Assembly (NCBI GenBank): GCA_002070355.1
Contig: MWDC01000001.1
Span: forward strand, 67,994-131,993
Length of the DNA stretch: 64,000 bases
Reading direction: 5' to 3'
Origin: Parcubacteria group bacterium ADurb.Bin159
GTDB taxonomy: Bacteria > Patescibacteriota > Patescibacteriia > UBA2591 > MWDC01
Part shown: one piece after another, positions 1 through 64,000 of the stretch
Numbering within the stretch: the stretch's first letter is position 1
Layout: each line of letters opens with the position of its first letter
The notes under the pieces: model-generated
Told to the model about the DNA's origin: nothing
Database searches by the model: none
The model's input: only the letters and a program-made list of their open reading frames with translations
Position numbers and translations under genes: made by a program

Positions 1-1042
1 CTTTTTCGGTAATAAAACCACCAACTTTAGAAACCATCAAATAACCACCATTTTTTAATTCAATAATAGACTGAACATCTTCATCTCCAGTAGGAGATAA
101 AGGGGTATTACCAGGCCAATTTTTTGTTTTTAAAAATTTTAGCCATTCTATGTCAGCTGAAGAATTAAGTTTAGCCACAAAGCCGTCTGGCGGAACAAAC
201 ACAATATTAGGGTCAGTCATACCCGAAATAATATAACCACCATCTTTTGTTTGCCAAGCGCTTTTAATTCTCGTGAAAACTAAAAGTCGATACGATTTAG
301 CAAAAGTAGTATTAGCAAAATGTAAAACAGGCTCTACGGGTATATTCAAAATTAATTTTTCTTCCCCCGAAATTACCTTCTCTCCTGTTTCATAAATTTC
401 ATTAGGTTCAATCTCAATAACATTTTCCATGGCTAATCGATTATCATAAAAAGTATCAAGAGAAGGAATCGGTCTTTTCTTACCATTTTCTATTAAATAT
501 ATTCCCGCTTCTCCTTTGTATTTAACTAAAGTTCCATCAGGATGAATATCAGTTCTTTCTATCATCTCCCCCATAGGATAAGCAAATTTGTCTAAAAGGT
601 CATCGGGTATCCAAATAACTTTTTTCCATTGCGGGTCCTTAAAAAGGGACTGATAAACATCAGAAGATTTAATAGGTCTCAACTTTCCATTTTCTACATA
701 AAAAACCGCCGCTGCGGTTTTACCATATAAACTTGTAGTTGTGCCACGAAAAAGAGAGCCGTCACGAAAAGGTATCGGCTCTCCTTCTGTATAATTTGAT
801 AAATCTGAAACTATTTTAACGGTAGAAAAATCTCTGGGTAAACCCCAAGAAAGATAAACGCTAAGATGAGGGAAAACCCTCTTTTGCCCGTTCATAATAA
901 GATAAAGAGCGGGATTATCTTTAGTTCTTACCAAATCTCCTTCTTTAATATCTTGCGCTTTGACTAACCCACTGAAACATAAAACTGAAAAGAAAAATCC
1001 TATTAAAATTAGGCTGAAAGTTCTTAAATTTTTGTTAATCAT
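1..1042 (-). CDS. Secreted hypothetical protein, 5' end complete; gene runs off the window start. Omitted from the ORF track because it is truncated.
   Basis: Reverse-strand ATG at 1040-1042. Translation MINKNLRTFSLILIGFFFSVLCFSGLVKAQD... has a signal-peptide-like N-terminus. The frame is open to position 1 (I translated about 347 aa without a stop). Confidence 0.5.
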   Translation of the reverse strand, partial: MINKNLRTFSLILIGFFFSVLCFSGLVKAQDIKEGDLVRTKDNPALYLIMNGQKRVFPHLSVYLSWGLPRDFSTVKIVSDLSNYTEGEPIPFRDGSLFRGTTTSLYGKTAAAVFYVENGKLRPIKSSDVYQSLFKDPQWKKVIWIPDDLLDKFAYPMGEMIERTDIHPDGTLVKYKGEAGIYLIENGKKRPIPSLDTFYDNRLAMENVIEIEPNEIYETGEKVISGEEKLILNIPVEPVLHFANTTFAKSYRLLVFTRIKSAWQTKDGGYIISGMTDPNIVFVPPDGFVAKLNSSADIEWLKFLKTKNWPGNTPLSPTGDEDVQSIIELKNGGYLMVSKVGGFITEK

Positions 1043-1122
1043 AAATTATTTTTACTCTCTTTAAAATAATTAAAAACCGTCTCTCTGATAATAGCGGTAT
1101 ATCTTTTATGGGTAAAATCAAT

Positions 1123-1593
1123 TTATTGTCCTGTTAATTCGTCCATTCTTTCCACAATTCTTGGTATTAACTCTGCAGCTCGAGGCGAATTGGCAAAAGC
1201 GTTATATTCCTCCGCAGTTACTCCTTTTTCTTTAAGTAATCTTTCCAAACCGCCATCTTCTGCCAACCAATTAATATCTCCCTGAGATAAATGATAACCA
1301 TTTTGTGCGGTTATTTCCACATATAAGTCATCAGTCATTTCTGTTACAGGAACTTCTGCTGACTCTTCCGTAGGAACTCCTCCCATTCCTTCCGTTGGAA
1401 CTTCTCCTGTTTCTTCCATAGGAGCCTCTTCTATCCCTTCCATAGGAACTTCTCTCATTTCTCCCATAGGAATTTCCACTTCTTCTTCGGGGGTTATTTT
1501 TTTGGTAGAACTGCTGGCAATAGCCATTATTAAAATAATTACCAAAACTACCACTAAAATAATAATTAAAGTTTTTTTAGATTTTGAATCCAT
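1123..1593 (-). CDS. Membrane-anchored protein with acidic degenerate tandem repeats (EVPMEG/EAPMEE/EVPTEG)
   Basis: ORF-track protein with one N-terminal TM helix, then a Glu/Pro/Met-rich repeat region, then a non-repetitive C-terminal domain. Confidence 0.45.
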   Translation of the reverse strand: MDSKSKKTLIIILVVVLVIILIMAIASSSTKKITPEEEVEIPMGEMREVPMEGIEEAPMEETGEVPTEGMGGVPTEESAEVPVTEMTDDLYVEITAQNGYHLSQGDINWLAEDGGLERLLKEKGVTAEEYNAFANSPRAAELIPRIVERMDELTGQ

Positions 1594-1654
1594 ACAATTT
1601 TAATTAGATAAAAAATTAAATCTGATTTTTTCGACCTTTACACTTTACTGCTAA

Positions 1655-2053
1655 TTAAAACTTAAATTGTTCTCCTAATTTCCCTAGTATAGGCAATGGC
1701 TTTTGTAAACCTTTAGCTGCGTTCATAATTCCCAAAATCATTAAAACAAACACACCAATATCCAAAAGTGTGGCGATTATGCTCAATTGCCAAGGGAGAA
1801 TCCAACTGACAATACTTACCACTATCCAGGCTAAAAATATAACTAAACCTTGTTTAACATGATATTTAACAAATGGGTCTTTCTTGGCGTCGGTTAAAAG
1901 TGGAATAAAAAAAAGAATATAAGCAACAATGGCCATCCCCGTATTTTTCTCTTCTGTTTTAGTTTTTAATGGCTCACTTGGCTGACCAGGATTTTGAGAA
2001 GGAGTTTCTTCAAAAGAAGATTTCTCTTCAAATGATGGAGTTGTTTCTTCCAT
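1655..2053 (-). CDS. Small membrane protein, DUF4870-like
   Basis: Two predicted TM helices around the motif FVKYHVKQGLVIFLAWIVVS. Family assignment from memory. Confidence 0.45.
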   Translation of the reverse strand: MEETTPSFEEKSSFEETPSQNPGQPSEPLKTKTEEKNTGMAIVAYILFFIPLLTDAKKDPFVKYHVKQGLVIFLAWIVVSIVSWILPWQLSIIATLLDIGVFVLMILGIMNAAKGLQKPLPILGKLGEQFKF

Positions 2054-2139
2054 ATAATTTTGCTTAATTTTATAAATTATATTTCGACCTTATAAATATT
2101 ATAAAATTAAAATAAATAATGTAAAGGGGGATAATTTTA

Positions 2140-3687
2140 TTATTTAAAAATTAACCTTTTCTTGCATTCTTCTTCTCCTAAAATTTGCATAATTTGATAC
2201 AAATCAGGAGTTTTGGTTCTGCCGGTAATAGCAAACCTTATCACTTGGGCTATCTCCCCAATATGCCCTCGATATTTATCTTTATTGTTTTTATATGTTT
2301 TTATGTCCGGGGCAAAATTGAAATTAGCGGCAATTTGTTTGATTTTTTCTAACCATTTTTCTCGGGAATCATTAAAATCAAATATTTTTTTATATTGCCC
2401 AATAATCTCTTTTATCTCTTCCGATTGAAGCACGCTTTTGAAATTAGCCCAATCCTGAGGAACAAATTTTTCTTTTATAAAAAAAGCAAATGTATCTTTT
2501 ACTTCTGACCAATGGCTAATATCTTTTCTTGGTTTCTCCCCTCCCCGTTCAATAGAAAAAATAGCCAGCCAATATTTTTTATCTTTTTTTAAAATCCTTT
2601 TAAAATCATTATCGTATTTTGAAGCCCAAGCTAAAACTTCTTTATATACTTCTTCTGCCTTAATTTTTGAAATAATTTCTTTGGAAATATCATCTAATTT
2701 TATTTTATCAAAAAGCGGACCGTTGCTTGCTGATAAACCCTTTAAAGATAATTTAAATTCAGTATAGGGCTTATCTGGATTATTTTTTCTCCAATCCTCA
2801 AAGTCCGAATTTGCTAAATTCATTAAATATTCTATAACGGCAATTTTCGGATATCCTTCTTTGTCATAAAAAGAAATATTAGCTTCCGGATCTTTTCTTT
2901 TAGATAACTTTCTTTTGCCACCCGATTCATCTATTTTATTAATTGGAGCAATATGACCATAATTTGGACGCTCCAAATTTAACGCTTCAAACAATTCATA
3001 ATGTATCGGCACTGATGACAACCACTCGTCACCGCGAAAAATATGTGTTGTTCCCATAAGATAATCATCAATTACGTGGGCGAAATGATAGGTGGGCAAA
3101 CCATCAGATTTCATTATAACCACATCTAAATCGTTTTCCGGCAATTCTAGCCATCCTTTAATAAGGTCATTATGGATAAATTTATTTTTATTATTGCCCA
3201 ATGACTTAAATCTAATAACATACGGCTTATTTTTAACTAACATTTTTTTCACCATTTCTTCATCCGCCTCTCTCCATTTAGCCCACTTGCCATAATAGCC
3301 CGTTCTTACTTTTAATTTTTCTTGTTCTCTTCGCATTTCTTCTAACTCTTCCTCTGTGCAAAAACAAGGATAAGCCCGGCCAATTTCTATTAAATATTTT
3401 ATAAACGCTTTATAAATTTCTTTTCTTTTTGATTGCCGATAAGGACCATAATTTCCCTTTTCTTTTCCGTTAATATCTTCTCCCTCGTCTGGCGATAAAT
3501 TAAATTTGTCCAATGATTCAATAATAATTTTGTAAGCATCTTTAATTTCTCTTTTTTTGTCCGTATCTTCTATCCGCAAAAAATAAACTCCGTTTGTCTG
3601 ATGAGCAAAACGTTCGGATATAAGAGCGGTATAAATGCTCCCTATATGCATAAAACCAGTAGGACTCGGCGCTATTCTGGTCACCAT
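2140..3687 (-). CDS. gltX: Glutamate--tRNA ligase (class I). The true start is probably Met61 of the track ORF, at 3687.
   Basis: RIAPSPTGFMHIGS (HIGH motif) and KLSKRK (KMSKS motif). AAGGGG lies 4 nt upstream of the internal ATG. The 180 nt upstream of that ATG carries an inverted copy of repeat family A, so the 575-aa track ORF is over-extended. Confidence 0.85.
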   Translation of the reverse strand: MVTRIAPSPTGFMHIGSIYTALISERFAHQTNGVYFLRIEDTDKKREIKDAYKIIIESLDKFNLSPDEGEDINGKEKGNYGPYRQSKRKEIYKAFIKYLIEIGRAYPCFCTEEELEEMRREQEKLKVRTGYYGKWAKWREADEEMVKKMLVKNKPYVIRFKSLGNNKNKFIHNDLIKGWLELPENDLDVVIMKSDGLPTYHFAHVIDDYLMGTTHIFRGDEWLSSVPIHYELFEALNLERPNYGHIAPINKIDESGGKRKLSKRKDPEANISFYDKEGYPKIAVIEYLMNLANSDFEDWRKNNPDKPYTEFKLSLKGLSASNGPLFDKIKLDDISKEIISKIKAEEVYKEVLAWASKYDNDFKRILKKDKKYWLAIFSIERGGEKPRKDISHWSEVKDTFAFFIKEKFVPQDWANFKSVLQSEEIKEIIGQYKKIFDFNDSREKWLEKIKQIAANFNFAPDIKTYKNNKDKYRGHIGEIAQVIRFAITGRTKTPDLYQIMQILGEEECKKRLIFK

Positions 3688-3740
3688 TGCCCCTTGAGGC
3701 AATTTTCTTTTTGGATATCGCTTAAAAATCTCTTCTCGAT

Positions 3741-3834
3741 GGGGACAGTCCCCAAAAAACGACCCCAAAAAGCTCGCATCAATATTAGCTTTTCTAGAAG
3801 AACTTTTGAATTTAGGGCTGTGAACCCTAAATTT
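3741..3834 (-). repeat. Repeat family A, copy 0 (inverted orientation, divergent)
   Basis: Contains ggggacagtcccc and aatttagggctgtgaaccctaaattt. Aligns with the reverse complement of the other A copies. Confidence 0.6.
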
Positions 3835-4043
3835 ATTTCTTTTAATATTTTTTATTATTTTTGCCATAATTTATTATTTATCCTAAAGTAAAAATGTTTT
3901 TTAACCCTAAAACTTTATTTTACACATTTACATATTCAATTTGCCTTATTTTCAAGATACTCTGTTTTCGAGATTTGTCAATTTATATTTGAGATACAAC
4001 AAAAACAGGGCTTTCCTTGTTTTTACTAATTTTAAAAGGCGCC

Positions 4044-4424
4044 TTAAAAGACGCCTTTGGCTCTAACTATTATGTGTATGCTCGATATTATTGTGAACAT
4101 TAGAGCAGTAACAAAGTAGCTCCAATAGAGAATTCCCACGGGCCAAGACCAAGGAATACCTGTTAACAACAAAAGTTTGGGAAGGAGAAATTTTAGTCCT
4201 CCCCAATATATTCCCACTCCCACAAACGGGATAATCCCTATAAAAGAAATCAAATACAGGATTATCCCTACTAACAGCATTCCTAAAAGATGATCAAACG
4301 TCTTTCCATAAACGAAATAGCCTACCAAGGACATTATTACAACCAATAATCTAGGGAATGACATTATCACCTTTATTTTCCCTATTTTCCCGAGCATACT
4401 GCTGCTACTTTCTTTGCTTTCCAT
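4044..4424 (-). CDS. Hypothetical integral membrane protein
   Basis: 126 aa with multiple hydrophobic helices. Confidence 0.4.
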   Translation of the reverse strand: MESKESSSSMLGKIGKIKVIMSFPRLLVVIMSLVGYFVYGKTFDHLLGMLLVGIILYLISFIGIIPFVGVGIYWGGLKFLLPKLLLLTGIPWSWPVGILYWSYFVTALMFTIISSIHIIVRAKGVF

Positions 4425-4507
4425 GAATACCTCCTTTTTTTTGTTTTTTTTTAATTTTAAAATTTACTTTAATTTTTTAAAAATATTAATATTCCAACCC
4501 CCCATCT

Positions 4508-4714
4508 TCACTTACAACATTTATTTTGATTTTTAATAAAATTTTTTATAGAGCGATTGTATGTTTTCTCTATCTCGGGCGAAAAATAACAAGCAGGCAA
4601 TTCATCGCTTTTTCGATGGTATCTTATGCAATCACAGCATATTCCTTTTCTCGGACATCCAGGATAAGTACAAGGACAATTTTTTGAATTTATTTCTTTT
4701 TTACACTCTGCCAT
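4508..4714 (-). CDS. Small cysteine-rich protein, possibly DUF6485-like
   Basis: CPCTYPGCPRKGICCDCIRYHRKSDELPACYF, nine Cys in 68 aa. Confidence 0.4.
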   Translation of the reverse strand: MAECKKEINSKNCPCTYPGCPRKGICCDCIRYHRKSDELPACYFSPEIEKTYNRSIKNFIKNQNKCCK

Positions 4715-4743
4715 ATTTTTTGCGAATTAAAATATACAAATTA

Positions 4744-5085
4744 CTAACAAGTTAAATGGAAAAAGCCGGTAATTCTTTTCCCTTCTTCTTGTAATTTATT
4801 ATATTTTTTTATTGCTTTACCCGTCTTATCCACGATTAGGTTAATTTGCTTTTCTTTTGCTTTATTCTTAATCTCAGGAGAAACTTTAGCTACACCCCAA
4901 GCTCCTGTGCCGATAATAATTGCCTGCGGGTTCTCTTTAAAAGCGTTTTCTATATCATTCTCATCAATAAAATGAGATTCTTTCCTCCACCAAGAACGTA
5001 TTTCTCCTTTCCCATCAATCTCTACATCTTCTTTGTATATTTTTCCATCAATTTTTATTTGCCCAAAAGAATAATCTTCTATCAT
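4744..5085 (-). CDS. Mth938-like (DUF498) domain protein
   Basis: IIIGTGAWGVAKVSPEI...LIVDKTGKAIKKYN pattern typical of the Mth938 fold. From memory. Confidence 0.4.
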   Translation of the reverse strand: MIEDYSFGQIKIDGKIYKEDVEIDGKGEIRSWWRKESHFIDENDIENAFKENPQAIIIGTGAWGVAKVSPEIKNKAKEKQINLIVDKTGKAIKKYNKLQEEGKRITGFFHLTC

Positions 5086-5115
5086 ATTTAATATGGAAAA
5101 TTTCGCTCTTTTAAA

Positions 5116-5457
5116 TTATAAAAACTTTACAAATTTATTATTTTTATCAACTAAAATAATCTTCGGCTTGATTCGTTTACCGGTAAGTTCAAATCCCATA
5201 ATAATAATTTCATCGCCTTTCTTAATCAAATGGCAAGCCGAACCATAAATAATTATTTTCCCGCTATTTTTTGCTTCTTCTATCACATAAGTTTCCAATC
5301 TCGCGCCGTTGGTATTATCAACTACTAAAACCTTTTCTCCGGCCAATATACCTACTTTTTTTATTAAATCTTTATCTATACCTATGCTTCCCACATAATT
5401 TAAATTTTCTCCGGTCACTATTGCTTTATGAATTTTAGATCTTAATATCCACCTCAT
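5116..5457 (-). CDS. panD: Aspartate 1-decarboxylase proenzyme
   Basis: KIHKAIVTG, the self-cleavage site LNYVG-SIGID, the ETYVI tyrosine, and length 113 aa. Confidence 0.8.
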   Translation of the reverse strand: MRWILRSKIHKAIVTGENLNYVGSIGIDKDLIKKVGILAGEKVLVVDNTNGARLETYVIEEAKNSGKIIIYGSACHLIKKGDEIIIMGFELTGKRIKPKIILVDKNNKFVKFL

Positions 5458-5525
5458 ATTATTAAAAATTGAGAATTTTCTACTTTTAGTTTACTCTTTT
5501 TTTTTAATTTTGTCAATTTAATTTA

Positions 5526-5552
5526 AAAAGGTGTTTCACCAACACCTTTTTG
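5526..5552. terminator. Bidirectional hairpin terminator
   Basis: aaaggtgtt-tcacc-aacaccttt flanked by A/T runs; overlaps the stop of the DUF218 gene. Confidence 0.5.
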
Positions 5553-6123
5553 AAAACTCCCTCCTGCTTCTTTTCTCCCTTTCTTTTCGGGGGATCAATG
5601 ATTCTCCGCGAGAATCGAGAATGGTTAAAATGTTTTTTAAAAATTCAGAGACATATGTTTTCCAGCCCACTGGATACATCAGGGGATGTTTTTTAATCTT
5701 TTTAAACCCATAAGATTTTAAAATAACCGATAGCCTGATCGTGTGCGTCCAATGAGAAATAATGACTATCTCTACCTTATCAATCTTTATCCCTTTTTCT
5801 TGCAGAACCCTCTTCATTTCTTTTACGTTCTGCCATGAATCCAATGACCTGTCTTCAATCCAAATTTTCTCTGGCTGAATTCCATAATTGTCAATTAGAT
5901 AATCCTTCATCAATTTTGAGGCGGGTTCTGTCTGCAAAAAAGAAGGTAAAAATATTCCACCAGTGCAAAAAAGTACATCTACTTTGTTGTTCAAAAACAA
6001 TCTTGCTCCTTCGTCGCACCGAATCTTTGTATCCACGGTGGTCAACATATTTTGCCTTATCACCCTCACCCCATTTACTACTTCATATCCAATTCCGCAC
6101 GAAGGGACAAATCCTATTTTCAT
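5536..6123 (-). CDS. DUF218 (YdcF/ElyC/SanA-like) protein
   Basis: VDVLFCTGG...ISHWTHTIRL core typical of DUF218. Confidence 0.55.
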   Translation of the reverse strand: MKIGFVPSCGIGYEVVNGVRVIRQNMLTTVDTKIRCDEGARLFLNNKVDVLFCTGGIFLPSFLQTEPASKLMKDYLIDNYGIQPEKIWIEDRSLDSWQNVKEMKRVLQEKGIKIDKVEIVIISHWTHTIRLSVILKSYGFKKIKKHPLMYPVGWKTYVSEFLKNILTILDSRGESLIPRKEREKRSRREFSKRCW

Positions 6124-6205
6124 CTAATCCTCCTTTTGTTGTTTAAGTTTTAATTGTTTTTTGATTTAATTATTTGATAATATAACAAAAATTGGAAAAA
6201 AGTCA

Positions 6206-6309
6206 AGCTAAATAAAAATTTAGGGTTCACAACCCTAAATTTGAAAATTCGTCCTAAAAGCCAATGTTTATGCGGGTTTGCGGAGGTCGATTTTTGGGGA
6301 CTATCCCCC
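6206..6309 (+). repeat. Repeat family A, copy 1
   Basis: aaatttagggttcacaaccctaaattt (10-bp stem hairpin) ...ccaatgtttatgcgg... ggggactatcccc palindrome. Confidence 0.7.
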
Positions 6310-6317
6310 GTTTAAAT

Positions 6318-6836
6318 TTATTCCTTGCAACAATCTAAAATTTTTTGGACAACTTTGCCTAATTTAGAAAAAATTGAAACTTTTTCGTTTTCATCTAAAT
6401 TTATTTCCCCATCACTATTTATTGCCTTTACATCTTTAACATCAATTAAATTTAAATTAATCCCCCAAAAAATATTCCACAAATCATAACTTTTTTTAAA
6501 CAATTCTTCTGCTTCCTCTTTTCGCCCTTCATTTAATTTTTTAGTGCCCACTTCCATAAACCTCATAGAAGCACTGAGTAAATGTTTAGATATACACCAT
6601 ATTTCTCCTTCGGGATTTTTAACAATTTGGGCTAAATATTTTTTTCTTAATTCTCTTGTCTCATTTAAAATTTCTAAATATTTTTTATCGTTTGTTTTAT
6701 TATATGTAAAAAATAAATGCTCTTCAAGGCTAATTAAATTCATAATCGCTACTGCCAAATCTTCTTTAGAAGAAAGATCTATTTTGTCGCTTTCTTTAAA
6801 ATCTTTAATTTTTTTAAATAATTCTTCTAATTCCAT
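6318..6836 (-). CDS. Hypothetical protein
   Basis: 172-aa ORF with no recognisable motifs. Confidence 0.4.
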   Translation of the reverse strand: MELEELFKKIKDFKESDKIDLSSKEDLAVAIMNLISLEEHLFFTYNKTNDKKYLEILNETRELRKKYLAQIVKNPEGEIWCISKHLLSASMRFMEVGTKKLNEGRKEEAEELFKKSYDLWNIFWGINLNLIDVKDVKAINSDGEINLDENEKVSIFSKLGKVVQKILDCCKE

Positions 6837-6839
6837 ATA

Positions 6840-7277
6840 TTAATAACAAATTAAAGCCATAATAAGGCTGCCCAAAATTAATAAAGACAAGGGTAAAATA
6901 ACTTTTTGATAAGGAAAAGCCGCTTTGCCCCCTCTTTTAGACCTTAAATATTTATCCCATAAAATCCCCATAGCGGCTATTATAACACCAACAATGGAAC
7001 CAAAAATTAAACGATTTATTCCTAATATAGTCATACATCCTTCCAGTAAACCGATATAATGAAATGGGATAAAAACCAAAAGCCACCATGCCAAAGTTAA
7101 AAGTGCTAATCCTATTAATGGTTTTTTTGTCTTTTTTTTATATAGCCAACGCCAAGTCCAAATAGCTAAAGCTAAAATCAGGGCTCCAATCCAAATACCG
7201 GAAATAACATCATCAACTTTAAGCCACCGTGACAGGCCTACGCCAGCGGCTATACCTATAGTGCAAACAGGACACAT
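6840..7277 (-). CDS. Hypothetical membrane protein
   Basis: 145 aa, four hydrophobic segments; abuts the previous gene. Confidence 0.4.
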   Translation of the reverse strand: MCPVCTIGIAAGVGLSRWLKVDDVISGIWIGALILALAIWTWRWLYKKKTKKPLIGLALLTLAWWLLVFIPFHYIGLLEGCMTILGINRLIFGSIVGVIIAAMGILWDKYLRSKRGGKAAFPYQKVILPLSLLILGSLIMALICY

Positions 7278-7321
7278 AATTTAAATAATTTTTCAATTTT
7301 ACTACAAGGGGGGTCAACAAA

Positions 7322-7543
7322 TTAAAGCTCTTCTTTCTGGAATTTTATTTCCTGCGTTTCATCTAATTTTCTAAGAAGTTTAGTTAATTCTGCCACATGC
7401 TCTTTTTCGTCATTTCTAATATGACTTAAAATTTTTTTGATTTCTTCTTCACTCGCTTCATCTATATGCTCTTGATATTGATTAATGGCTCCCAATTCTC
7501 CTATTAAATCCTCTCTTAAATTTTTTAAATCTCTATTGTTCAT
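7322..7543 (-). CDS. Small ferritin-like/rubrerythrin-like two-helix protein (tentative)
   Basis: Paired ELGAINQYQEH and EKEHVAEL motifs (E..E..H-type half-sites). Confidence 0.3.
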   Translation of the reverse strand: MNNRDLKNLREDLIGELGAINQYQEHIDEASEEEIKKILSHIRNDEKEHVAELTKLLRKLDETQEIKFQKEEL

Positions 7544-7625
7544 ATAATATATGTTTTATATTTTAACGACCTTTTATTTATTTTATATTATAACAAATTT
7601 TAATAATTAGCAAAATAAAAACCAA

Positions 7626-9113
7626 TTAATATGCTTTGGCGAAAATAACTTTTTTTGATGCTCTTTTCCCACAAACAACACACTTGCTCTCTTCGCTTTT
7701 TTCTTTCTCATCTAATATGCATCTAATGGTGGCGGTAGTTTCTTCTTTTACTTTGTCCTCGCATTTTGAATCACCACACCAATAAGCATTTATAAAACCA
7801 TCTTGTTCGCTTTTAGTAAATCTGTTTTTTAAATCTTTATAAGAATTTACCTGAACAGTTAATTCTTGGCTATATTGTTTAGCGCGATTATAAAGATTTA
7901 ATTGTATATCATCTAATAAAATCTTAATCTCTTTAATTAAAGTGTTTATGTGAATTTCTGTTTTTACTCCTGTATCACGCCTTACTGCTACCACAGTATT
8001 ATTTTTAACATCACGAGGGCCAATCTCAATCCGCAAAGGCGTGCCTTTCCTCTCCCATTCATAAAATTTTGAACCCGGCCGTTTATCTCTCTCATCAATA
8101 TAAACATTATAATTTGTTTCTGAAATTATTTTGTCGGCTGTTTCCTTGGCTTTAGCCACAATAGGTTCTTTCTCGTAATTCTTATCCCAAATAGGCACTA
8201 TAACTATAGGAGTAGAAGCAATTTTAGGCGGCAAAATTAATCCTTTATCATCACTATGTGTCATTATTAATGCTCCAATAACCCTTGTGCTCATTCCCCA
8301 GCTTGTTTGCCAAACATATTGCTCTAACCCCTTTTCGTCGGCAAATTTAATATTAAAAGCTTTAGCAAAATTTTGACCAAGCATATGAGAAGTGGCTAAT
8401 TGCAATGCTTTGCCGTCCTGCATCATTCCTTCTATGGTGGCGGTATAAACCGCCCCGGCAAATTTTTCATTTTCAGTTTTTATCCCCGTAATTGCCGGAA
8501 TGGCCAAATAATCCTCCACAAAATTATGATAAAGTTCTAATATATCTCTGGTCATTTCGTCTGCTTCTTTTTTTGTAGAATGAGCAGTGTGCCCTTCTTG
8601 CCATAAAAATTCTGTAGTTCTTAAAAATGGTCTTGTTCTTAATTCCCAACGCATTACATTAGCCCATTGATTTAATATCAAAGGAAGATCTCGATAAGAT
8701 TGTATCCATTTGGCATAGGTGTGATAAATTATCGTTTCCGAAGTTGGTCTAATAATATACGGTTCCTCTAACAATCCAGCGGGAATTAGTTTTTTATCCT
8801 TTGCCACTAAACGATGATGTGTAACCACAGCGCATTCTTTGGCAAATCCCTTTACATGTTCAGCCTCTTTTTCAAAAAAACTTTTGGGAATAAGAAGGGG
8901 GAAATAAGCGTTTCTTACCCCTTTTGATTTAAGCATAGCGTCTAAAATTTTTTGCACATTCTCCCATATAGCATAACCGTTTGGTTTAAAGACAATGCAA
9001 CCCTTTACCGGTGAATTCTCGGCAAGTTCAGCTGCTTCTATTATGTCCAAATACCACTCTGAATAATTTTTAGACCGCGGAGTAATTTTGTATTGACATT
9101 CTTCTTGTTCCAT
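7626..9113 (-). CDS. proS: Proline--tRNA ligase, archaeal/eukaryotic-type class II
   Basis: The YSEWY N-terminus, class II motifs, and the C-terminal zinc-binding ...CVVCGK... end characteristic of the short ProRS type. Confidence 0.85.
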   Translation of the reverse strand: MEQEECQYKITPRSKNYSEWYLDIIEAAELAENSPVKGCIVFKPNGYAIWENVQKILDAMLKSKGVRNAYFPLLIPKSFFEKEAEHVKGFAKECAVVTHHRLVAKDKKLIPAGLLEEPYIIRPTSETIIYHTYAKWIQSYRDLPLILNQWANVMRWELRTRPFLRTTEFLWQEGHTAHSTKKEADEMTRDILELYHNFVEDYLAIPAITGIKTENEKFAGAVYTATIEGMMQDGKALQLATSHMLGQNFAKAFNIKFADEKGLEQYVWQTSWGMSTRVIGALIMTHSDDKGLILPPKIASTPIVIVPIWDKNYEKEPIVAKAKETADKIISETNYNVYIDERDKRPGSKFYEWERKGTPLRIEIGPRDVKNNTVVAVRRDTGVKTEIHINTLIKEIKILLDDIQLNLYNRAKQYSQELTVQVNSYKDLKNRFTKSEQDGFINAYWCGDSKCEDKVKEETTATIRCILDEKEKSEESKCVVCGKRASKKVIFAKAY

Positions 9114-9153
9114 TTAATAAATATTAATTATCTAAATTAAAACTTTTGACATC

Positions 9154-10299
9154 CTATTCCTCTTCAGCGGAAACACATTTATGGGCTAGGCATTGAACAG
9201 CAGGGGCAGGAACGCAGAGGTCAATCATTTCGCTGCATTGCTTGCTGTAAATATCCATTTTTTTGTAAAACTGGTCCTTGTCAACTGCTTTGTTTATAAA
9301 ATGATAACAACCCCAATCAATATACTCTCCTCCTAATATTAAAATATCACAATCAGAATCGGTTTCGCAATAATTGGCATTTTTAATATCGTTCTCAATA
9401 TTATTATACATTTCTTTACAAGATAAATTTTCAAAAAATGATAGTTGCTGAACGGTTAAGGAATGTTTAATTTTATCAAATTGTTTTATTAAAGACGCAC
9501 GGTCAAATTCTGAAATAGTGCCTTCCGGATAATTAGCAATATTAGTGGAATGAATAAAATAACGCACCGCAAGACATGGATGAGTCCCCGGCAATGCCCA
9601 AACTTTTTCTTCATAAAAATTGCCTGCTGCTCCTTCGTTTGTTGAAGCGAAAGAATAATAAATGCCATTTTCATTTATAGTTTGAACATCGGTATTACCA
9701 TAAATAAACAATCCAGCATTGCAATTTCTAACTGCTGGAATTATTTCTACTGAAACTCCGGTATCATAGCTTGATAAATTAGTGCCAAGAGCAAGGGTTT
9801 CCGGAATAGTAAATTTGACACCTGATATATTTTTATCCGGCCCAAGCCCTTGATATTTATAAGAAGTATCTACTAAATAATCAGCTGGATAGCGAATAGT
9901 AAAACCTGCTGCTTCGTCTAAATAACTATTAGGTAAGTCATTTACATACTCAATTCGACTGTAACAATTTTCTTGACTATTAGCTTCATCAAATCCTTGA
10001 ATATTTTCGCAGGCTTCTTTAGCTTTTTCTTTATCATAAGTAGAAACAACCTCTGCGATATATTCAAAACAACTATCTTTCTTGGGAACATTTTCCATTT
10101 CTGCGCATAATTGCATAGCCTTTTTGAAATCGGATTTTTCTGAATCGGAATTTATTGTCTCCATCATTTCATAAAAATTACAGATATTTTTTCCGTAAAT
10201 CAATTTACATTTAAGACGAGAATTTAACAACAGCCAAACGCCCCCTATTAAAAACAGCGCGATAAATAAAATAATAATAATTTTTTTATTCTTGCTCAT
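9154..10299 (-). CDS. Membrane-anchored/secreted Cys-rich hypothetical protein
   Basis: N-terminal TM (IIIILFIALFLIGGVWLLL) followed by a Cys-rich extracytoplasmic region. Confidence 0.45.
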   Translation of the reverse strand: MSKNKKIIIILFIALFLIGGVWLLLNSRLKCKLIYGKNICNFYEMMETINSDSEKSDFKKAMQLCAEMENVPKKDSCFEYIAEVVSTYDKEKAKEACENIQGFDEANSQENCYSRIEYVNDLPNSYLDEAAGFTIRYPADYLVDTSYKYQGLGPDKNISGVKFTIPETLALGTNLSSYDTGVSVEIIPAVRNCNAGLFIYGNTDVQTINENGIYYSFASTNEGAAGNFYEEKVWALPGTHPCLAVRYFIHSTNIANYPEGTISEFDRASLIKQFDKIKHSLTVQQLSFFENLSCKEMYNNIENDIKNANYCETDSDCDILILGGEYIDWGCYHFINKAVDKDQFYKKMDIYSKQCSEMIDLCVPAPAVQCLAHKCVSAEEE

Positions 10300-10380
10300 T
10301 TTTCAAATTTATTTAATTTTTGTTTTTAAATCTTTTAAATATTACTTTTAACTTTTCGGCGATGGCTGTATAACTTTATA

Positions 10381-10407
10381 TTATAAAATTTTATAAAGTT
10401 CGTCAAC
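10381..10407 (-). promoter_or_regulatory. Candidate sigma-70 promoter (minus strand TTGACG-N15-TATAAT) inside the extended repeat
   Basis: Reverse complement reads TTGACGaactttataaaatttTATAAT, about 85 bp upstream of the 9154..10299 start. The same motif recurs at 22699-22725. Confidence 0.4.
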
Positions 10408-10429
10408 ATCTAATAATGTATAAAAAGAA

Positions 10430-10522
10430 AAATTTAGGGTCCACAACCCTAAATTTAAAAATTCGTCCTGAAAGCCAATGTTAATGCAATGTTTCTGTGG
10501 TCTCTTTCTGGGGACTGTCCCC
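10430..10522 (+). repeat. Repeat family A, copy 2. An ~90-bp extension upstream (10340-10429) is shared with copy 5.
   Basis: Near-identical to copy 3 (12098-12201). Confidence 0.75.
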
Positions 10523-10580
10523 AAATAGTGTGCCTCTTGATAGTGTCCTGTTTAGCGCCCCCATTCGTTTATTTCTTTTT

Positions 10581-11729
10581 TTAGGAAAATTTCAATGCTT
10601 CTAAAATTACAGAGGCAACTTTATGAGGTTTAATTAGTTTCAAGCAGGTCAATTCTTTACAACTTTTCTTCTGACAATTTTTACAAGGCAAACTACAGTA
10701 AAAGAGATGTAGCCTTTTTGTGAACGGTCGCCAGCGAACAGGATCATTGGCAGCCGAAAAGATAGAAACAACCGGTATATTTAAGGCTGCAGCTAAATGC
10801 CCGGGACCAGAATTTACACCAATAAAAATTTTAGCCCAGGCAATTAAAGCGGCTAAATCAGATAGATTGGGATTAATAACCTGAATTACATTAGAATCAT
10901 TAATACCTTTGGTTATTTGCTTAATCAAGTTTTCCTCACCTTTACCAACAACCAAAATAATCTTTACTGGGGCAGAATTGAGTAATTCCTTTATTAATTT
11001 ATGCCAATGGGCAACAGGCCACATTCTAGAAGGATCCCTGCTGCCGGGATGCATTATAATTAACACATCATTTTTGCGAACACCCTTTCTAAATAAAAAA
11101 TTATTAGCCCATTGCCTTTCTTCGGCTAAAAGGGGCCAATTTAATTTAATATTTTCTTTCTCTATTTCAATGCCTAATAGCTCCAGAAGATCCAAATAGA
11201 TAAAAATTTGATGCTGCTTTTCGTTCAAAACAGGCACATCTGTTAAAAAGTTACCTAAACCTCCGTGATCATAGCCAATTCTTCTTTTTATTCTAGCCAA
11301 AAAAAGTAAAAGAATAACTAAAGGATCGCCCTTCGTATCAAAGGATAGATCATATTTTCTTTTCTTTAAGGTTTGAATTAATATAAAAAAAGAGATAAAA
11401 CTCTTAAAAAAATCTCCCTTTTTTCTCTTTTGGTTTCCCCAAAAAGGCAAAAAGCTAATAACCCTGTTTACGCTTTTTATTCTTTTAAAAACATTTTCTG
11501 AATATGGATTAGTTAAAACATCTATTTCCGCTTTTTCAAAACGACTTTTTAAAATACTTAAAAAAGGAGATAGCAATATAGCATCTCCTATATGACCAAA
11601 ATTAACTATTAAAATTTTTGAATAATAATTTTTGTTAACAACTTTTCTTTTGGGAAGCCATTTTAGAAACCAATCAATAATTGAAAAAAGAATGGTCAAC
11701 CCTCGTTTTTTGTAGACGTATTTTACCAT
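10581..11729 (-). CDS. Glycosyltransferase family 9 (heptosyltransferase-like)
   Basis: GHIGDAILLSP, GVNSGPGHLAAALNIPVVSIF, and a Cys-rich C-terminal tail. Confidence 0.65.
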   Translation of the reverse strand: MVKYVYKKRGLTILFSIIDWFLKWLPKRKVVNKNYYSKILIVNFGHIGDAILLSPFLSILKSRFEKAEIDVLTNPYSENVFKRIKSVNRVISFLPFWGNQKRKKGDFFKSFISFFILIQTLKKRKYDLSFDTKGDPLVILLLFLARIKRRIGYDHGGLGNFLTDVPVLNEKQHQIFIYLDLLELLGIEIEKENIKLNWPLLAEERQWANNFLFRKGVRKNDVLIIMHPGSRDPSRMWPVAHWHKLIKELLNSAPVKIILVVGKGEENLIKQITKGINDSNVIQVINPNLSDLAALIAWAKIFIGVNSGPGHLAAALNIPVVSIFSAANDPVRWRPFTKRLHLFYCSLPCKNCQKKSCKELTCLKLIKPHKVASVILEALKFS

Positions 11730-12097
11730 CTTATAATTCTTACAAAGTAAAATTACAATGTCCTATGAAGCGTCACTAAGCAAGTCTTAAATTTCGAACA
11801 AAGCGAGAAATTAAGGTTCTGCCAAGTAAAGCGAAGTGCGGCACTTATTCAATTATCTCTAATCGGTTAGGAAAATTTGTTAATATCCTAAACAATATTT
11901 ACCTGCTCTCTAAAGATAAATCAATGCCAACTGCTCCTTTTATTTTATTTAGGCCGCAGTCTACATCTAAAATTTTTAATTTTGAATTTTGTCTAATTAT
12001 AAACAACAATCTCAATTGACAAAATTCAAATAATCTTGGCGAAGTTTTTCCACTGGTCCATCGCCACCTATTATTTTACTATTCATCGCAAAATTGT

Positions 12098-12201
12098 AAA
12101 GATTTTAAAAATTTAGGGTCCACAACCCTAAATTTAAAAATTCGTCCTGAAAGCCAATGTTAATGCAATGTTTCTGTGGTCTCTTTCTGGGGACTGTCTC
12201 C
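12098..12201 (+). repeat. Repeat family A, copy 3
   Basis: About 90 nt identical to copy 2. Confidence 0.75.
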
Positions 12202-12225
12202 GACTCCTTATATGTCCCCGACTCC

Positions 12226-14124
12226 TTATACAACAAATTGACTATTATATAAAGAAGCATAAAAGCCATTTCTGGAAATCAGTTCTTCATGTGTCCCCTG
12301 CTCAACAATACTGCCATCACGAATTGCTAAAATTAAATCAGCATTTCGAATAGTGGAAAGCCTGTGAGCAATAATAAAACTTGTTCTACCTTTCATCATT
12401 TTATCCATTGCTGCCTGAATAATTATTTCTGTACGGGTATCAACAGAGCTTGTTGCTTCATCTAAAATTAACATTGGAGCATTAGCCAGCATTGCCCGAG
12501 CTATAGTTAAAAGTTGTTTTTCACCCTGAGAAATATTATCGGCTTCCTCGCTAATTTGCATTTGATAACCTCCTGGCAGAGTACGAATAAAATGATCGGC
12601 ATAAGCTGCCTCTGCGGCTTTAACTACTTCTTCATGAGAGACGTTTTCCTTGCTATAAGCAATATTCTCTTCAATTGTGCCATTAAATAGCCAAGTATCC
12701 TGCAATACCATACCAAAAAGTTTTCTTACATCAGACCGCTTCATTTTTCTAATATCTATCCCATCAATTTTAATAGCTTCGCTATTAACATCATAAAAAC
12801 GCATCAAGAGATTGACTATAGTTGTTTTGCCTGCTCCAGTTGGTCCTACAATAGCAACTTTTTGGCCGGGCTTAATAGTAACGTTAAAATCTTTAATAAT
12901 CATTTTCTCGGGCGTATAACCAAAAAACAAATGGATAAAATCTACTGCGCCCTTTACTTCTTTTAAAATAACAGGATTAGGAGTTTCTGGCGCTTCATCT
13001 GCTTCTTCTAAAAACTCGAATACTCTTTCTGCAGCAGCTGCTGTAGATTGAAGCACATTAGCAATGCTAGCAGTTTGGGTAATAGGGCGAGTAAATTGAG
13101 TCATATATTGTATAAAGGCCTGAATACTACCAATGCTCATCCTCCCCTGAATAGCCAACCATCCTCCCAGTACTGAAATAGCAACAAATCCACAATTCTC
13201 AATAAAATTTATTATAGGATGAAGAAGACTTGAAAAAAAGTGAGATTTCCAAGCGTTCTCATAAAGTTTATTGTTAATTCTATGAAAAATAGAGATTGAC
13301 CTCTGCTCGCCATTAAAAGCTTTCACTATTGTATGACCGGAAAACATCTCTTCAATGTGGCCATCAATTTTCCCTAATGAAACTTGGTGATTAAAAAAAT
13401 ATTTTTGCGATTTTTTAACAACAAAACTTGTTAAAAAGAAACTAAGAGGCAAAATTACGACTGCCACTAATGTTAGCTGCCAACTTATTATAACCATCAT
13501 AACAAGAATACCGATAATAGTAGTAGTGGCACTAACAATTTGAATTAAACTCTGGTTAAAGCTTTGGCTTACTGTATCTACATCGTTTGTTACACGACTC
13601 AAAATATCACCATGGCTTCCTTGGTCGAAATAACGCAATGGTAATTGATTTATTTTTTGAGAAATATTCTTTCTTAAATTAAATGCTACTTTTTGAGTAA
13701 CCCCTGCCATAATCCACCCCTGAAGATAGCTAAACAAGACGTTTAATAAATAAATTCCAATTAGTATTTCTATTAAACGAATAATTGCCGCAAAATCGAT
13801 ACCACTCCTTTGAGAAAAATTGGAACCTCCTGTCTGTATGCCCGCAACAATTTTATTAGTAATGTCCCCTAATATTTTAGGAGTAATAACGCTAAAAATA
13901 GTACTAAGTATTGCAAACACTAAAACTAAAATAATTGAAACATGGTATGGCTTTAAATATTTTATAAGTTTACGCATCGTGCCTTTAAAATCTTTGGGCT
14001 TTTCAACTGCTCCACGCATTCCTCTACCACGACCTCTGCCCATACCAAAACCACCTGGCCTTGGCCTTTTAGGAGGTAAATTAGTTGGAAAATTATTTGG
14101 TTTTGAAACAGATTCTTTAGACAT
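12226..14124 (-). CDS. ABC transporter permease/ATPase (exporter half-transporter) with an N-terminal Gly/Arg-rich tail
   Basis: Six TM helices followed by an ABC NBD (GPTGAGKTT, LSGGQ-like signature, Walker B). N-terminus is GGFGMGRGRGRGMRG. Confidence 0.8.
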   Translation of the reverse strand: MSKESVSKPNNFPTNLPPKRPRPGGFGMGRGRGRGMRGAVEKPKDFKGTMRKLIKYLKPYHVSIILVLVFAILSTIFSVITPKILGDITNKIVAGIQTGGSNFSQRSGIDFAAIIRLIEILIGIYLLNVLFSYLQGWIMAGVTQKVAFNLRKNISQKINQLPLRYFDQGSHGDILSRVTNDVDTVSQSFNQSLIQIVSATTTIIGILVMMVIISWQLTLVAVVILPLSFFLTSFVVKKSQKYFFNHQVSLGKIDGHIEEMFSGHTIVKAFNGEQRSISIFHRINNKLYENAWKSHFFSSLLHPIINFIENCGFVAISVLGGWLAIQGRMSIGSIQAFIQYMTQFTRPITQTASIANVLQSTAAAAERVFEFLEEADEAPETPNPVILKEVKGAVDFIHLFFGYTPEKMIIKDFNVTIKPGQKVAIVGPTGAGKTTIVNLLMRFYDVNSEAIKIDGIDIRKMKRSDVRKLFGMVLQDTWLFNGTIEENIAYSKENVSHEEVVKAAEAAYADHFIRTLPGGYQMQISEEADNISQGEKQLLTIARAMLANAPMLILDEATSSVDTRTEIIIQAAMDKMMKGRTSFIIAHRLSTIRNADLILAIRDGSIVEQGTHEELISRNGFYASLYNSQFVV

Positions 14125-14127
14125 ATT

Positions 14128-15873
14128 TTAAGCTAAACCTTCTTCTAATTTTTCTGGGGGAAGTTGAGAAAAGGCAATTTCTCTGTACACAGCACAATTA
14201 CGAAGAAGTTCTTTATGGGTTCCTTGCCCCACTATTTTTTTATCATCTATCACAATTATCTTGTCAGCGTCCATTATAGTACCAACTCTTTGGGTAACAA
14301 TAAGAATCGTCTTACCTTTTGCTTCTCGCCGAAGAGCACTTCTTAAAGCAGCATCTGTTTTAAAATCCAAGGCAGAGAAACTGTCATCAAAAAGATAAAG
14401 TTCAGGATTTTTTGCCAAGGCTCGAGCAATTGCCAAACGTTGCTTTTGCCCTCCAGAAAGATTAGCACCAGCCTGAGCAACAGAACTTTCAAATTTCTGA
14501 TCTAATTCTTTTATAAACTCAAAGGCCTGAGCCGTAGCCGCAGCCCGAAAAATTTCTTCTTGAGTAGCATTTGGAGTGCCATAGGCAATATTTTCTTTAA
14601 TTGTGCCAGAAAAAAGCATGGCTTTTTGAGAAACATAACCAATGCGTGCCCGTAAATCTTCTTGTTTCATATCGCGTATATCTACATCATCAACTAAAAT
14701 CTGCCCCTCTGTTACATCATAAAAACGAGGAATAAGATTAATAATAGTAGATTTACCGCTTCCCGTGCTGCCAATAAAAGCAGTGGTTTGGCCGGGAAGA
14801 GCAACAAAAGAAATATTATGTAAAACTGGTTCAACGGCTCCTGGATAGGCAAAAGTAACATTTCTAAATTCAACTTTTCCGCCTCGCTTAGGAGCTTTAA
14901 CGGGATTCACCGGGTCTTTTATTTGAACATCTGTTTCTAAAACTTCAACAATTCTATTAGCCGAAACAGAGGCTCTCGGAATAGCAATAAAAATAATTGA
15001 AATCATTAAAAAAGCGAATACTGCCTGCATTGAATATTGTAAAAACGCAAGCATGCTTCCAATTTGAAGAGTACCTAATTCAATTTGATGAGCGCCAAAC
15101 CAGACAATGGCTATCATCATAAAATTCATAATAAGCATCATCGCTGGTTGAAGTATTATCATTAAACGATTAACAAAAAGATTAAGCTGAGTAAGATCTT
15201 TATTCACTTTATTAAATCTTTCTTCTTCGTGCTTTTCTTTATTAAAAGCCCTTATTACTCTTAAACCGTTAAGGATTTCTCGGGTCACTAAATTTAATTT
15301 ATCTATTAATTTCTGAATCAGGCTAAATTTTGGGATAATTATTTTAAAAAGCAAGGCAATTACAAAAATTAAAGCAACAACGGCAACTGCCATAATCCAA
15401 GTCATCGAAGGAGCTAAGCGATAAGCCTTAATAGTAGCGAGAATACCTATTAGTGGAGCCATTATGGCTAACCGAAAAAACATTGTAAGTACCATCTGGA
15501 TTTGTTGCACATCATTGGTAGTACGAGTGATAAGAGAGGATGTTGAAAATTTATTAAATTCAACAAGAGAAAAACTTTCTACCTTAGTAAATACTGCATT
15601 TCGCAAGTTTTTAGCGAACCCCGCACCAATCCTTGAAGATAAATAATTCACGCCAACCGTCGCCAACCCACCACCGATGGCAACTAATATCATAATTAAA
15701 CCTGTTTGAAAAATTACTCCTGTATTCTTGCCCAGTATTCCTTGATTAATAATTTTTGCCATAAAATCGGGCAAGGCAAGACTTGCTGAAGCTTGGCAAT
15801 ATATAAAAATGGCCATTAAAATTAATTGCCAAATATATGGAGAAAGATATTTTAGAATTTTTGTTCCTGACAT
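14128..15873 (-). CDS. ABC transporter permease/ATPase, heterodimeric partner
   Basis: TMD plus NBD (GSTGSGKST, LSGGQKQRLAIARAL, LYLFDDSFSALD). Confidence 0.8.
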   Translation of the reverse strand: MSGTKILKYLSPYIWQLILMAIFIYCQASASLALPDFMAKIINQGILGKNTGVIFQTGLIMILVAIGGGLATVGVNYLSSRIGAGFAKNLRNAVFTKVESFSLVEFNKFSTSSLITRTTNDVQQIQMVLTMFFRLAIMAPLIGILATIKAYRLAPSMTWIMAVAVVALIFVIALLFKIIIPKFSLIQKLIDKLNLVTREILNGLRVIRAFNKEKHEEERFNKVNKDLTQLNLFVNRLMIILQPAMMLIMNFMMIAIVWFGAHQIELGTLQIGSMLAFLQYSMQAVFAFLMISIIFIAIPRASVSANRIVEVLETDVQIKDPVNPVKAPKRGGKVEFRNVTFAYPGAVEPVLHNISFVALPGQTTAFIGSTGSGKSTIINLIPRFYDVTEGQILVDDVDIRDMKQEDLRARIGYVSQKAMLFSGTIKENIAYGTPNATQEEIFRAAATAQAFEFIKELDQKFESSVAQAGANLSGGQKQRLAIARALAKNPELYLFDDSFSALDFKTDAALRSALRREAKGKTILIVTQRVGTIMDADKIIVIDDKKIVGQGTHKELLRNCAVYREIAFSQLPPEKLEEGLA

Positions 15874-16144
15874 TACAATAAATTAATCTATTAGTTTAAT
15901 AAAAATTTCTTTCTTCGTCAACAATGTTTATAGTAAAAAAATAACTCCACAAATAGTTCAGCGGTAGGCAAAAATTCGAAAAGTTATCCAAAAAGATTGC
16001 CTCGCTTCGCTTGGGCTCGGCAGAAGTAAATTCTCACCGCCTCAAATAAAACAAAAACAAAACCCTTGCCAAAATATGGTAAGGGGTCAATTTTCTCCGA
16101 ATTGTGAACAATATTAGAACAACTATTTCTTCTACTAATAATAA

Positions 16145-16237
16145 AAATTTAGGATCCACAACTCTAAATTAAAAAATTCGCCCTAAAAGCCAATGTTAAT
16201 GCGGTATTCTCGTAGTCTCTTTCTGTAAACTGTCTCC
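16145..16237 (+). repeat. Repeat family A, copy 4 (left flank of the defence island)
   Basis: aaatttaggatccacaactctaaatt...ccaatgttaatgcggtattctcgtagtctctttctgtaaactgtctcc. Confidence 0.7.
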
Positions 16238-16431
16238 AAATGCGTCCCCGAATGCAAAATTATAAAATTATTCTTCTGTTTTTTGTAAAATCAATCTCAT
16301 AATTAAACCTGATAAATATAAAAACGCTTCCGTATCTTCCAATTAAAAAGACAAAAGCAATGATAACAAAGATTTTCAAACCCCACTTAAAAGCTAATGT
16401 CTCAACAAAACCTTCTAAACCATAAAAACAA

Positions 16432-17124
16432 TTATTTCTTTTGATTAGTTGTATAATCACATTTCGGGTAATTAGAGCATCCGTAAAATTCTCCAAATTT
16501 GCCAGTTTTTTTCACTAAATTTCCGCCACAGCATGGGCAAATTCGAGACGCTTCTCTTGCCTTATCTTTATCCTTTTTAGCCATTTTGATATACCGAATA
16601 AGTTTGTATCCATCTATAAGTTCAATTGGCTTATCTTCAGCAAATTTCTCAGCTTCAAGTGTAAATTTATTTGTGGTAATAAAATATGCCTTTCCATTAG
16701 CAATATGGTCAGCCAAAGCACCATAGAAATCTCTGACATCGCCAACCGTTACCTCTGAGGTTATAAACTTTTTGCATTGAATGTAGCTTTTTACTCCGTC
16801 TTTTTCAATAATAACGTCAATGCCTCCGTCGTGCGATCCGCCGACTGCTTTAGATTTGTAGCCAAGCCGCGAAAACAAATCGGCAATATAATCCTCAAAT
16901 TCCGATGGCTTCATGCCACGAAGCCATTGCAATAGATCACGATCCGAACGCCATTTTTCTCCTTTTCTGAATTTTCGGCGAATATGCCAATTATCAATTT
17001 CCAAATTAAGCCAATAAAAGAATAATTTCATAACAACAATCGCCAATAAAACTGCCCAAAGCGGCCATAGCTTCCATAAAATCGGTAGTAAATTTTTAAT
17101 TATTTCCCAGAAATTAATTTGCAT
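16432..17124 (-). CDS. Membrane-anchored Mrr-cat (PD-(D/E)XK) restriction-endonuclease-like protein with a C-terminal topoisomerase-type C4 zinc ribbon
   Basis: N-terminal TM helices, then DLFSRLGYKSKAVGGSHDGGIDVIIEKDGVKSYIQCKKF (Mrr_cat signature D..D..QCK), then CPCCGG...CSNYPKC. Confidence 0.65.
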   Translation of the reverse strand: MQINFWEIIKNLLPILWKLWPLWAVLLAIVVMKLFFYWLNLEIDNWHIRRKFRKGEKWRSDRDLLQWLRGMKPSEFEDYIADLFSRLGYKSKAVGGSHDGGIDVIIEKDGVKSYIQCKKFITSEVTVGDVRDFYGALADHIANGKAYFITTNKFTLEAEKFAEDKPIELIDGYKLIRYIKMAKKDKDKAREASRICPCCGGNLVKKTGKFGEFYGCSNYPKCDYTTNQKK

Positions 17125-17130
17125 ATAATT

Positions 17131-20100
17131 TTAGTTTATAATCTCCTCCAATCTCCAAAAAGTGCTTCCACCTTCACGAATCAAATCGTCGATAAGTTTA
17201 TAAGTATCACCTTTTGTTTCGGCATTTTCATAGAGAGTCTTAATTGCCCCAAACCATTCCTCGTCATACATAAATGGCATGCGCATTTTACCACCTCGCA
17301 CATCACCTTCAAGTAAAGAAAGACGGGCAATCTCCAACGTATCTTTAGGTGCAGCTTTAGCCAATTCATTGATAGACTTAGTGAGAGCGTAATCCCATTC
17401 CAAAACACCCTTAGTTTTTTCTAAGGTCGCTTTTATTTGTCCAGCTAACCAGGCTGGTTCAAAGATTTTTTTCTCAAGATTCATCCAAAATCCAAACGCA
17501 ACAAATAGCTTCGGGTCGTCATAATTCTTAAGCAACCATTCCCAAAATTCAGTTAATCTTTTTTTAATTGCTGGGTCTTTTTTCAACTGCTCATTTACAC
17601 GATCATCATCGCCAGAAATGAACATCCGCCCGATAAAACTGATAAACTTGCTTTGCCGTTCAACATCTCGCTTCCAGAATTTCTTGAAAAGAGAATGATC
17701 AAACCCGAATTTTTCATGATAGACAACAAACGCCAACGCCAAATGAACAGCTATTCCTTCCTTTAGTTCTTTGAAATATTTGCGTTTTGAGTCCTCGTTG
17801 CCAGTCAAACTTAAGCCACGCTCATATAATTTTTGGAATTCTTGATCAAAGAATATTTCCTCATAAAGATTATTAGCAAGATATCCTTCCCAAGCAGCAA
17901 GATAAAGGTGTTTTTTAGTCGCTTCTTCTGGAAAAATTTGAGTCAAAAGCCCATGTATCCAATCTCTGTCACGGAAGTAGAAAGATGGTAGATAATATCC
18001 AAACATAAACATTAAGGCACGAGTATCTTCTTTTTTTAAGACTCTCTCATAGAGCTCCTTAATGTCTACGCTAATTTTAATCTTATCATCTTTTGAAAAT
18101 TGCTTTCCGTCTTGGTAAACAAACAACACAAAAGCCTGAAACGCCCGACCACGCACCGAATTAATCGCCATCGTAAACGGATCACTAACATAATTTTCTT
18201 CCTTATCGCCAGGGGAATGGGTCTTTATCGTCGCTGTTCCTAGCTCTTCGTCTTGTGGTTCTGGATCGGGGTATACTAAAAGATAGCTGAGAATCTCGAA
18301 AAGCTGACTGCGGTATTTGGAGAAATCTATAAGAATTTTACCGTCGTTTTCACTCAATAATTCTTGCAGGACATCCGTCATCACCGAGTGCACTCCAGTC
18401 CAACTCAAAAGCCATGCGTCAAACTTCTCTCGTTCCCTGATTTTATGGTTAAAGGCTTTTGCAATACCCGAATCCTTAATAGCAATAAAAACTTCTATCA
18501 GTTTATCCCACTGGATATCTGCCGCCTTTGTTTTGTCAGCACGTATAGCTTCTTGAATGCCTCGAAAAAACGAGTAAGTATAATGCTCGTCGAGAACATC
18601 CCTCTCAAAAAATAAACTGGCGTTCTGGATATAATCCTGTAATCGCTTAGCAATATCAACACGCAATTGTTCCTCTACGCCTTTAGCATTTAAGGGATTC
18701 AAAAAATCATCACTTGTGTTCTCTTTGCTCAAAGCTTCTGGCTTCCAGTCATTTCTTAATTTTTTGGCAATGTCAGCAATGGAAAGTTTACTAAATTCCT
18801 CTTGTGAAACTGCAGCTCTTGGTTTTACAAAACCGCTCACTATTTTTCCAATGGACGGTTCGGGTTCAAAAGTAGGATCACATTTTTTACCGAATATTTT
18901 TTCACAATCTTCTTTTTCTTCTGAAGTCAAAGAGTCATAAATACTGGAAAGAATCTGCCAGCCATCGCGCCTATACCATTGTTCTTCTTTTTTATCTTCA
19001 CGACTTTGTCCAAAATGCTTAAAGACATTCGATACATATTCACGCTGATAATCGAAATTGAGGACATTAAAGCTCTGTTTAAGGGCTTTCTTGTACTCTG
19101 TTCCAGATTCAATCTCATAATAATGTTTACCATCCTCCATCACCTCAAATAATTTAAAAAAGGACGCCTGTAATTCTGCCTGAAAAGCAACGGGACACAA
19201 ACTCAAAACAAAAAGACGCAGTCGCCACATCAACCTGCTTTCTGGTAAGGTTTGAATATATTTCTTATAAACCTCTCTGACCAATTCTGATTTGTCACAA
19301 TTATTGCCAATTAGTCTTTGACTGAGTGCTTTAATGGTCACTACTAAATCTTTGACGTTTTCTTGATCTGAATAATGTTTTTCATCGCCCAATTCCAAAG
19401 AAAAAAAATCAACATCAAAAAGATAAAAAGGGTCATGAATCGGAAATACTTCATTCTTCTCGGCGTCTTCGCCCAAACGCACGATTGCCGCCATCGTTCT
19501 TGTTGTAATCTCTAATGCTTTTTCAAGATATTGATCGCCTACAGCCACTAAATACTCAAAGACTTTCGTGTAAGAAAGGTCTGTGAAATAAAAAGGATTA
19601 TCCGATGGATAATCACGAGAAGTTGGTTTTGTTTCTTCTTTTGCTCTCACAGTAAGCACTGCTTCGGCAAGGACCAAGATATTCTCATAATCCTTAGCAG
19701 CGGCAAGTGTTTGGAATATTTTTTTATAATCAAATCCCCATTGATTAAATACGCTCATCAACCGCACCCAACCATCATCACGAATTTTCGGCACTATTCT
19801 CGCTAACTGCTCCGCTGGCAGAGAACTGCAAATTCTCAAAAATTGATCGACAATTTCGGGATTAAAATTATCTTTTGGGATAGAAACCGAAAGCATAATA
19901 TCTACCACTTCTTTCGCTTTTTTCTCCGCTATTCTTACAAGATAATTCAGTTCTGGGGTTGTTCGATATCCATATCTCGTTGGATCGTCGACTTTCTGTT
20001 TAATCACATCTAAGAGCCCATTATTCCAAAGCCAATCAAGCCAATTCTCATCTGCTTTTGTAAAAAAATATTGTCGTGCATCAAGATTTAAACCAATAAG

Positions 20101-20145
20101 TTCTCGAATTTTCTCTGGATCAAATTTTGCTGATTGTTTATCCAT
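17131..20145 (-). CDS. Large (1004 aa) hypothetical protein; no ATPase, nuclease or other recognisable motif
   Basis: Long uninterrupted ORF packed 5-6 bp from its neighbours in the R-M/Mrr operon. Predicted mostly alpha-helical. No Walker A. Confidence 0.6.
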   Translation of the reverse strand: MDKQSAKFDPEKIRELIGLNLDARQYFFTKADENWLDWLWNNGLLDVIKQKVDDPTRYGYRTTPELNYLVRIAEKKAKEVVDIMLSVSIPKDNFNPEIVDQFLRICSSLPAEQLARIVPKIRDDGWVRLMSVFNQWGFDYKKIFQTLAAAKDYENILVLAEAVLTVRAKEETKPTSRDYPSDNPFYFTDLSYTKVFEYLVAVGDQYLEKALEITTRTMAAIVRLGEDAEKNEVFPIHDPFYLFDVDFFSLELGDEKHYSDQENVKDLVVTIKALSQRLIGNNCDKSELVREVYKKYIQTLPESRLMWRLRLFVLSLCPVAFQAELQASFFKLFEVMEDGKHYYEIESGTEYKKALKQSFNVLNFDYQREYVSNVFKHFGQSREDKKEEQWYRRDGWQILSSIYDSLTSEEKEDCEKIFGKKCDPTFEPEPSIGKIVSGFVKPRAAVSQEEFSKLSIADIAKKLRNDWKPEALSKENTSDDFLNPLNAKGVEEQLRVDIAKRLQDYIQNASLFFERDVLDEHYTYSFFRGIQEAIRADKTKAADIQWDKLIEVFIAIKDSGIAKAFNHKIREREKFDAWLLSWTGVHSVMTDVLQELLSENDGKILIDFSKYRSQLFEILSYLLVYPDPEPQDEELGTATIKTHSPGDKEENYVSDPFTMAINSVRGRAFQAFVLFVYQDGKQFSKDDKIKISVDIKELYERVLKKEDTRALMFMFGYYLPSFYFRDRDWIHGLLTQIFPEEATKKHLYLAAWEGYLANNLYEEIFFDQEFQKLYERGLSLTGNEDSKRKYFKELKEGIAVHLALAFVVYHEKFGFDHSLFKKFWKRDVERQSKFISFIGRMFISGDDDRVNEQLKKDPAIKKRLTEFWEWLLKNYDDPKLFVAFGFWMNLEKKIFEPAWLAGQIKATLEKTKGVLEWDYALTKSINELAKAAPKDTLEIARLSLLEGDVRGGKMRMPFMYDEEWFGAIKTLYENAETKGDTYKLIDDLIREGGSTFWRLEEIIN

Positions 20146-20150
20146 ATTAC

Positions 20151-20756
20151 TTATTTACCTCCATTTATATCTTCTATTAGCTGAGGATTTATTCTCAAAA
20201 CCTCATCAAGCATTTGATGCACATCAAGCTGCCTTGTCAATGCCTTATTCATAATTTTTTCAAACTCCACTAAAAGTTTTTCAAACTCAACCTTATTAAA
20301 AGAAGAAAAATCAAAATTTTTATCCCATTGAGGATCAACTCCATGATGCGTTATATCATTAAGTTTTTTCCACAGAGGTTCTACTTTACTGCTATAGAAA
20401 TTTTTATCAAAACTTTCATTAGAACTTTCATCAAAATTTTTATCAACCGTTACAGAGCCAAAATTTTTAAACGCATCCATTCTCTTACTTGAAACTTGTT
20501 TCACCTGAATACTTAAGAATGGATAAAGAATCTCTCGTAAGGAGTTTGCCGCTTGGGCAATACGATCGGGATTACTTTTACATTCTTCCCTAATAGCAAA
20601 AACGGCACCTCGAAACATATCTGAAGGCTTTATTTTTAGTCCTCCTCGCTCATGCCACTCATCTAGGCGTCTACATAAATTTTCTTGTCCATCGGTTAAA
20701 CGCACGGGTGGGAGAGCATTATTTCCTATAGATTGTAGTGATGCATCACCGCCCAT
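20151..20756 (-). CDS. Hypothetical 201-aa protein with a DKNF(D/Y)xSS triple repeat
   Basis: ORF-track protein with 3-5 bp spacing to the restriction endonuclease upstream and the 1004-aa ORF downstream. Confidence 0.5.
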   Translation of the reverse strand: MGGDASLQSIGNNALPPVRLTDGQENLCRRLDEWHERGGLKIKPSDMFRGAVFAIREECKSNPDRIAQAANSLREILYPFLSIQVKQVSSKRMDAFKNFGSVTVDKNFDESSNESFDKNFYSSKVEPLWKKLNDITHHGVDPQWDKNFDFSSFNKVEFEKLLVEFEKIMNKALTRQLDVHQMLDEVLRINPQLIEDINGGK

Positions 20757-20759
20757 AAA

Positions 20760-21665
20760 TTATATATCTCTCAAGATATTCCTTAAAAAACCTTTTTTGA
20801 TGAAATTAATATTTAAGACATAATCCATTTGTTCAATTGCCTTCCTGATTTGATTTTGTCCTTGTCGCCAGCCATTTCCATCGGTAATCCAAACAAATTG
20901 CCAGCCACTATTTTGGAGCTCTCTTTGCCGATTTATGTAGGCATCAACAATCTCTTGAGGTTTTGAACCCTGCCCGCTGTAAAAATTAACTTCCATTGAT
21001 AGAAGTTTTGTTCCTTTTTTGATCGCAAAATCGGGAGTTCTATACCGGAGTTTCTTCGGGATTTTTACACCGCGTTCTTCGAATTTACTGAACTTCCCCT
21101 TAGGGAATATCTCAATATTCTTAAATTCTTTGGTGATATTTTGAAGTTCTTCCTCTACCACTTTTTCCATAAAACTACCACTTCGATTCTTACGTGCATT
21201 GCTATCCAAACCTACTTCAACCCCTAAGAGATAATCGTTAAGAACTCGAATGATTTTGAATAACTCTTGGATACCACTTTTTTTTACAAATTGAATAAAT
21301 TTCTTGATGTCACTTGGGGTTAAATCTTTTGAACAATCAAAACAACATACTTGATTTTTGCTTATATCCTCTAGTACATCAAATTTCTCATCACGCATTG
21401 CAACAAGAAGTGGTAAAACCCTTGCTGTCTTAGGGTATTCTGTTAAAATTTTCTCTAAATCTTTATCAAAATTTTTGGATTGAGTAAGTGTTCCCAAAAT
21501 TCCAATTTCAACTTTGTATTTCTCTACATTTGATTTAACCTTTTTCCAATTTACAAAAAAATCGTAAGTGCGATTAGTAGATAATAGTGAGCCAATAAAT
21601 GCTTCGTTAATCTGCTCAATATTAGTAAAACCAAAAAATGATTTATATGTTTGTATTTTTGCCAT
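20760..21665 (-). CDS. Type II restriction endonuclease, DpnII/MboI family (predicted GATC specificity)
   Basis: GVEVGLDSNARKNRSG and EVNFYSGQGSKP...WITDGNGW...LNINF align with R.DpnII motifs recalled from memory. Confidence 0.7.
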   Translation of the reverse strand: MAKIQTYKSFFGFTNIEQINEAFIGSLLSTNRTYDFFVNWKKVKSNVEKYKVEIGILGTLTQSKNFDKDLEKILTEYPKTARVLPLLVAMRDEKFDVLEDISKNQVCCFDCSKDLTPSDIKKFIQFVKKSGIQELFKIIRVLNDYLLGVEVGLDSNARKNRSGSFMEKVVEEELQNITKEFKNIEIFPKGKFSKFEERGVKIPKKLRYRTPDFAIKKGTKLLSMEVNFYSGQGSKPQEIVDAYINRQRELQNSGWQFVWITDGNGWRQGQNQIRKAIEQMDYVLNINFIKKGFLRNILRDI

Positions 21666-21670
21666 ATTGC

Positions 21671-22513
21671 TTAAATTAATTTAATAAACATTTGCTTGCG
21701 CTTAATTAAGTCTTTGAGTCGCTTTTTTGAAAGTTCAAGATATTTTTTCTCATTATCAATCCCTATAAATTTTCTATCGTATAGAATAGCAACTAAACCA
21801 GTAGTAGAGCTCCCTGCGAAAGGATCGAGTATTATGTCGCCAGGATTTGTGCTTGACAGAATAATTCTTTTCAAAAGCTCCATTGGCTTTTGTGTGGGGT
21901 GTTTACCAAATATTTTTTCTTCTGGCTTGGGAGTCCCTATTGCCCACACCGAACGCATTTGTTTATTTTGCCGATGGATAAGGTCGTTTCTAAACGCACG
22001 CATCTGCTCGTAATTGAACACGTGCTTTGCTTTCTTTTCTTTACGTGCCCACAATAATGTTTCGTGGCTGGCAGTAAAATAACGGCAACTTAAATTGGGA
22101 GAAGCATTGGGTTTATACCAGGAGATATCATTTAAGATATGATAACCGCTTAATTGAAGTGCGTAACCACATTGATAAATTGAGTGATAAGTCCCACTAA
22201 TCCAAATTGTACCGTAAGGTTTAAGAACTCGACGGCAAGCTTGAACCCAAGTAATATGAAAATCTAAATCCTTTTGAAAACCTTTGCTTTTGTCCCAATC
22301 TCCCTTATTAACACTTACACGTCTGCCAGCGTGAACGCTAAAACCACCATTAGAAAGATTATACGGTGGATCAGCAAAAATCATATCAATCGAATTGTCT
22401 GGAAGCTGTTTCAAAATCGACAGATAATCTGAACAGTATAAAACAAAATTACCTTCAGAAAAATAAGGTTTTTTCTTGATAGAAGATAGAACTTTTTGAG
22501 AATTAGTTTCCAT
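21671..22513 (-). CDS. Beta-class N6-adenine DNA methyltransferase, M.DpnA (DpnIIB)-like
   Basis: Motif IV IFADPPYNLSNGG precedes motif I DPFAGSSTTG. Strong similarity to M.DpnA through ...NLSCRYFT...KHPTQKP.... Confidence 0.8.
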   Translation of the reverse strand: METNSQKVLSSIKKKPYFSEGNFVLYCSDYLSILKQLPDNSIDMIFADPPYNLSNGGFSVHAGRRVSVNKGDWDKSKGFQKDLDFHITWVQACRRVLKPYGTIWISGTYHSIYQCGYALQLSGYHILNDISWYKPNASPNLSCRYFTASHETLLWARKEKKAKHVFNYEQMRAFRNDLIHRQNKQMRSVWAIGTPKPEEKIFGKHPTQKPMELLKRIILSSTNPGDIILDPFAGSSTTGLVAILYDRKFIGIDNEKKYLELSKKRLKDLIKRKQMFIKLI

Positions 22514-22698
22514 AAATATGTCTTTTTTTCAACTTGGATTTATTAGTTTATTTTTTCCTGTCTACTGTTTATTATAACAAATAATTCCTAAAAATATAAT
22601 TAAAGAGGCCTTAATTTTTGAAAAATTATTGAATTGTCTTACTGATTAATTTCATTTATATTGCTTTTAACTTTTCCGTGGTGGTCGTATAACTTTAT

Positions 22699-22725
22699 AT
22701 TATAGAACTTCATAAAGTTCGTCAA
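22699..22725 (-). promoter_or_regulatory. Candidate promoter of the defence operon (minus strand TTGACG-N15-TATAAT)
   Basis: Same promoter-like sequence as 10381-10407; lies in the extended copy of repeat A upstream of the MTase gene. Confidence 0.35.
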
Positions 22726-22751
22726 TATCTAATAATGCATAAAAAATAAAA

Positions 22752-22843
22752 AAATAGGGCTCACAACCCTAAATTAAAAAATTCGTCTTAACAGCCAATG
22801 TTAATGCGGTATTCTCGTAATCTCTTTTTGAGGACTGTCCCCA
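22752..22843 (+). repeat. Repeat family A, copy 5 (right flank of the defence island); the extension at 22660-22751 is shared with copy 2.
   Basis: aaatagggctcacaaccctaaatt...ccaatgttaatgcggtattctcgtaatctctttttgaggactgtcccc. Confidence 0.7.
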
Positions 22844-22919
22844 AATGCCAAATCTAAGCCCAATCATTTCAGCTTTGATTGGGCTTTATTTTTTGGCTCT
22901 AAAATGATAAAATTAATTT

Positions 22920-23684
22920 ATGAATATGCCGAAAGTAAAATTTACTGACATTCCATTATCCAAAGAAACTGATTGGATGTATGGTTTTTTGTTCAAAAAT
23001 GAATGGGATTGGGGAAGATATATTTTAAAAAAACATCCTAAAATTAAAAAAGTTTTTTCTTATAAGACGGAAGCAGAACGAGTTAATTTTTTAAGAAATT
23101 ATATAATTCAATTTAAAAAAGATAATCAAGAACTAATAGAAAAAAGTAAAACGGAATACCAAGAAGTATGGAAGGAAATGGAAAAAGATTTTTTTATTAT
23201 TCTGTCAGAAATTTTAAAAATTGACTGGCCTCAAAATAGAAAAGTGATAAAAGCAATGCTCTCGATTAATCCAATTTGCCCTCGTTTTTTAAACGATTGG
23301 AGTTTTTCTATTTTCTATAATTATAAAAAGATAAGTTATGCAATGGAAGTAATTATGCATGAATGCTGTCATTTTTTATATTTTGAAAAATGGAAAAAAG
23401 TTTTTCCAAAAACAAACCCAAAAAAGTTTGAGGCACCATGCTTGGAATGGCATTTAAGTGAAATTTTAGCACCAATTATTTTAAATGACCTTAGGATTAA
23501 AAAATTATTGGGACGAAAAGCAGATTTTTACGAAGAACATAAAAAAATAAAAATTGGGAATAAAACCGTTCCTGAATATTTTAACGATTTATACAAAAAA
23601 AATAATATAGATAAAAATTTTGACGAATTCCTAAAAGAATCTTATAAGGCAATCAAAAAGAATAAGGTGCTATTTGAAATATAA
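22920..23684 (+). CDS. Hypothetical protein with an HExxH-like motif (MHECCH)
   Basis: 254-aa ORF; possible metallopeptidase-like zinc site. Otherwise uncharacterised. Confidence 0.4.
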   Translation: MNMPKVKFTDIPLSKETDWMYGFLFKNEWDWGRYILKKHPKIKKVFSYKTEAERVNFLRNYIIQFKKDNQELIEKSKTEYQEVWKEMEKDFFIILSEILKIDWPQNRKVIKAMLSINPICPRFLNDWSFSIFYNYKKISYAMEVIMHECCHFLYFEKWKKVFPKTNPKKFEAPCLEWHLSEILAPIILNDLRIKKLLGRKADFYEEHKKIKIGNKTVPEYFNDLYKKNNIDKNFDEFLKESYKAIKKNKVLFEI

Positions 23685-23750
23685 CAGAAGTATAGAAAAA
23701 GATAAAAATTTAATAAATATTTCAATCCGAAATTTGGCAAAATAAATCGT

Positions 23751-23785
23751 TGTTTACACTTTTTATAGGTGATAAAGTGTAAACA
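23751..23785. promoter_or_regulatory. Perfect 12-bp inverted repeat (tgtttacacttt-N11-aaagtgtaaaca), operator-like
   Basis: Seen directly in the sequence, in a 550-bp non-coding stretch. Confidence 0.35.
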
Positions 23786-24008
23786 TTTATACGAAAACAA
23801 ATTTCTGCCAAACAATTGCTTGTGTCTAGAAAAGCAATAAAAGGGAAGTAAAATTTTTAACAATAAAAACAAAGGAGTAAACAAAATGGGCAAAAAATCT
23901 TATTGAAAAGCTTATAATGAACTTACAACAGAAAGCCGAGGAAGTGCAAAGGTCGTTTTGAATTAGCGAAAGAGGATTACTAATAAAGGGCGAAAATCTA
24001 ATGTTTAA

Positions 24009-24052
24009 AATGAAAACACCGTTTGATACGGTGTTTTAAACTTCAAAGTGTT
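24009..24052. repeat. Hairpin repeat C, copy 1
   Basis: aatgaaaacaccgtttgatacggtgttttaaacttcaaagtgtt (10-bp stem). The second copy is at 24959-25002. Confidence 0.6.
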
Positions 24053-24229
24053 CTAATTTACTCCCCATACCGGATGCATTTAAAATGGTTAACTGGGAAA
24101 AAACAAGAAAAAAATTAGGACTTTTTGAGACAGAATCTTGGACATGGGAACCAACCAAAGCTTCAAAAGAACTTATTATGTCTGGTTGTGAAGTATCTAT
24201 AAATAACCTACTACCGCTTTTGAAATATA

Positions 24230-24733
24230 TTAATTGATTAGGAATTTTAAGAATTTCGGTTTAATCTCTTCTTTCGGTTTAGTCTCTCCTGGCTTTATTC
24301 TTTGGGCTTCTGCTATCCTATTATTTGAAATGCCTTCGCCTTCTTGAACTTTTCCAGAAAATCGTCCTTCGTAATCTCTGATGATTCTTTGGAAGGCGCT
24401 TTTTCCTTCAATTCTGGTTTCTCCGCCGACGAATTCTCCTTTTCCTTTTGTTGATTTAATGATTGTTGTTTCATACTTTTGTTTTAATTTATTTATATTT
24501 TCAGCGAGATTCGACCCTGAGTCAAAAATGACTGCCTTATTCTCGCTAACAATTGTTCTATATTGTAAACCAACATCATCAAGTGCTTTTCTTAAATTTT
24601 CCATTGTCTTTATTTCAGAAATTTCTATTGCATAAAGAGTATCAATCCCGGCTCCATCTACTATAAATGGAATAACAGATTTTTGATATGAAACTAACCC
24701 CTCCTTGCTGCAGAATATTTTAATGTCTCCCAA
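24230..24733 (-). CDS. Hypothetical protein
   Basis: 167-aa ORF between the two copies of hairpin repeat C. No recognisable motif. Confidence 0.35.
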   Translation of the reverse strand: MGDIKIFCSKEGLVSYQKSVIPFIVDGAGIDTLYAIEISEIKTMENLRKALDDVGLQYRTIVSENKAVIFDSGSNLAENINKLKQKYETTIIKSTKGKGEFVGGETRIEGKSAFQRIIRDYEGRFSGKVQEGEGISNNRIAEAQRIKPGETKPKEEIKPKFLKFLIN

Positions 24734-24958
24734 TCTATCTTCTTATCATAGATTGTCATTAAAGAATTTTCTGCTCCGAATTGTGAACAACGTTATAAGG
24801 ATAATTCAACAGCAAGCTGAGTATATTTATATACTAGATTTAAATTCACAGGCTCAATAATATGTTATCACCTTTTACCCCACCCTGCTACTCATTATAT
24901 TATTATAACACAAAACTCCCAGAAATGGAAGTTTTGTGCCAAAGTGGCAATCTACAGA

Positions 24959-25002
24959 AATGAAAACACCGTTTGATACGGTGTTTTAAACTTCAAAGTG
25001 TT
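24959..25002. repeat. Hairpin repeat C, copy 2
   Basis: A 44-bp repeat matching 24009-24052 except for the final base; sits immediately next to the tRNA-Asn 3' end. Confidence 0.6.
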
Positions 25003-25008
25003 TAAAGT

Positions 25009-25084
25009 TGGCTCCGGGGGTGGGACTCGAACCCACGACAGGCTGCTTAACAGGCAGCTGCTCTAACCACTGAGCTACCCCGGA
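25009..25084 (-). tRNA. tRNA-Asn (GTT), CCA encoded
   Basis: Manual cloverleaf: acceptor UCCGGGG/CCCCGGA, D-arm GCUC-AGUGGUUA-GAGC, anticodon loop CU-GUU-AA, T-arm GUGGG-UUCGAGU-CCCAC, discriminator G plus CCA. Confidence 0.85.
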
Positions 25085-25139
25085 ATAATAAAAATTCAAA
25101 ATTGGGATAATTCCGCTTTGCGGAATTTTTTATTTATTT

Positions 25140-26375
25140 TTAAAGATTATCAAAATCTTGCTCCTTTTCACCTTCTTCCCCTATTTCTTTAAGTTCTCCA
25201 TCTTTTTGAACGGTTTTTTGAAAATAATCTTCAATTTTCTTTAATTTTTCCAATGTACGAATGCGTTCTAACGCCTTAGCCTCAATTTGGCGAATCCTTT
25301 CTCGAGTTACATGGAAAACTGCTCCCACTTCTTCTAAAGTATGGGAAACGCTGTCAGTCAAACCAAAACGCATATCTAAAATTTTTCTTTCCCTTTCCGG
25401 CAAGTCAACTACTATTTCTTTAACATAATCTCTTAATAATCTTAAAGCGGCAACGCGGTCCGGGCTTATTTGTTTAACATCTTCCACTAAATCCCCTAAT
25501 TCTGTTTCTTTGTCATCATCTTTACCTACATTCATTTCCAAAGACATTGTGCTTTGCGATGCCTTAAGCAAACGCTCTGTTTCGTCTATAGGAAGACCAA
25601 CTTCAGAAGCTATCTCTTCAGAAAAGGGCTGTCTGCCAAGTTGCTGAGTCAGCCAACGTTCAATCTGATAAATCTTTCCCAAAATTTCCACAATATGAAC
25701 AGGGATTCTAATGGTTCTTGATTGGTCGGCTAAAGAACGAGTAATCGCTTGTTTAATCCACCAAGTGGCATAAGTGGAAAATTTATAACCTTTTTTCCAA
25801 TCATATTTTTCTACCGCTCGAAACAAGCCAACATTCCCCTCCTGAATTAAATCTAAAAAACTTAAGCCGTAACCGGTAAATTTTTTAGCAATACTTACTA
25901 CTAAACGGAGATTCGCTTCAACTAATTTTTGAGTCGCTTCTTTGTCCCCTTTGTCTTTTCTTTTGGCTAATTCAACTTCTTCTTGCGGCGTTAAAAGAGG
26001 GACGCGGCCAATTTCTTTCAAATACATTTGAATAGAATCTGCTGATAATTGAGTTAAGTCAAAAAAAATCTCTTCTCCTTTAATTTTTTCTTTTTTTGAA
26101 GAAACAAGCATTTCGTCCTCCGTTTCTTCTGTGGAAATTCCCATTGAATCCACTTTGTCTAAAAATTCTTCAAATTTATCTAAATATTTTTCTATTTTAG
26201 GAAAAGCATAAAAAAATTCTTCGGTAGTTAAAAAACCTCTTTGTCTCCCTTTGGTTAATAGCTTTTCCGCTTCTTCTTCTGGCCATTTTGCCGAAGAACC
26301 TCTTTTTTTTACTTGTTTAATATTTTTTTTCTTAAAAGATTTTTTTGTTTTTTTCTTTTTTAAAACTTTAGTCAT
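25140..26375 (-). CDS. rpoD: RNA polymerase sigma-70 factor
   Basis: [26 protein letters not shown] (region 2.4/3) and region 4 ([24 protein letters not shown]). Confidence 0.85.
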
Positions 26376-28158
26376 TTTTTATTTTTTTAGAATTTTTAAT
26401 TAACTCGAAAATTTGACGGCTTAAAATTTCTATTTTTTCTTTATCATTATTTTTTTCCGCATCTTTAAGTTGTAATTCTTTCTCTTCTATATTTGTCTCA
26501 AAATAGCGTTTTTTTAAATAATTGACCAAGCGTCCGTATTCTTTTTCTAAATCCGAAAATTCAAAATTTTCATATTCTTTTTCCACTGACAAAAGAGCAA
26601 TTTGAATAAGATTTATTAATCTTTCTTCTTGGATTTGCTTTGAAATTGTTTTAAAATTAAATTTTTTCTCTTTTTCCCAAACATCTTTTAGAACTCTGGC
26701 TATTTTTCTTAAATCAGTAGTTGGCAAAATGTCTAAAGATAAAGAAACAATTTTAGGAGCGATTTTGGGCTCTTTTATTAGCAGAGCTAAAATCTTTTTA
26801 GCCACCTCTTCTTCAAGAGATGATTCTTCTTTAATTTCTTCTTCCTCGTCTTCCTTTTTTCTTTCTTTTTGACTCTTCATAATCTCGGTTAATCTTTCTC
26901 GCAAAGAATCAACAGAAACTCCCAAATTGTCAGCTAATTTATTAAGCCATAAGTCCCTTTCAAAAGAGTTTTTTATTTTAGAAATAAGAACAAGTATTTT
27001 TTCTCCTGCTTTCTTTTTTGAAGAGAGCGTAGCTATTTTTTTCCCTTTTAAAATTAAAGAAAAATAATATTCTATAAATTCTATAGATTCGGATACTGCT
27101 TTTTTCCAAAGAGAAGGATTCTCTTTTATACATTCATCCGGATCCTTTCCCTTAGGAAGGCGAATAATTTTAAGGTTTATACCGTAGGCTAACATTAAAT
27201 CAATACTGCGAGCAGTAGCCGAAACCCCGGCCGGGTCAACATCAAAAGCCAAAATAACATTATGCGTATAACGCGATAAAAGTTTAATTTGCTCTTCAGT
27301 CAATGCCGTGCCAGAAGAACAAACGACATTTTTAACTCCTGCTTGATAAGAAGAGATAACGTCCATATTGCCCTCAACCAAAACAACACTATCGGCTTGG
27401 CGAATAAACGATTTGGCTAAATTAATCCCGTAAAGAACAGTACTTTTATTATAAATTAAAGTTTGAGGAGTGTTAATATATTTTCCTTGTTCCGCAGATT
27501 TCTTTTCGGCTCCGGGTAAAATACGACCAGTAAAACCAATAACCTCCCCATAAACATTGTAAATAGGAAAAATAATTCGTCCTCTAAAACGGTCATAATA
27601 TTGACCTTGTTTTTTCCCGGGAATAATCAACCCTGCCGCCTCTATGTCAGAAGGGCTATATTTTCTTTTTATTAAAAATTTAAAAAGAGTATCCCATTTG
27701 TCTGGCGCAAATCCCAAACAAAATTCTTTAATGGTTGATTCTTTAAGACCTCTTTTCTCCAAATAAGAACGAGCTTCTTCGGCTATTGGCGATTTTAAAA
27801 AAATCTGATGATAAAAAGCAGCGCTTAAACGACAAATTTCTATTAGTGTAGAACGTTTATCAAAGGTTGACTTGTCAAATTTCTGAAGATTCACTCCGGC
27901 TCGTTTTGCCAAAATTCTTAAAGCTTCAGGGAAATCTATTCCTTCTAATTCTTGTAAAAAGGAAAAAATGTCTCCAGCTCGATTACAGCCAAAACATTTC
28001 CAAACTTGACGGTCGGGAGATACATAAAAAGAAGGATGTGTGTCTTTATGAAAAGGACAAAGGCCTTGATAATTTTTTCCTACTGGCCTTAATTTGATAT
28101 ATTCACCAATAAAATCAACAATATCTATTTTGGATTTAATTTCGGCAATCGAGTCCAT
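26368..28158 (-). CDS. dnaG: DNA primase
   Basis: Zinc-binding [15 protein letters not shown]...CFGC, a TOPRIM domain, and adjacency to rpoD. Confidence 0.85.
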
Positions 28159-28195
28159 AATAAAAAATCAAATAACAATTCTCTAACAAAATTTT

Positions 28196-29518
28196 TTATT
28201 TTTTAATAGTGATAAATATTTTTTTGCCGATTTTGAAAGATAAACCATCTTGAGATACCTTATATTTTGGATCTTTAATAATTTCTTGGCTTCCATCTTC
28301 TTTAATCATTTTTATAGCACTTTGACTGAATAATCTTCTTCCTTCCATTTTAGTTTTAATAAATTTATATTCATAAAGAATATCTAAAAAATTTTGGGGC
28401 AATACTGTTTTAATCGTTTCAAATTTTTGGCCAGTAATTTTACGTTGACTAAATAATTGAACAAATCTTTCTCTTTCTTTTTCGGCAATTTTAGGATTAT
28501 ATATTTGAGCGGTAATCACTTCAGCTAATACTTTTTTAACCTCCATTGGGTTTAATCCTTGTCTCATAGCCTTTTCTATTGAATGCCATTCATCTAATTT
28601 GATATCGGTTAAAAGTAAAAAATATTCTTTCATTAAATTATCCGGTAAAGACATAATTTTCCCGTAAATATCTTGAGGTTTATCAGTCAAAGAGATGTAA
28701 TTTTTAAGAGTTTTACTCATCTTTTGCCCATTAATTCCTAAAAGCAAGGGAAAGGTTAAAACTACTTGCGGCTCTTGATTATAAAAACGTTTTTGTAAAT
28801 CTCTGCCCACCAACATATTAAAAGTTTGATCTCTGCCACCAATCTCTACATCCGCCTTAAGAGCCACAGAATCATAACCTTGAAGCAAAGGATATAAAAA
28901 TTCATTAACGCCAATAGGTTTGTTGTCCTTAAATCTTCGGCTAAAACAATCTCGCTCAAGCATTTGGGAAACAGTTAAAGTAGAAGTAAGAGGAAAAAAT
29001 TTTTCTAAATTTAATTTAGAAAGCCATCGGCTGTTATAGGCTAATTTTGCTTTTTTCCCGTCTTCGCCAAATTTAATATAACGGGAAACAATAGAAAAAT
29101 AATTCTTCATATTTTGTTCCACCTGTGCCTTAGTAAGGGGCTGACGAGCTGCTTTTTTATCCGAAGGATCACCAATTCTCGCTGTAAAATCACCAATTAA
29201 AAAAATAATTTGATGCCCCAAATCCTGTATTTTTTTTAATTGCCTTAAAAAGACAAAATGCCCCAAATGAAAACCGGAAGAAGTTGGATCAATGCCGTAT
29301 TTAATAATGAGCGGTTTTTTTGTTTGTTTAGATTTTTTTAGTTTTTTCCATAAATCATGTTCCGTATAAACTTCAGCGGTTTTTTCTAAAATTATTTTTT
29401 TTTCTTCTTCAATGGTAATATCCGCCTTTATTTTAGGCGGGTTTATTAAATTTTCTTTAAGTTGCTTTATCCATTCTTCTTTTTTCTCTTCTTTTTCCAT
29501 ACTAATTATTTTAACCAA
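28196..29518 (-). CDS. tyrS: Tyrosine--tRNA ligase with a ~60-aa N-terminal extension
   Basis: GIDPTSSGFHLGHFVFL...LIGDFTARIGDPS (TyrRS HIGH region) and KMSKT. Confidence 0.8.
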   Translation of the reverse strand: MVKIISMEKEEKKEEWIKQLKENLINPPKIKADITIEEEKKIILEKTAEVYTEHDLWKKLKKSKQTKKPLIIKYGIDPTSSGFHLGHFVFLRQLKKIQDLGHQIIFLIGDFTARIGDPSDKKAARQPLTKAQVEQNMKNYFSIVSRYIKFGEDGKKAKLAYNSRWLSKLNLEKFFPLTSTLTVSQMLERDCFSRRFKDNKPIGVNEFLYPLLQGYDSVALKADVEIGGRDQTFNMLVGRDLQKRFYNQEPQVVLTFPLLLGINGQKMSKTLKNYISLTDKPQDIYGKIMSLPDNLMKEYFLLLTDIKLDEWHSIEKAMRQGLNPMEVKKVLAEVITAQIYNPKIAEKERERFVQLFSQRKITGQKFETIKTVLPQNFLDILYEYKFIKTKMEGRRLFSQSAIKMIKEDGSQEIIKDPKYKVSQDGLSFKIGKKIFITIKK

Positions 29519-29533
29519 AAAACGAAAAAAAAC

Positions 29534-29585
29534 AAGAGGGGCGTTTATTTATATTCGCCCCTCTATATTTTTTTATATTTTTTAC
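29534..29585. terminator. Rho-independent (bidirectional) terminator
   Basis: agaggggcg-N21-cgcccctct followed by a T-run; an A-run precedes it. Confidence 0.55.
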
Positions 29586-30412
29586 CTCCTTCTTAACAGC
29601 TTCCAAGGATGCTCTTTAATATCCTTGGTTAGTTCTTCCAAATCAGAAACTATTTCTTGTACCTTATTATCTCCAAAAATCTGATTTATATTGTCTGCTG
29701 TTGTTTCTATTTTTTCACTTGCTTGATCAAGTTTGATTGATGCATTTTTCAAGTTAGTTATAGTTGCTTTAAGATTACTCTTTAGTAGAGAATCCCCCAC
29801 AATTTCATTCAGGTTATCAACCAATACTCTTGCACTTACCATAACCCCCTGGATTTCGTCTTCTATCTCGCCTATTTTATAGGCGTTTCTTTTAATTTCT
29901 TCGTCCCCTATAATTTTATTTAGAGAGACGAGAAATTCTTGAACTTGGCGAAGAGCGATTCTCATTTCTTCTAAACTAATCTCTCCTTTTTCCCCGAGAT
30001 CGGTTAAACTAACCGTAGTTTTACCGGGTAAAACACTTTTTTGTTTTAAAATATCTCCGGAATTGAAATTCGGGGGGATTATCTCAAGATATTTCTCCCC
30101 GAATAGTCCTTGAGCACTAATAGTGGCTATTGAGCCCTTAGGGACTTTTATTCCTGATTCTATCAAAAAAATTACCTCTATCTCATCAGATGAAGAGATA
30201 ATTTCTTTAACATAGCCGACCTCCTCACCTCTAAACCAAACCGGGGATTTTTTTTTCAACCCAGAAATATTCTCAAAAGTCGCTTTTAATTCGTAATAAT
30301 GTGACTTTTCATCAAAAAATCCCATCTTCCAAGAAACCAGTAAAAACAAAAGGAAGACAGCGAAAAGGATAATTAGCGCTATTATGCTAATCTTGAATTT
30401 TTTTCTTCTCAT
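29582..30412 (-). CDS. MlaD-like MCE-domain protein
   Basis: N-terminal TM followed by an MCE domain (YELKATFENISGLKKKSPVWFRGEEVGYV). Confidence 0.6.
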   Translation of the reverse strand: MRRKKFKISIIALIILFAVFLLFLLVSWKMGFFDEKSHYYELKATFENISGLKKKSPVWFRGEEVGYVKEIISSSDEIEVIFLIESGIKVPKGSIATISAQGLFGEKYLEIIPPNFNSGDILKQKSVLPGKTTVSLTDLGEKGEISLEEMRIALRQVQEFLVSLNKIIGDEEIKRNAYKIGEIEDEIQGVMVSARVLVDNLNEIVGDSLLKSNLKATITNLKNASIKLDQASEKIETTADNINQIFGDNKVQEIVSDLEELTKDIKEHPWKLLRRR

Positions 30413-31151
30413 CTTTTACCTCCGTATTAAATAATTCGGGGAAAATGTCCAAAGATTGAAGTACTCTATCTTTCCAAGAGTTATCCAATTCTTTGATTTT
30501 TCCCTCTTTTAGAAGAATAAATCTCTGACCCAAAGAAAGAATATTTCTTAAATCATGACTAACGATAATCGAAGTTGTCCCTTCGTCTTTATGGGCATAT
30601 TTTATAAGCTCAATTATATTGTTTAGAGAAATAAGATCTAAACCAACGGTCGGCTCATCATAAAGAAGAATCTGGGGGGAATAAATTAACGCCCTTGCAA
30701 TTGCCACCCTCTTCTTCATCCCTTCGGAAAGTTGGGAGGGAAATAAATCTTCTGTTCGCGCCAATCCAACCCTTTCCAATATTCGCTCAACCCTCTTTCT
30801 TGTTTCACCACCTGAAAGGTTAGCATGTTCTCTCAAAAAGAATTCCACATTTTCTTTCACGGTCAAAGAATCAAAAAGGGCTGAGGTTTGGAAAACCATT
30901 CCCAAATTAGCCCTCATTTTGTTTAATTCAAAGGGGTCCAAATCGGAAATGTTTTTTCCTAAAACTATTATCTCTCCTTTATCAGGAAAGAGTAGTCCCG
31001 CTATTAACTTCAAAAGCGTGGTTTTCCCACAACCAGAAGGGCCCACAACAACCAAGCATTCACCTTCTTTAATCGACAAATCAAGATTCTCAAAAATTGT
31101 TTTTTCTCCAAAGCTTTTTGACACTCTTTTAATTTCAATTATATTTTCCAT
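30387..31151 (-). CDS. ABC transporter ATP-binding protein, MlaF-like
   Basis: GPSGCGKTT (Walker A), LSEGMKKRVAIARAL (signature), ILLYDEPT (Walker B). Confidence 0.75.
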   Translation of the reverse strand: MENIIEIKRVSKSFGEKTIFENLDLSIKEGECLVVVGPSGCGKTTLLKLIAGLLFPDKGEIIVLGKNISDLDPFELNKMRANLGMVFQTSALFDSLTVKENVEFFLREHANLSGGETRKRVERILERVGLARTEDLFPSQLSEGMKKRVAIARALIYSPQILLYDEPTVGLDLISLNNIIELIKYAHKDEGTTSIIVSHDLRNILSLGQRFILLKEGKIKELDNSWKDRVLQSLDIFPELFNTEVKDEKKKIQD

Positions 31152-31164
31152 TTATTCCTCCCTT

Positions 31165-31863
31165 CTAAAATGAAAAAGCAAAGCAAAAATTAATCAAAAA
31201 AATCGCCACAAAAGAAAAAATTACTGTTTTTTCCACGGCCCTTCCCACACCCCAAGCGCTTTCTTGCTCTTTCTCAAGATTAAGGCCACAAGAACAGGAA
31301 ATAAGAGCAATAACTCCGCCGAAAACAATGGCTTTTAACATTCCTTTTATTAAATAAGAAAAGTTAAAAGCGGATTTAGCTAAATTAAGAAAAGTCTCCA
31401 TATTCACGCCCATTGATTGGGCAACCAAATATTCGCCAAAAAAACAAGCAAACACAGCGAAAATGGTCAAGCCCGGCATCATGATAAGGCAGGCAATAAA
31501 TTTGGGGAAAACCAAATATTGCCAAGGAGTCACGGCTAAAGTTTTTAGGGCGTCAATTTGTTGGCCAACTTTCATGGAAGCCAATTCTGCAGCGTAGGCA
31601 ACCCCAATACGGCCTACTGCTATTAAGGCAGTGATTAAAGGCATAAGTTCCCAACTTACACCCATGGCTACCGCTCCCGTAAGCGCGGATAGACCATATC
31701 GTATAAAATAGACATTAACCTCAAATCCGTATCCCATACCAATCAAAAACCCGACAATTGAATTAAGTAAAAATGTTTTATCTATTCTATACAATTCATC
31801 CAAAAGTTCTCGCCGGAAAATCATTCTCACGATCTTAACCACGATCCTCCACATTTTTTTCAT
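31165..31863 (-). CDS. ABC transporter permease, MlaE-like
   Basis: Multi-TM protein with a ...GVAYAAELASMKVGQQIDALKTLAV... segment. Confidence 0.65.
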   Translation of the reverse strand: MKKMWRIVVKIVRMIFRRELLDELYRIDKTFLLNSIVGFLIGMGYGFEVNVYFIRYGLSALTGAVAMGVSWELMPLITALIAVGRIGVAYAAELASMKVGQQIDALKTLAVTPWQYLVFPKFIACLIMMPGLTIFAVFACFFGEYLVAQSMGVNMETFLNLAKSAFNFSYLIKGMLKAIVFGGVIALISCSCGLNLEKEQESAWGVGRAVEKTVIFSFVAIFLINFCFAFSF

Positions 31864-32382
31864 AGCATCCTCCTTTATTTTATTTTTTTTTTAATTTTAA
31901 AGAACATCTGTTTGAGCGTTAACGCCCAATTATAATAAAATTTTATTTTAAAAAAGAGGGTTGGATTTATGTCCCCCTCCCGCATTCTATCTCTGTAAAA
32001 CAGGCCTCTTTTTTTATTTTAATTTTAATTTAACTTTTGATTAAAGTATAAAAAAATTTCGTATTTTGTCAATAAAAAAAATTTTAATGGGGTCAGACCC
32101 CCAAAATGGATCGCTTGAAACCCTTTATTTAAGCGGGTTCCCAAGGGAAAATTTAAATTTGGCACGATTTTGATTGATTTGAAAAATGGCAAAGCATTGT
32201 GGATAACATTAGAATATACTAGATGACCACAAGAGAATTAATTGCGATGCCAATCTATGTTTAATATCCCACTACGCTACTTATAAGTCTTTAAATTTAG
32301 CTTTATTATATCAGATTTTACCCCCCTTGTCACTCACTATTATTTTAAATAATAAAACATTAATTCTTCCATAAAAGAAATG

Positions 32383-32416
32383 GCCCTCGCTCGGAATTGT
32401 ATCCAAGCGAGAGCTC
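32383..32416 (-). terminator. Terminator hairpin for the GC-rich ORF
   Basis: ctcgctcgg-N13-ccaagcgag hairpin followed, on the minus strand, by a T-rich tract. Confidence 0.45.
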
Positions 32417-32482
32417 TGGTGTTGAAAGAACGTGTTGCTTCAGCTGATGCTGAGTAAAGCAGGATTTAGTACGCCGCCGCTT

Positions 32483-33085
32483 TCATTTGGCTTCCTCTCC
32501 CTCATTCCCGATCTGGGTTTTGAGATTGTGCCAGCGACGGAGTTGCTCTCCGTGAATCCATACCTGCGAAAGGATGGACACAGCACAGCTATACACGAAT
32601 CCTGTGATGCCTTCGTTATCGGCAAGCTGAGACGCTTCTTCAGCGCATCCTTCGACCGTATCGCCGTTTGCGATCCGACCTTCCATTAAGCGAGCCCACC
32701 GCTCAGCGAAGCGAATAACTGCACTTCCGTATCCGTCGGTGTTGGCAGCCACAATTTTCTTCCAGCCTTCCTCGTCCCGAAGCGTCATCTTCTCGGGAGC
32801 AGTCATGAGAGCTCCTTCGAGTATGAGATTGTGGCGTCGCTGAGCTTCGTCAGCTTTGCGTTGCCGTTCCTTATACTCTGGAGAATTGACATACTCCTCG
32901 TGACGACGATTGGACTCAGCGCTGTAATACTTCACGATCGCATCGGCGTTATCGCCAGGGTTGGCTGTGAGTTCGATGTCATTAAACTTCGCCCTCACAA
33001 TTCCCTTCGTCTTCTTGGCCATCGCAACTATTGTGCGAGCGGTTTCGCTGATGTTTTCACCAGCAAGAGGTTTATACGTCTTCAT
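32483..33085 (-). CDS. Hypothetical 200-aa protein encoded in a GC-rich (~50%) foreign segment
   Basis: Clean ORF with a strong SD (AAAGGAGAAAT) 7 nt upstream of the ATG. Its composition differs markedly from the flanks. Confidence 0.5.
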   Translation of the reverse strand: MKTYKPLAGENISETARTIVAMAKKTKGIVRAKFNDIELTANPGDNADAIVKYYSAESNRRHEEYVNSPEYKERQRKADEAQRRHNLILEGALMTAPEKMTLRDEEGWKKIVAANTDGYGSAVIRFAERWARLMEGRIANGDTVEGCAEEASQLADNEGITGFVYSCAVSILSQVWIHGEQLRRWHNLKTQIGNEGEEAK

Positions 33086-33835
33086 TATATTTCTCCTTTC
33101 GTTTAATTTCGGTTGATAATTCGTTATTTGCGGTTCGTGGCTTACTCAGTCATAGCACCCAGAAACTTCTCACCATCGAAACCATCAAGGTGATTTGAAG
33201 TGTCCTTCCTTAATAAATAATAGCATATTCCCCCTTTCAGAAACTGCTAATTTCTTAGTAATCTCTGGAAGGGAATAAGATTAGAAGTTTAAGATATTCC
33301 AACCTCCCTTATTGCTAAATTGGATCTCCGCGAGGATGATATTTCCTCTTTTTTGGCGGTGGCGAACCGATCGCGAGAGGCTTACGCCTCGGCTAATTTC
33401 TATTTATTTCTCCTTTATATCTTTATTTTATTTATCTTAAGAACTTTCTTTGGAGAGAGTTCATAATACTGGAATTTTATGGCATTTGATCTCTCTCCGA
33501 ACCAATGCCAATTCTGTTTTCTTTACTACCATAATTATAGCATATATACATAATTTGTCAAGGGCAGAAACGGCTAAAGTAGAGGCTTACCAAACCGATA
33601 AAATCTGACAAAATAAAGAAGTAGATGAAAATTTTATGAAAAAAGCGAAAAAAACCGCACTTTTGGTTCGAATATAAAAATAATTAATAGAAAACTTCGA
33701 ATTGAACCGCCAGAATCTTTTGAAATAATCGAAGAGGGACTAAAAGCGGTTCCCGAAGAAGGGCTACGTTTGAGCCCATAAAAATGGGCATAAATAAAAG
33801 GAAAAAGAGCGGTTTCTCCCGCTCTTAATCCACGA

Positions 33836-33925
33836 TGGCGGTGGGGCAGGGATTCGAACCCTGGGTGCTCTTGCGAACACACTTGCTCTCCAAGCAAGCG
33901 CTTTCGTCCACTCAGCCACCCCACC
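33836..33925 (-). tRNA. tRNA-Ser (GGA), long variable arm, CCA encoded
   Basis: Manual fold: acceptor GGUGGGG/CCCCACC, anticodon loop UU-GGA-GA, variable arm UGUGUUCGCAAGAGCAC, T-arm CCAGG-GUUCGAAU-CCCUG, discriminator G plus CCA. Confidence 0.85.
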
Positions 33926-33927
33926 AT

Positions 33928-34524
33928 CTACATTACATCTTCTTCTGTTCGTTTGTAATTATGAATTTCTTCCGGAGAAAACCAAAAATTGATTTCGTGT
34001 TTAGCTTCTTCCTCATTGCCTGAAGCATGAATGATATTACGAACCGAACGTTTTTCCCGATTAGCCATAGTAGAATCATCAACAGAAAAATCACCTCTAA
34101 TTGTGCCCATCTCTGCTTGAGAAGGCATTGTGCTTCCAACAATTTTTCTTACCATATTAATAGCATGTAAACCACTTATCACCATTTTAACTATTGGACC
34201 AGCAGTTAAATAATCAATTAACCATCCCCTAACGATTTCTCCTATTTTGATGGGGTCGTCTGTTCCTAATTCTTTTTTCGCATCAAGATGATATTCCTTG
34301 TAATTAGCCAATGTCTTTTCTCCTAAATTTTTAATGTATTCTTTGTCTTTAGGATAATGCCTATCAATTTGGTCTTTTGTCGCCCAAATCATCTCCAAGG
34401 CAATAATTTTCAACCCCCTTTGTTCAATTCGTTTAATAATTTCACCAATTAATCCCCGTTTTACTCCATCGGGTTTAATTAAAACACAGGTTTTTTCTTC
34501 TTTTAAATAATTATTAGAAGGCAT
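33928..34524 (-). CDS. ndk: Nucleoside diphosphate kinase (with an insertion)
   Basis: VLIKPDGVKRGLIGEIIKRIEQRG, NIIHASG and EINFWF motifs. Confidence 0.8.
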   Translation of the reverse strand: MPSNNYLKEEKTCVLIKPDGVKRGLIGEIIKRIEQRGLKIIALEMIWATKDQIDRHYPKDKEYIKNLGEKTLANYKEYHLDAKKELGTDDPIKIGEIVRGWLIDYLTAGPIVKMVISGLHAINMVRKIVGSTMPSQAEMGTIRGDFSVDDSTMANREKRSVRNIIHASGNEEEAKHEINFWFSPEEIHNYKRTEEDVM

Positions 34525-34673
34525 AATTAAAAAATCAAAATGTAAAATGATAAAAATAAATTAAATTTTATATTCTAAGTTCTATATTTTATATTCTCTT
34601 TTTCTCGAAGTTTCTGCTAAAAGCGGAATCCTAAAATACAAAATAATAAATCAAAAAACAAAACAACTTTACT

Positions 34674-34895
34674 TCATTTAATATTTTCTTTATCTAATTC
34701 TTTCTTTACTTCTTCAAACTCATTTTTCACTTCGGCTAATCGGGAACGGCAATATTTAATTAATTCTACCCCTTGTTTTACTTTTTCTAATCCATCTTCC
34801 ACGTCCACTTCCTTCTGCTCTTCAAACCAATTAACAATTTCCTCTAATTTTTTAAGAGATGAACCTAAATTTTTATTTTCTTTTTTCGCAGGCAT
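34674..34895 (-). CDS. xseB: Exodeoxyribonuclease VII small subunit
   Basis: 73 aa (LEEIVNWFEEQ...DVEDGLEKVKQGVELIKYCRSRL); immediately downstream of xseA. Confidence 0.7.
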   Translation of the reverse strand: MPAKKENKNLGSSLKKLEEIVNWFEEQKEVDVEDGLEKVKQGVELIKYCRSRLAEVKNEFEEVKKELDKENIK

Positions 34896-34896
34896 A

Positions 34897-36135
34897 TTAT
34901 TTTTTTATTTTTTTTATTTGTGAATCAGCGGAACCTTTATAAAATTGCAATTTAATAAGTTGACCAACAGACAATTGCGCCGCGTCTTTAATAATCTTCT
35001 CCCCATCAAAAACAAGGCTATATCCTAAACGCAATTGTTTTTTAGGATCCTGAATTTTTATTTTTTCTTCGCAATTTTTAATTTGTTGATTAGCTGTATC
35101 TATAGCCATAGTAAATTTTTCTTTTAGTGTCTTTGTTGATTTGGCTAAATTCTCTTTTTGATTATTTATGGTTTGCCCAATAATGGAAAAAATTCTTTTA
35201 AACCCTTCTATTAATAAGGGGAATTTGTGATAAATGGATGAAAACTGGTTTTTTATCTCTTCGGAATTTTGAGTCAATTTTGATTCTTGATAAAAAAGCA
35301 ATTCTTCAAATGAATTTAATAATTTTGCTTGTAAATTATAAATATATTGTTTCGTTTCTCGCCAAGAATGTGAAATAAATTGGGCAGCAGCAGTAGGAGT
35401 GGAAACAGATTTATCAGCGGCTAACGTGGCTAGAGGGATATCTCTTTCATGCCCAATGCCGCATAAAACAGGGATTTTCGAACCGGCAATAGCTCTAACA
35501 ACAGCTTCATTATTAAATGCCTGTAAACTTTCCCAACTCCCCCCTCCTCTAATGACAACTAAAACCTCACAATCTGATTTTTTATTAAACCAATCAATAG
35601 CTTTAATTAAATCCGGCACTGCTTCTTGTCCTTCTACTCGTGAATCAAAAAATTTTATTTTAAAACCGATATTTTCCAAATTAGCATTAAAATCATGAAT
35701 AGCTTCTCCGTAACGAGAACTAATTAAACCTATTTTAGTGGGAAAAACAGGAATCTTCTTTTTTCTTTCTGGGGCAAATAATCCCTCTTTCTCTAATTTT
35801 TTCTTTAAAAACTCATAGGCTTTTTGTAAAACCCCCTCTCCCACCAATTCTACTGATTCTACTTTTATAGACAATCTACCTATTGGCTTCCAAATATTTG
35901 GCTCTCCTCCAATAATAACTTCCATTCCTTCCTGAAATTCAATGCCCATCATCTTATAAACTGAACGAAAAATTAAGCAATTTAAAACAGCCGGCTCTCC
36001 ATCAGAATCTTTTAAATCAAAATAAATTGTTTTTTCTCTTTTTTCAATCCTGCTTATTTCGCCCTTAATTTTCGCTTTTTCTCCTTCTAAAACAATATTT
36101 AATTTGTCTAAATAATTACTAACGCTATAAACCAT
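34897..36135 (-). CDS. xseA: Exodeoxyribonuclease VII large subunit
   Basis: N-terminal OB fold (KIKGEISRIEKREKTIYFDLKD) and a catalytic core (VIRGGGSWESLQAFN). Confidence 0.8.
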   Translation of the reverse strand: MVYSVSNYLDKLNIVLEGEKAKIKGEISRIEKREKTIYFDLKDSDGEPAVLNCLIFRSVYKMMGIEFQEGMEVIIGGEPNIWKPIGRLSIKVESVELVGEGVLQKAYEFLKKKLEKEGLFAPERKKKIPVFPTKIGLISSRYGEAIHDFNANLENIGFKIKFFDSRVEGQEAVPDLIKAIDWFNKKSDCEVLVVIRGGGSWESLQAFNNEAVVRAIAGSKIPVLCGIGHERDIPLATLAADKSVSTPTAAAQFISHSWRETKQYIYNLQAKLLNSFEELLFYQESKLTQNSEEIKNQFSSIYHKFPLLIEGFKRIFSIIGQTINNQKENLAKSTKTLKEKFTMAIDTANQQIKNCEEKIKIQDPKKQLRLGYSLVFDGEKIIKDAAQLSVGQLIKLQFYKGSADSQIKKIKK

Positions 36136-36142
36136 ATTTTAA

Positions 36143-36212
36143 GAGGGGACTGTCCCCTTTTTTAACCATATTTTAAGGGGGGACTTATTTTAAGGGGGGA
36201 CTGTCCCCTTTT
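36143..36212. repeat. Cluster of three GGGGACTGTCCCC palindromes with local tandem duplication
   Basis: Copies at 36145-36157, 36177-36190 (degenerate) and 36196-36208, each followed by a T-run. Confidence 0.6.
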
Positions 36213-36343
36213 TTAGGCTCTCTACAAGTCTTTATTTATGCGGCTTTCCGAGCAAATTTTTCTGTTTTGACATTTTTTTTACCTATTTTTGAAATTAAAA
36301 AATGAAAGCCAAAAAAATTTTTTATAAAAGAAAAAATAATTTT

Positions 36344-36435
36344 GGTAAAAAAAGTGTCAAATTTGATTTTTTGAGGAGATAACCCTTTATTGATGCGGGT
36401 TTGCGAAGGTCGGAAAAAGGGGACTGTCCCCTTTT
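36344..36435 (+). repeat. Repeat family B, copy 1
   Basis: ggtaaaaaaagtgtcaaatttgattttttgaggagataaccctttattgatgcgggtttgcgaaggtcggaaaaaggggactgtcccctttt. Near-identical copy at 45021-45112. Confidence 0.7.
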
Positions 36436-37747
36436 AGAGAGTGAGATCTTGCTCTTCACCGCGACGCAAAATTGTTAAATGGATTGCCTCCCCTTTTGAT
36501 TTTTGAGAAACAAGATAAGTTAAATTATTTTTTTTATTTATATTTTGCCCATCAAATTTTATGATTACATCGGCATTGCGAATTCCCGCTTTATAAGCGG
36601 CTAATCCCGGCGTAGGATTACCATAAACAATAGCTCCTTCTTTAAGATCGTGGAAAAGAGCGCTGGAAAGACCCGGCGCTTCTTCAATTAAAAGATAGTC
36701 AATTCCCAAAGAGGGATAAAAAATTTCTTTGTTTTCTTTTAGATAAGAAATAGCTTTTAGAAATTGCCAAGAGGGAATATATTTTTTATTATCTGAACTC
36801 GATGAACCAACTAATTGTCCTTTTAAATTAAAAATAAAACTTCCTCCTAGAGTATTCGGCGAGATATTATTTAAGAGAAGTGATTCGGAAAAATAATCTG
36901 TAGAACGAACCAAATCTTCAGTTTTAGTAATGTCTCGCCAATCTGACCGAACGATTGCAGAAACATACCATCTTAAAAATTTATCTGCCACTAATACCGT
37001 TTGCCCTTGATTGATTGAAGAAAACGGAGCTAATTCTAAAAATGGCAAATCATTGCCATTAATTTTAATAAAAGTTAATCCTGTCCGTTTATCTCTTATA
37101 ACTTTATCTAAATCGTAGATTTCTCCCCCATTTATTATAACTTCCCATTTTTTATTTTCTGTTTCTTCTACAGCATTTTCTTCTATGTCTATTTCTTCAA
37201 AAGGATAAGGGGTTAAAATCCACCCATCAGAACTAATAATTAACCCCATTGATTTTATTTGCCAAGGAGCGTAAATTTGGTCTAAAAAAGAAGGATTATC
37301 TTTTAATTCTTTTTTAGGGAAAATGCTTACTAAACTTTTTTCAATGTCTCCCGTCAATTCATTTATTCTTATATCACTACTCACGGTAATATTTTTTTCT
37401 GTAATTTCAGTAACATGTTTTTCTGGAAAATATTTAGTTAAATTAAATTCTTTCCCCCAGGGAAAAACAATTTTGTCACGGGAAAAAATAAACATCGAAC
37501 CTAACGCTCCAGCAATAAAACCAATAATTAAGGTTAAAATAATTAAGCCAAAAATAGACCTACCCCCTAAAGAAGCGGGTTTCTCTAAATGGTCAAATGG
37601 CTTATGATAAAAACGCCCCACATCTTCCCTGATTTCTTCTTTATTTCTTTGAGGAACTCTTTCTTTTTTGATTTTAATTGATGACGATTTATCAACAATA
37701 CCATCGTTTACTGTTATTTTTTGATGACTTGATTTTTCTCTACTCAT
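36434..37747 (-). CDS. Trypsin-like (HtrA/S1C-like) domain protein with a C-terminal PDZ domain, possibly catalytically divergent
   Basis: N-terminal TM, a GGSFIF (GxSGG-like) segment and a PDZ-like C-terminus. No obvious catalytic His. Confidence 0.45.
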   Translation of the reverse strand: MSREKSSHQKITVNDGIVDKSSSIKIKKERVPQRNKEEIREDVGRFYHKPFDHLEKPASLGGRSIFGLIILTLIIGFIAGALGSMFIFSRDKIVFPWGKEFNLTKYFPEKHVTEITEKNITVSSDIRINELTGDIEKSLVSIFPKKELKDNPSFLDQIYAPWQIKSMGLIISSDGWILTPYPFEEIDIEENAVEETENKKWEVIINGGEIYDLDKVIRDKRTGLTFIKINGNDLPFLELAPFSSINQGQTVLVADKFLRWYVSAIVRSDWRDITKTEDLVRSTDYFSESLLLNNISPNTLGGSFIFNLKGQLVGSSSSDNKKYIPSWQFLKAISYLKENKEIFYPSLGIDYLLIEEAPGLSSALFHDLKEGAIVYGNPTPGLAAYKAGIRNADVIIKFDGQNINKKNNLTYLVSQKSKGEAIHLTILRRGEEQDLTL

Positions 37748-38088
37748 AAAAATTCTTCACTATTAATTTCTTCCCAATCGGAAAAATTTTTATTCCATTG
37801 GTAAATTTTATATATTTCAACTTTTTCGTCTTTAGAATAAACAAAATCTTCCGCTACTTTTCCTCCAACACGTCGAGCTGAAATGACTTTTTTATCAATA
37901 ACTCGCGGCTTAACAATTCTCTCAACTTTCATTTTTCCTCGCGGACCCTTAAACTCAATAATTTCTTTTATTCCTTTAATAACTTCACCGTTAGATAAAG
38001 TGTCAACGTCAAACTCTTCTGTTTTTGAGTCAATAATTTTAGCCCTTTTTTCAATTTGATAAATAATTTTTTCCCACTTGCTGTTCAT
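37744..38088 (-). CDS. Hypothetical protein
   Basis: 114-aa ORF, translationally coupled to its neighbours. Confidence 0.35.
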   Translation of the reverse strand: MNSKWEKIIYQIEKRAKIIDSKTEEFDVDTLSNGEVIKGIKEIIEFKGPRGKMKVERIVKPRVIDKKVISARRVGGKVAEDFVYSKDEKVEIYKIYQWNKNFSDWEEINSEEFL

Positions 38089-38767
38089 AAAGCGATTTTA
38101 ATTTATTAAAATTTATAAAACTAATAGAAAAAAATACACTGGACAAAAAAGCATTAAAATAAAAACTAATCGGTAAAAAAGTTAAAACGAAATAACATTC
38201 TATAGCCAATAAAGCAAAAACATAAATAAAGGGAGAAAACTTTTTTTGCCCCTCAAACCAAATAATATAAAAAACAAGCCATGCCAAAATAGGAAAAAGG
38301 GGAATTATTACTTTAAACTGCGGAACATTAAAAAAATAATTTAAAGCGCCAACACTTGTAAAAAAATAAAAAGAGATTAAAAAAGTAGAAAAAACAACGC
38401 TCTTGCTAAACCCATCGGATTGGAATAAACGAGGACGGCGAATCAAATTGTAAAGATTATAAGAGAGATAAATAGCCCAAAGAAAAGAAATAAACAAAAA
38501 AATAAATTTTAGCCAAATACTGCTAGTAATCAACCAAAAAATACTTAAACCAGTAATCAAGAATATCGCCTCTATAATAATTGGCCAATAAATAGAAAGC
38601 TTAAAGCGAACCAAATAAAAAAATAAAAGGGTAATTAGAAGAAAATTAAATACTAAAGTAAAAATTATTGTTGTCTGATTTAAGAAAAAAGTAACAATTA
38701 AAAAAGAAACAAACAATAAAATAAATATGACTCCAATAAATATTTGATATTGTTTACTGGTCAACAT
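38051..38767 (-). CDS. Hypothetical polytopic membrane protein
   Basis: 238 aa, highly hydrophobic. Confidence 0.4.
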   Translation of the reverse strand: MLTSKQYQIFIGVIFILLFVSFLIVTFFLNQTTIIFTLVFNFLLITLLFFYLVRFKLSIYWPIIIEAIFLITGLSIFWLITSSIWLKFIFLFISFLWAIYLSYNLYNLIRRPRLFQSDGFSKSVVFSTFLISFYFFTSVGALNYFFNVPQFKVIIPLFPILAWLVFYIIWFEGQKKFSPFIYVFALLAIECYFVLTFLPISFYFNAFLSSVFFSISFINFNKLKSLYEQQVGKNYLSN

Positions 38768-39530
38768 ATTTTACCATTTTATCAGCTATAGCTAAAAATT
38801 TTTCTGCTTTTAACGAAGCGCCACCAACTAAAAATCCGTCAATTGTCTTCTTGCCCAAAAATTCATCTACATTATTTTCATCGATGCTTCCCCCATAAAT
38901 AAATTTCATATTATTTAAAACAAAATTTGACGGCAAACAATCAACAGCCGCTTGGCGAATAATTTGATTAGTATATTCTGCTTCATCGGAATTAACCGCT
39001 TGACCACTGCCAATAACCCAAACCGGCTCATAGGCAATCACTATTTTATCTTGTTCTTTGGGCATTAAACCGCTTAAAGCTTTAAATACTTGTTGAATGA
39101 TTACATAATCTTTTCTCTTCTCCTGCCTTTCTTCAAATGTTTCTCCTACACAAATAATCGGGCAAAGTTCATTGTCAAGAACTGCTTTAACTTTTTTGTG
39201 TACCATTTCATCAAGTTCTTTTAAGTGTTCTCTTCTTTCTGAATGACCAACAATCACAAATTTAATTCCTATTTTTTTTAAATAAAGAGGAGAAATTTCA
39301 CCGGTAAAGCTTCCTTTATCTTCCCAAAAACAATTTTGAGCTCCCAAAATTAATGAACTTTCTTTTGCCATTTCGCTTATTCTGTCTAAAGATAAAAAAG
39401 AAGGGCACAAAACAATTTCTAAATTTTTAAAATCCCCTCCCTTAACTAATCTTTCCGTAGAATTAAAAAGTTGAATTTCTTCATTTAAATTTAAATTCAT
39501 CTTCCAATTGGCTATTAAAAGTTTTTTCAT
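38754..39530 (-). CDS. tpiA: Triosephosphate isomerase
   Basis: IANWKMN, VIVGHSERR and AYEPVWVIGSG. Confidence 0.85.
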   Translation of the reverse strand: MKKLLIANWKMNLNLNEEIQLFNSTERLVKGGDFKNLEIVLCPSFLSLDRISEMAKESSLILGAQNCFWEDKGSFTGEISPLYLKKIGIKFVIVGHSERREHLKELDEMVHKKVKAVLDNELCPIICVGETFEERQEKRKDYVIIQQVFKALSGLMPKEQDKIVIAYEPVWVIGSGQAVNSDEAEYTNQIIRQAAVDCLPSNFVLNNMKFIYGGSIDENNVDEFLGKKTIDGFLVGGASLKAEKFLAIADKMVKYVDQ

Positions 39531-39537
39531 AAAAATT

Positions 39538-40404
39538 TTATTTAAATTTTTGCTCCAATTTATCTAAAAATTTATACAGATCTTCTTCGGTTTTAATTTC
39601 AAAAACTAAATTGCCTCCTTTTGCCTTTTTACAAAATCGCATTTTAACACCTAATATGTCACTTATTTTTTGTACCTTCATCGCTATCATCGGATCAGTT
39701 TCCGCTACTCTTCTTCCTCTTTTTTTAATCATTTTTTCCGTTTCTTTAACGCTCAAATCTAAACCCAAAATTCGTTTAAGATATTGGCTCTGTTTTTCCG
39801 GGTCATCTATTCCGGCTAATACTTTACCATGCGCTTCACTGATTTTTTCATCTCTTATAGCTTCTTGCACTTCGGAAGGCAAAGAAAGCAATCTTAATGT
39901 ATTAGCCACAGAAGAGCGAGATTTACCCAAACGATTAGCTATTTCTTCTTGGGTTAAATTAAATTCTTCGCTTAATCTAAAATAAGCCTCTGCTCTTTCA
40001 ATAGGATTTAAGTCTTTGCGTTGTATATTTTCCAAAAGAGCAATTTCTAATTTTTGCTGTTTATTTGCTTCCCGAATAATTGCCGGAACAGTTTCTAACT
40101 CTAAAAATTTTGCCGCTCTAAATCTTCTTTCCCCGGCAATAATTTGATAACGCCCCTCTCTTATAGGGCAAAGTATAAGAGGCTGAATAATACCGTAAAT
40201 TCGGATAGAATTAATCAATTCCTCTAATTCGCTATAAGAGAAACTTTTCCTTGGCTGGTTTGGATCTGATTCGATTTTTTCTAAAGGCACTTTAATAATT
40301 TCCTCCCCTTCTCTTTTTATATCTTGTTTTATCTCGGAAATAGCGTGCGAAGAAACATCGCCCTTTGAGGTGGGAATTAATGCCTCTAATCCACGACCTA
40401 ACAT
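39538..40404 (-). CDS. parB: ParB/Spo0J partition protein
   Basis: IQPLIL...YQIIAGERRFRAAK plus an HTH segment. Confidence 0.8.
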   Translation of the reverse strand: MLGRGLEALIPTSKGDVSSHAISEIKQDIKREGEEIIKVPLEKIESDPNQPRKSFSYSELEELINSIRIYGIIQPLILCPIREGRYQIIAGERRFRAAKFLELETVPAIIREANKQQKLEIALLENIQRKDLNPIERAEAYFRLSEEFNLTQEEIANRLGKSRSSVANTLRLLSLPSEVQEAIRDEKISEAHGKVLAGIDDPEKQSQYLKRILGLDLSVKETEKMIKKRGRRVAETDPMIAMKVQKISDILGVKMRFCKKAKGGNLVFEIKTEEDLYKFLDKLEQKFK

Positions 40405-40492
40405 AATAATATGTCAAATATTAAAATTTTTAATTTTTAAAAACGAAATTCTCATCTTTAATTTTGACACCTGGTATTTGGTATTTAACGTT

Positions 40493-40855
40493 TTATGGTT
40501 GATATCTTTTATCTGTTATGCGAAAGAAGAATTCTAACAATCCTAAAATTATCAAAAAAAGAACTCCATTTAAGGGAGATAAAATATTAAATTTTTGAAA
40601 AAGCGAAAATCCCACTACCAAAAAAGAGAACCATAAAGAATGGCGAAAAGCGATGGAGCTTTGCAAAAATAGGGGCTGTTTTTTCCGCCGAGTTCGCCAA
40701 ATAAATTCTAAAAAGCTCCAAGTACTTGATAATCCTAAAAATAAAGCAAAATAGTGAAGATAAAATGGCGTTTCTACAAAAAATAAGAGAGCAAAAATAA
40801 CCCAAGAAATAATTAAACAAATAATTAATGTCTTTAAATATGTTTTTAATTTCAT
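40493..40855 (-). CDS. Hypothetical small membrane protein
   Basis: 120 aa with three hydrophobic helices. Confidence 0.35.
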   Translation of the reverse strand: MKLKTYLKTLIICLIISWVIFALLFFVETPFYLHYFALFLGLSSTWSFLEFIWRTRRKKQPLFLQSSIAFRHSLWFSFLVVGFSLFQKFNILSPLNGVLFLIILGLLEFFFRITDKRYQP

Positions 40856-40919
40856 AAAGCGTTTTGTTGAAAATTTTAATTCTTCTATTGTTTATATTTT
40901 ATCAATTTAAAATATTTAT

Positions 40920-43910
40920 TCAAGCTTTTTCCCGATAGGGGCAAATATGGTTATAATCGCAAAATTGACATTGATAACCGGGGGTAGCGGAAAAATCGCT
41001 TTTTAAAAGCTCTTTTATTCGACCAATAATCTTTTCTTTAAAGGGGTTAATTTCTTCTTCTTTTATTTCAAAAGAAACCTTTTCTCCTCCATCTAAATAA
41101 TAACAGGTTAATTTTTTAATTGGTTTAAAATGGGAAAGTGGAGAAGAAAGGGCTAAATAATAAATTAACAATTGTTCTTTTACTGAAGTCAAATTGGATT
41201 CTTTTCTCTTACTTGTCTTGTAATCGATAATTTCAAAACCATCTTTTATTTTATCAATTCGGTCAATTCGCCCCTTAAAAATAAATTCTTCTAAGGGAAA
41301 GGTAAATGTCTGCTCAACAGCCATAATCTCTGAAGGATTTTTAGCAAAATCTTTATAAAATTTAGATAAAATTTCTTTACCTTTTTCTCTATAAGCTTCT
41401 TTTTGCTCTGGTGAATCATACCATTCGTCAACCCATGATTCTTTGTAAAAACGAAATAAATCTTCTAATTTAATGGGCATTTTCTTTTCTTTCTTATTCT
41501 GAGGGAAAAGAGAAGATTGCTTTTCAAAAGAACGCAAATATAAATTGCCAAATTTTGCCAAAGTGTCGTGAATACTTCGCCCAAAACTATAATTAGGCCT
41601 GCCAGCAGTGGGAATAGTTAAAATATATTTATATTTATATTGGAGCGGGCAAAAATCAAAATCTGCAAGTTGCGTAAAGCTAATTTTTTTATTTAGGAAT
41701 AAATTTTGATTTTTCTGTTTTTTAACTGGAAATATGTTAACTGAACTAGGAATAATTATTTTGGGGGATTCTTTTTTTAATGATGTTTTTTCTTTTGTTT
41801 CTAATCCTAATTCGTAAAGAAAGCGAGACGGTTTTTTTAAACTCTTCGTCCCATAATCTTCAGCCCAGCAAAGAAATAAACCATCTTTAGCCCGCGTTAA
41901 AGCAACATAAAAAAGCCGTCTTTCTTCTTCTAAATGAGTATCCCCTTCCGGAACAATTCCTTTAATTAAAGCATCAGGCAAAGGAATAATATCGCCTCTT
42001 TCTGGAGTAGGGAACCTACGGTCAACAAGGTCAACAATAAAAACATATTTAAACTCTAAACCCTTTGCCCCGTGAACAGTTAAAAGTTTTACTGATTCTG
42101 GACCCTCTATCTCTGTGCTTATTGCTCCAAAATCTCCCGCTTGCTCAATTTGGTTTATAGATTCAATAAAACTTTTAATAGTGCAATCGGGATTTTCTTT
42201 CTCAAATTGCATCACTCTTCTTAAAAATTGATTAGCATAATTTATATCTTCTTGAGCGCGAATATTTCCTCCGTCTGATTCTTTCGTTAAAAAAGAGGCA
42301 TATCCGCTCTCCTTCAAAAATTGATAAATAATTTTGCTTACCGGCTCCCGGCGAGATTGAGTAGAATGTTTTTCTATCCAAGATAAAAATTTATTAATTG
42401 CCAATAATCCCTTTTGGGAGATAGCACCCAGAGAAGCAGCTTGAGTTAAAGTTTGATAAAACGACCAAGCTCTTTTGCGGGATTCATGAGTCAAAAGAAC
42501 TAAATCGTCATTAGTCAAAGCGTCTTTAAATATTGGAGAAATTAAAAGCCGATAAACACTGGAAGATTCGTGATAATCATCTAAAAGTTTTAAATAAGAC
42601 AATATATCTAAAATTATTGATTTGGAAAAAAGGCCACTATGAGCCAAAAATTGATAAGGGATAGAGGCGTATTCCAATGTTTTGGAAAACGGCTCTAAAG
42701 ATTTATTAGCTCTAGCTAAAATGGCGAAATCGTTCCAAGTCAAACTTTTATCTTTATTTTTGATTTCAGCTATTTTTTTTACTATTGTTTCAACTTCTTC
42801 TTCGTGAGTATTGGCTTTAATCACTTCAATTATCCCCTCACCTGTCCTAACTGACCTTAAATGTTTAGAAATAATTTTTTCCAAAGAAGATCCGTTTTTC
42901 ATTTTTGGAATTTGTACTTCTAAACGATTGGGATTATTCTGCTTTATAAATTTATAAGAAAGGTCTAAAATATTTTGGTAAGAACGATAATTTTTAGTTA
43001 AAGCGACAATTTTTGCCGTGGGATAATCTTCGCTAAATTGAAAAACGTTATTATAAGAAGCTCCTCTCCATAAAAAAACTGCTTGATCATCGTCAGCTAC
43101 CACCGTTAAATTGTTTTTTGGCTTAGCTAATATTTTTAGAAGTTCATATTGAGCTAAATTAGTATCCTGAAATTCGTCTACCAAAATATATTTAAATTGA
43201 TTTTGATATTTTTTTAAAATAGCCGGTCTCTCTTTAAATAATTTAATGGTGTAGTTGATTAAATCACCAAAATCTAACGCCCCCTCTTCTTCAAGAAGCT
43301 TTTGATAAATATTATAAGCGCCTGCCACTTCTTTTAATTTTCTTATTTCATCATTGACCAATTCGTCACTTAAGGCGGAATCTTTATTAAGCTCTAAATT
43401 TTTAACATAATCCAAATATTCTTCCGGCGAAACCAATTCGTCTTTTGCACGAGAAAAATGTTTCACCAAAGAACCAATAAATCTAAAAGGATTGCCCAAA
43501 GGGCGATAATAGTCAAGATTAAATCGAGAAAAATTACGGCGGATAAAAAGGGATTGTCCCGCTTCATCTAAAAGTTTAAAATCAGTAGATAACCCTATAT
43601 CTAAAGCGTTTTCTCTTAATACCCTTTCACAAAAAGAATGAAAAGTGGAAACCCAAAGGTCTAAATAACCATAAGGGAGAAGTTGATCAACTCTTCCCTC
43701 CATTTCTCTGGCAGCTTTTTCGGTAAAAGTTACCGCCAAAATTTCATCTGGCTTAACTTTTTTCTCTAAAATTAACCATACCAAACGACGAGTAATAACC
43801 GTTGTCTTCCCTGTACCAGCTCCGGCAATAATTAAAAATGGTCCATCGCCATAAGTAACCGCTTCTTTTTGTTCAGGATTTAAATTGGCTAAAATTTTAT
43901 CATTGTTCAT
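40920..43910 (-). CDS. UvrD/PcrA-like helicase fused to a C-terminal RecB-family PD-(D/E)XK nuclease domain with a Cys cluster (AddA/AddB-like)
   Basis: N-terminal AGAGTGKTT (Walker A) and UvrD motifs. C-terminus has CPLQY...GYQCQFCDYNHICPY. Confidence 0.7.
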   Translation of the reverse strand: MNNDKILANLNPEQKEAVTYGDGPFLIIAGAGTGKTTVITRRLVWLILEKKVKPDEILAVTFTEKAAREMEGRVDQLLPYGYLDLWVSTFHSFCERVLRENALDIGLSTDFKLLDEAGQSLFIRRNFSRFNLDYYRPLGNPFRFIGSLVKHFSRAKDELVSPEEYLDYVKNLELNKDSALSDELVNDEIRKLKEVAGAYNIYQKLLEEEGALDFGDLINYTIKLFKERPAILKKYQNQFKYILVDEFQDTNLAQYELLKILAKPKNNLTVVADDDQAVFLWRGASYNNVFQFSEDYPTAKIVALTKNYRSYQNILDLSYKFIKQNNPNRLEVQIPKMKNGSSLEKIISKHLRSVRTGEGIIEVIKANTHEEEVETIVKKIAEIKNKDKSLTWNDFAILARANKSLEPFSKTLEYASIPYQFLAHSGLFSKSIILDILSYLKLLDDYHESSSVYRLLISPIFKDALTNDDLVLLTHESRKRAWSFYQTLTQAASLGAISQKGLLAINKFLSWIEKHSTQSRREPVSKIIYQFLKESGYASFLTKESDGGNIRAQEDINYANQFLRRVMQFEKENPDCTIKSFIESINQIEQAGDFGAISTEIEGPESVKLLTVHGAKGLEFKYVFIVDLVDRRFPTPERGDIIPLPDALIKGIVPEGDTHLEEERRLFYVALTRAKDGLFLCWAEDYGTKSLKKPSRFLYELGLETKEKTSLKKESPKIIIPSSVNIFPVKKQKNQNLFLNKKISFTQLADFDFCPLQYKYKYILTIPTAGRPNYSFGRSIHDTLAKFGNLYLRSFEKQSSLFPQNKKEKKMPIKLEDLFRFYKESWVDEWYDSPEQKEAYREKGKEILSKFYKDFAKNPSEIMAVEQTFTFPLEEFIFKGRIDRIDKIKDGFEIIDYKTSKRKESNLTSVKEQLLIYYLALSSPLSHFKPIKKLTCYYLDGGEKVSFEIKEEEINPFKEKIIGRIKELLKSDFSATPGYQCQFCDYNHICPYREKA

Positions 43911-45016
43911 ATACTCTTTCTAATTTTTTTGAATAAATCAAAATAAAAATGAAGATTATGTAAAACCGCCAATCTCTGACCAAGTGGATCGGAAATTCTA
44001 AAAAGATGATGTAAATAAGAACGGGAATAATTTTGGCAAGTTGGACAAAGACAATTTTTATCTATTGGCTTTTGGTCAAATTTAAAAATAGAATTTTTAA
44101 TGGATATGGTTTGATAAAAATTGCTTTCTAATAATTTTTTCAAAGAAAATTTCTCTTTTGAATTTTTGAAAACATAAAAAAATCCATGCCTGCCATTTCT
44201 TGTGGGAAGGACACAGTCAAAAATATCGAATCCCCGAGATATAGCCCAAACTAATTGTGAAGGATTACCTAACCCCATTAAATAATGAGGTGCTGTTTCC
44301 GGTAAAATAGATAAAATAGGAGGAAGAACTTTTTTCATTTCTAATGGCGACATCATCCCCCCAATAGCATAACCGTCAAAACCAATATCCACTATACTTT
44401 GAGCGCTAATTTTACGCAAATCAGAATAAGCACCCCCCTGAATAATTCCAAATAAAAGAGAACGCCTTTCTTTTTTCTCCTCTTTCCTAAATGCCTTTTT
44501 AGCCCGAATAGCCCAATCGGTTGTCCTTATCACTGCTCTCTTAGTAGACAAGTAATCCGATGCATAGGGAGTACATTCATCTAAAACCATTATAATATCT
44601 GAACCGATATTTTTTTGAAATTCAACAATGTTTTCCGGGGTTAAAAAAATTTCTTGGCCACTATTTATATCGCGAAATTTTACCCCTTCTTTACTAATCT
44701 GTCTCCATTTACTTAAAGAAAAAACCTGATATCCTCCACTATCAGTTAAAATCGCTCTTGGCCAATTCATAAAATTATGAAGGCCTTTTGCTTTTTTTAA
44801 AACCTTAATTCCGGGAGACAAAAACAAATGATAAGCATTAGCTAAAATTATTTGCGCTCCGGAATTTTTTAATTCTTTATTAGTTAAAAGCTTAACTGCT
44901 CCTCGGCTGCCAATAGGCATAAAATTTGGCGTGTCAACTGCTCCGTGAAGAGTAGAAATTTTTCCTAAACGAGCTAAACTATTTTTGGATTTTTTAATAA
45001 TTTTGAAATAATTCAT
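43907..45016 (-). CDS. tgt: Queuine tRNA-ribosyltransferase. Probable true start is the ATG at 45016; the track used TTG at 45037, which lies inside repeat B.
   Basis: TPNFMPIGSRGAVK, LGLGNP and the zinc site CLCPTCQNYSRSYLHHL. Confidence 0.8.
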   Translation of the reverse strand: MNYFKIIKKSKNSLARLGKISTLHGAVDTPNFMPIGSRGAVKLLTNKELKNSGAQIILANAYHLFLSPGIKVLKKAKGLHNFMNWPRAILTDSGGYQVFSLSKWRQISKEGVKFRDINSGQEIFLTPENIVEFQKNIGSDIIMVLDECTPYASDYLSTKRAVIRTTDWAIRAKKAFRKEEKKERRSLLFGIIQGGAYSDLRKISAQSIVDIGFDGYAIGGMMSPLEMKKVLPPILSILPETAPHYLMGLGNPSQLVWAISRGFDIFDCVLPTRNGRHGFFYVFKNSKEKFSLKKLLESNFYQTISIKNSIFKFDQKPIDKNCLCPTCQNYSRSYLHHLFRISDPLGQRLAVLHNLHFYFDLFKKIRKSI

Positions 45017-45020
45017 TTTT

Positions 45021-45112
45021 GGTAAAAAAAGTGTCAAATTTGATTTTTTGGCGAGATAACCCTTTATTGATGCGGATTTGCCGAGGTCGGAAAAAGGGGA
45101 CTGTCCCCTTTT
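45021..45112 (+). repeat. Repeat family B, copy 2
   Basis: Near-identical to 36344-36435. Overlaps the annotated tgt start and the murG C-terminus. Confidence 0.7.
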
Positions 45113-46077
45113 AGGAGATGGCGAATTTCTTTTAAAAGATTTTCTTTGGTTTGCTCTTCTCTAAAAAGAGCGCGAACAGCTTTTTTTTCTAAAAAATAAT
45201 AAGCATTGGCTTCTTGATGAGTGTGGGGAATAGGCAAAACAATGGCCGGCTTGCCTAAAAAAGATAATTCAGATAAAGTGCCCATACCAGCGCGGCAAAT
45301 AACTATATCTGCCACCTTATAAGCCAAAGACATTTCTTTGTCTAAAAATTCAAATTGATGATAATTTTCATTTTGAAAAACTCGAGATTTTCCTTTGCCG
45401 GTTAAATGAATAATTTGAGAAAAAGAAGTAAGTTCAGGCAATAAATCAAAAATTAACTGGTTAATAAAAGCAGCGCCTTTCCCTCCCCCTAAAACTAAAA
45501 TAACTGGCAAATTTGGCTTTAAGGAAAAAAATTTTTTTGCTTCTTCTTCCGACGCGTTTAATAACTCTTGCCTTACCGGATTACCCGTCAAAATAGTTTT
45601 TTTAGCCGGAAAATCTTTTAACGAAGGAGGCAAACTTACGGTAATTTTATAAGCGAAAGGAGTAAGAAGGCGGTTAGTCAAACTGGGAATTATATCTTGC
45701 TGATGAATAAAAAGAGGAACCCTTAAAAACCAAGCAGCTATCCCCACAGGCACAGAAGTGAAACTACCTGCTGATAAAACCATATCTGGCTTAAAATTTT
45801 TAATTATTTTTAAGGATTGAAAAAAACCAAAAATAGTTAAAAATGGGGAGATTAAATTTTTAAGAGAAAAATAGCGGCGCCATTTTCCAGCATAAATACT
45901 TTGATAAGAAATACCCTCTTTTCTAACTAATTCTTCTGCCACATCATCATTTTTAGGCCCAATAAAAAGAAACTCTGTTTCAGGTTCTTTCTTTTTAATT
46001 TCCGATCGCATAGCTAAAAGTGGAGTTATAGAACCGCCTGTACCTCCGCCAACTAATAAAATTTTTCTCATAATCAA
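45064..46077 (-). CDS. murG: Undecaprenyldiphospho-muramoylpentapeptide beta-N-acetylglucosaminyltransferase
   Basis: LLVGGGTGGSITPLLAM (G-loop) and C-terminal GT28 motifs. The last ~15 codons read through the repeat-B palindrome. Confidence 0.8.
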   Translation of the reverse strand: MIMRKILLVGGGTGGSITPLLAMRSEIKKKEPETEFLFIGPKNDDVAEELVRKEGISYQSIYAGKWRRYFSLKNLISPFLTIFGFFQSLKIIKNFKPDMVLSAGSFTSVPVGIAAWFLRVPLFIHQQDIIPSLTNRLLTPFAYKITVSLPPSLKDFPAKKTILTGNPVRQELLNASEEEAKKFFSLKPNLPVILVLGGGKGAAFINQLIFDLLPELTSFSQIIHLTGKGKSRVFQNENYHQFEFLDKEMSLAYKVADIVICRAGMGTLSELSFLGKPAIVLPIPHTHQEANAYYFLEKKAVRALFREEQTKENLLKEIRHLLKGDSPLFPTSANPHQ

Positions 46078-46141
46078 TTATTTTAACAGGTTTAAAGAAT
46101 AAAAAAAGGGATGCCTTAGCATCTAGCACCCCTATGTTTTT

Positions 46142-46423
46142 TTATGGTCTGACCCAAAGATCCCTTTTAGTTAAACCATACTTTTTACAAGCTTCTCTCA
46201 GTGCCCGGGAAAAACACTTTTCAGGAACGTTATCTATGACAACCGGTGCAACTTTTACTTCCCATACTTTTTCTCCCCCCGGGAGATTTTTGTATAAAAC
46301 AACCTCTTCCACTCTGCTCCATCCAGGACAATCCCGATCTATTTTGCCCTGAACTTTTTGCCGAGCTTCCTCGGCATTCCGAGCCTTTTCGTAAACAGAT
46401 TCTATCTGTAATAGAATCTTCAT
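46142..46423 (-). CDS. Hypothetical 93-aa protein
   Basis: ORF in a locally GC-richer patch. No recognisable motif. Confidence 0.35.
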   Translation of the reverse strand: MKILLQIESVYEKARNAEEARQKVQGKIDRDCPGWSRVEEVVLYKNLPGGEKVWEVKVAPVVIDNVPEKCFSRALREACKKYGLTKRDLWVRP

Positions 46424-46517
46424 AATGCGCCTCCTTTTTGTTTTAAAATTAAAGATTGATTGAAACTGCTTGTTTTTAAATATTAAAGCAGATTTTTAAA
46501 ATTTGTCAAGTTTAATT

Positions 46518-47684
46518 TTAATTAGTTATTGTTTGACGCGAGATGTTGGCTAAAATACCAAAAGAAGCTAAAGTAATTGCCATACTTGTTCCTCCATAAC
46601 TCATTAGAGGTAAAGGAATCCCGGTTAAAGGCAAAAGACCGGTCATTGCTCCTAAATTTATAATCACACTAATAATAAAAGAAAAGCCTATGCCACTGGC
46701 TAATAAATAACCAAATTTATCTGGCGCTTTGCGAGCAATATAAAAACAACGCCAAAATAAGAAAAAATAAAAGAAAATTATAATAACTCCGCCAATAAAA
46801 CCTAATCCCTCGGCAGCTAAAACAAAAATAGAATCACTAAGCACTTCTGGTAAAAATCGGGCTGAAGATTGAGATAACCCTTTGCCTAAAAACCCCCCTG
46901 AACTAAGAGCTTCTAACGCCTCTATGGCGTGGTAATTAATTCCTTGCGGATCTATTTGGGGATGTAAAAAACTTATAACGCGGCTCAATCGATAAGGGGA
47001 TAATTTAATAAAAATTAAGGAAGCGCTAATTAAACTGATAAAACTAATAAATAAAAAATACCAAGGAACATTGGCTAAAAAATAAATAGCCACCATTGTA
47101 AAGCCAACAACTAAAAGGGTGCTCATATCCGGTTCTGCAATAAGCAAAATAAAAACTAAGAATAAAAGCAAAATAAATGGCAAAAAAACATTTTTCCAAC
47201 TTTTTAAGAGATTTTCTTTTCCGTTTTCATAAGATAACCAAGCGCTCAAATAGATAATAACAGCAATTTTTATTATTTCGCTCGGTTGTAAATTAACAAT
47301 GCCGAGATTAATCCAACGCGACGCTCCTTTATAAGAAACGCCAAAAGGAGGAACAAAAACTAAAACTAAAAGAATAAAAGAAATGATTAAAAAAGGAACA
47401 GCGATTTTTTTAAGTTTATGATAATCAAAAAAATAAAAAACAAAAAACAAAACTAATCCGGGTAAAAATCCAAAAATAAGCTGATGGTGAAGATAAAAAT
47501 AACAATCACCTAAAGAGCAACCTTTAGAAAAACTAGCGGGAATTAAAACCCAAAAACCAAAAAAGATAATAATTAAAAGGGAAATTAAAAAAAGGAAATC
47601 CGGGGAATGAAAAAATATTTCCTCGCCAATATGCCGATTCTTGATGAAACGACCCCCTTGAGATTTACGAATATTTTTTTTCAT
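46518..47684 (-). CDS. ftsW: SEDS-family peptidoglycan glycosyltransferase (FtsW/RodA)
   Basis: Ten or more TM segments; C-terminus ...SYGGTSMAITLASFGIL. Confidence 0.75.
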   Translation of the reverse strand: MKKNIRKSQGGRFIKNRHIGEEIFFHSPDFLFLISLLIIIFFGFWVLIPASFSKGCSLGDCYFYLHHQLIFGFLPGLVLFFVFYFFDYHKLKKIAVPFLIISFILLVLVFVPPFGVSYKGASRWINLGIVNLQPSEIIKIAVIIYLSAWLSYENGKENLLKSWKNVFLPFILLLFLVFILLIAEPDMSTLLVVGFTMVAIYFLANVPWYFLFISFISLISASLIFIKLSPYRLSRVISFLHPQIDPQGINYHAIEALEALSSGGFLGKGLSQSSARFLPEVLSDSIFVLAAEGLGFIGGVIIIFFYFFLFWRCFYIARKAPDKFGYLLASGIGFSFIISVIINLGAMTGLLPLTGIPLPLMSYGGTSMAITLASFGILANISRQTITN

Positions 47685-48730
47685 CCCACGATTGATTCAG
47701 TTAAAAATATAATTAATCCGATAAGAGCAGTAATTCCTGAAATTAGCCAAAATCTCATTACAATTTTTGGCTCTGGCCAGCCGATAGCTTCTAAATGATG
47801 GTGAATTGGAGATGAAAGAAAAACTTTTTTCTTTCTAATCTTTTTAGACGCAACTTGAATAATAACCGAAAGGGATTCTATAACAAGAATAGAGCCAATG
47901 ATAGGTAAGAGCAAAAATGTGTTAGTCAGCATAGCAATAATTGCCAATGTAATACCTAAAGACATTGTCCCTGTATCGCCCATAAAAAAACGAGCCGGAT
48001 AAATATTAAACCAAAGAAAAGCGGCTAATGACCCACCTATTACACCGCATAAACAAGCCAAATCAAATCTCCCTTGTATAAAAGCAATAACCCCAAAAGC
48101 AGCAAAAGCAATTAATAATACTCCACCGGCTAAACCATCTAAGCCATCTGTTTCATTCACCGAAAAAGATGTAGCCACTAAAACAAAAATAAAAAGAGGA
48201 ACATACCAAAATCCTATATTAAAATCGCCCAAAAATGGAATATGAATTAAATCCCATTCTAATTTGGAATAAAACCACCAAGCTCCGACAACAGCGATCA
48301 AAGTATAAAGAAATAATCTATGTTTTACTGATAATCCCCCGCCATTAGGACCTATCTTTTTAACATTCAATAAATCATCAACAAACCCAACAATAGCCGA
48401 AGCAACTAACACTCCTAAGGGCAAATATGTTTGTTCTCGTGAAAGTAAATTTAATCCCTCCCAAAGTGGAGAATGGGTAATTTTTGCCAAAAAAGCAATA
48501 ACTAAAACTAATATTGCTGTTGTCACCCAAACCAGAATTCCTCCCATAGTGGGCGTACCTGCCTTTGATTTATGAAGACGAGAAAAAATTGGCGTTGATC
48601 CAGAATCACGAATTGTCTTGCTTAAATGATTTTTATAAAGCCAATCAGTTAAAAGTGGCGCCCAAACAAACGCCACTAAAAAAGCAATAGTAGAAAGAGC
48701 AAAAATGCGAATAATTTGATAGGTTAACAT
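47681..48730 (-). CDS. mraY: Phospho-N-acetylmuramoyl-pentapeptide transferase
   Basis: NETDGLDGLAGG, MGDTGTMSLG and HHHLE. Confidence 0.85.
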   Translation of the reverse strand: MLTYQIIRIFALSTIAFLVAFVWAPLLTDWLYKNHLSKTIRDSGSTPIFSRLHKSKAGTPTMGGILVWVTTAILVLVIAFLAKITHSPLWEGLNLLSREQTYLPLGVLVASAIVGFVDDLLNVKKIGPNGGGLSVKHRLFLYTLIAVVGAWWFYSKLEWDLIHIPFLGDFNIGFWYVPLFIFVLVATSFSVNETDGLDGLAGGVLLIAFAAFGVIAFIQGRFDLACLCGVIGGSLAAFLWFNIYPARFFMGDTGTMSLGITLAIIAMLTNTFLLLPIIGSILVIESLSVIIQVASKKIRKKKVFLSSPIHHHLEAIGWPEPKIVMRFWLISGITALIGLIIFLTESIVG

Positions 48731-48798
48731 AATAAAAATATCAAATATAAAATCTATGGCAGTTTTTTCATAAAAGTTTTTTTATTGAAATGCACGTA

Positions 48799-49086
48799 TT
48801 ATGCTACAATAATCGCTATTAATAAAATAATTTCAAAAAAAAGAGTGGAAGCTAAAATAATTTGAGAAGTCCTTTTAAAATTTTCTAACCACAACAAAAA
48901 AGCAATAATTAAATTTCCCAAAAATAAAATCATCGCCAAGGAATGGATTTCTGCCATCTCCGAAATTCCTGATTTAATCCAATTTATCAAACAAAAAATA
49001 AAACAAAATCCAATAACCAATATATTAAAGGGCTCCTTTATAAATTGTCTTGTTCTTGCTTTAAAAAGAACCGCTTGGAAAGACAC
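48799..49086 (-). CDS. Hypothetical small membrane protein
   Basis: 95 aa with three hydrophobic segments. Confidence 0.3.
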   Translation of the reverse strand: MSFQAVLFKARTRQFIKEPFNILVIGFCFIFCLINWIKSGISEMAEIHSLAMILFLGNLIIAFLLWLENFKRTSQIILASTLFFEIILLIAIIVA

Positions 49087-49273
49087 TTTAAAAATGTTAA
49101 ATATAAAAAATTCAATAAATTACAATTTGAGATTATTTACATTTTATTTATATGTGTTATGATTTATAAAAAAGATTACTGTCTGCTTACTACTTTCCTT
49201 TAAAAAAATAAGCAGGTATTAACATAATGTTAATTTAAATTCTAAATTTTATTCTATATTATTCTATTTTATT

Positions 49274-49567
49274 ATGGCTCATAAAAAAGCAGGTGGTTCA
49301 GCCACATCAGGGAAAACATCTCAATCAAAAAGATTGGGTGTTAAATTATTCGACGGACAAATTGTTAAGCCGGGAATGATTATTGTTAGACAAAAATCAT
49401 CTATGTTTTATCCCGGGGAAGGAGTGCTTCAAGGAAAAGACAAAACTCTTTTTGCTGTTAAAAATGGTTATATCCATTTTTCTTCTAAAAAAGTAAAAAA
49501 TTTCACCGGCAAATTAAAAAAACGACAATTTATCACTATTATTCCTGAAAAGAAAAAATCTAAATAG
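49274..49567 (+). CDS. rpmA: 50S ribosomal protein L27 with a C-terminal extension
   Basis: MAHKKAGGSATSGKTSQSKRLGVK...GMIIVRQ... Confidence 0.8.
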   Translation: MAHKKAGGSATSGKTSQSKRLGVKLFDGQIVKPGMIIVRQKSSMFYPGEGVLQGKDKTLFAVKNGYIHFSSKKVKNFTGKLKKRQFITIIPEKKKSK

Positions 49568-50768
49568 CCCCTTCTAAAATTTCCATTGCCTTTTCTAACT
49601 GGGGGTCTTTTTCTTTTAAGTAATCTTCTTCGGTAAATTCAATTTTTATATCCGGCTCAATGCCCATTTTTTCAATTGACCTATCTTTCGGTGTATACCA
49701 ATAAGCTGCAGTCAGTTTTAAGGCAGAGCCATCAGCCATAGGAATCAAAACTTGAACCGAACCTTTGCCAAAAGTAGTTTCCCCTACAAGAGTAGCTTTT
49801 CCCCAATCCTGCAAAGCGCCAGCTAAAATTTCTGCCCCCGAAGCTGAACCGTTGTTAATCAAAACAACGGTTTTTAAATTGGCAAAATTCCCTCTGCTCT
49901 TAGTTTTATAAGATTGAATTTGATGAATATTATTTTTTGAAGAAACAACAATCTCTTCTTTATTTTCTTCTACCCACCAACCGGCAATATCTACAGCTGT
50001 ATCCAAATATCCACCAGGATTATTTCGTAAATCCAAAATAATTCCTTTTAAAGAAGCAGGATTAAGTGCTTCAACTGCTTCTTCAAATTCCTCTAAAGTA
50101 TTTTCTGAAAAATGAACAATTCGAAGATAAGCAATAGTCGGCGTTTTCTTCTCCCATTTTACACTTTGAATTTTAATAGTATCTCTTATTATTTCAATAT
50201 CTTTTAATGTTTCCCACCCCTCTCTCCAAATAGTTAAAGTAACTGGCGTACCCTTTTTCCCTCGTATAAGCAAAGTCGCCATATCAATAGATAATCCTGC
50301 TGTTGCTTCTCCGTCAATAGCATAAATTTCATCCCCTGTCCGCAAACCCGCTCTTTCCGCCGGAGTTCCAGGCAAAGGAGCAATAACAGTTAATTGATTA
50401 TTTTTTATGCCTATTTCCATACCCACTCCCTCAAAATTTCCGCTTATATCTTCTTCAAACATTTTAGCCAAATCAGGTTTTAAAAAAACAGAATAAGGAT
50501 CTTCTAAACCATTAACCATTCCCTCTAATGCTCCGTAATATAATGTATCGTCGTCAACCGAGGGTACAATATATTGAGTTTTAATCGCAGAATAAACTTC
50601 TTCAAATAAAGTTTGATATTTTAGAGGAGCCCCTAAACTAACGAATGGGTTGAAAACTGATTTTGTCTCTACTCCTACTCCGTAAAAAATACTGCCCAAA
50701 ATAATTCCTAACCCTAAAGCAATAAAAAAAATGATAACTAATGATAAAATAAATGATTTTTTATTCAT
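49560..50768 (-). CDS. ctpA: Carboxyl-terminal processing peptidase (S41) with a PDZ domain
   Basis: GLRTGDEIYAIDG (PDZ) and VVLINNGSASGAEILAGALQD (S41 Ser site). Confidence 0.8.
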   Translation of the reverse strand: MNKKSFILSLVIIFFIALGLGIILGSIFYGVGVETKSVFNPFVSLGAPLKYQTLFEEVYSAIKTQYIVPSVDDDTLYYGALEGMVNGLEDPYSVFLKPDLAKMFEEDISGNFEGVGMEIGIKNNQLTVIAPLPGTPAERAGLRTGDEIYAIDGEATAGLSIDMATLLIRGKKGTPVTLTIWREGWETLKDIEIIRDTIKIQSVKWEKKTPTIAYLRIVHFSENTLEEFEEAVEALNPASLKGIILDLRNNPGGYLDTAVDIAGWWVEENKEEIVVSSKNNIHQIQSYKTKSRGNFANLKTVVLINNGSASGAEILAGALQDWGKATLVGETTFGKGSVQVLIPMADGSALKLTAAYWYTPKDRSIEKMGIEPDIKIEFTEEDYLKEKDPQLEKAMEILEGAI

Positions 50769-50771
50769 ATT

Positions 50772-51866
50772 TTAATCGGAAAAAGATATTTTATTTTGAT
50801 AAAATTCTTCTTCGCTTATATCAAAAATGTGTTTAGCTAAATAAGAGAGCTCTTTAAAATCTCCTGTTCTGGGACGAAGAATGTAGGCGCCATTTGATGC
50901 TACAGCTGGTTTTAACAAATTTTTATCCGAAAGAACAAATGTTCTAACGTTCCAAGAACTTGTATCTTGAAACAATTTTGCTAAACGGGTTGCTTCTTTC
51001 AAAGTTAAATTAGTTTTAATTTTTGAAGTGAAAAAATTATAAAAATAAAAAATTTGCTTTGTGTCTAAAATATCAATTTGTTTTATCTTTTCTTTTAAGG
51101 CTAATAAAACTTGCTGTTGCCTAGCCGAACGGTTAAAATCTGAACCGCTTTCACCATTACCATGTCGAGACCTTACGTATTCTAAAACCCTTTCTCCGTC
51201 CATTAGTTGAAGCCCGGGAGAAAATTTTACTGTTCGATAAGAATAATTTGGTCCGGGAAAAGAATAATCAATGAAGCCTTCTTTAACATCAATAGTCACT
51301 CCCCCAAACCAATCTATCAATTCTATAAAACTATTAAAATCAATTGCCGCCCAATATTTAACAGGAATATCAAACACGTCTTCTATTACTGAACAAATTG
51401 CTTTTCCTCCATCTTTTTTTTGAAAAGTGCTTAAAGCATAAACAGCATTAATTTTATTCCACCCACCATCAATGGGTATATAAAGATCGCGAGGGACGGA
51501 AAGTAAGGATACAGTATGAGATGATGGTTCAATACTTAAAAGAATTATAGTGTCTGTTAAATACGGTCCCTCGTGCCCTTCTCCCCCCATACCTAAAAGT
51601 AAAATATTTATTCTATCGGAATATTCACCAGCTAATACTCCACTGCGGCCAAAAATAATATTTAACGTCCCTTCCCAAAAAGAAAGATGACCAAATCCAT
51701 CTAAAGTACTTTGTTCTAAAACAATAGTTCCTAAACAAAAAAATGCCACGATTAATAAGCAAAAAAGAATTAAAAAGGGTATTTTCCTTTTTGGTTTTTT
51801 TTTCTCTTGTTTTTTCTCCTCCTCTTTAGGAACTGCTTCGGCGAAATTTAACTTGATATTATCCAT
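50772..51866 (-). CDS. LytR-CpsA-Psr (LCP) family protein
   Basis: N-terminal TM followed by NILLLGMGGEGHEGPYLTDTIILLSIEP...VPRDL. Confidence 0.75.
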   Translation of the reverse strand: MDNIKLNFAEAVPKEEEKKQEKKKPKRKIPFLILFCLLIVAFFCLGTIVLEQSTLDGFGHLSFWEGTLNIIFGRSGVLAGEYSDRINILLLGMGGEGHEGPYLTDTIILLSIEPSSHTVSLLSVPRDLYIPIDGGWNKINAVYALSTFQKKDGGKAICSVIEDVFDIPVKYWAAIDFNSFIELIDWFGGVTIDVKEGFIDYSFPGPNYSYRTVKFSPGLQLMDGERVLEYVRSRHGNGESGSDFNRSARQQQVLLALKEKIKQIDILDTKQIFYFYNFFTSKIKTNLTLKEATRLAKLFQDTSSWNVRTFVLSDKNLLKPAVASNGAYILRPRTGDFKELSYLAKHIFDISEEEFYQNKISFSD

Positions 51867-51905
51867 ATTTATGCTACAATTTTATCTATTAATAACAAAC
51901 AACAA

Positions 51906-51976
51906 GCGGGATTAGTTGAGCGGCTCAACATCACTCTTCCAAGGTGAAAAGACGGGTTCGACTCCCGTATCCCGCT
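51906..51976 (+). tRNA. tRNA-Gly (TCC), no encoded CCA
   Basis: Manual fold: acceptor GCGGGAU/AUCCCGC, D-arm GUUG-AGCGGCU-CAAC, anticodon loop CU-UCC-AA, T-arm ACGGG-UUCGACU-CCCGU, discriminator U73 (typical for Gly). Confidence 0.75.
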
Positions 51977-52430
51977 TCTTTACTTTGTAATAACTCCTTA
52001 CAAGACAAAATAATTCTACTTAAATAGAAGTATGTCGAACCCGAGGAAAGGGGTCGGGAAAACCTGGGTTTTCCCGTGGCGGAAGTACTGAAACCGAAGG
52101 GTTTCAGGGAGCGAAGCGACGGGGCGACTCCCGTATCCCGCTTTTTAATTTGCTCTTTCTTTAGGGTAATAAATTTTAAAAATTGGTCAAGCCCCAAATC
52201 ATTCAAATTCAAAATTTAAAGTCATTTATTATGACTTTTTTATATTGAATTTAATCATTTTTTTGCTAAAATTAAATTATAAAATTTTTATTTCAAGGAT
52301 TTTTACTCTGTCTTTCTGTAGGGTTGATTGACTTACCGGAAATTAAAGGAAAAAAATATTCTGTTTAAAAAATAAATTTAAAAAACGAAGAATACCTTAA
52401 TAGGCAAATTTTACCCGAAATATAGAAATT

Positions 52431-53918
52431 ATGAAAAAAAATTTAATTTTTTATATTATTATTATTATTTTAGTTATTTTATTTTGTTTAATTATTTTTC
52501 TTATGACCTCTAAAAATACTTCTCTAATTAGACAACCGGCTGTAACTGGAATTTTTTATCCAAAAGATAAAGAAAAACTATCTCGTATGATTGATAGTTT
52601 TTTAGCTAAAGCTGATACTATTTCCTTAAAGGGAAAACCGCAGATTATAATTGTGCCTCATGCGGGTTATGAGTTTTCTGGCAGCGTGGCTGCTTATGGA
52701 TTTAAAACCTTAGAAAATAAAAATTATAAAAGAGCCATTATTATTGGCCCGTCTCATCAAAGTTATTTTTCCGGCTTTGCCATTAGCCAAGCTGATTTTT
52801 GGCAAACCCCTTTAGGAAAAATAAAAATTGATAAAAATCTGCGAGAAAAAATATCCAAAAATAATAATTTGATTTTTATTTCTGATAATGCTCATTTAAA
52901 TGAACATTGTTTAGAAGTGGAAGTCCCCTTTTTACAAAAAATCAATCCTCAAATAAAAATTTTACCTATTATTATTGGACCGTATAATCCCCAACCAGAA
53001 GTATTGGCAAGTGTTTTAGAAGAATATTTGGATTCTTCCACTATTCTTATTATTTCTTCTGATTTATCTCATTATCCTCCCTATGAAATAGCCAAAGAAA
53101 GAGATGGGGAAGTTATAAAAGCAATTTTAGAATTAGATAAAGAAAAATTTTCTACTATAGTGAAAGATTTAGATGAAGCTAATAATTTAGTTACCCGCGC
53201 TTGCGGAGAAGAAGCCATAAAAATCGGATTTATTTTAGCTGAAAAATTAAAATTAAAACCCTATCTTCTAAAATACGCTAATTCCGGCGATACAAATGGG
53301 GATATTAATCAAGTTGTTGGTTATGCCTCTATTGCTTTTTTAACTGAAAATAAAAATGATATAAGCGCTCTTAGTCAAAAAGATAAACAAGAACTTTTAT
53401 CTATTGCCCGTGATTCTATTGACTACTATTTAAAAACAGGGAAAATCCTTGAAGTTCAAACTAAAAATCCATCTCTTTTAAAACCGCAGGGAGCTTTTGT
53501 TACTTTAAAAGAAAATGGGGAATTGCGGGGATGTATAGGAAATTTAACAGCAAATAAGCCATTGGCGGAAACTGTAGCTTATATGGCAGTAGAAGCTGCT
53601 TTTGGCGACCCAAGATTTTTATCCTTAGAGAAAGAAGAATTATCTAAAATTAAAATTGAAATTTCTGTTCTTTCTCCCTTAAAAAAAATAAATGACCCTT
53701 TTACAGAAATAGAAATAGGCAAACACGGAGTACTTATAGAACAAGGAAATCGTTCCGGCGTATTTCTCCCCCAAGTGGCTACAGAAAATAATTGGAGTTT
53801 AGAAACTTTTATGGATGAGCTTTGTCTTTATAAAGCTGGTATTTCCCCTGACGCCTGGAAAACTGGCCAAGCTGATATTTATGTTTTCACTGCCGAAGTA
53901 TTTAGCGAAAAAGAATAA
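52431..53918 (+). CDS. Memo1-like (DUF52) and AMMECR1 domain fusion protein
   Basis: N-terminal IIVPHAGYEFSG (Memo/extradiol-dioxygenase-like fold). C-terminal GAFVTLKENGELRGCIGN (AMMECR1 signature). Confidence 0.7.
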   Translation: MKKNLIFYIIIIILVILFCLIIFLMTSKNTSLIRQPAVTGIFYPKDKEKLSRMIDSFLAKADTISLKGKPQIIIVPHAGYEFSGSVAAYGFKTLENKNYKRAIIIGPSHQSYFSGFAISQADFWQTPLGKIKIDKNLREKISKNNNLIFISDNAHLNEHCLEVEVPFLQKINPQIKILPIIIGPYNPQPEVLASVLEEYLDSSTILIISSDLSHYPPYEIAKERDGEVIKAILELDKEKFSTIVKDLDEANNLVTRACGEEAIKIGFILAEKLKLKPYLLKYANSGDTNGDINQVVGYASIAFLTENKNDISALSQKDKQELLSIARDSIDYYLKTGKILEVQTKNPSLLKPQGAFVTLKENGELRGCIGNLTANKPLAETVAYMAVEAAFGDPRFLSLEKEELSKIKIEISVLSPLKKINDPFTEIEIGKHGVLIEQGNRSGVFLPQVATENNWSLETFMDELCLYKAGISPDAWKTGQADIYVFTAEVFSEKE

Positions 53919-53933
53919 AAAATTTTAAAAAAT

Positions 53934-53962
53934 AAAAAACGGGTTTTTTAGACCCGTTTTTA
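53934..53962. terminator. Bidirectional terminator between convergent genes
   Basis: aaaacgggt-ttttta-gacccgtttt. Confidence 0.6.
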
Positions 53963-53983
53963 ATGTTTTTAATTAATTTTATT

Positions 53984-54631
53984 TTACTTTTTTTGCTCCC
54001 ATTTTTTCCGTTTCTTTAAAGCCACATAATTCGGCTTTAATTCTTTCTTCCGTTTATCTCTATATTTTCTCCTTTTTTTTCTCAATCGCCTAAGATAAGC
54101 TTTTGCTTTAGGCGACAGATTAAAATCCCAATCCCGACAAACTGATTTTCCTGTTTTGTGATCCCGATAATTGGAACATTTCCAATACCGGGACTTCATT
54201 CCTTTGCCCCGAGCGATTACCATAAACTTCCCGCATTCTGGACAATGCGGCCGATGCTGAATTCTCCATTGGGCTATCCATGCCTGGGACAAAAGATTTT
54301 TAGCAAAATTTTTCGTCCTATGTAATGGATGAGATGAATACAGAATATTCTTTCTTATTGCGTCTCGGATGATTACCCAGCCCGAATCTGACTCTCGGGC
54401 CTTATTTTCCTTTAAAAGCCAAGTTGTCCACACGACAACTTCTAAACCGTTAACCGTATATCGAAAACCGACCTCTCTTCCTTTTGTTGATCGAGGACTC
54501 TTTAAATTCTCAATCTCCTTTTGTATTTCTTTGGGACTTATTTTCTCAAAACCCCATTGGAAGACGAGGGTGTCCTCAATATAATAAAAATCTTCTCTCT
54601 TAATTTTTTCCTTGAATGAATTCTCAGACAA
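53984..54631 (-). CDS. Hypothetical protein with a Cys4 zinc ribbon and a highly basic C-terminal tail
   Basis: CPECGKF...CSNYRDHKTGKSVC, then a K/R-rich ~45-aa tail. Confidence 0.4.
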   Translation of the reverse strand: MSENSFKEKIKREDFYYIEDTLVFQWGFEKISPKEIQKEIENLKSPRSTKGREVGFRYTVNGLEVVVWTTWLLKENKARESDSGWVIIRDAIRKNILYSSHPLHRTKNFAKNLLSQAWIAQWRIQHRPHCPECGKFMVIARGKGMKSRYWKCSNYRDHKTGKSVCRDWDFNLSPKAKAYLRRLRKKRRKYRDKRKKELKPNYVALKKRKKWEQKK

Positions 54632-54800
54632 TTTTTCCTCCTTTTGTTTTGAATTTTAAATTTAACAAAATAAATTGAAAAGAACTTATTTATATTAAAA
54701 CTTTTTTCCAAATTTGTCAAATGAAATTATTGGGTTTTTAATGAAAAATAAAAAATCATTAAATTAAAGACGATAAAAAACTTTAAAGCAGAAAAAACGC

Positions 54801-56204
54801 TCAAAAAGAACCGCCGCCAATGGGCTGTCCCCAATGGACTTCTTTTATTTGCTTTTCAGGCAATTCATCCGGCGCTCCCAGCATCAAATCTTTAGCATCA
54901 GTTGTTTTGGGGAAGGCAATTACTTCTCTAATATTTGGCTCATTTCTTAAAAGCATTATTAAACGGTCAAACCCAAAGGCAATACCCCCGTGAGGAGGAG
55001 CCCCATATTCAAAAGCTTTTAAAAATTTTCCGAATTTTCTTTCTATCTCTTTTTTATTTACTTCTAAAAGGCGAAATATTTTATATTGAAGATTTGGATC
55101 ATATATTCTTAAGGCTCCTCCGGCTATCTCACAACCATTACAAACTAAATCATATTGATGAGCCCTTACTTTTAGCGGCTCTTTATCTAAAAGAGGGATA
55201 TCTTCTTCATAAGGAAGAGTAAAAGGATTATGAGTAGAAACTATTTTTTTCTCAGTTTCGCTATATTCAAATAAAGAAAAATCTCTAATCCAAACAAAAG
55301 CGAGCTCGTCTTTATCATCTTTATTTTCCCGCAAATCAGGTTTGTCGGTTTTATATTTTTCTAAAACATCTTGGGCTTTTAAATGAGGAAAAGGATATTT
55401 AATCTTTTTTTCAGGGAAATTTTCCTTAATTGTCTTAATTACCATTTCTTCCACTAAAGCTAAAATTTCTTCTTCTGTCATAAAACTCATTTCCATATCT
55501 AGTTGAGTAAATTCCGGCTGTCTATCGCCACGACTGTCTTCATCGCGAAAACAACGAGCGAATTGAAAATATCTTTCCATGCCAGCAATCATTAATAATT
55601 GTTTAAATTGCTGTGGCGCTTGAGGCAAAACATAAAACTTTCCCGGATAAAGACGTGAGGGCACAATATATTCTCTTGAGCCCTCCGGAGTTCCCTTAGT
55701 CAAATAAGGGGTTTCTATCTCTATAAAGCCCTTTTCATCCAAAAAATCTCTCATACTTTTAATCAAACGATAGCGGAAAGTTAGATTATCTTTCATTCGC
55801 TTATGACGCAAATCCAAATAACGGTAAGTAAGACGCGTTTCTTCTGTTGCTCTAATAATTTCATTATCAATAGTAAAAGGAGGAGTAAGGGAAGAAGAAA
55901 TAATTTTACCTCTTTTTATCTCTACTTCAATTTCTCCGGTTAATAAATCGGAATTTATTTGATTTTCTGGTCTTTTAACCACTTTGCCGATAATTTCCAC
56001 CACGTATTCCGGTTTAATTGCTTCGGCAATTTTTTTCAATTCTTCATTAATCCCTGAGGGAAAAACTATTTGAACTAACCCCGAATAGTCGCGCAAATCA
56101 GCAAAAATAATTTTACCCATTTTCCGTTTAGTGTTTATCCAACCGCATAAACGAACATCCTCTCCCTGTTTTTTTATTGTATCTTTAGCCAAAGTTCTTT
56201 CCAT
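54801..56204 (-). CDS. aspS: Aspartate--tRNA ligase (short form without a GAD insertion)
   Basis: N-terminal OB (VRLCGWINTKRKMGKIIFADLRD), FRDEDSRGDRQPEFTQLDME and GGIAFGFDRL. Confidence 0.8.
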   Translation of the reverse strand: MERTLAKDTIKKQGEDVRLCGWINTKRKMGKIIFADLRDYSGLVQIVFPSGINEELKKIAEAIKPEYVVEIIGKVVKRPENQINSDLLTGEIEVEIKRGKIISSSLTPPFTIDNEIIRATEETRLTYRYLDLRHKRMKDNLTFRYRLIKSMRDFLDEKGFIEIETPYLTKGTPEGSREYIVPSRLYPGKFYVLPQAPQQFKQLLMIAGMERYFQFARCFRDEDSRGDRQPEFTQLDMEMSFMTEEEILALVEEMVIKTIKENFPEKKIKYPFPHLKAQDVLEKYKTDKPDLRENKDDKDELAFVWIRDFSLFEYSETEKKIVSTHNPFTLPYEEDIPLLDKEPLKVRAHQYDLVCNGCEIAGGALRIYDPNLQYKIFRLLEVNKKEIERKFGKFLKAFEYGAPPHGGIAFGFDRLIMLLRNEPNIREVIAFPKTTDAKDLMLGAPDELPEKQIKEVHWGQPIGGGSF

Positions 56205-56294
56205 AATTTAGATTATAACAAAAAAGAAAAAAAGAAAAAGGGCAACTTAATGTTGCTCTTATTAAATACAATGTTTCCCCTCTTTTTTGTTTAG

Positions 56295-56367
56295 AGGGGT
56301 TGGCTGGAATCGAACCAGCATGAGCAGGCTTTCGCGCCTACTGCGTTGACCACTCCGCCACAACCCC
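56295..56367 (-). tRNA. tRNA-like gene with canonical acceptor, D and T arms but a non-canonical (6-nt) anticodon loop; isotype undetermined
   Basis: Acceptor GGGGUUG/CAACCCC, T-arm GCUGG-UUCGAUU-CCAGC. The central hairpin UAGGC-GCGAAA-GCCUG does not give a standard 7-nt loop. Confidence 0.5.
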
Positions 56368-56378
56368 ATTTTTTTTAT

Positions 56379-56606
56379 CTAATATTTTTCTATTATTTCT
56401 AAAATTTTATGTTTTTCTCTACTCCCCTTAATTATTTTTATATTTTTTTCAGAAATATTTAAGTAATTAGCTAATATCTTTTTTACTCTTTCGTTAGCCA
56501 TACCCCTTTCTGGCTTTTCTTTTGTTTTAATTTCAAATTTATCATTTGCTTTTTTTATAATCTCCTCTTCTTTTGATTTTGAGAAAACCGTAACTTTAAT
56601 TAACAT
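56379..56606 (-). CDS. DUF167 (YggU-like) family protein
   Basis: IKVTVFSKSK...KEKPERGMANERVKKILANYLNISEKNIKIIKGSREKHKIL matches the DUF167 pattern recalled from memory. Confidence 0.5.
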   Translation of the reverse strand: MLIKVTVFSKSKEEEIIKKANDKFEIKTKEKPERGMANERVKKILANYLNISEKNIKIIKGSREKHKILEIIEKY

Positions 56607-57001
56607 AAAATAATTTTTACTATTATTGTTCTTGTTCTTGGCCCATCAAATTCTGCCAAAAAAATCTGCTGCCATGTTCCTTGAACCAATGAACCGTCTT
56701 CAATTAATAAAATTTTTTCTTGACCAATTATACCGGATAAAATATGTGAATCAGCATTGTCGTCAATTTTATTATGGTTAAAATCAAAATTTGAAACAAT
56801 CTTCTCTAAAAATTTAAGCCAATCCTTTTTTAATCCCTCTTCATTTTCTGTCAAAATAATTCCTGCCGTAGAATGAGGAACAAAAATAATTGCCAAACCG
56901 TTTTGAATTTTACTTTGTTTTATTATCTCTTTTATCTTTCCCGTAATATCAACTAATTCGTACCTATCTTTTGTAAAAATATCAATTTTTTCTAATTGCA
57001 T
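56600..57001 (-). CDS. YjbQ/UPF0047 family protein
   Basis: VPHSTAGIILTENEEG...GTWQQIFLAEFDGPRTR matches the YjbQ core. Confidence 0.6.
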   Translation of the reverse strand: MQLEKIDIFTKDRYELVDITGKIKEIIKQSKIQNGLAIIFVPHSTAGIILTENEEGLKKDWLKFLEKIVSNFDFNHNKIDDNADSHILSGIIGQEKILLIEDGSLVQGTWQQIFLAEFDGPRTRTIIVKIILC

Positions 57002-57016
57002 AAATTTTTAAAAAAA

Positions 57017-57469
57017 TTAAATAATTCTTTTAATCACAACTATATCTTGCCGATTTAGTATCTCTGAAGCTGGAGTTATTTGCACTTTTCCTATGGCTTT
57101 GCCATTTTTATCTTTTTCTAATTTTGCCTCAATCATTTTTTTATCTCCTATATACATTAAAACATGGCCAATGCCTTGAGGAAATTCTGGATTATAATGT
57201 CCCCATTTTCCTTTAATAAAGATCAAATCACCTATTTCCAACTCCTCCTTTTTATAATCTATTGTTTTACCAAAATGCGCTTGTGCTAAAGCTGTTCTGG
57301 GTAAATTAATGCCTATTTTTTTATAAAGATATTGAACAAAGCTTGAACAATCAAAGCATTTCGGCGCTTCGCTTGCTTTAGCCCCATATTTATAAGGTTT
57401 GCCTATATTTTTTAAAGCAAAATGGACTAATCTTTTTTGTTGTTTGATTTTTTTCTCATTAATTTTCAT
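57017..57469 (-). CDS. NlpC/P60 (C40) family peptidase
   Basis: YKYGAKASEAPKCFDCSSFV (catalytic Cys) and GHVLMYIG (His). Confidence 0.6.
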   Translation of the reverse strand: MKINEKKIKQQKRLVHFALKNIGKPYKYGAKASEAPKCFDCSSFVQYLYKKIGINLPRTALAQAHFGKTIDYKKEELEIGDLIFIKGKWGHYNPEFPQGIGHVLMYIGDKKMIEAKLEKDKNGKAIGKVQITPASEILNRQDIVVIKRII

Positions 57470-57474
57470 ATTTT

Positions 57475-58299
57475 TTATGCCCTCAAATTAAATAATCGCT
57501 TAGCATTGTCATCAATATTTTTTTCTGTATTTCTAAAAGATAAATTTTTAATTTGGGAAATTTTTTCTACTACCAACCGTACATAATGCGGTTCATTGCG
57601 TTTTCCCCGATAAGGTTCTGGAGTCAAAAATGGACAATCTGTTTCCGCTAAAATTTTAGATAAAGGCATCTTTTTTATTGTTTCTAAAACATCTTTATCG
57701 GCATTTTCAAAAGTAATAACGCCGGTAAAGCCAATATAAAAACCTAAATTAAGAAATTCTTGGGCAATATCAAAATCAGCAGAAAAACAATGAATTTCTC
57801 CTTGGGGCAAATTTTTGTATTTCTTTAATATTTCAAGTATTTTCAAATAAGCGTCTTTTGGTTTATCCTTACTACCGCGACAATGCAGAATAACGGGCAA
57901 ATTGAATTTTTTAGCCATATCAAGATGCGCCAAAAAAACTTCTTTTTGATATTTTATGTCCTCATTTTTTGAATGATAAAAATCCAATCCTGTTTCTCCA
58001 ATGGCTTTAATGTATTTTTTGTTTTTTTCAATCAGTAAATAATATTTTGGGGAATAAAAGTTAGATGATTGTTTGTGAGAATGGATATGAATGGGATGAA
58101 GACCAACGGCTGCCCAACAATTTTTATATCTTTGGGCGATATTAATAGCTTTTTGGCTCGTGGCAAAATTAGAACCAATATTAATGATTCCGGAAAGACC
58201 TTCTCCAAAACTCCGTCTTATAACTTCTTCCTCATCTTGCTCAAAAGCCTTAAAATTTAAATGTGAATGAACATCAAACATAAAAAATTTAAATCCCAA
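57475..58299 (-). CDS. tatD: TatD-family metal-dependent hydrolase
   Basis: MFDVHSHL, IGETGLDFY and the HCRG motif. Confidence 0.8.
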   Translation of the reverse strand: MGFKFFMFDVHSHLNFKAFEQDEEEVIRRSFGEGLSGIINIGSNFATSQKAINIAQRYKNCWAAVGLHPIHIHSHKQSSNFYSPKYYLLIEKNKKYIKAIGETGLDFYHSKNEDIKYQKEVFLAHLDMAKKFNLPVILHCRGSKDKPKDAYLKILEILKKYKNLPQGEIHCFSADFDIAQEFLNLGFYIGFTGVITFENADKDVLETIKKMPLSKILAETDCPFLTPEPYRGKRNEPHYVRLVVEKISQIKNLSFRNTEKNIDDNAKRLFNLRA

Positions 58300-58318
58300 A
58301 AATCAAATACGCCAAAGG

Positions 58319-59524
58319 TCAAATGTATTTTCTTCCTTTTAATTTATCGGGCAGGTATTCTTGTTTTTCTTTATAATTATAATTTGGACTATATTTATAT
58401 CCTTTGCCATATCCTAAATCTTTCATCAATTTTGTCGGAGCATTACGGATGTGTAAAGGCACGAGTAAATTGCCATATTTTCTGACATCTTCTGCTGCTT
58501 TCGTATAAGCTGCATATATTTTATTTGATTTTTTACATTTAGCCAAATAAACAACTGCTTGTGCTAAAATAACATCGCTTTCCGGCATACCCAAAAAATA
58601 ACATGCCTGATAAGCAGCGACTGATTGTTCTAAAGCGCGAGAATTAGCCAATCCCACATCTTCGCAAGCAAAACGAATTAAACGGCGAGCAATATATAAA
58701 GGGTCTTCTCCTGCTTCTATCATTCGAGCTAACCAATATAAGGCAGCATTAGCGTCAGAACCACGCAAGGATTTATGCAAAGCAGAAATTATATTGTAAT
58801 GTTCTTCTCCATTTTTATCGTAGAATAAATAAGATTTTTGCAAAGCATCTTTTATAACATCTAAAGTAATATTTTCTGATACTGAAACAGCATATTCAAG
58901 AATATTTAAAGCCACTCTAGCATCGCCATTGCTTACCTCGGCAATGGTTTCTATTATTTTATCATTTATTTTAATATTCAAATTACCTAAACCATTTTCT
59001 TTGTCCTTTATGGCTCTTTTTATAATTTTTATAAGATGGGATTTAGCCAACGGTTTTAAGACAAAAATATGGCAACGGGAAAGTAAAGGACTAACGACTT
59101 CAAAACTGGGATTTTCTGTAGTCGCCCCAATAAGTGTAATCACCCCTTCTTCAATTAAGGGCAATAAGGCATCTTGTTGCGATTTATTCCAACGATGAAT
59201 TTCGTCAATAAAAAGTATAGTTTTTTTATTTTTCTCTTTTGCTTCTTTGGCTTTTTTAATAATAGCCCGCAAATCTTTTAAACCGCTAGAAACAGCGCTT
59301 ATTTGCTCAAATTCCGATTTAGTTTGTTGGGCAATAATATAAGCCAAAGTAGTTTTTCCGCTTCCCGGCGGTCCCCAAAAAATCATTGAAGGGACCTCAT
59401 CTTTTTCAATGGCTTTTCTCAATAATTTTTCCGGTCCAACAATTTCTTCTTGACCAAAAAAATCCAAAAGAGATTTTGGCCTCATTCTATCGGCTAATGG
59501 CCTAATTTTATCTTTTAAAATCAT
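58319..59524 (-). CDS. rarA: Replication-associated recombination protein A (AAA+ ATPase)
   Basis: FWGPPGSGKTT (Walker A), ILFIDEIHRWNKSQQD, and the MgsA C-terminal domain. Confidence 0.85.
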   Translation of the reverse strand: MILKDKIRPLADRMRPKSLLDFFGQEEIVGPEKLLRKAIEKDEVPSMIFWGPPGSGKTTLAYIIAQQTKSEFEQISAVSSGLKDLRAIIKKAKEAKEKNKKTILFIDEIHRWNKSQQDALLPLIEEGVITLIGATTENPSFEVVSPLLSRCHIFVLKPLAKSHLIKIIKRAIKDKENGLGNLNIKINDKIIETIAEVSNGDARVALNILEYAVSVSENITLDVIKDALQKSYLFYDKNGEEHYNIISALHKSLRGSDANAALYWLARMIEAGEDPLYIARRLIRFACEDVGLANSRALEQSVAAYQACYFLGMPESDVILAQAVVYLAKCKKSNKIYAAYTKAAEDVRKYGNLLVPLHIRNAPTKLMKDLGYGKGYKYSPNYNYKEKQEYLPDKLKGRKYI

Positions 59525-59591
59525 AAAACTTATTCTTTTATTGTAATAAATTGTTAAATTTTAGCAAGATAATCTTTAAATTCTAAATTTA

Positions 59592-59628
59592 AAAGAGAGT
59601 GTCGCAAACCAACACTCTCTTTGTTTTA
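59592..59628. terminator. Hairpin terminator
   Basis: agagagtgt-N9-acactctct followed by ttgtttt. Confidence 0.55.
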
Positions 59629-60342
59629 TAAAATTTTCAATATATCTTTTATATTCTCGATTTCACTGACATATTTATTATATAAGCCAGTGTCTAATTC
59701 CGCATTTCCCCAATCCCATCCCTGACTAAAAGAAGAGATATAAATCGCCTTAATGGGTACTTTAAGGGCTTCTCCAATATCTATTTTCAGAGAATCTCCA
59801 ACCATCCATATTTCTTTAAATATTTTAGCCAGATCACTCAGTTTTTTCCCTTTATCACTAACAGACGAAACTATCTCGATAGCATCAAAATATCCTTCTA
59901 ATTTCGTGTAATTTATTTTTTGCCTTTGGAGTTTTTCGTCTCCTAAAGTTAGAAGGACTAAATGGTGCCCTTTTTGGCGAAGCACTTTTAGCACTTGTTT
60001 CGCTCCTTTTACAGGGATAAAAGGTGGGTCAGCAAATTGCTTGGCGGCTTTAAATACTTTTTTTTCCACCATTTTATCTGGTCTTAAACCGCATTGCCTA
60101 CAAATTTCCTGATAAGTTTCTACCCAACTCTTTGGAAAACGGTCAACCGAAAAACCATATTTTTCTATATTCAATTTATCCAGGGCATTATATCTTTTCA
60201 ATATTTCAGATGGATACGGACACCTGATTCCCAAATTTGACGAAATAACTTCTAAACACCGCACTATAGCGAGATGATACTTGTACTGATTATACCAAAG
60301 AGTATCATCACCGTCAAAAGCTACACAACTCTGCTTGCTCAT
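59626..60342 (-). CDS. HAD-superfamily hydrolase
   Basis: N-terminal VAFDGDDTLW (the DxDxT motif I) and C-terminal VGDS. Confidence 0.55.
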   Translation of the reverse strand: MSKQSCVAFDGDDTLWYNQYKYHLAIVRCLEVISSNLGIRCPYPSEILKRYNALDKLNIEKYGFSVDRFPKSWVETYQEICRQCGLRPDKMVEKKVFKAAKQFADPPFIPVKGAKQVLKVLRQKGHHLVLLTLGDEKLQRQKINYTKLEGYFDAIEIVSSVSDKGKKLSDLAKIFKEIWMVGDSLKIDIGEALKVPIKAIYISSFSQGWDWGNAELDTGLYNKYVSEIENIKDILKIL

Positions 60343-60645
60343 TCGATTCCTCCTTTTTTGCTTTTTTTAAATTTTAAATTTTAAATAATTATTTTTATTT
60401 AATAATAACTAAAAATTGAATTTTGTCAAATGAAATTTCATCTTATTTCTAATACGAAAGTGCATTTAATGAAATATATATTGGAGCTTCTAGATTTAAT
60501 AAAACATAAAAAAAGTGTTAGCCCAGCGTCTTTCGAGTGTAGAGGGTTGACAAATTAAATTTTTATGAAATAATAAAAACATTAATATACATTAATATAT
60601 ATCTATTTCTTTACAATTAAACAAATTAACAAAAGGAGGAAAAAA

Positions 60646-61377
60646 ATGAATCTTCTAAAATTGTTGATTATACTTTGGTTAATCGAAATAATCCTGTTAA
60701 TAGTAGCTATTTTGATTTATGAATTAATTCGTTGGTATAAAAGATCTAGATTGAAAAAAATGCTTCTCAAAATTCTCAATGGGGAAATTCTTCTGAAATA
60801 CGCTAAAAAAATGAATTTTTATTGGCGTCGAACCCTTCAATTAAAAAAATTGAAAAAAATGCTTCTCGAAATTCCCGGCGGGGAGATTATTCTGAAATAC
60901 GCCAATACATTAAAGATAAAAATGGAAATAAATAATGAGAATGAGAAGATATGGGAAATTGGAATAAAAAGAAAAGTTGTTTTTGCTCCTCTTAAAGCAG
61001 TAGAAAAAAATAAGAGGAGTGACGTAAATAATCCCTTATTTGGTTTGGTCCATGAAATAGGTCATCTGGAATACTCTTTTTTTCCTATTGATATTGCCAA
61101 TCCGTTTATTTGTCCTAAGTTTCAAGGAAAATGTATTATCGAGGAGTGGGAAGCATGGCTGCGGGGATGGAATATAATCCGCCGCCTGCAAATTCCCGCT
61201 GAACCTAAAAAATATTGGAGGTACGTTGTAAAACAATTAAGTAGCTATTATCAAGATAAGACGCTTCTTGATTGTTTTGAATTCTGCATATTAACAAAAA
61301 ATTATGCTCAAACAATGATTTCTATGGGGGTTCATCCACCGGTGATTCATCCGTCAAATAAAAATATTAACAATTAA
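60646..61377 (+). CDS. Hypothetical protein with an N-terminal TM, an internal ~27-aa tandem repeat and an HExxH motif (VHEIGH)
   Basis: ORF-track protein with repeat units KKMLLKILNGEILLKYAKK and KKMLLEIPGGEIILKYANT. Confidence 0.4.
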   Translation: MNLLKLLIILWLIEIILLIVAILIYELIRWYKRSRLKKMLLKILNGEILLKYAKKMNFYWRRTLQLKKLKKMLLEIPGGEIILKYANTLKIKMEINNENEKIWEIGIKRKVVFAPLKAVEKNKRSDVNNPLFGLVHEIGHLEYSFFPIDIANPFICPKFQGKCIIEEWEAWLRGWNIIRRLQIPAEPKKYWRYVVKQLSSYYQDKTLLDCFEFCILTKNYAQTMISMGVHPPVIHPSNKNINN

Positions 61378-61401
61378 CGTGGCGCTAAACGCCACGTTTT
61401 T
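61378..61401 (+). terminator. Rho-independent terminator
   Basis: cgtggcg-ctaaa-cgccacg followed by ttttt. Confidence 0.65.
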
Positions 61402-61530
61402 ATATGTAAAAATTCATTACCATATAATTTTTATTTGACAAAATTTATTATTTTCTTAAAATTAAAATACTCTCAAAATAACGTTCTTTCAATTATAATA
61501 ATTAACCAATAATTTTTAAGGAGGTAAAAA

Positions 61531-62508
61531 ATGGCAGATTTATTATTTAAGAAAGGAAGTTTTAAAATTTTGTCTGACGACCTTTCTAAATTGTCAGCCA
61601 AAGAAATGAACGCTCTTATTAAAGAAATAGCTGCTTTGTCTCATGATCCATCTGAAATGACCAATTCAAGACATAATTGGTATACGTATCGTCTTGGGGG
61701 GCTACAAACAAATCTTCCTGAATACGTGGGATTTTTACTCTTAAAGGCTAATCAGTTATTTATGATCACCCCCAAGGCGCATAGTTTACTAATTTCGGGT
61801 AATGCTGAAATCTTTAATAAAGGGTACTCAAAAGCACATTCCCAATGTCTTCCTGCCTTCTGTATACTGGACCCTATAATGAAAGACTTACACAAAGATA
61901 ATCCGATTCTTTTCCCTCTTAAAGAAAAGAAAAAAAGTAATGTTCTTCCAATTTTTCCCTACCACTTCAAGTTAGAGAGAAATCCTAGATTGAACCACAA
62001 AGAAATGGTAATCCACAGAGCGATGACTGTAATGTTTGAAAATGTTTCTCTCGGATTTATCTACGAAAGTCTCGGGGGAGGAAATGGGGATGAAAAAATT
62101 AGTTATTGTACGCAACAATCAACGCGCTATGTTGATTATTGCTACACTCCCCTGCGGTTTATTCCCCCTTATAACGATGATTTTGATTTCCATCAAAAAA
62201 TCAAATTTAATATTAAGGGGAAAGAAGAGGCTTTAACGCCTCAAGAATTCACTGATGCTCTGGAAGCCTGGTATCAAGCCCTACGTCAGCAAGGCCTTAC
62301 TCCTCAAGAAGTAAGGCAATGGCTCCCTTTGGGTCTCGAAGCGCCAGCGCCAGTTATTCAAACTTCTAATTTAGCAGAATGGCACCATTGGTTCTGTTTA
62401 CACACTAGTAAAGCAACACACCCCGAAATAAGGTTTGTCGCTAATTCCCTCTTGAAAGAGGTTCAAAAAAGGATACCGGTTATATTCGACAATTGCCATT
62501 TAATTTAA
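61531..62508 (+). CDS. Divergent ThyX-like (flavin-dependent thymidylate synthase family) protein
   Basis: C-terminal LPLGLEAPAPVIQTSNLAEWHHWFCLHTSKATHPEIRFVANSLL aligns with the ThyX C-terminal block. The RHRxxSxNExS signature is degenerate (IHRAMTVMFENVS). Confidence 0.45.
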   Translation: MADLLFKKGSFKILSDDLSKLSAKEMNALIKEIAALSHDPSEMTNSRHNWYTYRLGGLQTNLPEYVGFLLLKANQLFMITPKAHSLLISGNAEIFNKGYSKAHSQCLPAFCILDPIMKDLHKDNPILFPLKEKKKSNVLPIFPYHFKLERNPRLNHKEMVIHRAMTVMFENVSLGFIYESLGGGNGDEKISYCTQQSTRYVDYCYTPLRFIPPYNDDFDFHQKIKFNIKGKEEALTPQEFTDALEAWYQALRQQGLTPQEVRQWLPLGLEAPAPVIQTSNLAEWHHWFCLHTSKATHPEIRFVANSLLKEVQKRIPVIFDNCHLI

Positions 62509-62513
62509 AAAAT

Positions 62514-62549
62514 AATCCCTTCTTGCTTCAACAAGAAGGGATTTTTTAT
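62514..62549. terminator. Bidirectional terminator
   Basis: aatcccttcttg-N6-caagaagggatt followed by a T-run. Confidence 0.6.
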
Positions 62550-62575
62550 TATTTTATCACGTTTATAAATTTTAA

Positions 62576-63115
62576 TTATTTATTTTTTGCCTGTTTAATA
62601 AATTCAACAATAAACCAAATCACCAAAATTACAAAAACAAAAGAACCAAAAATAATCAGCGAATTAGGAGGCAAACTAATCCCTCCTGACTTTTTTAATT
62701 GGTTATCTTCTACTAATGTTTTTTCTAAGGGAGACGGACAACCGATTCGCGCGCAATGACTCAATTCATTTTTGAGCTGCGTTTTTACAAGTTCACTTGA
62801 ACCGAGAAAATATTTATCCCCAATAAAAACAATCGGCACAGGAAAATCGTCTGCTCCTTCTACTGAATAAACTTTAGCCAAAGCTGAATATAAAATTACG
62901 CTCGATTCTTGAGTAATACTTAACTCAAAAATTTCTAAATTCTGGTTTTTGTCCTTATACGATGACAAAAAAAATTTCATATCTTGGCAATAAGGACAAG
63001 AGGGGGAATAAAAAAAATAAATTGTTGTTTTTGGGGCAGATGAAACAACTATAGGAATTAAAATTAAAATTCCTAAAATGAAAAATATTCTATAATTATT
63101 TATTCGCTTTTTCAT
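62576..63115 (-). CDS. Membrane-anchored thioredoxin/glutaredoxin-like thiol-disulfide oxidoreductase
   Basis: N-terminal TM, a CPYC active-site motif, and a second hydrophobic C-terminal segment. Confidence 0.5.
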   Translation of the reverse strand: MKKRINNYRIFFILGILILIPIVVSSAPKTTIYFFYSPSCPYCQDMKFFLSSYKDKNQNLEIFELSITQESSVILYSALAKVYSVEGADDFPVPIVFIGDKYFLGSSELVKTQLKNELSHCARIGCPSPLEKTLVEDNQLKKSGGISLPPNSLIIFGSFVFVILVIWFIVEFIKQAKNK

Positions 63116-63196
63116 ATTTTAATTATAAAACAAAAGAAAAAAAATAAAAAGGGCCTTTTCTATAAATGGCTCTTTTATTTATCTCTATGGTTTTTG

Positions 63197-63271
63197 TGGT
63201 GCCGAGGGGCAGAATCGAACTGCCAACGCAAGGATTTTCAGTCCTTCGCTCTACCACTGAGCTACCTCGGC
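63197..63271 (-). tRNA. tRNA-Phe (GAA), CCA encoded
   Basis: Manual fold: acceptor GCCGAGG/CCUCGGC, D-arm GCUC-AGUGGUA-GAGC, anticodon loop CU-GAA-AA, T-arm GGCAG-UUCGAUU-CUGCC, discriminator A plus CCA. Confidence 0.85.
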
Positions 63272-63318
63272 ATTGAAATAAATTTTATTTTTTATAATAA
63301 CAAATTAATTAAATTAAG

Positions 63319-64000
63319 TCAAGAAAAAAATTTAAATACTGCTTGATTAAATTTCTCCCCTCGCTCAAATTCATGAGCAAATAAACCAAAACTTGCCGCT
63401 CCCGGTGAAAGTAAAACAATATCCCCTTTTTGGGCAACTGATTTAGCTTGTTTCACGGCTTTTTCCATTGAGTTTGTTTCTTTTATAAAATCTAATTTTG
63501 AATTATATTTAGATATTTCTGCTTTTATTTTTTCCGTAGCCGTCCCTGTTAAAAGAATCACTTTTTTAATTTCATTTGCTTCCGCTTTTTGAATAATAAA
63601 TTCCGCAAATTTTTTAAAATCCAAATTTTTATCTGCGCCTCCGGCTATTAAAATAATTTTAGCGGTTGAATTTTTATTGTTGATTAAACTGCTTAATCCC
63701 GCTATAGCTGCTTCGGGAATAGTAGCCGTAGTATCATTAATAAAAGTGATCCCTTTTATTTTAGCCACCACCTCCATCCTCCCTTCTAAATTTTTGAACC
63801 TTTTAAGAGAATTTTTAATTTTCTTCTCTGGAATTTTAAATAACTTAGCTACTTCTAACGCCGCAGCCAAATTGTCTAAATTATGTTCTCCGTAAAAAAA
63901 CGTTTTCCAACCTTCCACTTTTTGACGATTAAAAAAAACAACTTTTGATTTTGCTTGTGGCGATATTTGTTTTAATAGAGAATCGTTATTATTAACAATA
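63319..64000 (-). CDS. murD: UDP-N-acetylmuramoylalanine--D-glutamate ligase, C-terminal part; gene continues beyond the window end
   Basis: Mur ligase C-terminal domain (FINDTTATIPEAAIAGL, IILIAGGADK). The frame stays open upstream of the track start at 63918. Confidence 0.7.
   Translation of the reverse strand, partial: IVNNNDSLLKQISPQAKSKVVFFNRQKVEGWKTFFYGEHNLDNLAAALEVAKLFKIPEKKIKNSLKRFKNLEGRMEVVAKIKGITFINDTTATIPEAAIAGLSSLINNKNSTAKIILIAGGADKNLDFKKFAEFIIQKAEANEIKKVILLTGTATEKIKAEISKYNSKLDFIKETNSMEKAVKQAKSVAQKGDIVLLSPGAASFGLFAHEFERGEKFNQAVFKFFS

Follow-up and report, generated by a model that had tools for sequence, protein, structure and literature searches.

The 3′ end of a tRNA-Gly gene recurs a short distance behind the gene itself at a locus of a Parcubacterium, raising the question of whether the DNA enclosed by the two copies is the remnant of an integrated element, a complete element in its own right or a structured RNA serving the host. 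The locus lies within a window of 64 kb (the whole stretch of DNA that was analysed), which is bacterial, has a GC content of ~33% and includes murG, ftsW, mraY, tgt and aspS among its genes. The gene, called by ARAGORN as tRNA-Gly(tcc) at 51905-51978, passes the Rfam RF00005 cloverleaf test (58.6 bits versus a gathering threshold of 29) and is preceded, at a distance of 25 nt, by a promoter-like site that agrees with the consensus at 10 of 12 positions (a consensus match only). Together with the DNA behind it, the tRNA gene is flanked by a gene of the LCP family and a Memo-AMMECR1 gene (Table 1).

The 64 kb contain two exact occurrences of the sequence CGACTCCCGTATCCCGCT, at 51959-51976 and 52125-52142, and with the next T the exact repeat amounts to 19 nt (51959-51977 and 52125-52143; start-to-start distance, 166 nt). 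An imperfect extension to the left, in which GACGGG(TT)CGAC of the tRNA corresponds to GACGGG(G)CGAC of copy 2, brings the repeat to 27/26 nt with TT replaced by G, and the similarity extends rightward to 27 nt at 89% identity. The initial annotation had placed the second copy at 52127-52150; the copy exists, but that placement starts ~2 nt off and runs at its end into the T-run, which is indeed present directly after copy 2 (TTTTT, 52142-52146). No second tRNA or tmRNA was called by ARAGORN or Rfam at copy 2 and its surroundings. Only the shortness of the repeat speaks for a chance match or local replication slippage, and we regard this origin as virtually negligible: shuffled sequences yield an expectation of 0.01 chance matches at a tolerance of 3 mismatches, the insert is structured and rich in GC, and its architecture recurs elsewhere, as described below. 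The duplicated stretch is not an assembly artefact either, because the whole of it recurs at 98.6-100% identity in over 10 independent assemblies from this species. Within the species, the block varies only by a 1-nt deletion of A52038, missing in 4 contigs, and by C52001A. Variable sites number 1 of 122 in the module and 12 of 275 in the neighbouring intergenic DNA (p = 0.07), a difference that is only suggestive of stronger conservation of the module. All same-species contigs spanning the site carry the module, and no empty allele was found among them.

Comparison with relatives, i.e., contigs carrying LCP homologues at 58-62% identity, revealed that the repeat flanks an insertion. In 2 of them (L023 and L027), the gene order LCP, tRNA-Gly, Memo-AMMECR1 is the same as in the window, and the tRNA is directly followed by TTTTAATTT...AATTGGTCAAG, the sequence found 3′ of copy 2 in the window; this trailer reads TT(T/C)TAATTT...AATTGGTCAAG. 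Because the tRNA is there joined directly to the sequence that follows copy 2, the window carries an insertion of 166 nt (51978-52143), and the view that the duplicated tRNA end marks an insertion is thus borne out. A covariance model of the module core (see below) found no module at either empty site. A third relative, L024, has guaA downstream in place of the Memo gene; behind its tRNA-Gly, a 57-nt spacer that can be aligned is followed by the same left arm (GTCGAACCCGAA) and by a core of which the first half is preserved and the remainder has decayed. Two further contigs, L025 and L026, whose LCP protein is the same as that of L024, lack another 104 nt. We considered this 104-nt difference as a candidate excision and rejected it, since the alignment shows a deletion between GAA microrepeats inside the decaying copy. 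The module has therefore been gained or lost between relatives. It had been proposed that an extension conserved downstream of tRNA-Gly in all relatives, with no link to mobility, would speak against an insertion; the alignment of these loci instead finds the block absent in 2 relatives and decaying in a third. The Memo-AMMECR1 protein, used as a query against genome contigs, matched only 3 distant archaeal loci.

The composition of the insert is uneven, with a GC content of 61.5% at 52034-52142 and of 23% in the preceding 57-nt spacer, against 33% in the window. Both hairpins noted in the initial annotation are real and correspond to P2 and P3 of a conserved core. The core is preceded by a left arm that is antisense to CGGGTTCGAC of the tRNA (51953-51962), an inverted match of 10 nt that was reached in 10 of 5,000 shuffles (p ~0.002), and arms equivalent to it are present in the family members described below. 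It is followed by a mini-hairpin, P4, and by S′, an imperfect copy of the T-stem and T-loop start that can form a helix with the left arm in which AA is bulged out. In the window, the copy is atypical in having a short arm and a minimum-free-energy fold that does not reproduce P2. A weak promoter-like site is present at 51985-52014, from which transcripts would begin just before the arm. No ORF of at least 40 amino acids is contained between the repeats (the 2 ORFs of the region, 51931-52212 on the minus strand and 52076-52219 on the plus strand, extend past copy 2), and neither an integrase fragment nor any other ORF remnant was found between them. Coding of a peptide was rejected, as no start codon lies at a sensible distance from the Shine-Dalgarno-like GGAAAGGGG and the insert holds no ORF. 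A scan of 51700-52450 identified no intrinsic terminator; the T-run after copy 2 belongs to the trailer, which in the relatives with an empty site comes immediately behind the tRNA.

Table 1. Features of the tRNA-Gly locus and its insert (coordinates of the 64-kb window) and predicted diagnostic junctions.
Feature	Position	Strand	Sequence or basis
Promoter-like site upstream of tRNA-Gly	51853-51880	+	TTGATA-16-TACAAT, TG before the second hexamer
tRNA-Gly(UCC), intact, without encoded CCA	51906-51976	+	ARAGORN and Rfam RF00005, 58.6 bits, full length
Direct repeat, copy 1	51959-51977	+	3′ part of T-loop, 3′ strand of T-stem, 3′ strand of acceptor, discriminator and 1 further nt; imperfect extension from 51951
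AT-rich spacer, part of the insertion	51978-52033	+	Missing at empty sites L023 and L027; aligns with the L024 spacer
Left arm	52034-52043	+	GTCGAACCCG; perfect antisense of T-stem 5′ strand and T-loop
Conserved 64-nt core	52045-52108	+	Covariance model R1, 87.2 bits, E = 3e-15
Core junction, first	52045-52055	+	GGAAAGGGGTC; within the 64-nt core
Hairpin P2	52056-52064 / 52067-52075	+	GGGAAAACC/GGTTTTCCC
Core junction, between P2 and P3	52076-52087	+	GTGGCGGAAGTA
Hairpin P3	52088-52095 / 52100-52107	+	CTGAAACC/GGTTTCAG, loop GAAG
Mini-hairpin P4	52111-52117	+	GCGAAGC; variable hairpin at the same position in other members
S′, imperfect copy of T-stem 5′ strand and T-loop start	52118-52124	+	GACGGGG versus GACGGGTT in the tRNA
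Direct repeat, copy 2	52125-52143	+	Followed by the trailer known from the empty sites, T-run and then ...AATTGGTCAAG
Empty-site junction, predicted			GACGGGTTCGACTCCCGTATCCCGCTTTTTAATTTG; also given as GACGGGTTCGACTCCCGTATCCCGCTTTTTAATTTGCTC
Circle/excision junction, predicted			GCGACGGGGCGACTCCCGTATCCCGCTTCTTTACTTTG; also given as GAAGCGACGGGGCGACTCCCGTATCCCGCTTCTTTACTTTGTAAT

Searches with an exact 20-mer from the core, GGAAAGGGGTCGGGAAAACC, matched 34 metagenome loci, one of which (L034) looks like a chance match, and no viral contig. A covariance model (R1) built from 26 cores recognized 31 cores of the same layout at 50-90 bits, including second and third copies in L030, L036, L041 and L044. 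As the family was gathered by the exact 20-mer, these counts describe that set rather than the full breadth and diversity of the family. The compact, ORF-less layout of ~90-170 nt recurs at ~30 unrelated loci. It begins with the 3′ end of a gene, followed by a spacer of 0-100 nt (with a terminator-like hairpin in ~9 loci) and a left arm antisense to the gene end, which in the tRNA cases reads ...ATCGAAC, i.e., anti-T-loop, and often continues into the T-stem and acceptor. Then come a junction (GGAAAGGGGUC), P2 (GGGAAAACC/GGUUUUCCC), a second junction (G.G..GGAAGUA, with an extra hairpin in some members), P3 (UUGAAACC-loop-GGUUUCAA), RRAGC, the variable hairpin P4 (often GCGAAGC) and GACG. The module ends with S′, in which the target segment is repeated with changes (in many tRNA cases, GTGAGAT replaces GTTCGAT), and with the exact remainder of the gene end.

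The two core hairpins are paired in 99.2% of cells, and their covariation exceeds that of all 500 shuffles and of all slid controls. In P3, pairs 5 to 8 each occur as 2-5 Watson-Crick pair types across 15 distinct variants, with no G.T pair among them; in RNA terms, G.U pairs number 0 in 120 cells. About a dozen P3 loops resemble GNRA loops on the gene strand. In 18 of 32 modules, the gene end and the sequence following the core share an exact repeat of 12 nt or more, up to 48 nt; the repeat, or duplication, spans 12-51 nt across the family. At tRNA targets, the left border has a fixed place in the T-loop, the position of the right border is variable, and homology often decays beyond the exact part. 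For the 24 nt preceding the core, pairing with the upstream region is stronger than pairing with the tail of the module itself in 19 of 21 modules; in ~17 of these 19, the partner is the native T-arm or gene 3′ end, typically in a perfect duplex of 13-20 bp. By comparison with the native sequence, S′ usually differs around T-loop positions 54-56 (GTGAGAT in many members, deletion of TT in the window); L046 retains the native T-loop. With an altered S′, the helix formed by arm and S′ has a bubble or bulge at that place. An origin of the left arm by fold-back priming was rejected, as in L031 the arm and its template are separated by a native terminator which is itself duplicated.

The targets of the family are diverse. 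For about 19 cores, a tRNA gene of the same strand lies no more than 150 nt to the 5′ side (Met, Phe, His, Arg, Leu, Glu, Ala, Gly, Ser and Asp), and in other cases the core lies 9-57 nt past the stop codon of a protein-coding gene, including rpsI (L044 and L051, C-terminus ...RRAPQWAKR), pgk (L048, ...GGGAMLEYL...ALKK) and smpB (L056). In L048, the 48-nt exact repeat spans the last 16 codons of pgk, and its second copy retains the reading frame and the stop codon. The orientation of the module is always that of the upstream gene, and in ~9 family members a strong terminator separates the two. Both hosts that were examined are Patescibacteria, the organism of the window being a Parcubacterium; at L062, the most GC-rich host locus (55% GC, against 33-49% at the other family loci), the named relatives of the encoded RecG all belong to Paceibacterota, Minisyncoccia or Patescibacteria.

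Several cores can occur in one genome (2 in L036, 2 and a weak third match in L041, 3 in L030), and the copy density reaches 2-3 per 10 kb in other genomes, compared to 1 in the 64 kb of the window, where tRNA-Gly is the sole carrier and the other 4 tRNAs have no module. Tandem modules at a single target are present in L044 and L030. The related loci L030 and L036 have a common module behind the first tRNA-Met and differ at the second tRNA-Met and at tRNA-Asp. The arm of L057, AGCAGGAATCGAAC, fits a tRNA-Arg-type T-arm, such as that in L041, better than the adjoining tRNA-Gly, suggesting that the arm travels with its module or that modules recombine with each other. Across 33 loci, no convincingly recurrent neighbouring gene was identified. 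A small GIY-YIG protein is encoded ~1 kb away in 3 loci (not in the window), and a CCA-adding enzyme in 3 loci, 2 of them related; as linked genes, both were set aside, since recurrence in 3 loci each is too weak to call.

The family bears directly on how the insert originated. A direct repeat of a tRNA 3′ end beginning in the T-loop is the classical signature of elements integrated by tyrosine recombinases, and the initial annotation accordingly read the repeats as attL and attR of a larger element removed by a near-complete deletion. With 19 exact nt and empty sites at L023 and L027, the window has this signature, and the 148 nt left between the repeats of an integrase-bearing island or prophage would then be junk. 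However, the content is a conserved, covarying module that recurs, alike in size and layout, at ~30 other loci and at many targets, with no fragment of an integrase or other ORF, and one integrase could not serve 10 tRNA isotypes as well as the ends of rpsI, pgk and smpB. Phage and plasmid records and viral contigs show no similarity to the module (the sole match was a degenerate pattern, by chance, inside an integrase coding sequence), and a full-length integrase-bearing element between the left arm or core and the repeat was not seen in any of the 34 loci. An internally deleted island is thus very improbable, and the compact layout recurring at ~30 loci, along with the absence of an integrase or ORF remnant, is the reason why the insert looks like a complete module. 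The alternative also raised at the outset, a small structured element linked to the tRNA, proved essentially right.

Such an element could belong to the host. The module would then be a structured RNA, possibly domesticated from an element of this kind and transcribed with or after tRNA-Gly, in which the arm could pair with the 3′ half of the tRNA or with the copy following the core (in maturation, stability or termination), or the core could bind a protein. The extreme conservation of the core across many genomes, with covarying hairpins, fits this reading, and the conservation of the 20-mer could equally reflect a host function. So do the GNRA-type loops that about a dozen P3 hairpins have on the gene strand, the constant agreement in orientation with the upstream gene, the scarcity of variation across strains of the window species (one single-base indel in the module), the complementarity of the arm to the native tRNA and the weak promoter-like site before the arm. 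Yet the block is missing in 2 syntenic relatives and decaying in a third relative, and it sits behind unrelated genes (tRNAs, rpsI, pgk and smpB), each time with a duplicated 3′ end that is superfluous for an RNA function. Furthermore, terminators stand between gene and module at several loci, and the 120 P3 cells are devoid of G.U pairs. Rfam offers no family for the module either: a search of 51850-52250 with Rfam 15 (4,227 models) at E-values up to 10, which includes the Infernal check that had been proposed, returned only tRNA-derived matches, and the cores of 7 other loci had no match at E-values up to 1. We therefore consider a host RNA rather unlikely.

Retroposition, in which a co-transcript would be inserted by target-primed reverse transcription as in SINEs or the R2-derived SIDE elements, could account for a precise right junction combined with a variable left junction and repeat length (12-51 nt), and for modules lying behind highly expressed genes in the orientation of the gene. 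Reverse transcriptases of diversity-generating retroelements are common in the phylum of the window organism. Against this, the 5′ arm is antisense rather than sense to the target, which is the wrong polarity for second-strand priming; no reverse transcriptase was seen nearby, terminators precede many modules, and 5′-truncated copies or A-rich tails were not noticed, although these were not counted systematically. Retroposition therefore appears improbable.

Altogether, we conclude that the 166-nt insert is probably a complete, ORF-less and non-autonomous integrative module that is mobilized in trans and belongs to a family so far found only in Patescibacteria. The family is apparently previously undescribed, as no description of the module was found in the literature, including searches with raw sequence strings.

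The layout suggests how such a module might operate. Modules occupy the 3′ ends of conserved genes, in tRNA genes at the T-loop and 3′ end and in rpsI and pgk at the last codons. The target gene remains intact, with a second copy of its 3′ end forming the right border of the module and thereby the direct repeat. From 5′ to 3′, the order is an arm antisense to the target, a two-hairpin core with two purine-rich junctions, a variable hairpin and a target copy that appears deliberately imperfect. A single-stranded form of the module, either DNA or RNA, would fold such that the arm pairs with the imperfect copy, and the resulting duplex would be a mimic of the target that is opened by a small bubble at T-loop positions 54-56; alternatively, the arm may serve as a guide that pairs with the target itself. 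Folded single strands with bubble-containing duplexes serve as recombination sites in the attP(+) hairpin of CTX-phi and in integron attC sites. A factor encoded elsewhere, possibly a recombinase, nuclease or reverse transcriptase, would join the module to the gene just 3′ of the targeted segment; neither such an enzyme nor an excised form of the module was found.

Two routes would lead to the same product. By the first, a single crossover within the shared 3′ end would take place between the gene and a small, probably circular form carrying the imperfect copy, the replacement 3′ end, the spacer, the arm and the core, in this order. By the second, the module would be inserted at a staggered cut, with a long and variable target duplication. 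The crossover accounts better for three observations: exact identity is confined to the conserved gene end, with decay to either side (L048 and L031); some modules bring their own terminator and a non-local trailer (L035 and L047); and the spacer of the window is shared with L024 despite a different genomic context. As for the intermediate, the lack of G.T pairs in P3, the GCGAAGC and GNA/GNRA loops, which are very stable in DNA, and the terminators 5′ of many modules favour a single-stranded DNA form, whereas the GNRA-type loops, the invariable gene orientation and the location behind highly expressed genes favour RNA; the terminator between gene and module in ~9 members argues against simple co-transcription.

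If this reading holds, Patescibacteria have widespread, unannotated and gene-less modules that select conserved gene ends as targets, apparently through complementarity, and restore what is interrupted. This would account for the GC-rich islands of these tiny genomes and for their duplicated tRNA ends, provide a marker for recent gene flow among uncultured bacteria and point to an enzyme working in trans on a guide-like nucleic acid that is small and structured. From systems composed of such a nucleic acid and an enzyme, genome-engineering tools have repeatedly been derived. Even as a host RNA, the module would be a strongly conserved structured motif absent from Rfam.

Several known classes share features with the module. 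The small ribozymes (hammerhead, hairpin, HDV-like, twister-sister and hatchet) were rejected, having no Rfam match and an unsuitable layout, with an HDV-like fold ruled out because the target-arm loop of L041 is only 11 nt long, too short for HDV-like P2/P3. A resemblance to RNase P-like or SRP-like motifs (GAGGAAAG...) was likewise dropped, as only a short string agrees. In Patescibacteria, group I introns of tRNA genes are located in the anticodon loop (PMC13011429). They share with the module the phylum and the kind of host gene (PMC13011429), and the arm, arranged as 5′-(anti-3′ part)(anti-5′ part)-3′ beside a structured core, is reminiscent of a group I internal guide sequence. Nevertheless, assignment to group I introns was rejected: the module leaves the tRNA uninterrupted and intact without splicing, the cores (~64-100 nt in the family, 64 nt with two hairpins in the window) are too small for a group I fold, and no Rfam intron model matched.

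In the insertion itself, the module resembles the islands and prophages that target tRNA genes by tyrosine integrases, and their derivatives lacking an integrase, the cis-mobilisable elements (CIMEs), which also insert in the T-loop or 3′ end, rebuild the gene, leave the displaced end as a repeat, are lacking at empty sites in relatives and form tandem arrays at one site. The module differs from these in being only 166 nt long and having neither an integrase nor any other gene, its structured core being its main content, in the occurrence of this core at many tRNA isotypes and at the ends of protein-coding genes, and in its antisense arm. Resemblance in size and composition is found with MITEs, the palindromic elements of Rickettsia and the GC clusters of yeast mitochondria, which are small, ORF-less, hairpin-rich GC islands in AT-rich genomes, present in several copies per genome and often located behind genes and tRNAs. 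Set against the defining traits of a MITE (terminal inverted repeats, a target-site duplication, no ORF and several copies per genome), the insert gives a mixed picture: its arms are imperfectly inverted, a duplication of 19 nt is present and an ORF is absent, while the "inverted repeats" are target-derived and locus-specific, the duplication spans 12-51 nt in the family, and copies number 1 in the 64 kb of the window and 2-3 per 10 kb in other genomes. The known elements have short, fixed target duplications or none, and neither an antisense arm nor rebuilding of a 3′ end.

A structured non-coding scaffold with a target-complementary flank is also found in the bridge RNA of IS110 and in the omega RNA of IS200/IS605 elements with TnpB/IscB. 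These RNAs, however, adjoin the recombinase or nuclease gene that they serve and give no long target duplication, whereas the module has no such gene and a scaffold of no similarity (no Rfam match); membership in this class was rejected, since the genes adjoining the insert are those of the LCP and Memo-AMMECR1 proteins rather than a recombinase or TnpB/IscB. R2 retrotransposons and SIDE elements resemble the module in their site specificity for a conserved, highly expressed RNA gene, their target-complementary segment, their short ORF-less forms and their variable target duplications, but they are eukaryotic, depend on reverse transcriptase and have a 5′ HDV-like ribozyme, whereas the module fits no HDV-like fold.

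The attP(+) site of CTX-phi and integron attC sites are alike in another respect: their imperfectly complementary arms form a site-mimicking duplex with a bubble or bulge, and they belong to very small, ORF-less units that can be inserted and arrayed. The left arm of the module (ATCGAAC) and the T-loop (GTTCGAT) are loosely similar to the R″ and R′ boxes of attC, RYYYAAC and GTTRRRY. Differently from attC, the inferred junction of the module follows GAT of the T-loop instead of lying at G|TT, and the part between the arms is the most conserved in the module and the most variable in attC, the arms of the module changing with the target. No link to IntI or Xer was apparent, and the resemblance of the arms is a loose one. 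Formally, the succession of a 5′ guide, a scaffold and a 3′ homology is like that of a prime-editing guide RNA. Miniature gene-less mobile elements and integration that restores a tRNA 3′ end are both known in kind, and it is their combination in one module that appears to be new. Tentatively, the modules might even represent a new class of programmable integrative element, a single-stranded RNA or DNA of ~100 nt that carries its own target address in an arm antisense to the last conserved motif of an essential gene, a replacement 3′ end and a conserved two-hairpin scaffold that recruits an enzyme acting in trans; were this the case, such a class would allow gene-less homing into tRNA T-loops and into 3′ ends of the rpsI and pgk type across Patescibacteria.

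Eight independent contigs of the same species (L013 and L016-L022) stop within the tRNA/module region, at scattered positions between 51876 and 52070 of the window, which could reflect either heterogeneity among strains or a drop in coverage where the block is structured and rich in GC. No other junction was observed. Comparison of tRNA 3' ends in the window showed that CCA is encoded in tRNA-Asn, tRNA-Ser and tRNA-Phe, but not in tRNA-Gly(UCC). A further tRNA call in the window, which scored 51.2 bits with Rfam, represents either a miscalled or an atypical tRNA; its anticodon arm can be read as a 7-bp stem (AGTAGGC/GCCTGCT) with a 6-nt loop (GCGAAA), the alternative reading being an 8-nt loop.

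Coordinates of features in the window and in metagenome loci matched by the core 20-mer (L032-L063)
Feature	Location	Strand	Remarks
tRNA call	window 56294-56367	-	ARAGORN; no isotype, 4-base anticodon 'cgaa'
tRNA-Gly(UCC) 3' end	window 51976-51978		compared for CCA
tRNA-Asn, tRNA-Ser, tRNA-Phe 3' ends	window 25009, 33836, 63197		compared for CCA
Basic protein	window 53984-54631	-	215 aa; zinc-ribbon-like motif CPECG...C; no Pfam hit on record
GIY-YIG nuclease-like ORFs	L032 5932-6189; L033 2593-2853; L063 839-1114		small, stand-alone, ~85-91 aa
CCA-adding enzyme / poly(A) polymerase family gene	L041 2484-3959; also L058, L063		directly 3' of tRNA-Arg module
GC-rich blocks	L036 6157-6310; L038 505-660		3' of tRNA-Asp and tRNA-Leu; cores unrelated to that of the window module

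The basic protein is kept beside the Memo-AMMECR1 gene in relatives, being 169 aa long in L027, a relative with an empty site. The only matches to the fused Memo-AMMECR1 protein of the window in the species-representative genome collection, searched by exact-peptide seeding, were from Aenigmatarchaeota (DPANN archaea; L001-L003, 42-44% identity), a restriction that may be an artefact of this seeding.

Among genes near modules, GIY-YIG nuclease-like ORFs lie ~0.1-1 kb from the module in 3 unrelated loci, and none is present in the window. In L063, the ORF has a tRNA on either side; it is missing from the related L058. The CCA-adding enzyme gene follows the tRNA-Arg module in 3 loci, 2 of which are close relatives, and this proximity may be plain synteny.

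Both GC-rich blocks with other cores contain an antisense T-arm segment and terminate in an imperfect copy of the 3' end of the adjoining tRNA. Because these blocks share the layout of the window module despite their unrelated cores, the architecture may be common to several module families.

Follow-up and report, generated by a model that had tools for sequence, protein, structure and literature searches.

At 56295..56367 on the minus strand of the window, by which we mean the whole 64-kb stretch of Parcubacteria DNA that was analysed, lies a genuine member of the tRNA family whose anticodon arm is non-canonical. Its 73 nt run up to the discriminator U73, CCA is not encoded, and it is recovered by both ARAGORN and Rfam. 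Judged from its sequence and from that of its relatives, the gene is a member of a tRNA-Cys lineage that has kept the tRNA body and lost both U33 and the GCA anticodon. We consider it somewhat probable that it now is either an accessory of that lineage with a non-decoding role or a very recently disabled paralogue, and that in either case it would perform no standard triplet decoding. The host, Parcubacteria group bacterium ADurb.Bin159, belongs to a small clade of the Parcubacteria, within the candidate phyla radiation (CPR), and its DNA has a G+C content of ~32%, with housekeeping genes across the whole window.

Sequence and fold of the gene

The initial annotation had pointed to an odd tRNA-like feature at 56295-56367, and this is borne out by both search programs. 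Specifically, the Rfam tRNA model RF00005 matches with 51.2 bits against a gathering score of 29 (E 4.7e-8), and ARAGORN calls a 'tRNA-???' at 56294-56367 with a four-base anticodon (cgaa); an Rfam scan of the region gave no match to any RNA family besides tRNA. Read directly from the minus strand, the RNA begins 5′-GGGGUUG UG GCGG AGUGGUCA ACGC A GUAGG CGCGAAAG CCUGC UCAU and continues with GCUGG UUCGAUU CCAGC CAACCCC U. Its body consists of a perfect 7-bp acceptor stem, a 4-bp D stem with an 8-nt D loop, a 4-nt variable loop (UCAU) and a 5-bp T stem. The features that define the RF00005 cloverleaf are all found, namely the 7-bp acceptor stem, a D arm with G18 G19, a T arm fitting GTTCRANYC and a score above the curated threshold. 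Direct reading thereby agrees with the earlier description of a perfect acceptor stem together with canonical D (G18 G19) and T (GGUUCGAUUCC) arms.

The anticodon arm departs from this regularity. It occupies 56324..56341 on the minus strand and reads GUAGG-CGCGAAAG-CCUGC, which is 18 nt rather than the usual 17, and alignment to the Rfam tRNA model places one additional base in the anticodon loop. Two alternative folds are available to it: one has 5 bp in the stem and the 8-nt loop CGCGAAAG (56329..56336, minus strand), which is without U33, and the other has 6 bp and a loop of 6 nt, GCGAAA. In RNAfold, C32 and G39 are paired, which yields the 6-bp form, made of UAGGC/GCCUG plus G27-C43, and RNAalifold extends the arm by an A26-U pair, which accounts for the 7-bp stem that had been proposed as an option. 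The folding UAGGC-GCGAAA-GCCUG of the initial annotation thus agrees with both programs and with direct reading. Where a tRNA would have a 7-nt loop with U33 and a purine at position 37, the window gene has 8 nt with zero uridines, or 6 nt if the C:G pair closes. The earlier statement that no standard anticodon can be read holds as well, given the cgaa call of ARAGORN and a loop in which there is no U. Because of this lack of U, a single indel cannot recreate a canonical C/U-U-NNN-R-N loop.

This last point bears on whether the sequence itself is real, since the odd loop length, taken alone, would favour an indel introduced during sequencing or assembly of an otherwise ordinary tRNA, as had been suggested. 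An identical AspRS protein is encoded on 18 contigs, with aspS starting 90 nt downstream of the tRNA. Ten of these contigs were fetched: eight carry the identical tRNA, one carries it with G24A and one begins too late to include it. One more NCBI assembly, located by way of a YjbQ protein with 98% identity, supplied an eleventh contig; over 4.6 kb its identity is 99.78%, and its tRNA is again the same. The same sequence is therefore found in nine other independent assemblies (L001-L008 and L113), drawn from NCBI, JGI, ENA and Logan and produced by SPAdes, MEGAHIT, JGI and Logan pipelines. The sole variant among ten assemblies of the window species, G24A in the D stem (L009:4149-4221), turns the C11-G24 pair into a C-A mismatch. 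Nine identical sequences from different assemblers refute the indel, to which we assign next to no probability; moreover, the same extra base recurs in two contigs of a different lineage (L101 and L110), and a loop without U could not be restored by one insertion or deletion. A group I intron or mini-intron was likewise rejected, as the extra sequence is a single base; a published study of Patescibacteria introns treats large group I introns only (PMC13011429).

A cysteine-type lineage with an expanded anticodon arm

The two contigs just mentioned, from different samples, belong to a sister lineage whose AspRS is 77% identical, and in both of them a tRNA lies directly upstream of aspS. The L101 tRNA, GGCGCUGUGGGGGAGUGGUCAACCCAGUGGGCUUGCAGGCCCACUCAUGCUGGUUCGAUUCCAGCCAGCGCCUCCA, scores 56.7 bits in Rfam and is assigned the anticodon 'tgca' by ARAGORN. 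The L110 tRNA has the same body and the arm GCAGG-CCUGCAAG-CCUGC, from which ARAGORN reads 'gc'. The 18-nt arm is common to the window gene, L101 and L110, and in all three the loop starts with C and ends with G, enclosing the interiors GCGAAA, UUGCAG and CUGCAA, respectively. The L101 and L110 interiors equal positions 32-37 of a cysteine tRNA (Y32, U33, G34 C35 A36, R37), and this together with the discriminator U73, which is present in all three genes, identifies the family as a tRNA-Cys lineage with a common one-base expansion. Both sister-lineage loops thus have a U directly 5′ of the GCA anticodon and a purine 3′ of it (U-GCA-R). Aligned to C-CUGCAA-G and C-UUGCAG-G, the window gene has no GCA; its equivalents of positions 32-37 are G32, C33, G34 A35 A36 and A37, such that the triplet in the place of the anticodon is GAA, with C before it and A after it.

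GCA and U73 are identity elements for both CysRS and SepRS (PMC8762117). A scan of JGI metagenome contigs with a D-arm/T-loop pattern blind to the anticodon returned tRNA-Cys(GCA) only. The source of that tRNA is an unrelated 66%-GC soil bacterium, such that the match bears on isotype and not on phylogeny; the collection scanned is incomplete for JGI, as Ga0116239_10004389 and Ga0116149_1010366 carry an exact match yet were not returned. Similarly, with the anticodon arm excluded from the comparison, tRNA-Cys genes come out on top of a set of 43 tRNAs taken from the fetched loci, a small sample in which one locus (L096) had itself been chosen by its D-arm pattern. Canonical CPR tRNA-Cys genes (L012, L034 and L108) have U73 and the 7-nt loop CUGCAAA, and one of them is located near aspS. 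Set against canonical bacterial tRNA-Cys (GCA), the lineage shares U73, the D arm G10-N-N-G13 A14 G15 U16 G G U, the 4-nt variable loop and the 7/5 acceptor and T stems, and L101 and L110 also keep U33-GCA-R37. It differs in its arm of 18 rather than 17 nt, in the loss of GCA and U33 from the window gene, and in a G:C pair at 3:70 where C:G is usual.

Cysteine codons are in ordinary use in this genome. The proteins of the window place them in normal Zn-ribbon and DnaG zinc-finger domains, which indicates that UGY still means Cys and, by extension, that the genome needs a normal tRNA-Cys, the gene for which would have to lie beyond the window. A link to SepRS/SepCysS was considered and set aside, the 64 kb analysed having no gene for SepRS, SepCysS or CysRS, and a search for CysRS motifs across all fetched loci returned none.

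Neighbourhood and transcription unit

The tRNA gene is flanked on its own strand by two protein-coding genes. Upstream, a gene for a 75-aa PF02594 (DUF167-like) protein (56379..56606, minus strand) ends 12 nt before the tRNA; downstream, and outside the tRNA unit, is aspS (54801..56204, minus strand), encoding a 467-aa aspartyl-tRNA synthetase with the Pfam domains tRNA_anti-codon and tRNA-synt_2. A terminator scan, sequence comparison and RNAalifold agree on a terminator-like hairpin, GCAAC-AUUAA-GUUGC followed by a U-rich tract, between tRNA and aspS (56230..56256, minus strand), and L101 and L110 carry the equivalent GGCAAC-AAA-GUUGCC. A -10-like (TATAAT-like) box is also located between tRNA and aspS in both lineages. 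On the other side, a promoter scan gave a weak sigma-70-like match (TAGAGA, 18 nt, AATAAT; 56392..56421, minus strand) with 9 of 12 positions matching, a kind of match of which AT-rich DNA yields many; it is situated ~25 nt upstream of the tRNA 5′ end, within the end of the PF02594 gene, and may serve as the promoter. From the conserved terminator-like hairpin we infer that the tRNA forms its own transcription unit; its transcript would also be processed like a tRNA.

These observations also speak to the suggestion that the feature might be a tRNA-like regulatory element, for instance a cis-regulatory or processing element of the aspS transcript. Such a role would suit its position, since in the window as in L101 and L110 it shares the strand of aspS and precedes that gene by 90 nt, and the filling of the same slot by ordinary tRNAs in many relatives can be counted on the same side. 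However, the terminator-like hairpin with its U tract and the TATAAT-like box separate the tRNA from aspS in both lineages, no T-box, leader or other cis-regulatory Rfam family matches, and the discriminator and body are of Cys type rather than Asp type. The linkage itself is not constant: the gene is missing from the aspS-upstream site in L099, whose AspRS is the most similar one found (79%), and in L102 and L011, from the lineage at 72%. In other relatives the slot is occupied by unrelated canonical tRNAs (Thr, Lys or Phe plus Asn) or is empty, pointing to a tRNA hot spot instead of a dedicated leader. We therefore regard a regulatory function of this kind as extremely improbable.

The synteny is shallow, given that the slot holds other tRNAs or nothing. 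Retrieval of 80 GTDB species-level loci around aspS revealed no counterpart of the odd tRNA, and the aspS-upstream slot in those loci contained tRNA-Thr(CGU), tRNA-Lys(UUU) or no tRNA. Look-ups based on YjbQ found no conservation of the YjbQ-PF02594-tRNA linkage outside the window species. Viral contigs were searched as well: a loop-specific DNA pattern gave chance matches only, none of them a tRNA, and a D-arm/T-arm pattern and a T-arm pattern gave zero matches. A derivation from the tRNA-Thr(CGU) that stands upstream of aspS in Komeilibacteria-like relatives was considered and rejected, the acceptor and D arms being unrelated.

Several features of the slot and its surroundings merit mention in their own right. 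Across Patescibacteria the aspS-upstream slot is a hot spot for tRNA genes, with Thr(CGU), Lys(UUU) or Phe plus Asn according to lineage (L027, L028, L032, L034, L051, L044, L053 and L102), and in L034 a canonical tRNA-Cys lies 1.5 kb upstream of aspS. A Campbellbacteria contig carries another ARAGORN 'tRNA-???' downstream of aspS (L070:6863-6937, minus strand), with a four-base anticodon (tata), a G-U-rich acceptor stem and a poor anticodon arm, in a sequence unrelated to that of the window tRNA. In the 3′ trailer of the window gene (56268-56302, minus strand), AGAGGGG is complementary to CCCCUCU, formed by the tRNA 3′ end and the trailer. Similarly, in L101 (L101:669-700) and L110, GGAGG stands opposite CCUCC, so that position 75 (U or C) and the base opposite it change together. 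This pairing could represent an alternative hairpin in which the 3′ end is sequestered, or a Shine-Dalgarno-like box may be present by chance; only 3 of the pairs were retained by RNAalifold.

Elsewhere in the window, canonical tRNA-Asn, tRNA-Ser and tRNA-Phe genes encode CCA, and a canonical tRNA-Gly(UCC) (51905-51978, plus strand) does not; because of this tRNA-Gly, the organism presumably has a CCA-adding enzyme. Next to the tRNA-Ser, a gene at 32483-33085 (minus strand) encodes a 200-aa protein matching Pfam Tad4, a Type I Thoeris inhibitor (E 2.7e-29), that is, an anti-defence-type domain in a CPR chromosome. A defence cluster at 16432-22513 (minus strand) comprises an Mrr-type endonuclease with a Top1 zinc ribbon, a DpnII restriction enzyme and an N6/N4 DNA methylase, along with 1004-aa and 201-aa proteins that have no Pfam match.

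Selection on the body and possible roles of the RNA

When the window gene, its G24A variant (L009), L101 and L110 were compared over 22 base pairs, 94% of the cells were paired. Four pairs are double-compensatory (3:70, 5:68, 11:24 and 29:41) and one more changed via a wobble, against zero double changes in slid controls. Variation among unpaired positions is confined to the anticodon loop, affecting 4 of its 6 interior positions and 0 of the 25 others (Fisher P 5e-4), and indeed the D, T and variable loops of the window gene are identical to those of its orthologues. Where L101, L110 and typical tRNA-Cys have C:G pairs in the acceptor stem, G3:C70 and U5:A68 are found on the window lineage. 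Such compensated changes argue that the tRNA shape has been under selection on the window lineage, and are silent on selection after the loss of the anticodon.

In this same comparison the anticodon arm is shown to be by far the fastest-changing part of the molecule. The window loop differs from that of L110 by three substitutions (C32G, U33C and C35A), the direction of which is not firmly polarised by three distinct sequences from two lineages. L101 and L110, which are 98.7% identical over 2.4 kb and 99.4% identical in aspS, differ at 6 of the 18 positions of the arm (L101:627-644 versus L110:3608-3625) and at none of the other 55 tRNA positions. All six differences are transitions and they include two compensated pairs; given the local rate, such an excess has a Poisson P of ~1e-7. 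A smaller cluster of differences occupies the first 35 nt of the 3′ spacer, and the two contigs cease to be homologous precisely at the 5′ end of the tRNA. Recombination with a more diverged allele over a short tract could account for the arm differences, as could diversifying selection acting on the arm.

The window gene might be a plain pseudogene, an accessory tRNA-Cys copy recently knocked out by mutations in the anticodon loop and now without function. Both U33 and GCA have been lost, the absence of the gene from the aspS-upstream site in L099, L102 and L011 shows it to be dispensable at that locus, and the CCA encoded in L101 and L110 is replaced by CUA in the window gene. A perfect cloverleaf would fit a very recent loss of function equally well. 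On the other hand, a pseudogene would be expected to have disrupted stems or degraded conserved loops, and neither is seen: 21 of 21 pairs are intact as Watson-Crick or G-U pairs, two acceptor-stem pairs (G3:C70 and U5:A68) are double-compensatory on the window lineage, and the D, T and variable loops are unchanged. Nor is the absence of an encoded CCA diagnostic, since the canonical tRNA-Gly of the window shares it. We consider plain loss of function unlikely, although a serious candidate.

The reading that we favour, a tRNA-Cys-lineage accessory with a non-decoding role or a very recently disabled paralogue, would proceed as follows. The arm of the lineage has one additional nucleotide, a C placed 5′ of the normal loop and able to pair with G38. 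In the sister lineage the loop interior has stayed YU-GCA-R, a readable Cys anticodon with its U33, and in the window genome C32G, U33C and C35A would have removed the U-turn uridine and GCA, leaving GC-GAA-A and an RNA that probably no longer acts as a standard triplet decoder. Its persistence might then be explained by a role that rests on the 'top half' of the molecule (the acceptor, T and D parts), such as an amino-acid carrier or decoy, or by its disablement as a paralogue having been very recent. Cys codons would be read by another tRNA-Cys, encoded outside the window.

A decoding role is doubtful: the loop is without U33 and can be closed by a Watson-Crick pair, no Cys anticodon is present and the window already has a tRNA-Phe(GAA). 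Reading of UUY codons or of the quadruplet UUCG is in our estimation the less likely outcome. In the first of these schemes, an 8-nt loop stacked on its 3′ side would present GAA, followed by A37, to UUY codons, and the RNA would be either an additional acceptor for Phe or a missense tRNA charged with Cys. The 3′-stacked register does supply GAA and then A37 as a UUY reader would carry them, triplet readers with 8-nt loops are known, for example the yeast mitochondrial tRNA-Thr1 with the loop UUUUAGGU (PMC3113583), and acceptor-stem identity pairs have changed on the window lineage, as one might expect for an identity shift. Nevertheless, the near-universal U33 is replaced by C, U73 is not the Phe discriminator, CysRS requires C35 (PMC8762117), the C:G pair can shrink the loop to 6 nt and the canonical tRNA-Phe(GAA) at 63197-63271 would already serve these codons. 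A functional triplet decoder is for these reasons improbable.

The second scheme, a natural +1 frameshift suppressor or quadruplet decoder in which CGAA reads UUCG, had been anticipated by the initial annotation as a frameshift-suppressor-like tRNA, and we rate it as very improbable. It draws on the 8-nt loop, on the four-base anticodon reported by ARAGORN and on the fact that natural and selected tRNAs with 8-nt loops can read quadruplets (PMC3113583, PMC7803779). Against it, there is no U33 5′ of the quadruplet, and the same arm in the sister lineage carries an ordinary Cys triplet. A crude test across the 64-kb window found 3 UUCG sites with a +1 ORF continuation, fewer than for many other quadruplets, and none of them is a credible junction; the best falls inside an intact MraY-like gene. 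Of the explanations originally offered, therefore, only an otherwise unusual tRNA is supported, in the form of a real tRNA-family gene with a +1 arm design common to a sister lineage; the sequencing indel is refuted, and the frameshift suppressor and the regulatory element lack support.

More speculatively, the clade may maintain a dedicated, anticodon-independent RNA derived from tRNA-Cys, in which the body is strictly conserved and the arm is free, or driven, to change. Such an RNA might be a carrier for tRNA-dependent Cys or Sep chemistry outside translation, a decoy or resistant variant in an arms race against anticodon-loop nucleases or, for the window species, a natural missense tRNA that inserts Cys at UUY codons. 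We hold this to be distinctly unlikely, and the support for it comes from the 6 of 18 arm differences between two strains otherwise 99.4% identical (P ~1e-7).

Comparison with known expanded-loop and cysteine tRNAs

Expanded anticodon loops are very rare among the natural tRNAs of bacteria, and the 8-nt loops of the cited literature are a mitochondrial case or laboratory suppressors (PMC7609411, PMC3113583, PMC7803779). [quoted passage not shown] If it is a dying paralogue, it would serve as an annotation warning for CPR genomes, in which 'undetermined' tRNAs may be real genes and not assembly errors.

A review of non-canonical tRNAs describes one 8-nt-loop case, the yeast mitochondrial tRNA-Thr1 (PMC7609411), which has the anticodon UAG and decodes triplets (PMC3113583). 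Like the present lineage, it has a natural 8-nt loop, one that arose by remodelling of another isoacceptor (PMC3113583, PMC7609411), and L101 and L110, whose 8-nt loops contain U33-GCA, might function likewise. It differs in being mitochondrial and in having a U directly 5′ of its anticodon, whereas the window loop is without U and its ends form a Watson-Crick C:G pair. The 6-bp anticodon stem that this pair would create is known from tRNA-Sec, tRNA-Pyl and one mitochondrial tRNA-Ser (PMC7609411). The +1 suppressors SufB2, sufD and SufJ share one extra anticodon-loop nucleotide with the window gene (PMC7803779, PMC4238358). These 8-nt-loop suppressors are laboratory-selected mutants of normal tRNAs, in which U33 is kept and the anticodon, extended by one base, can still be recognised (PMC7803779, PMC4238358); the window gene, in contrast, has the 8-nt loop and lacks U33 and a four-base anticodon in that setting, and no credible target of the shift was found in the 64-kb window.

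Also comparable are the selC* tRNA-Cys and allo-tRNAs, non-canonical tRNAs of Cys or Ser type in which Cys identity (U73) goes together with an anticodon other than that of Cys, and in which the body is conserved and the anticodon free to vary (PMC7609411). The selC* tRNA-Cys are charged by a CysRS without an anticodon-binding domain (PMC7609411), and the group as a whole is served by synthetases that disregard the anticodon, a precedent for charging independent of it (PMC7609411). They are built differently, with 8/4 or 9/3 acceptor and T stems, a long variable arm and a 7-nt loop, as compared to the 7/5 stems and 4-nt variable loop of the window tRNA. By this comparison, a 7/5 bacterial tRNA-Cys with a C:G-closed 8-nt loop matches none of the known cases considered. 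What appears to be new here is a chromosomal Cys-type tRNA lineage with a conserved +1 anticodon arm in reduced-genome Parcubacteria, in which one member has kept a Cys anticodon and the window gene combines a perfect body with the loss of any readable one.
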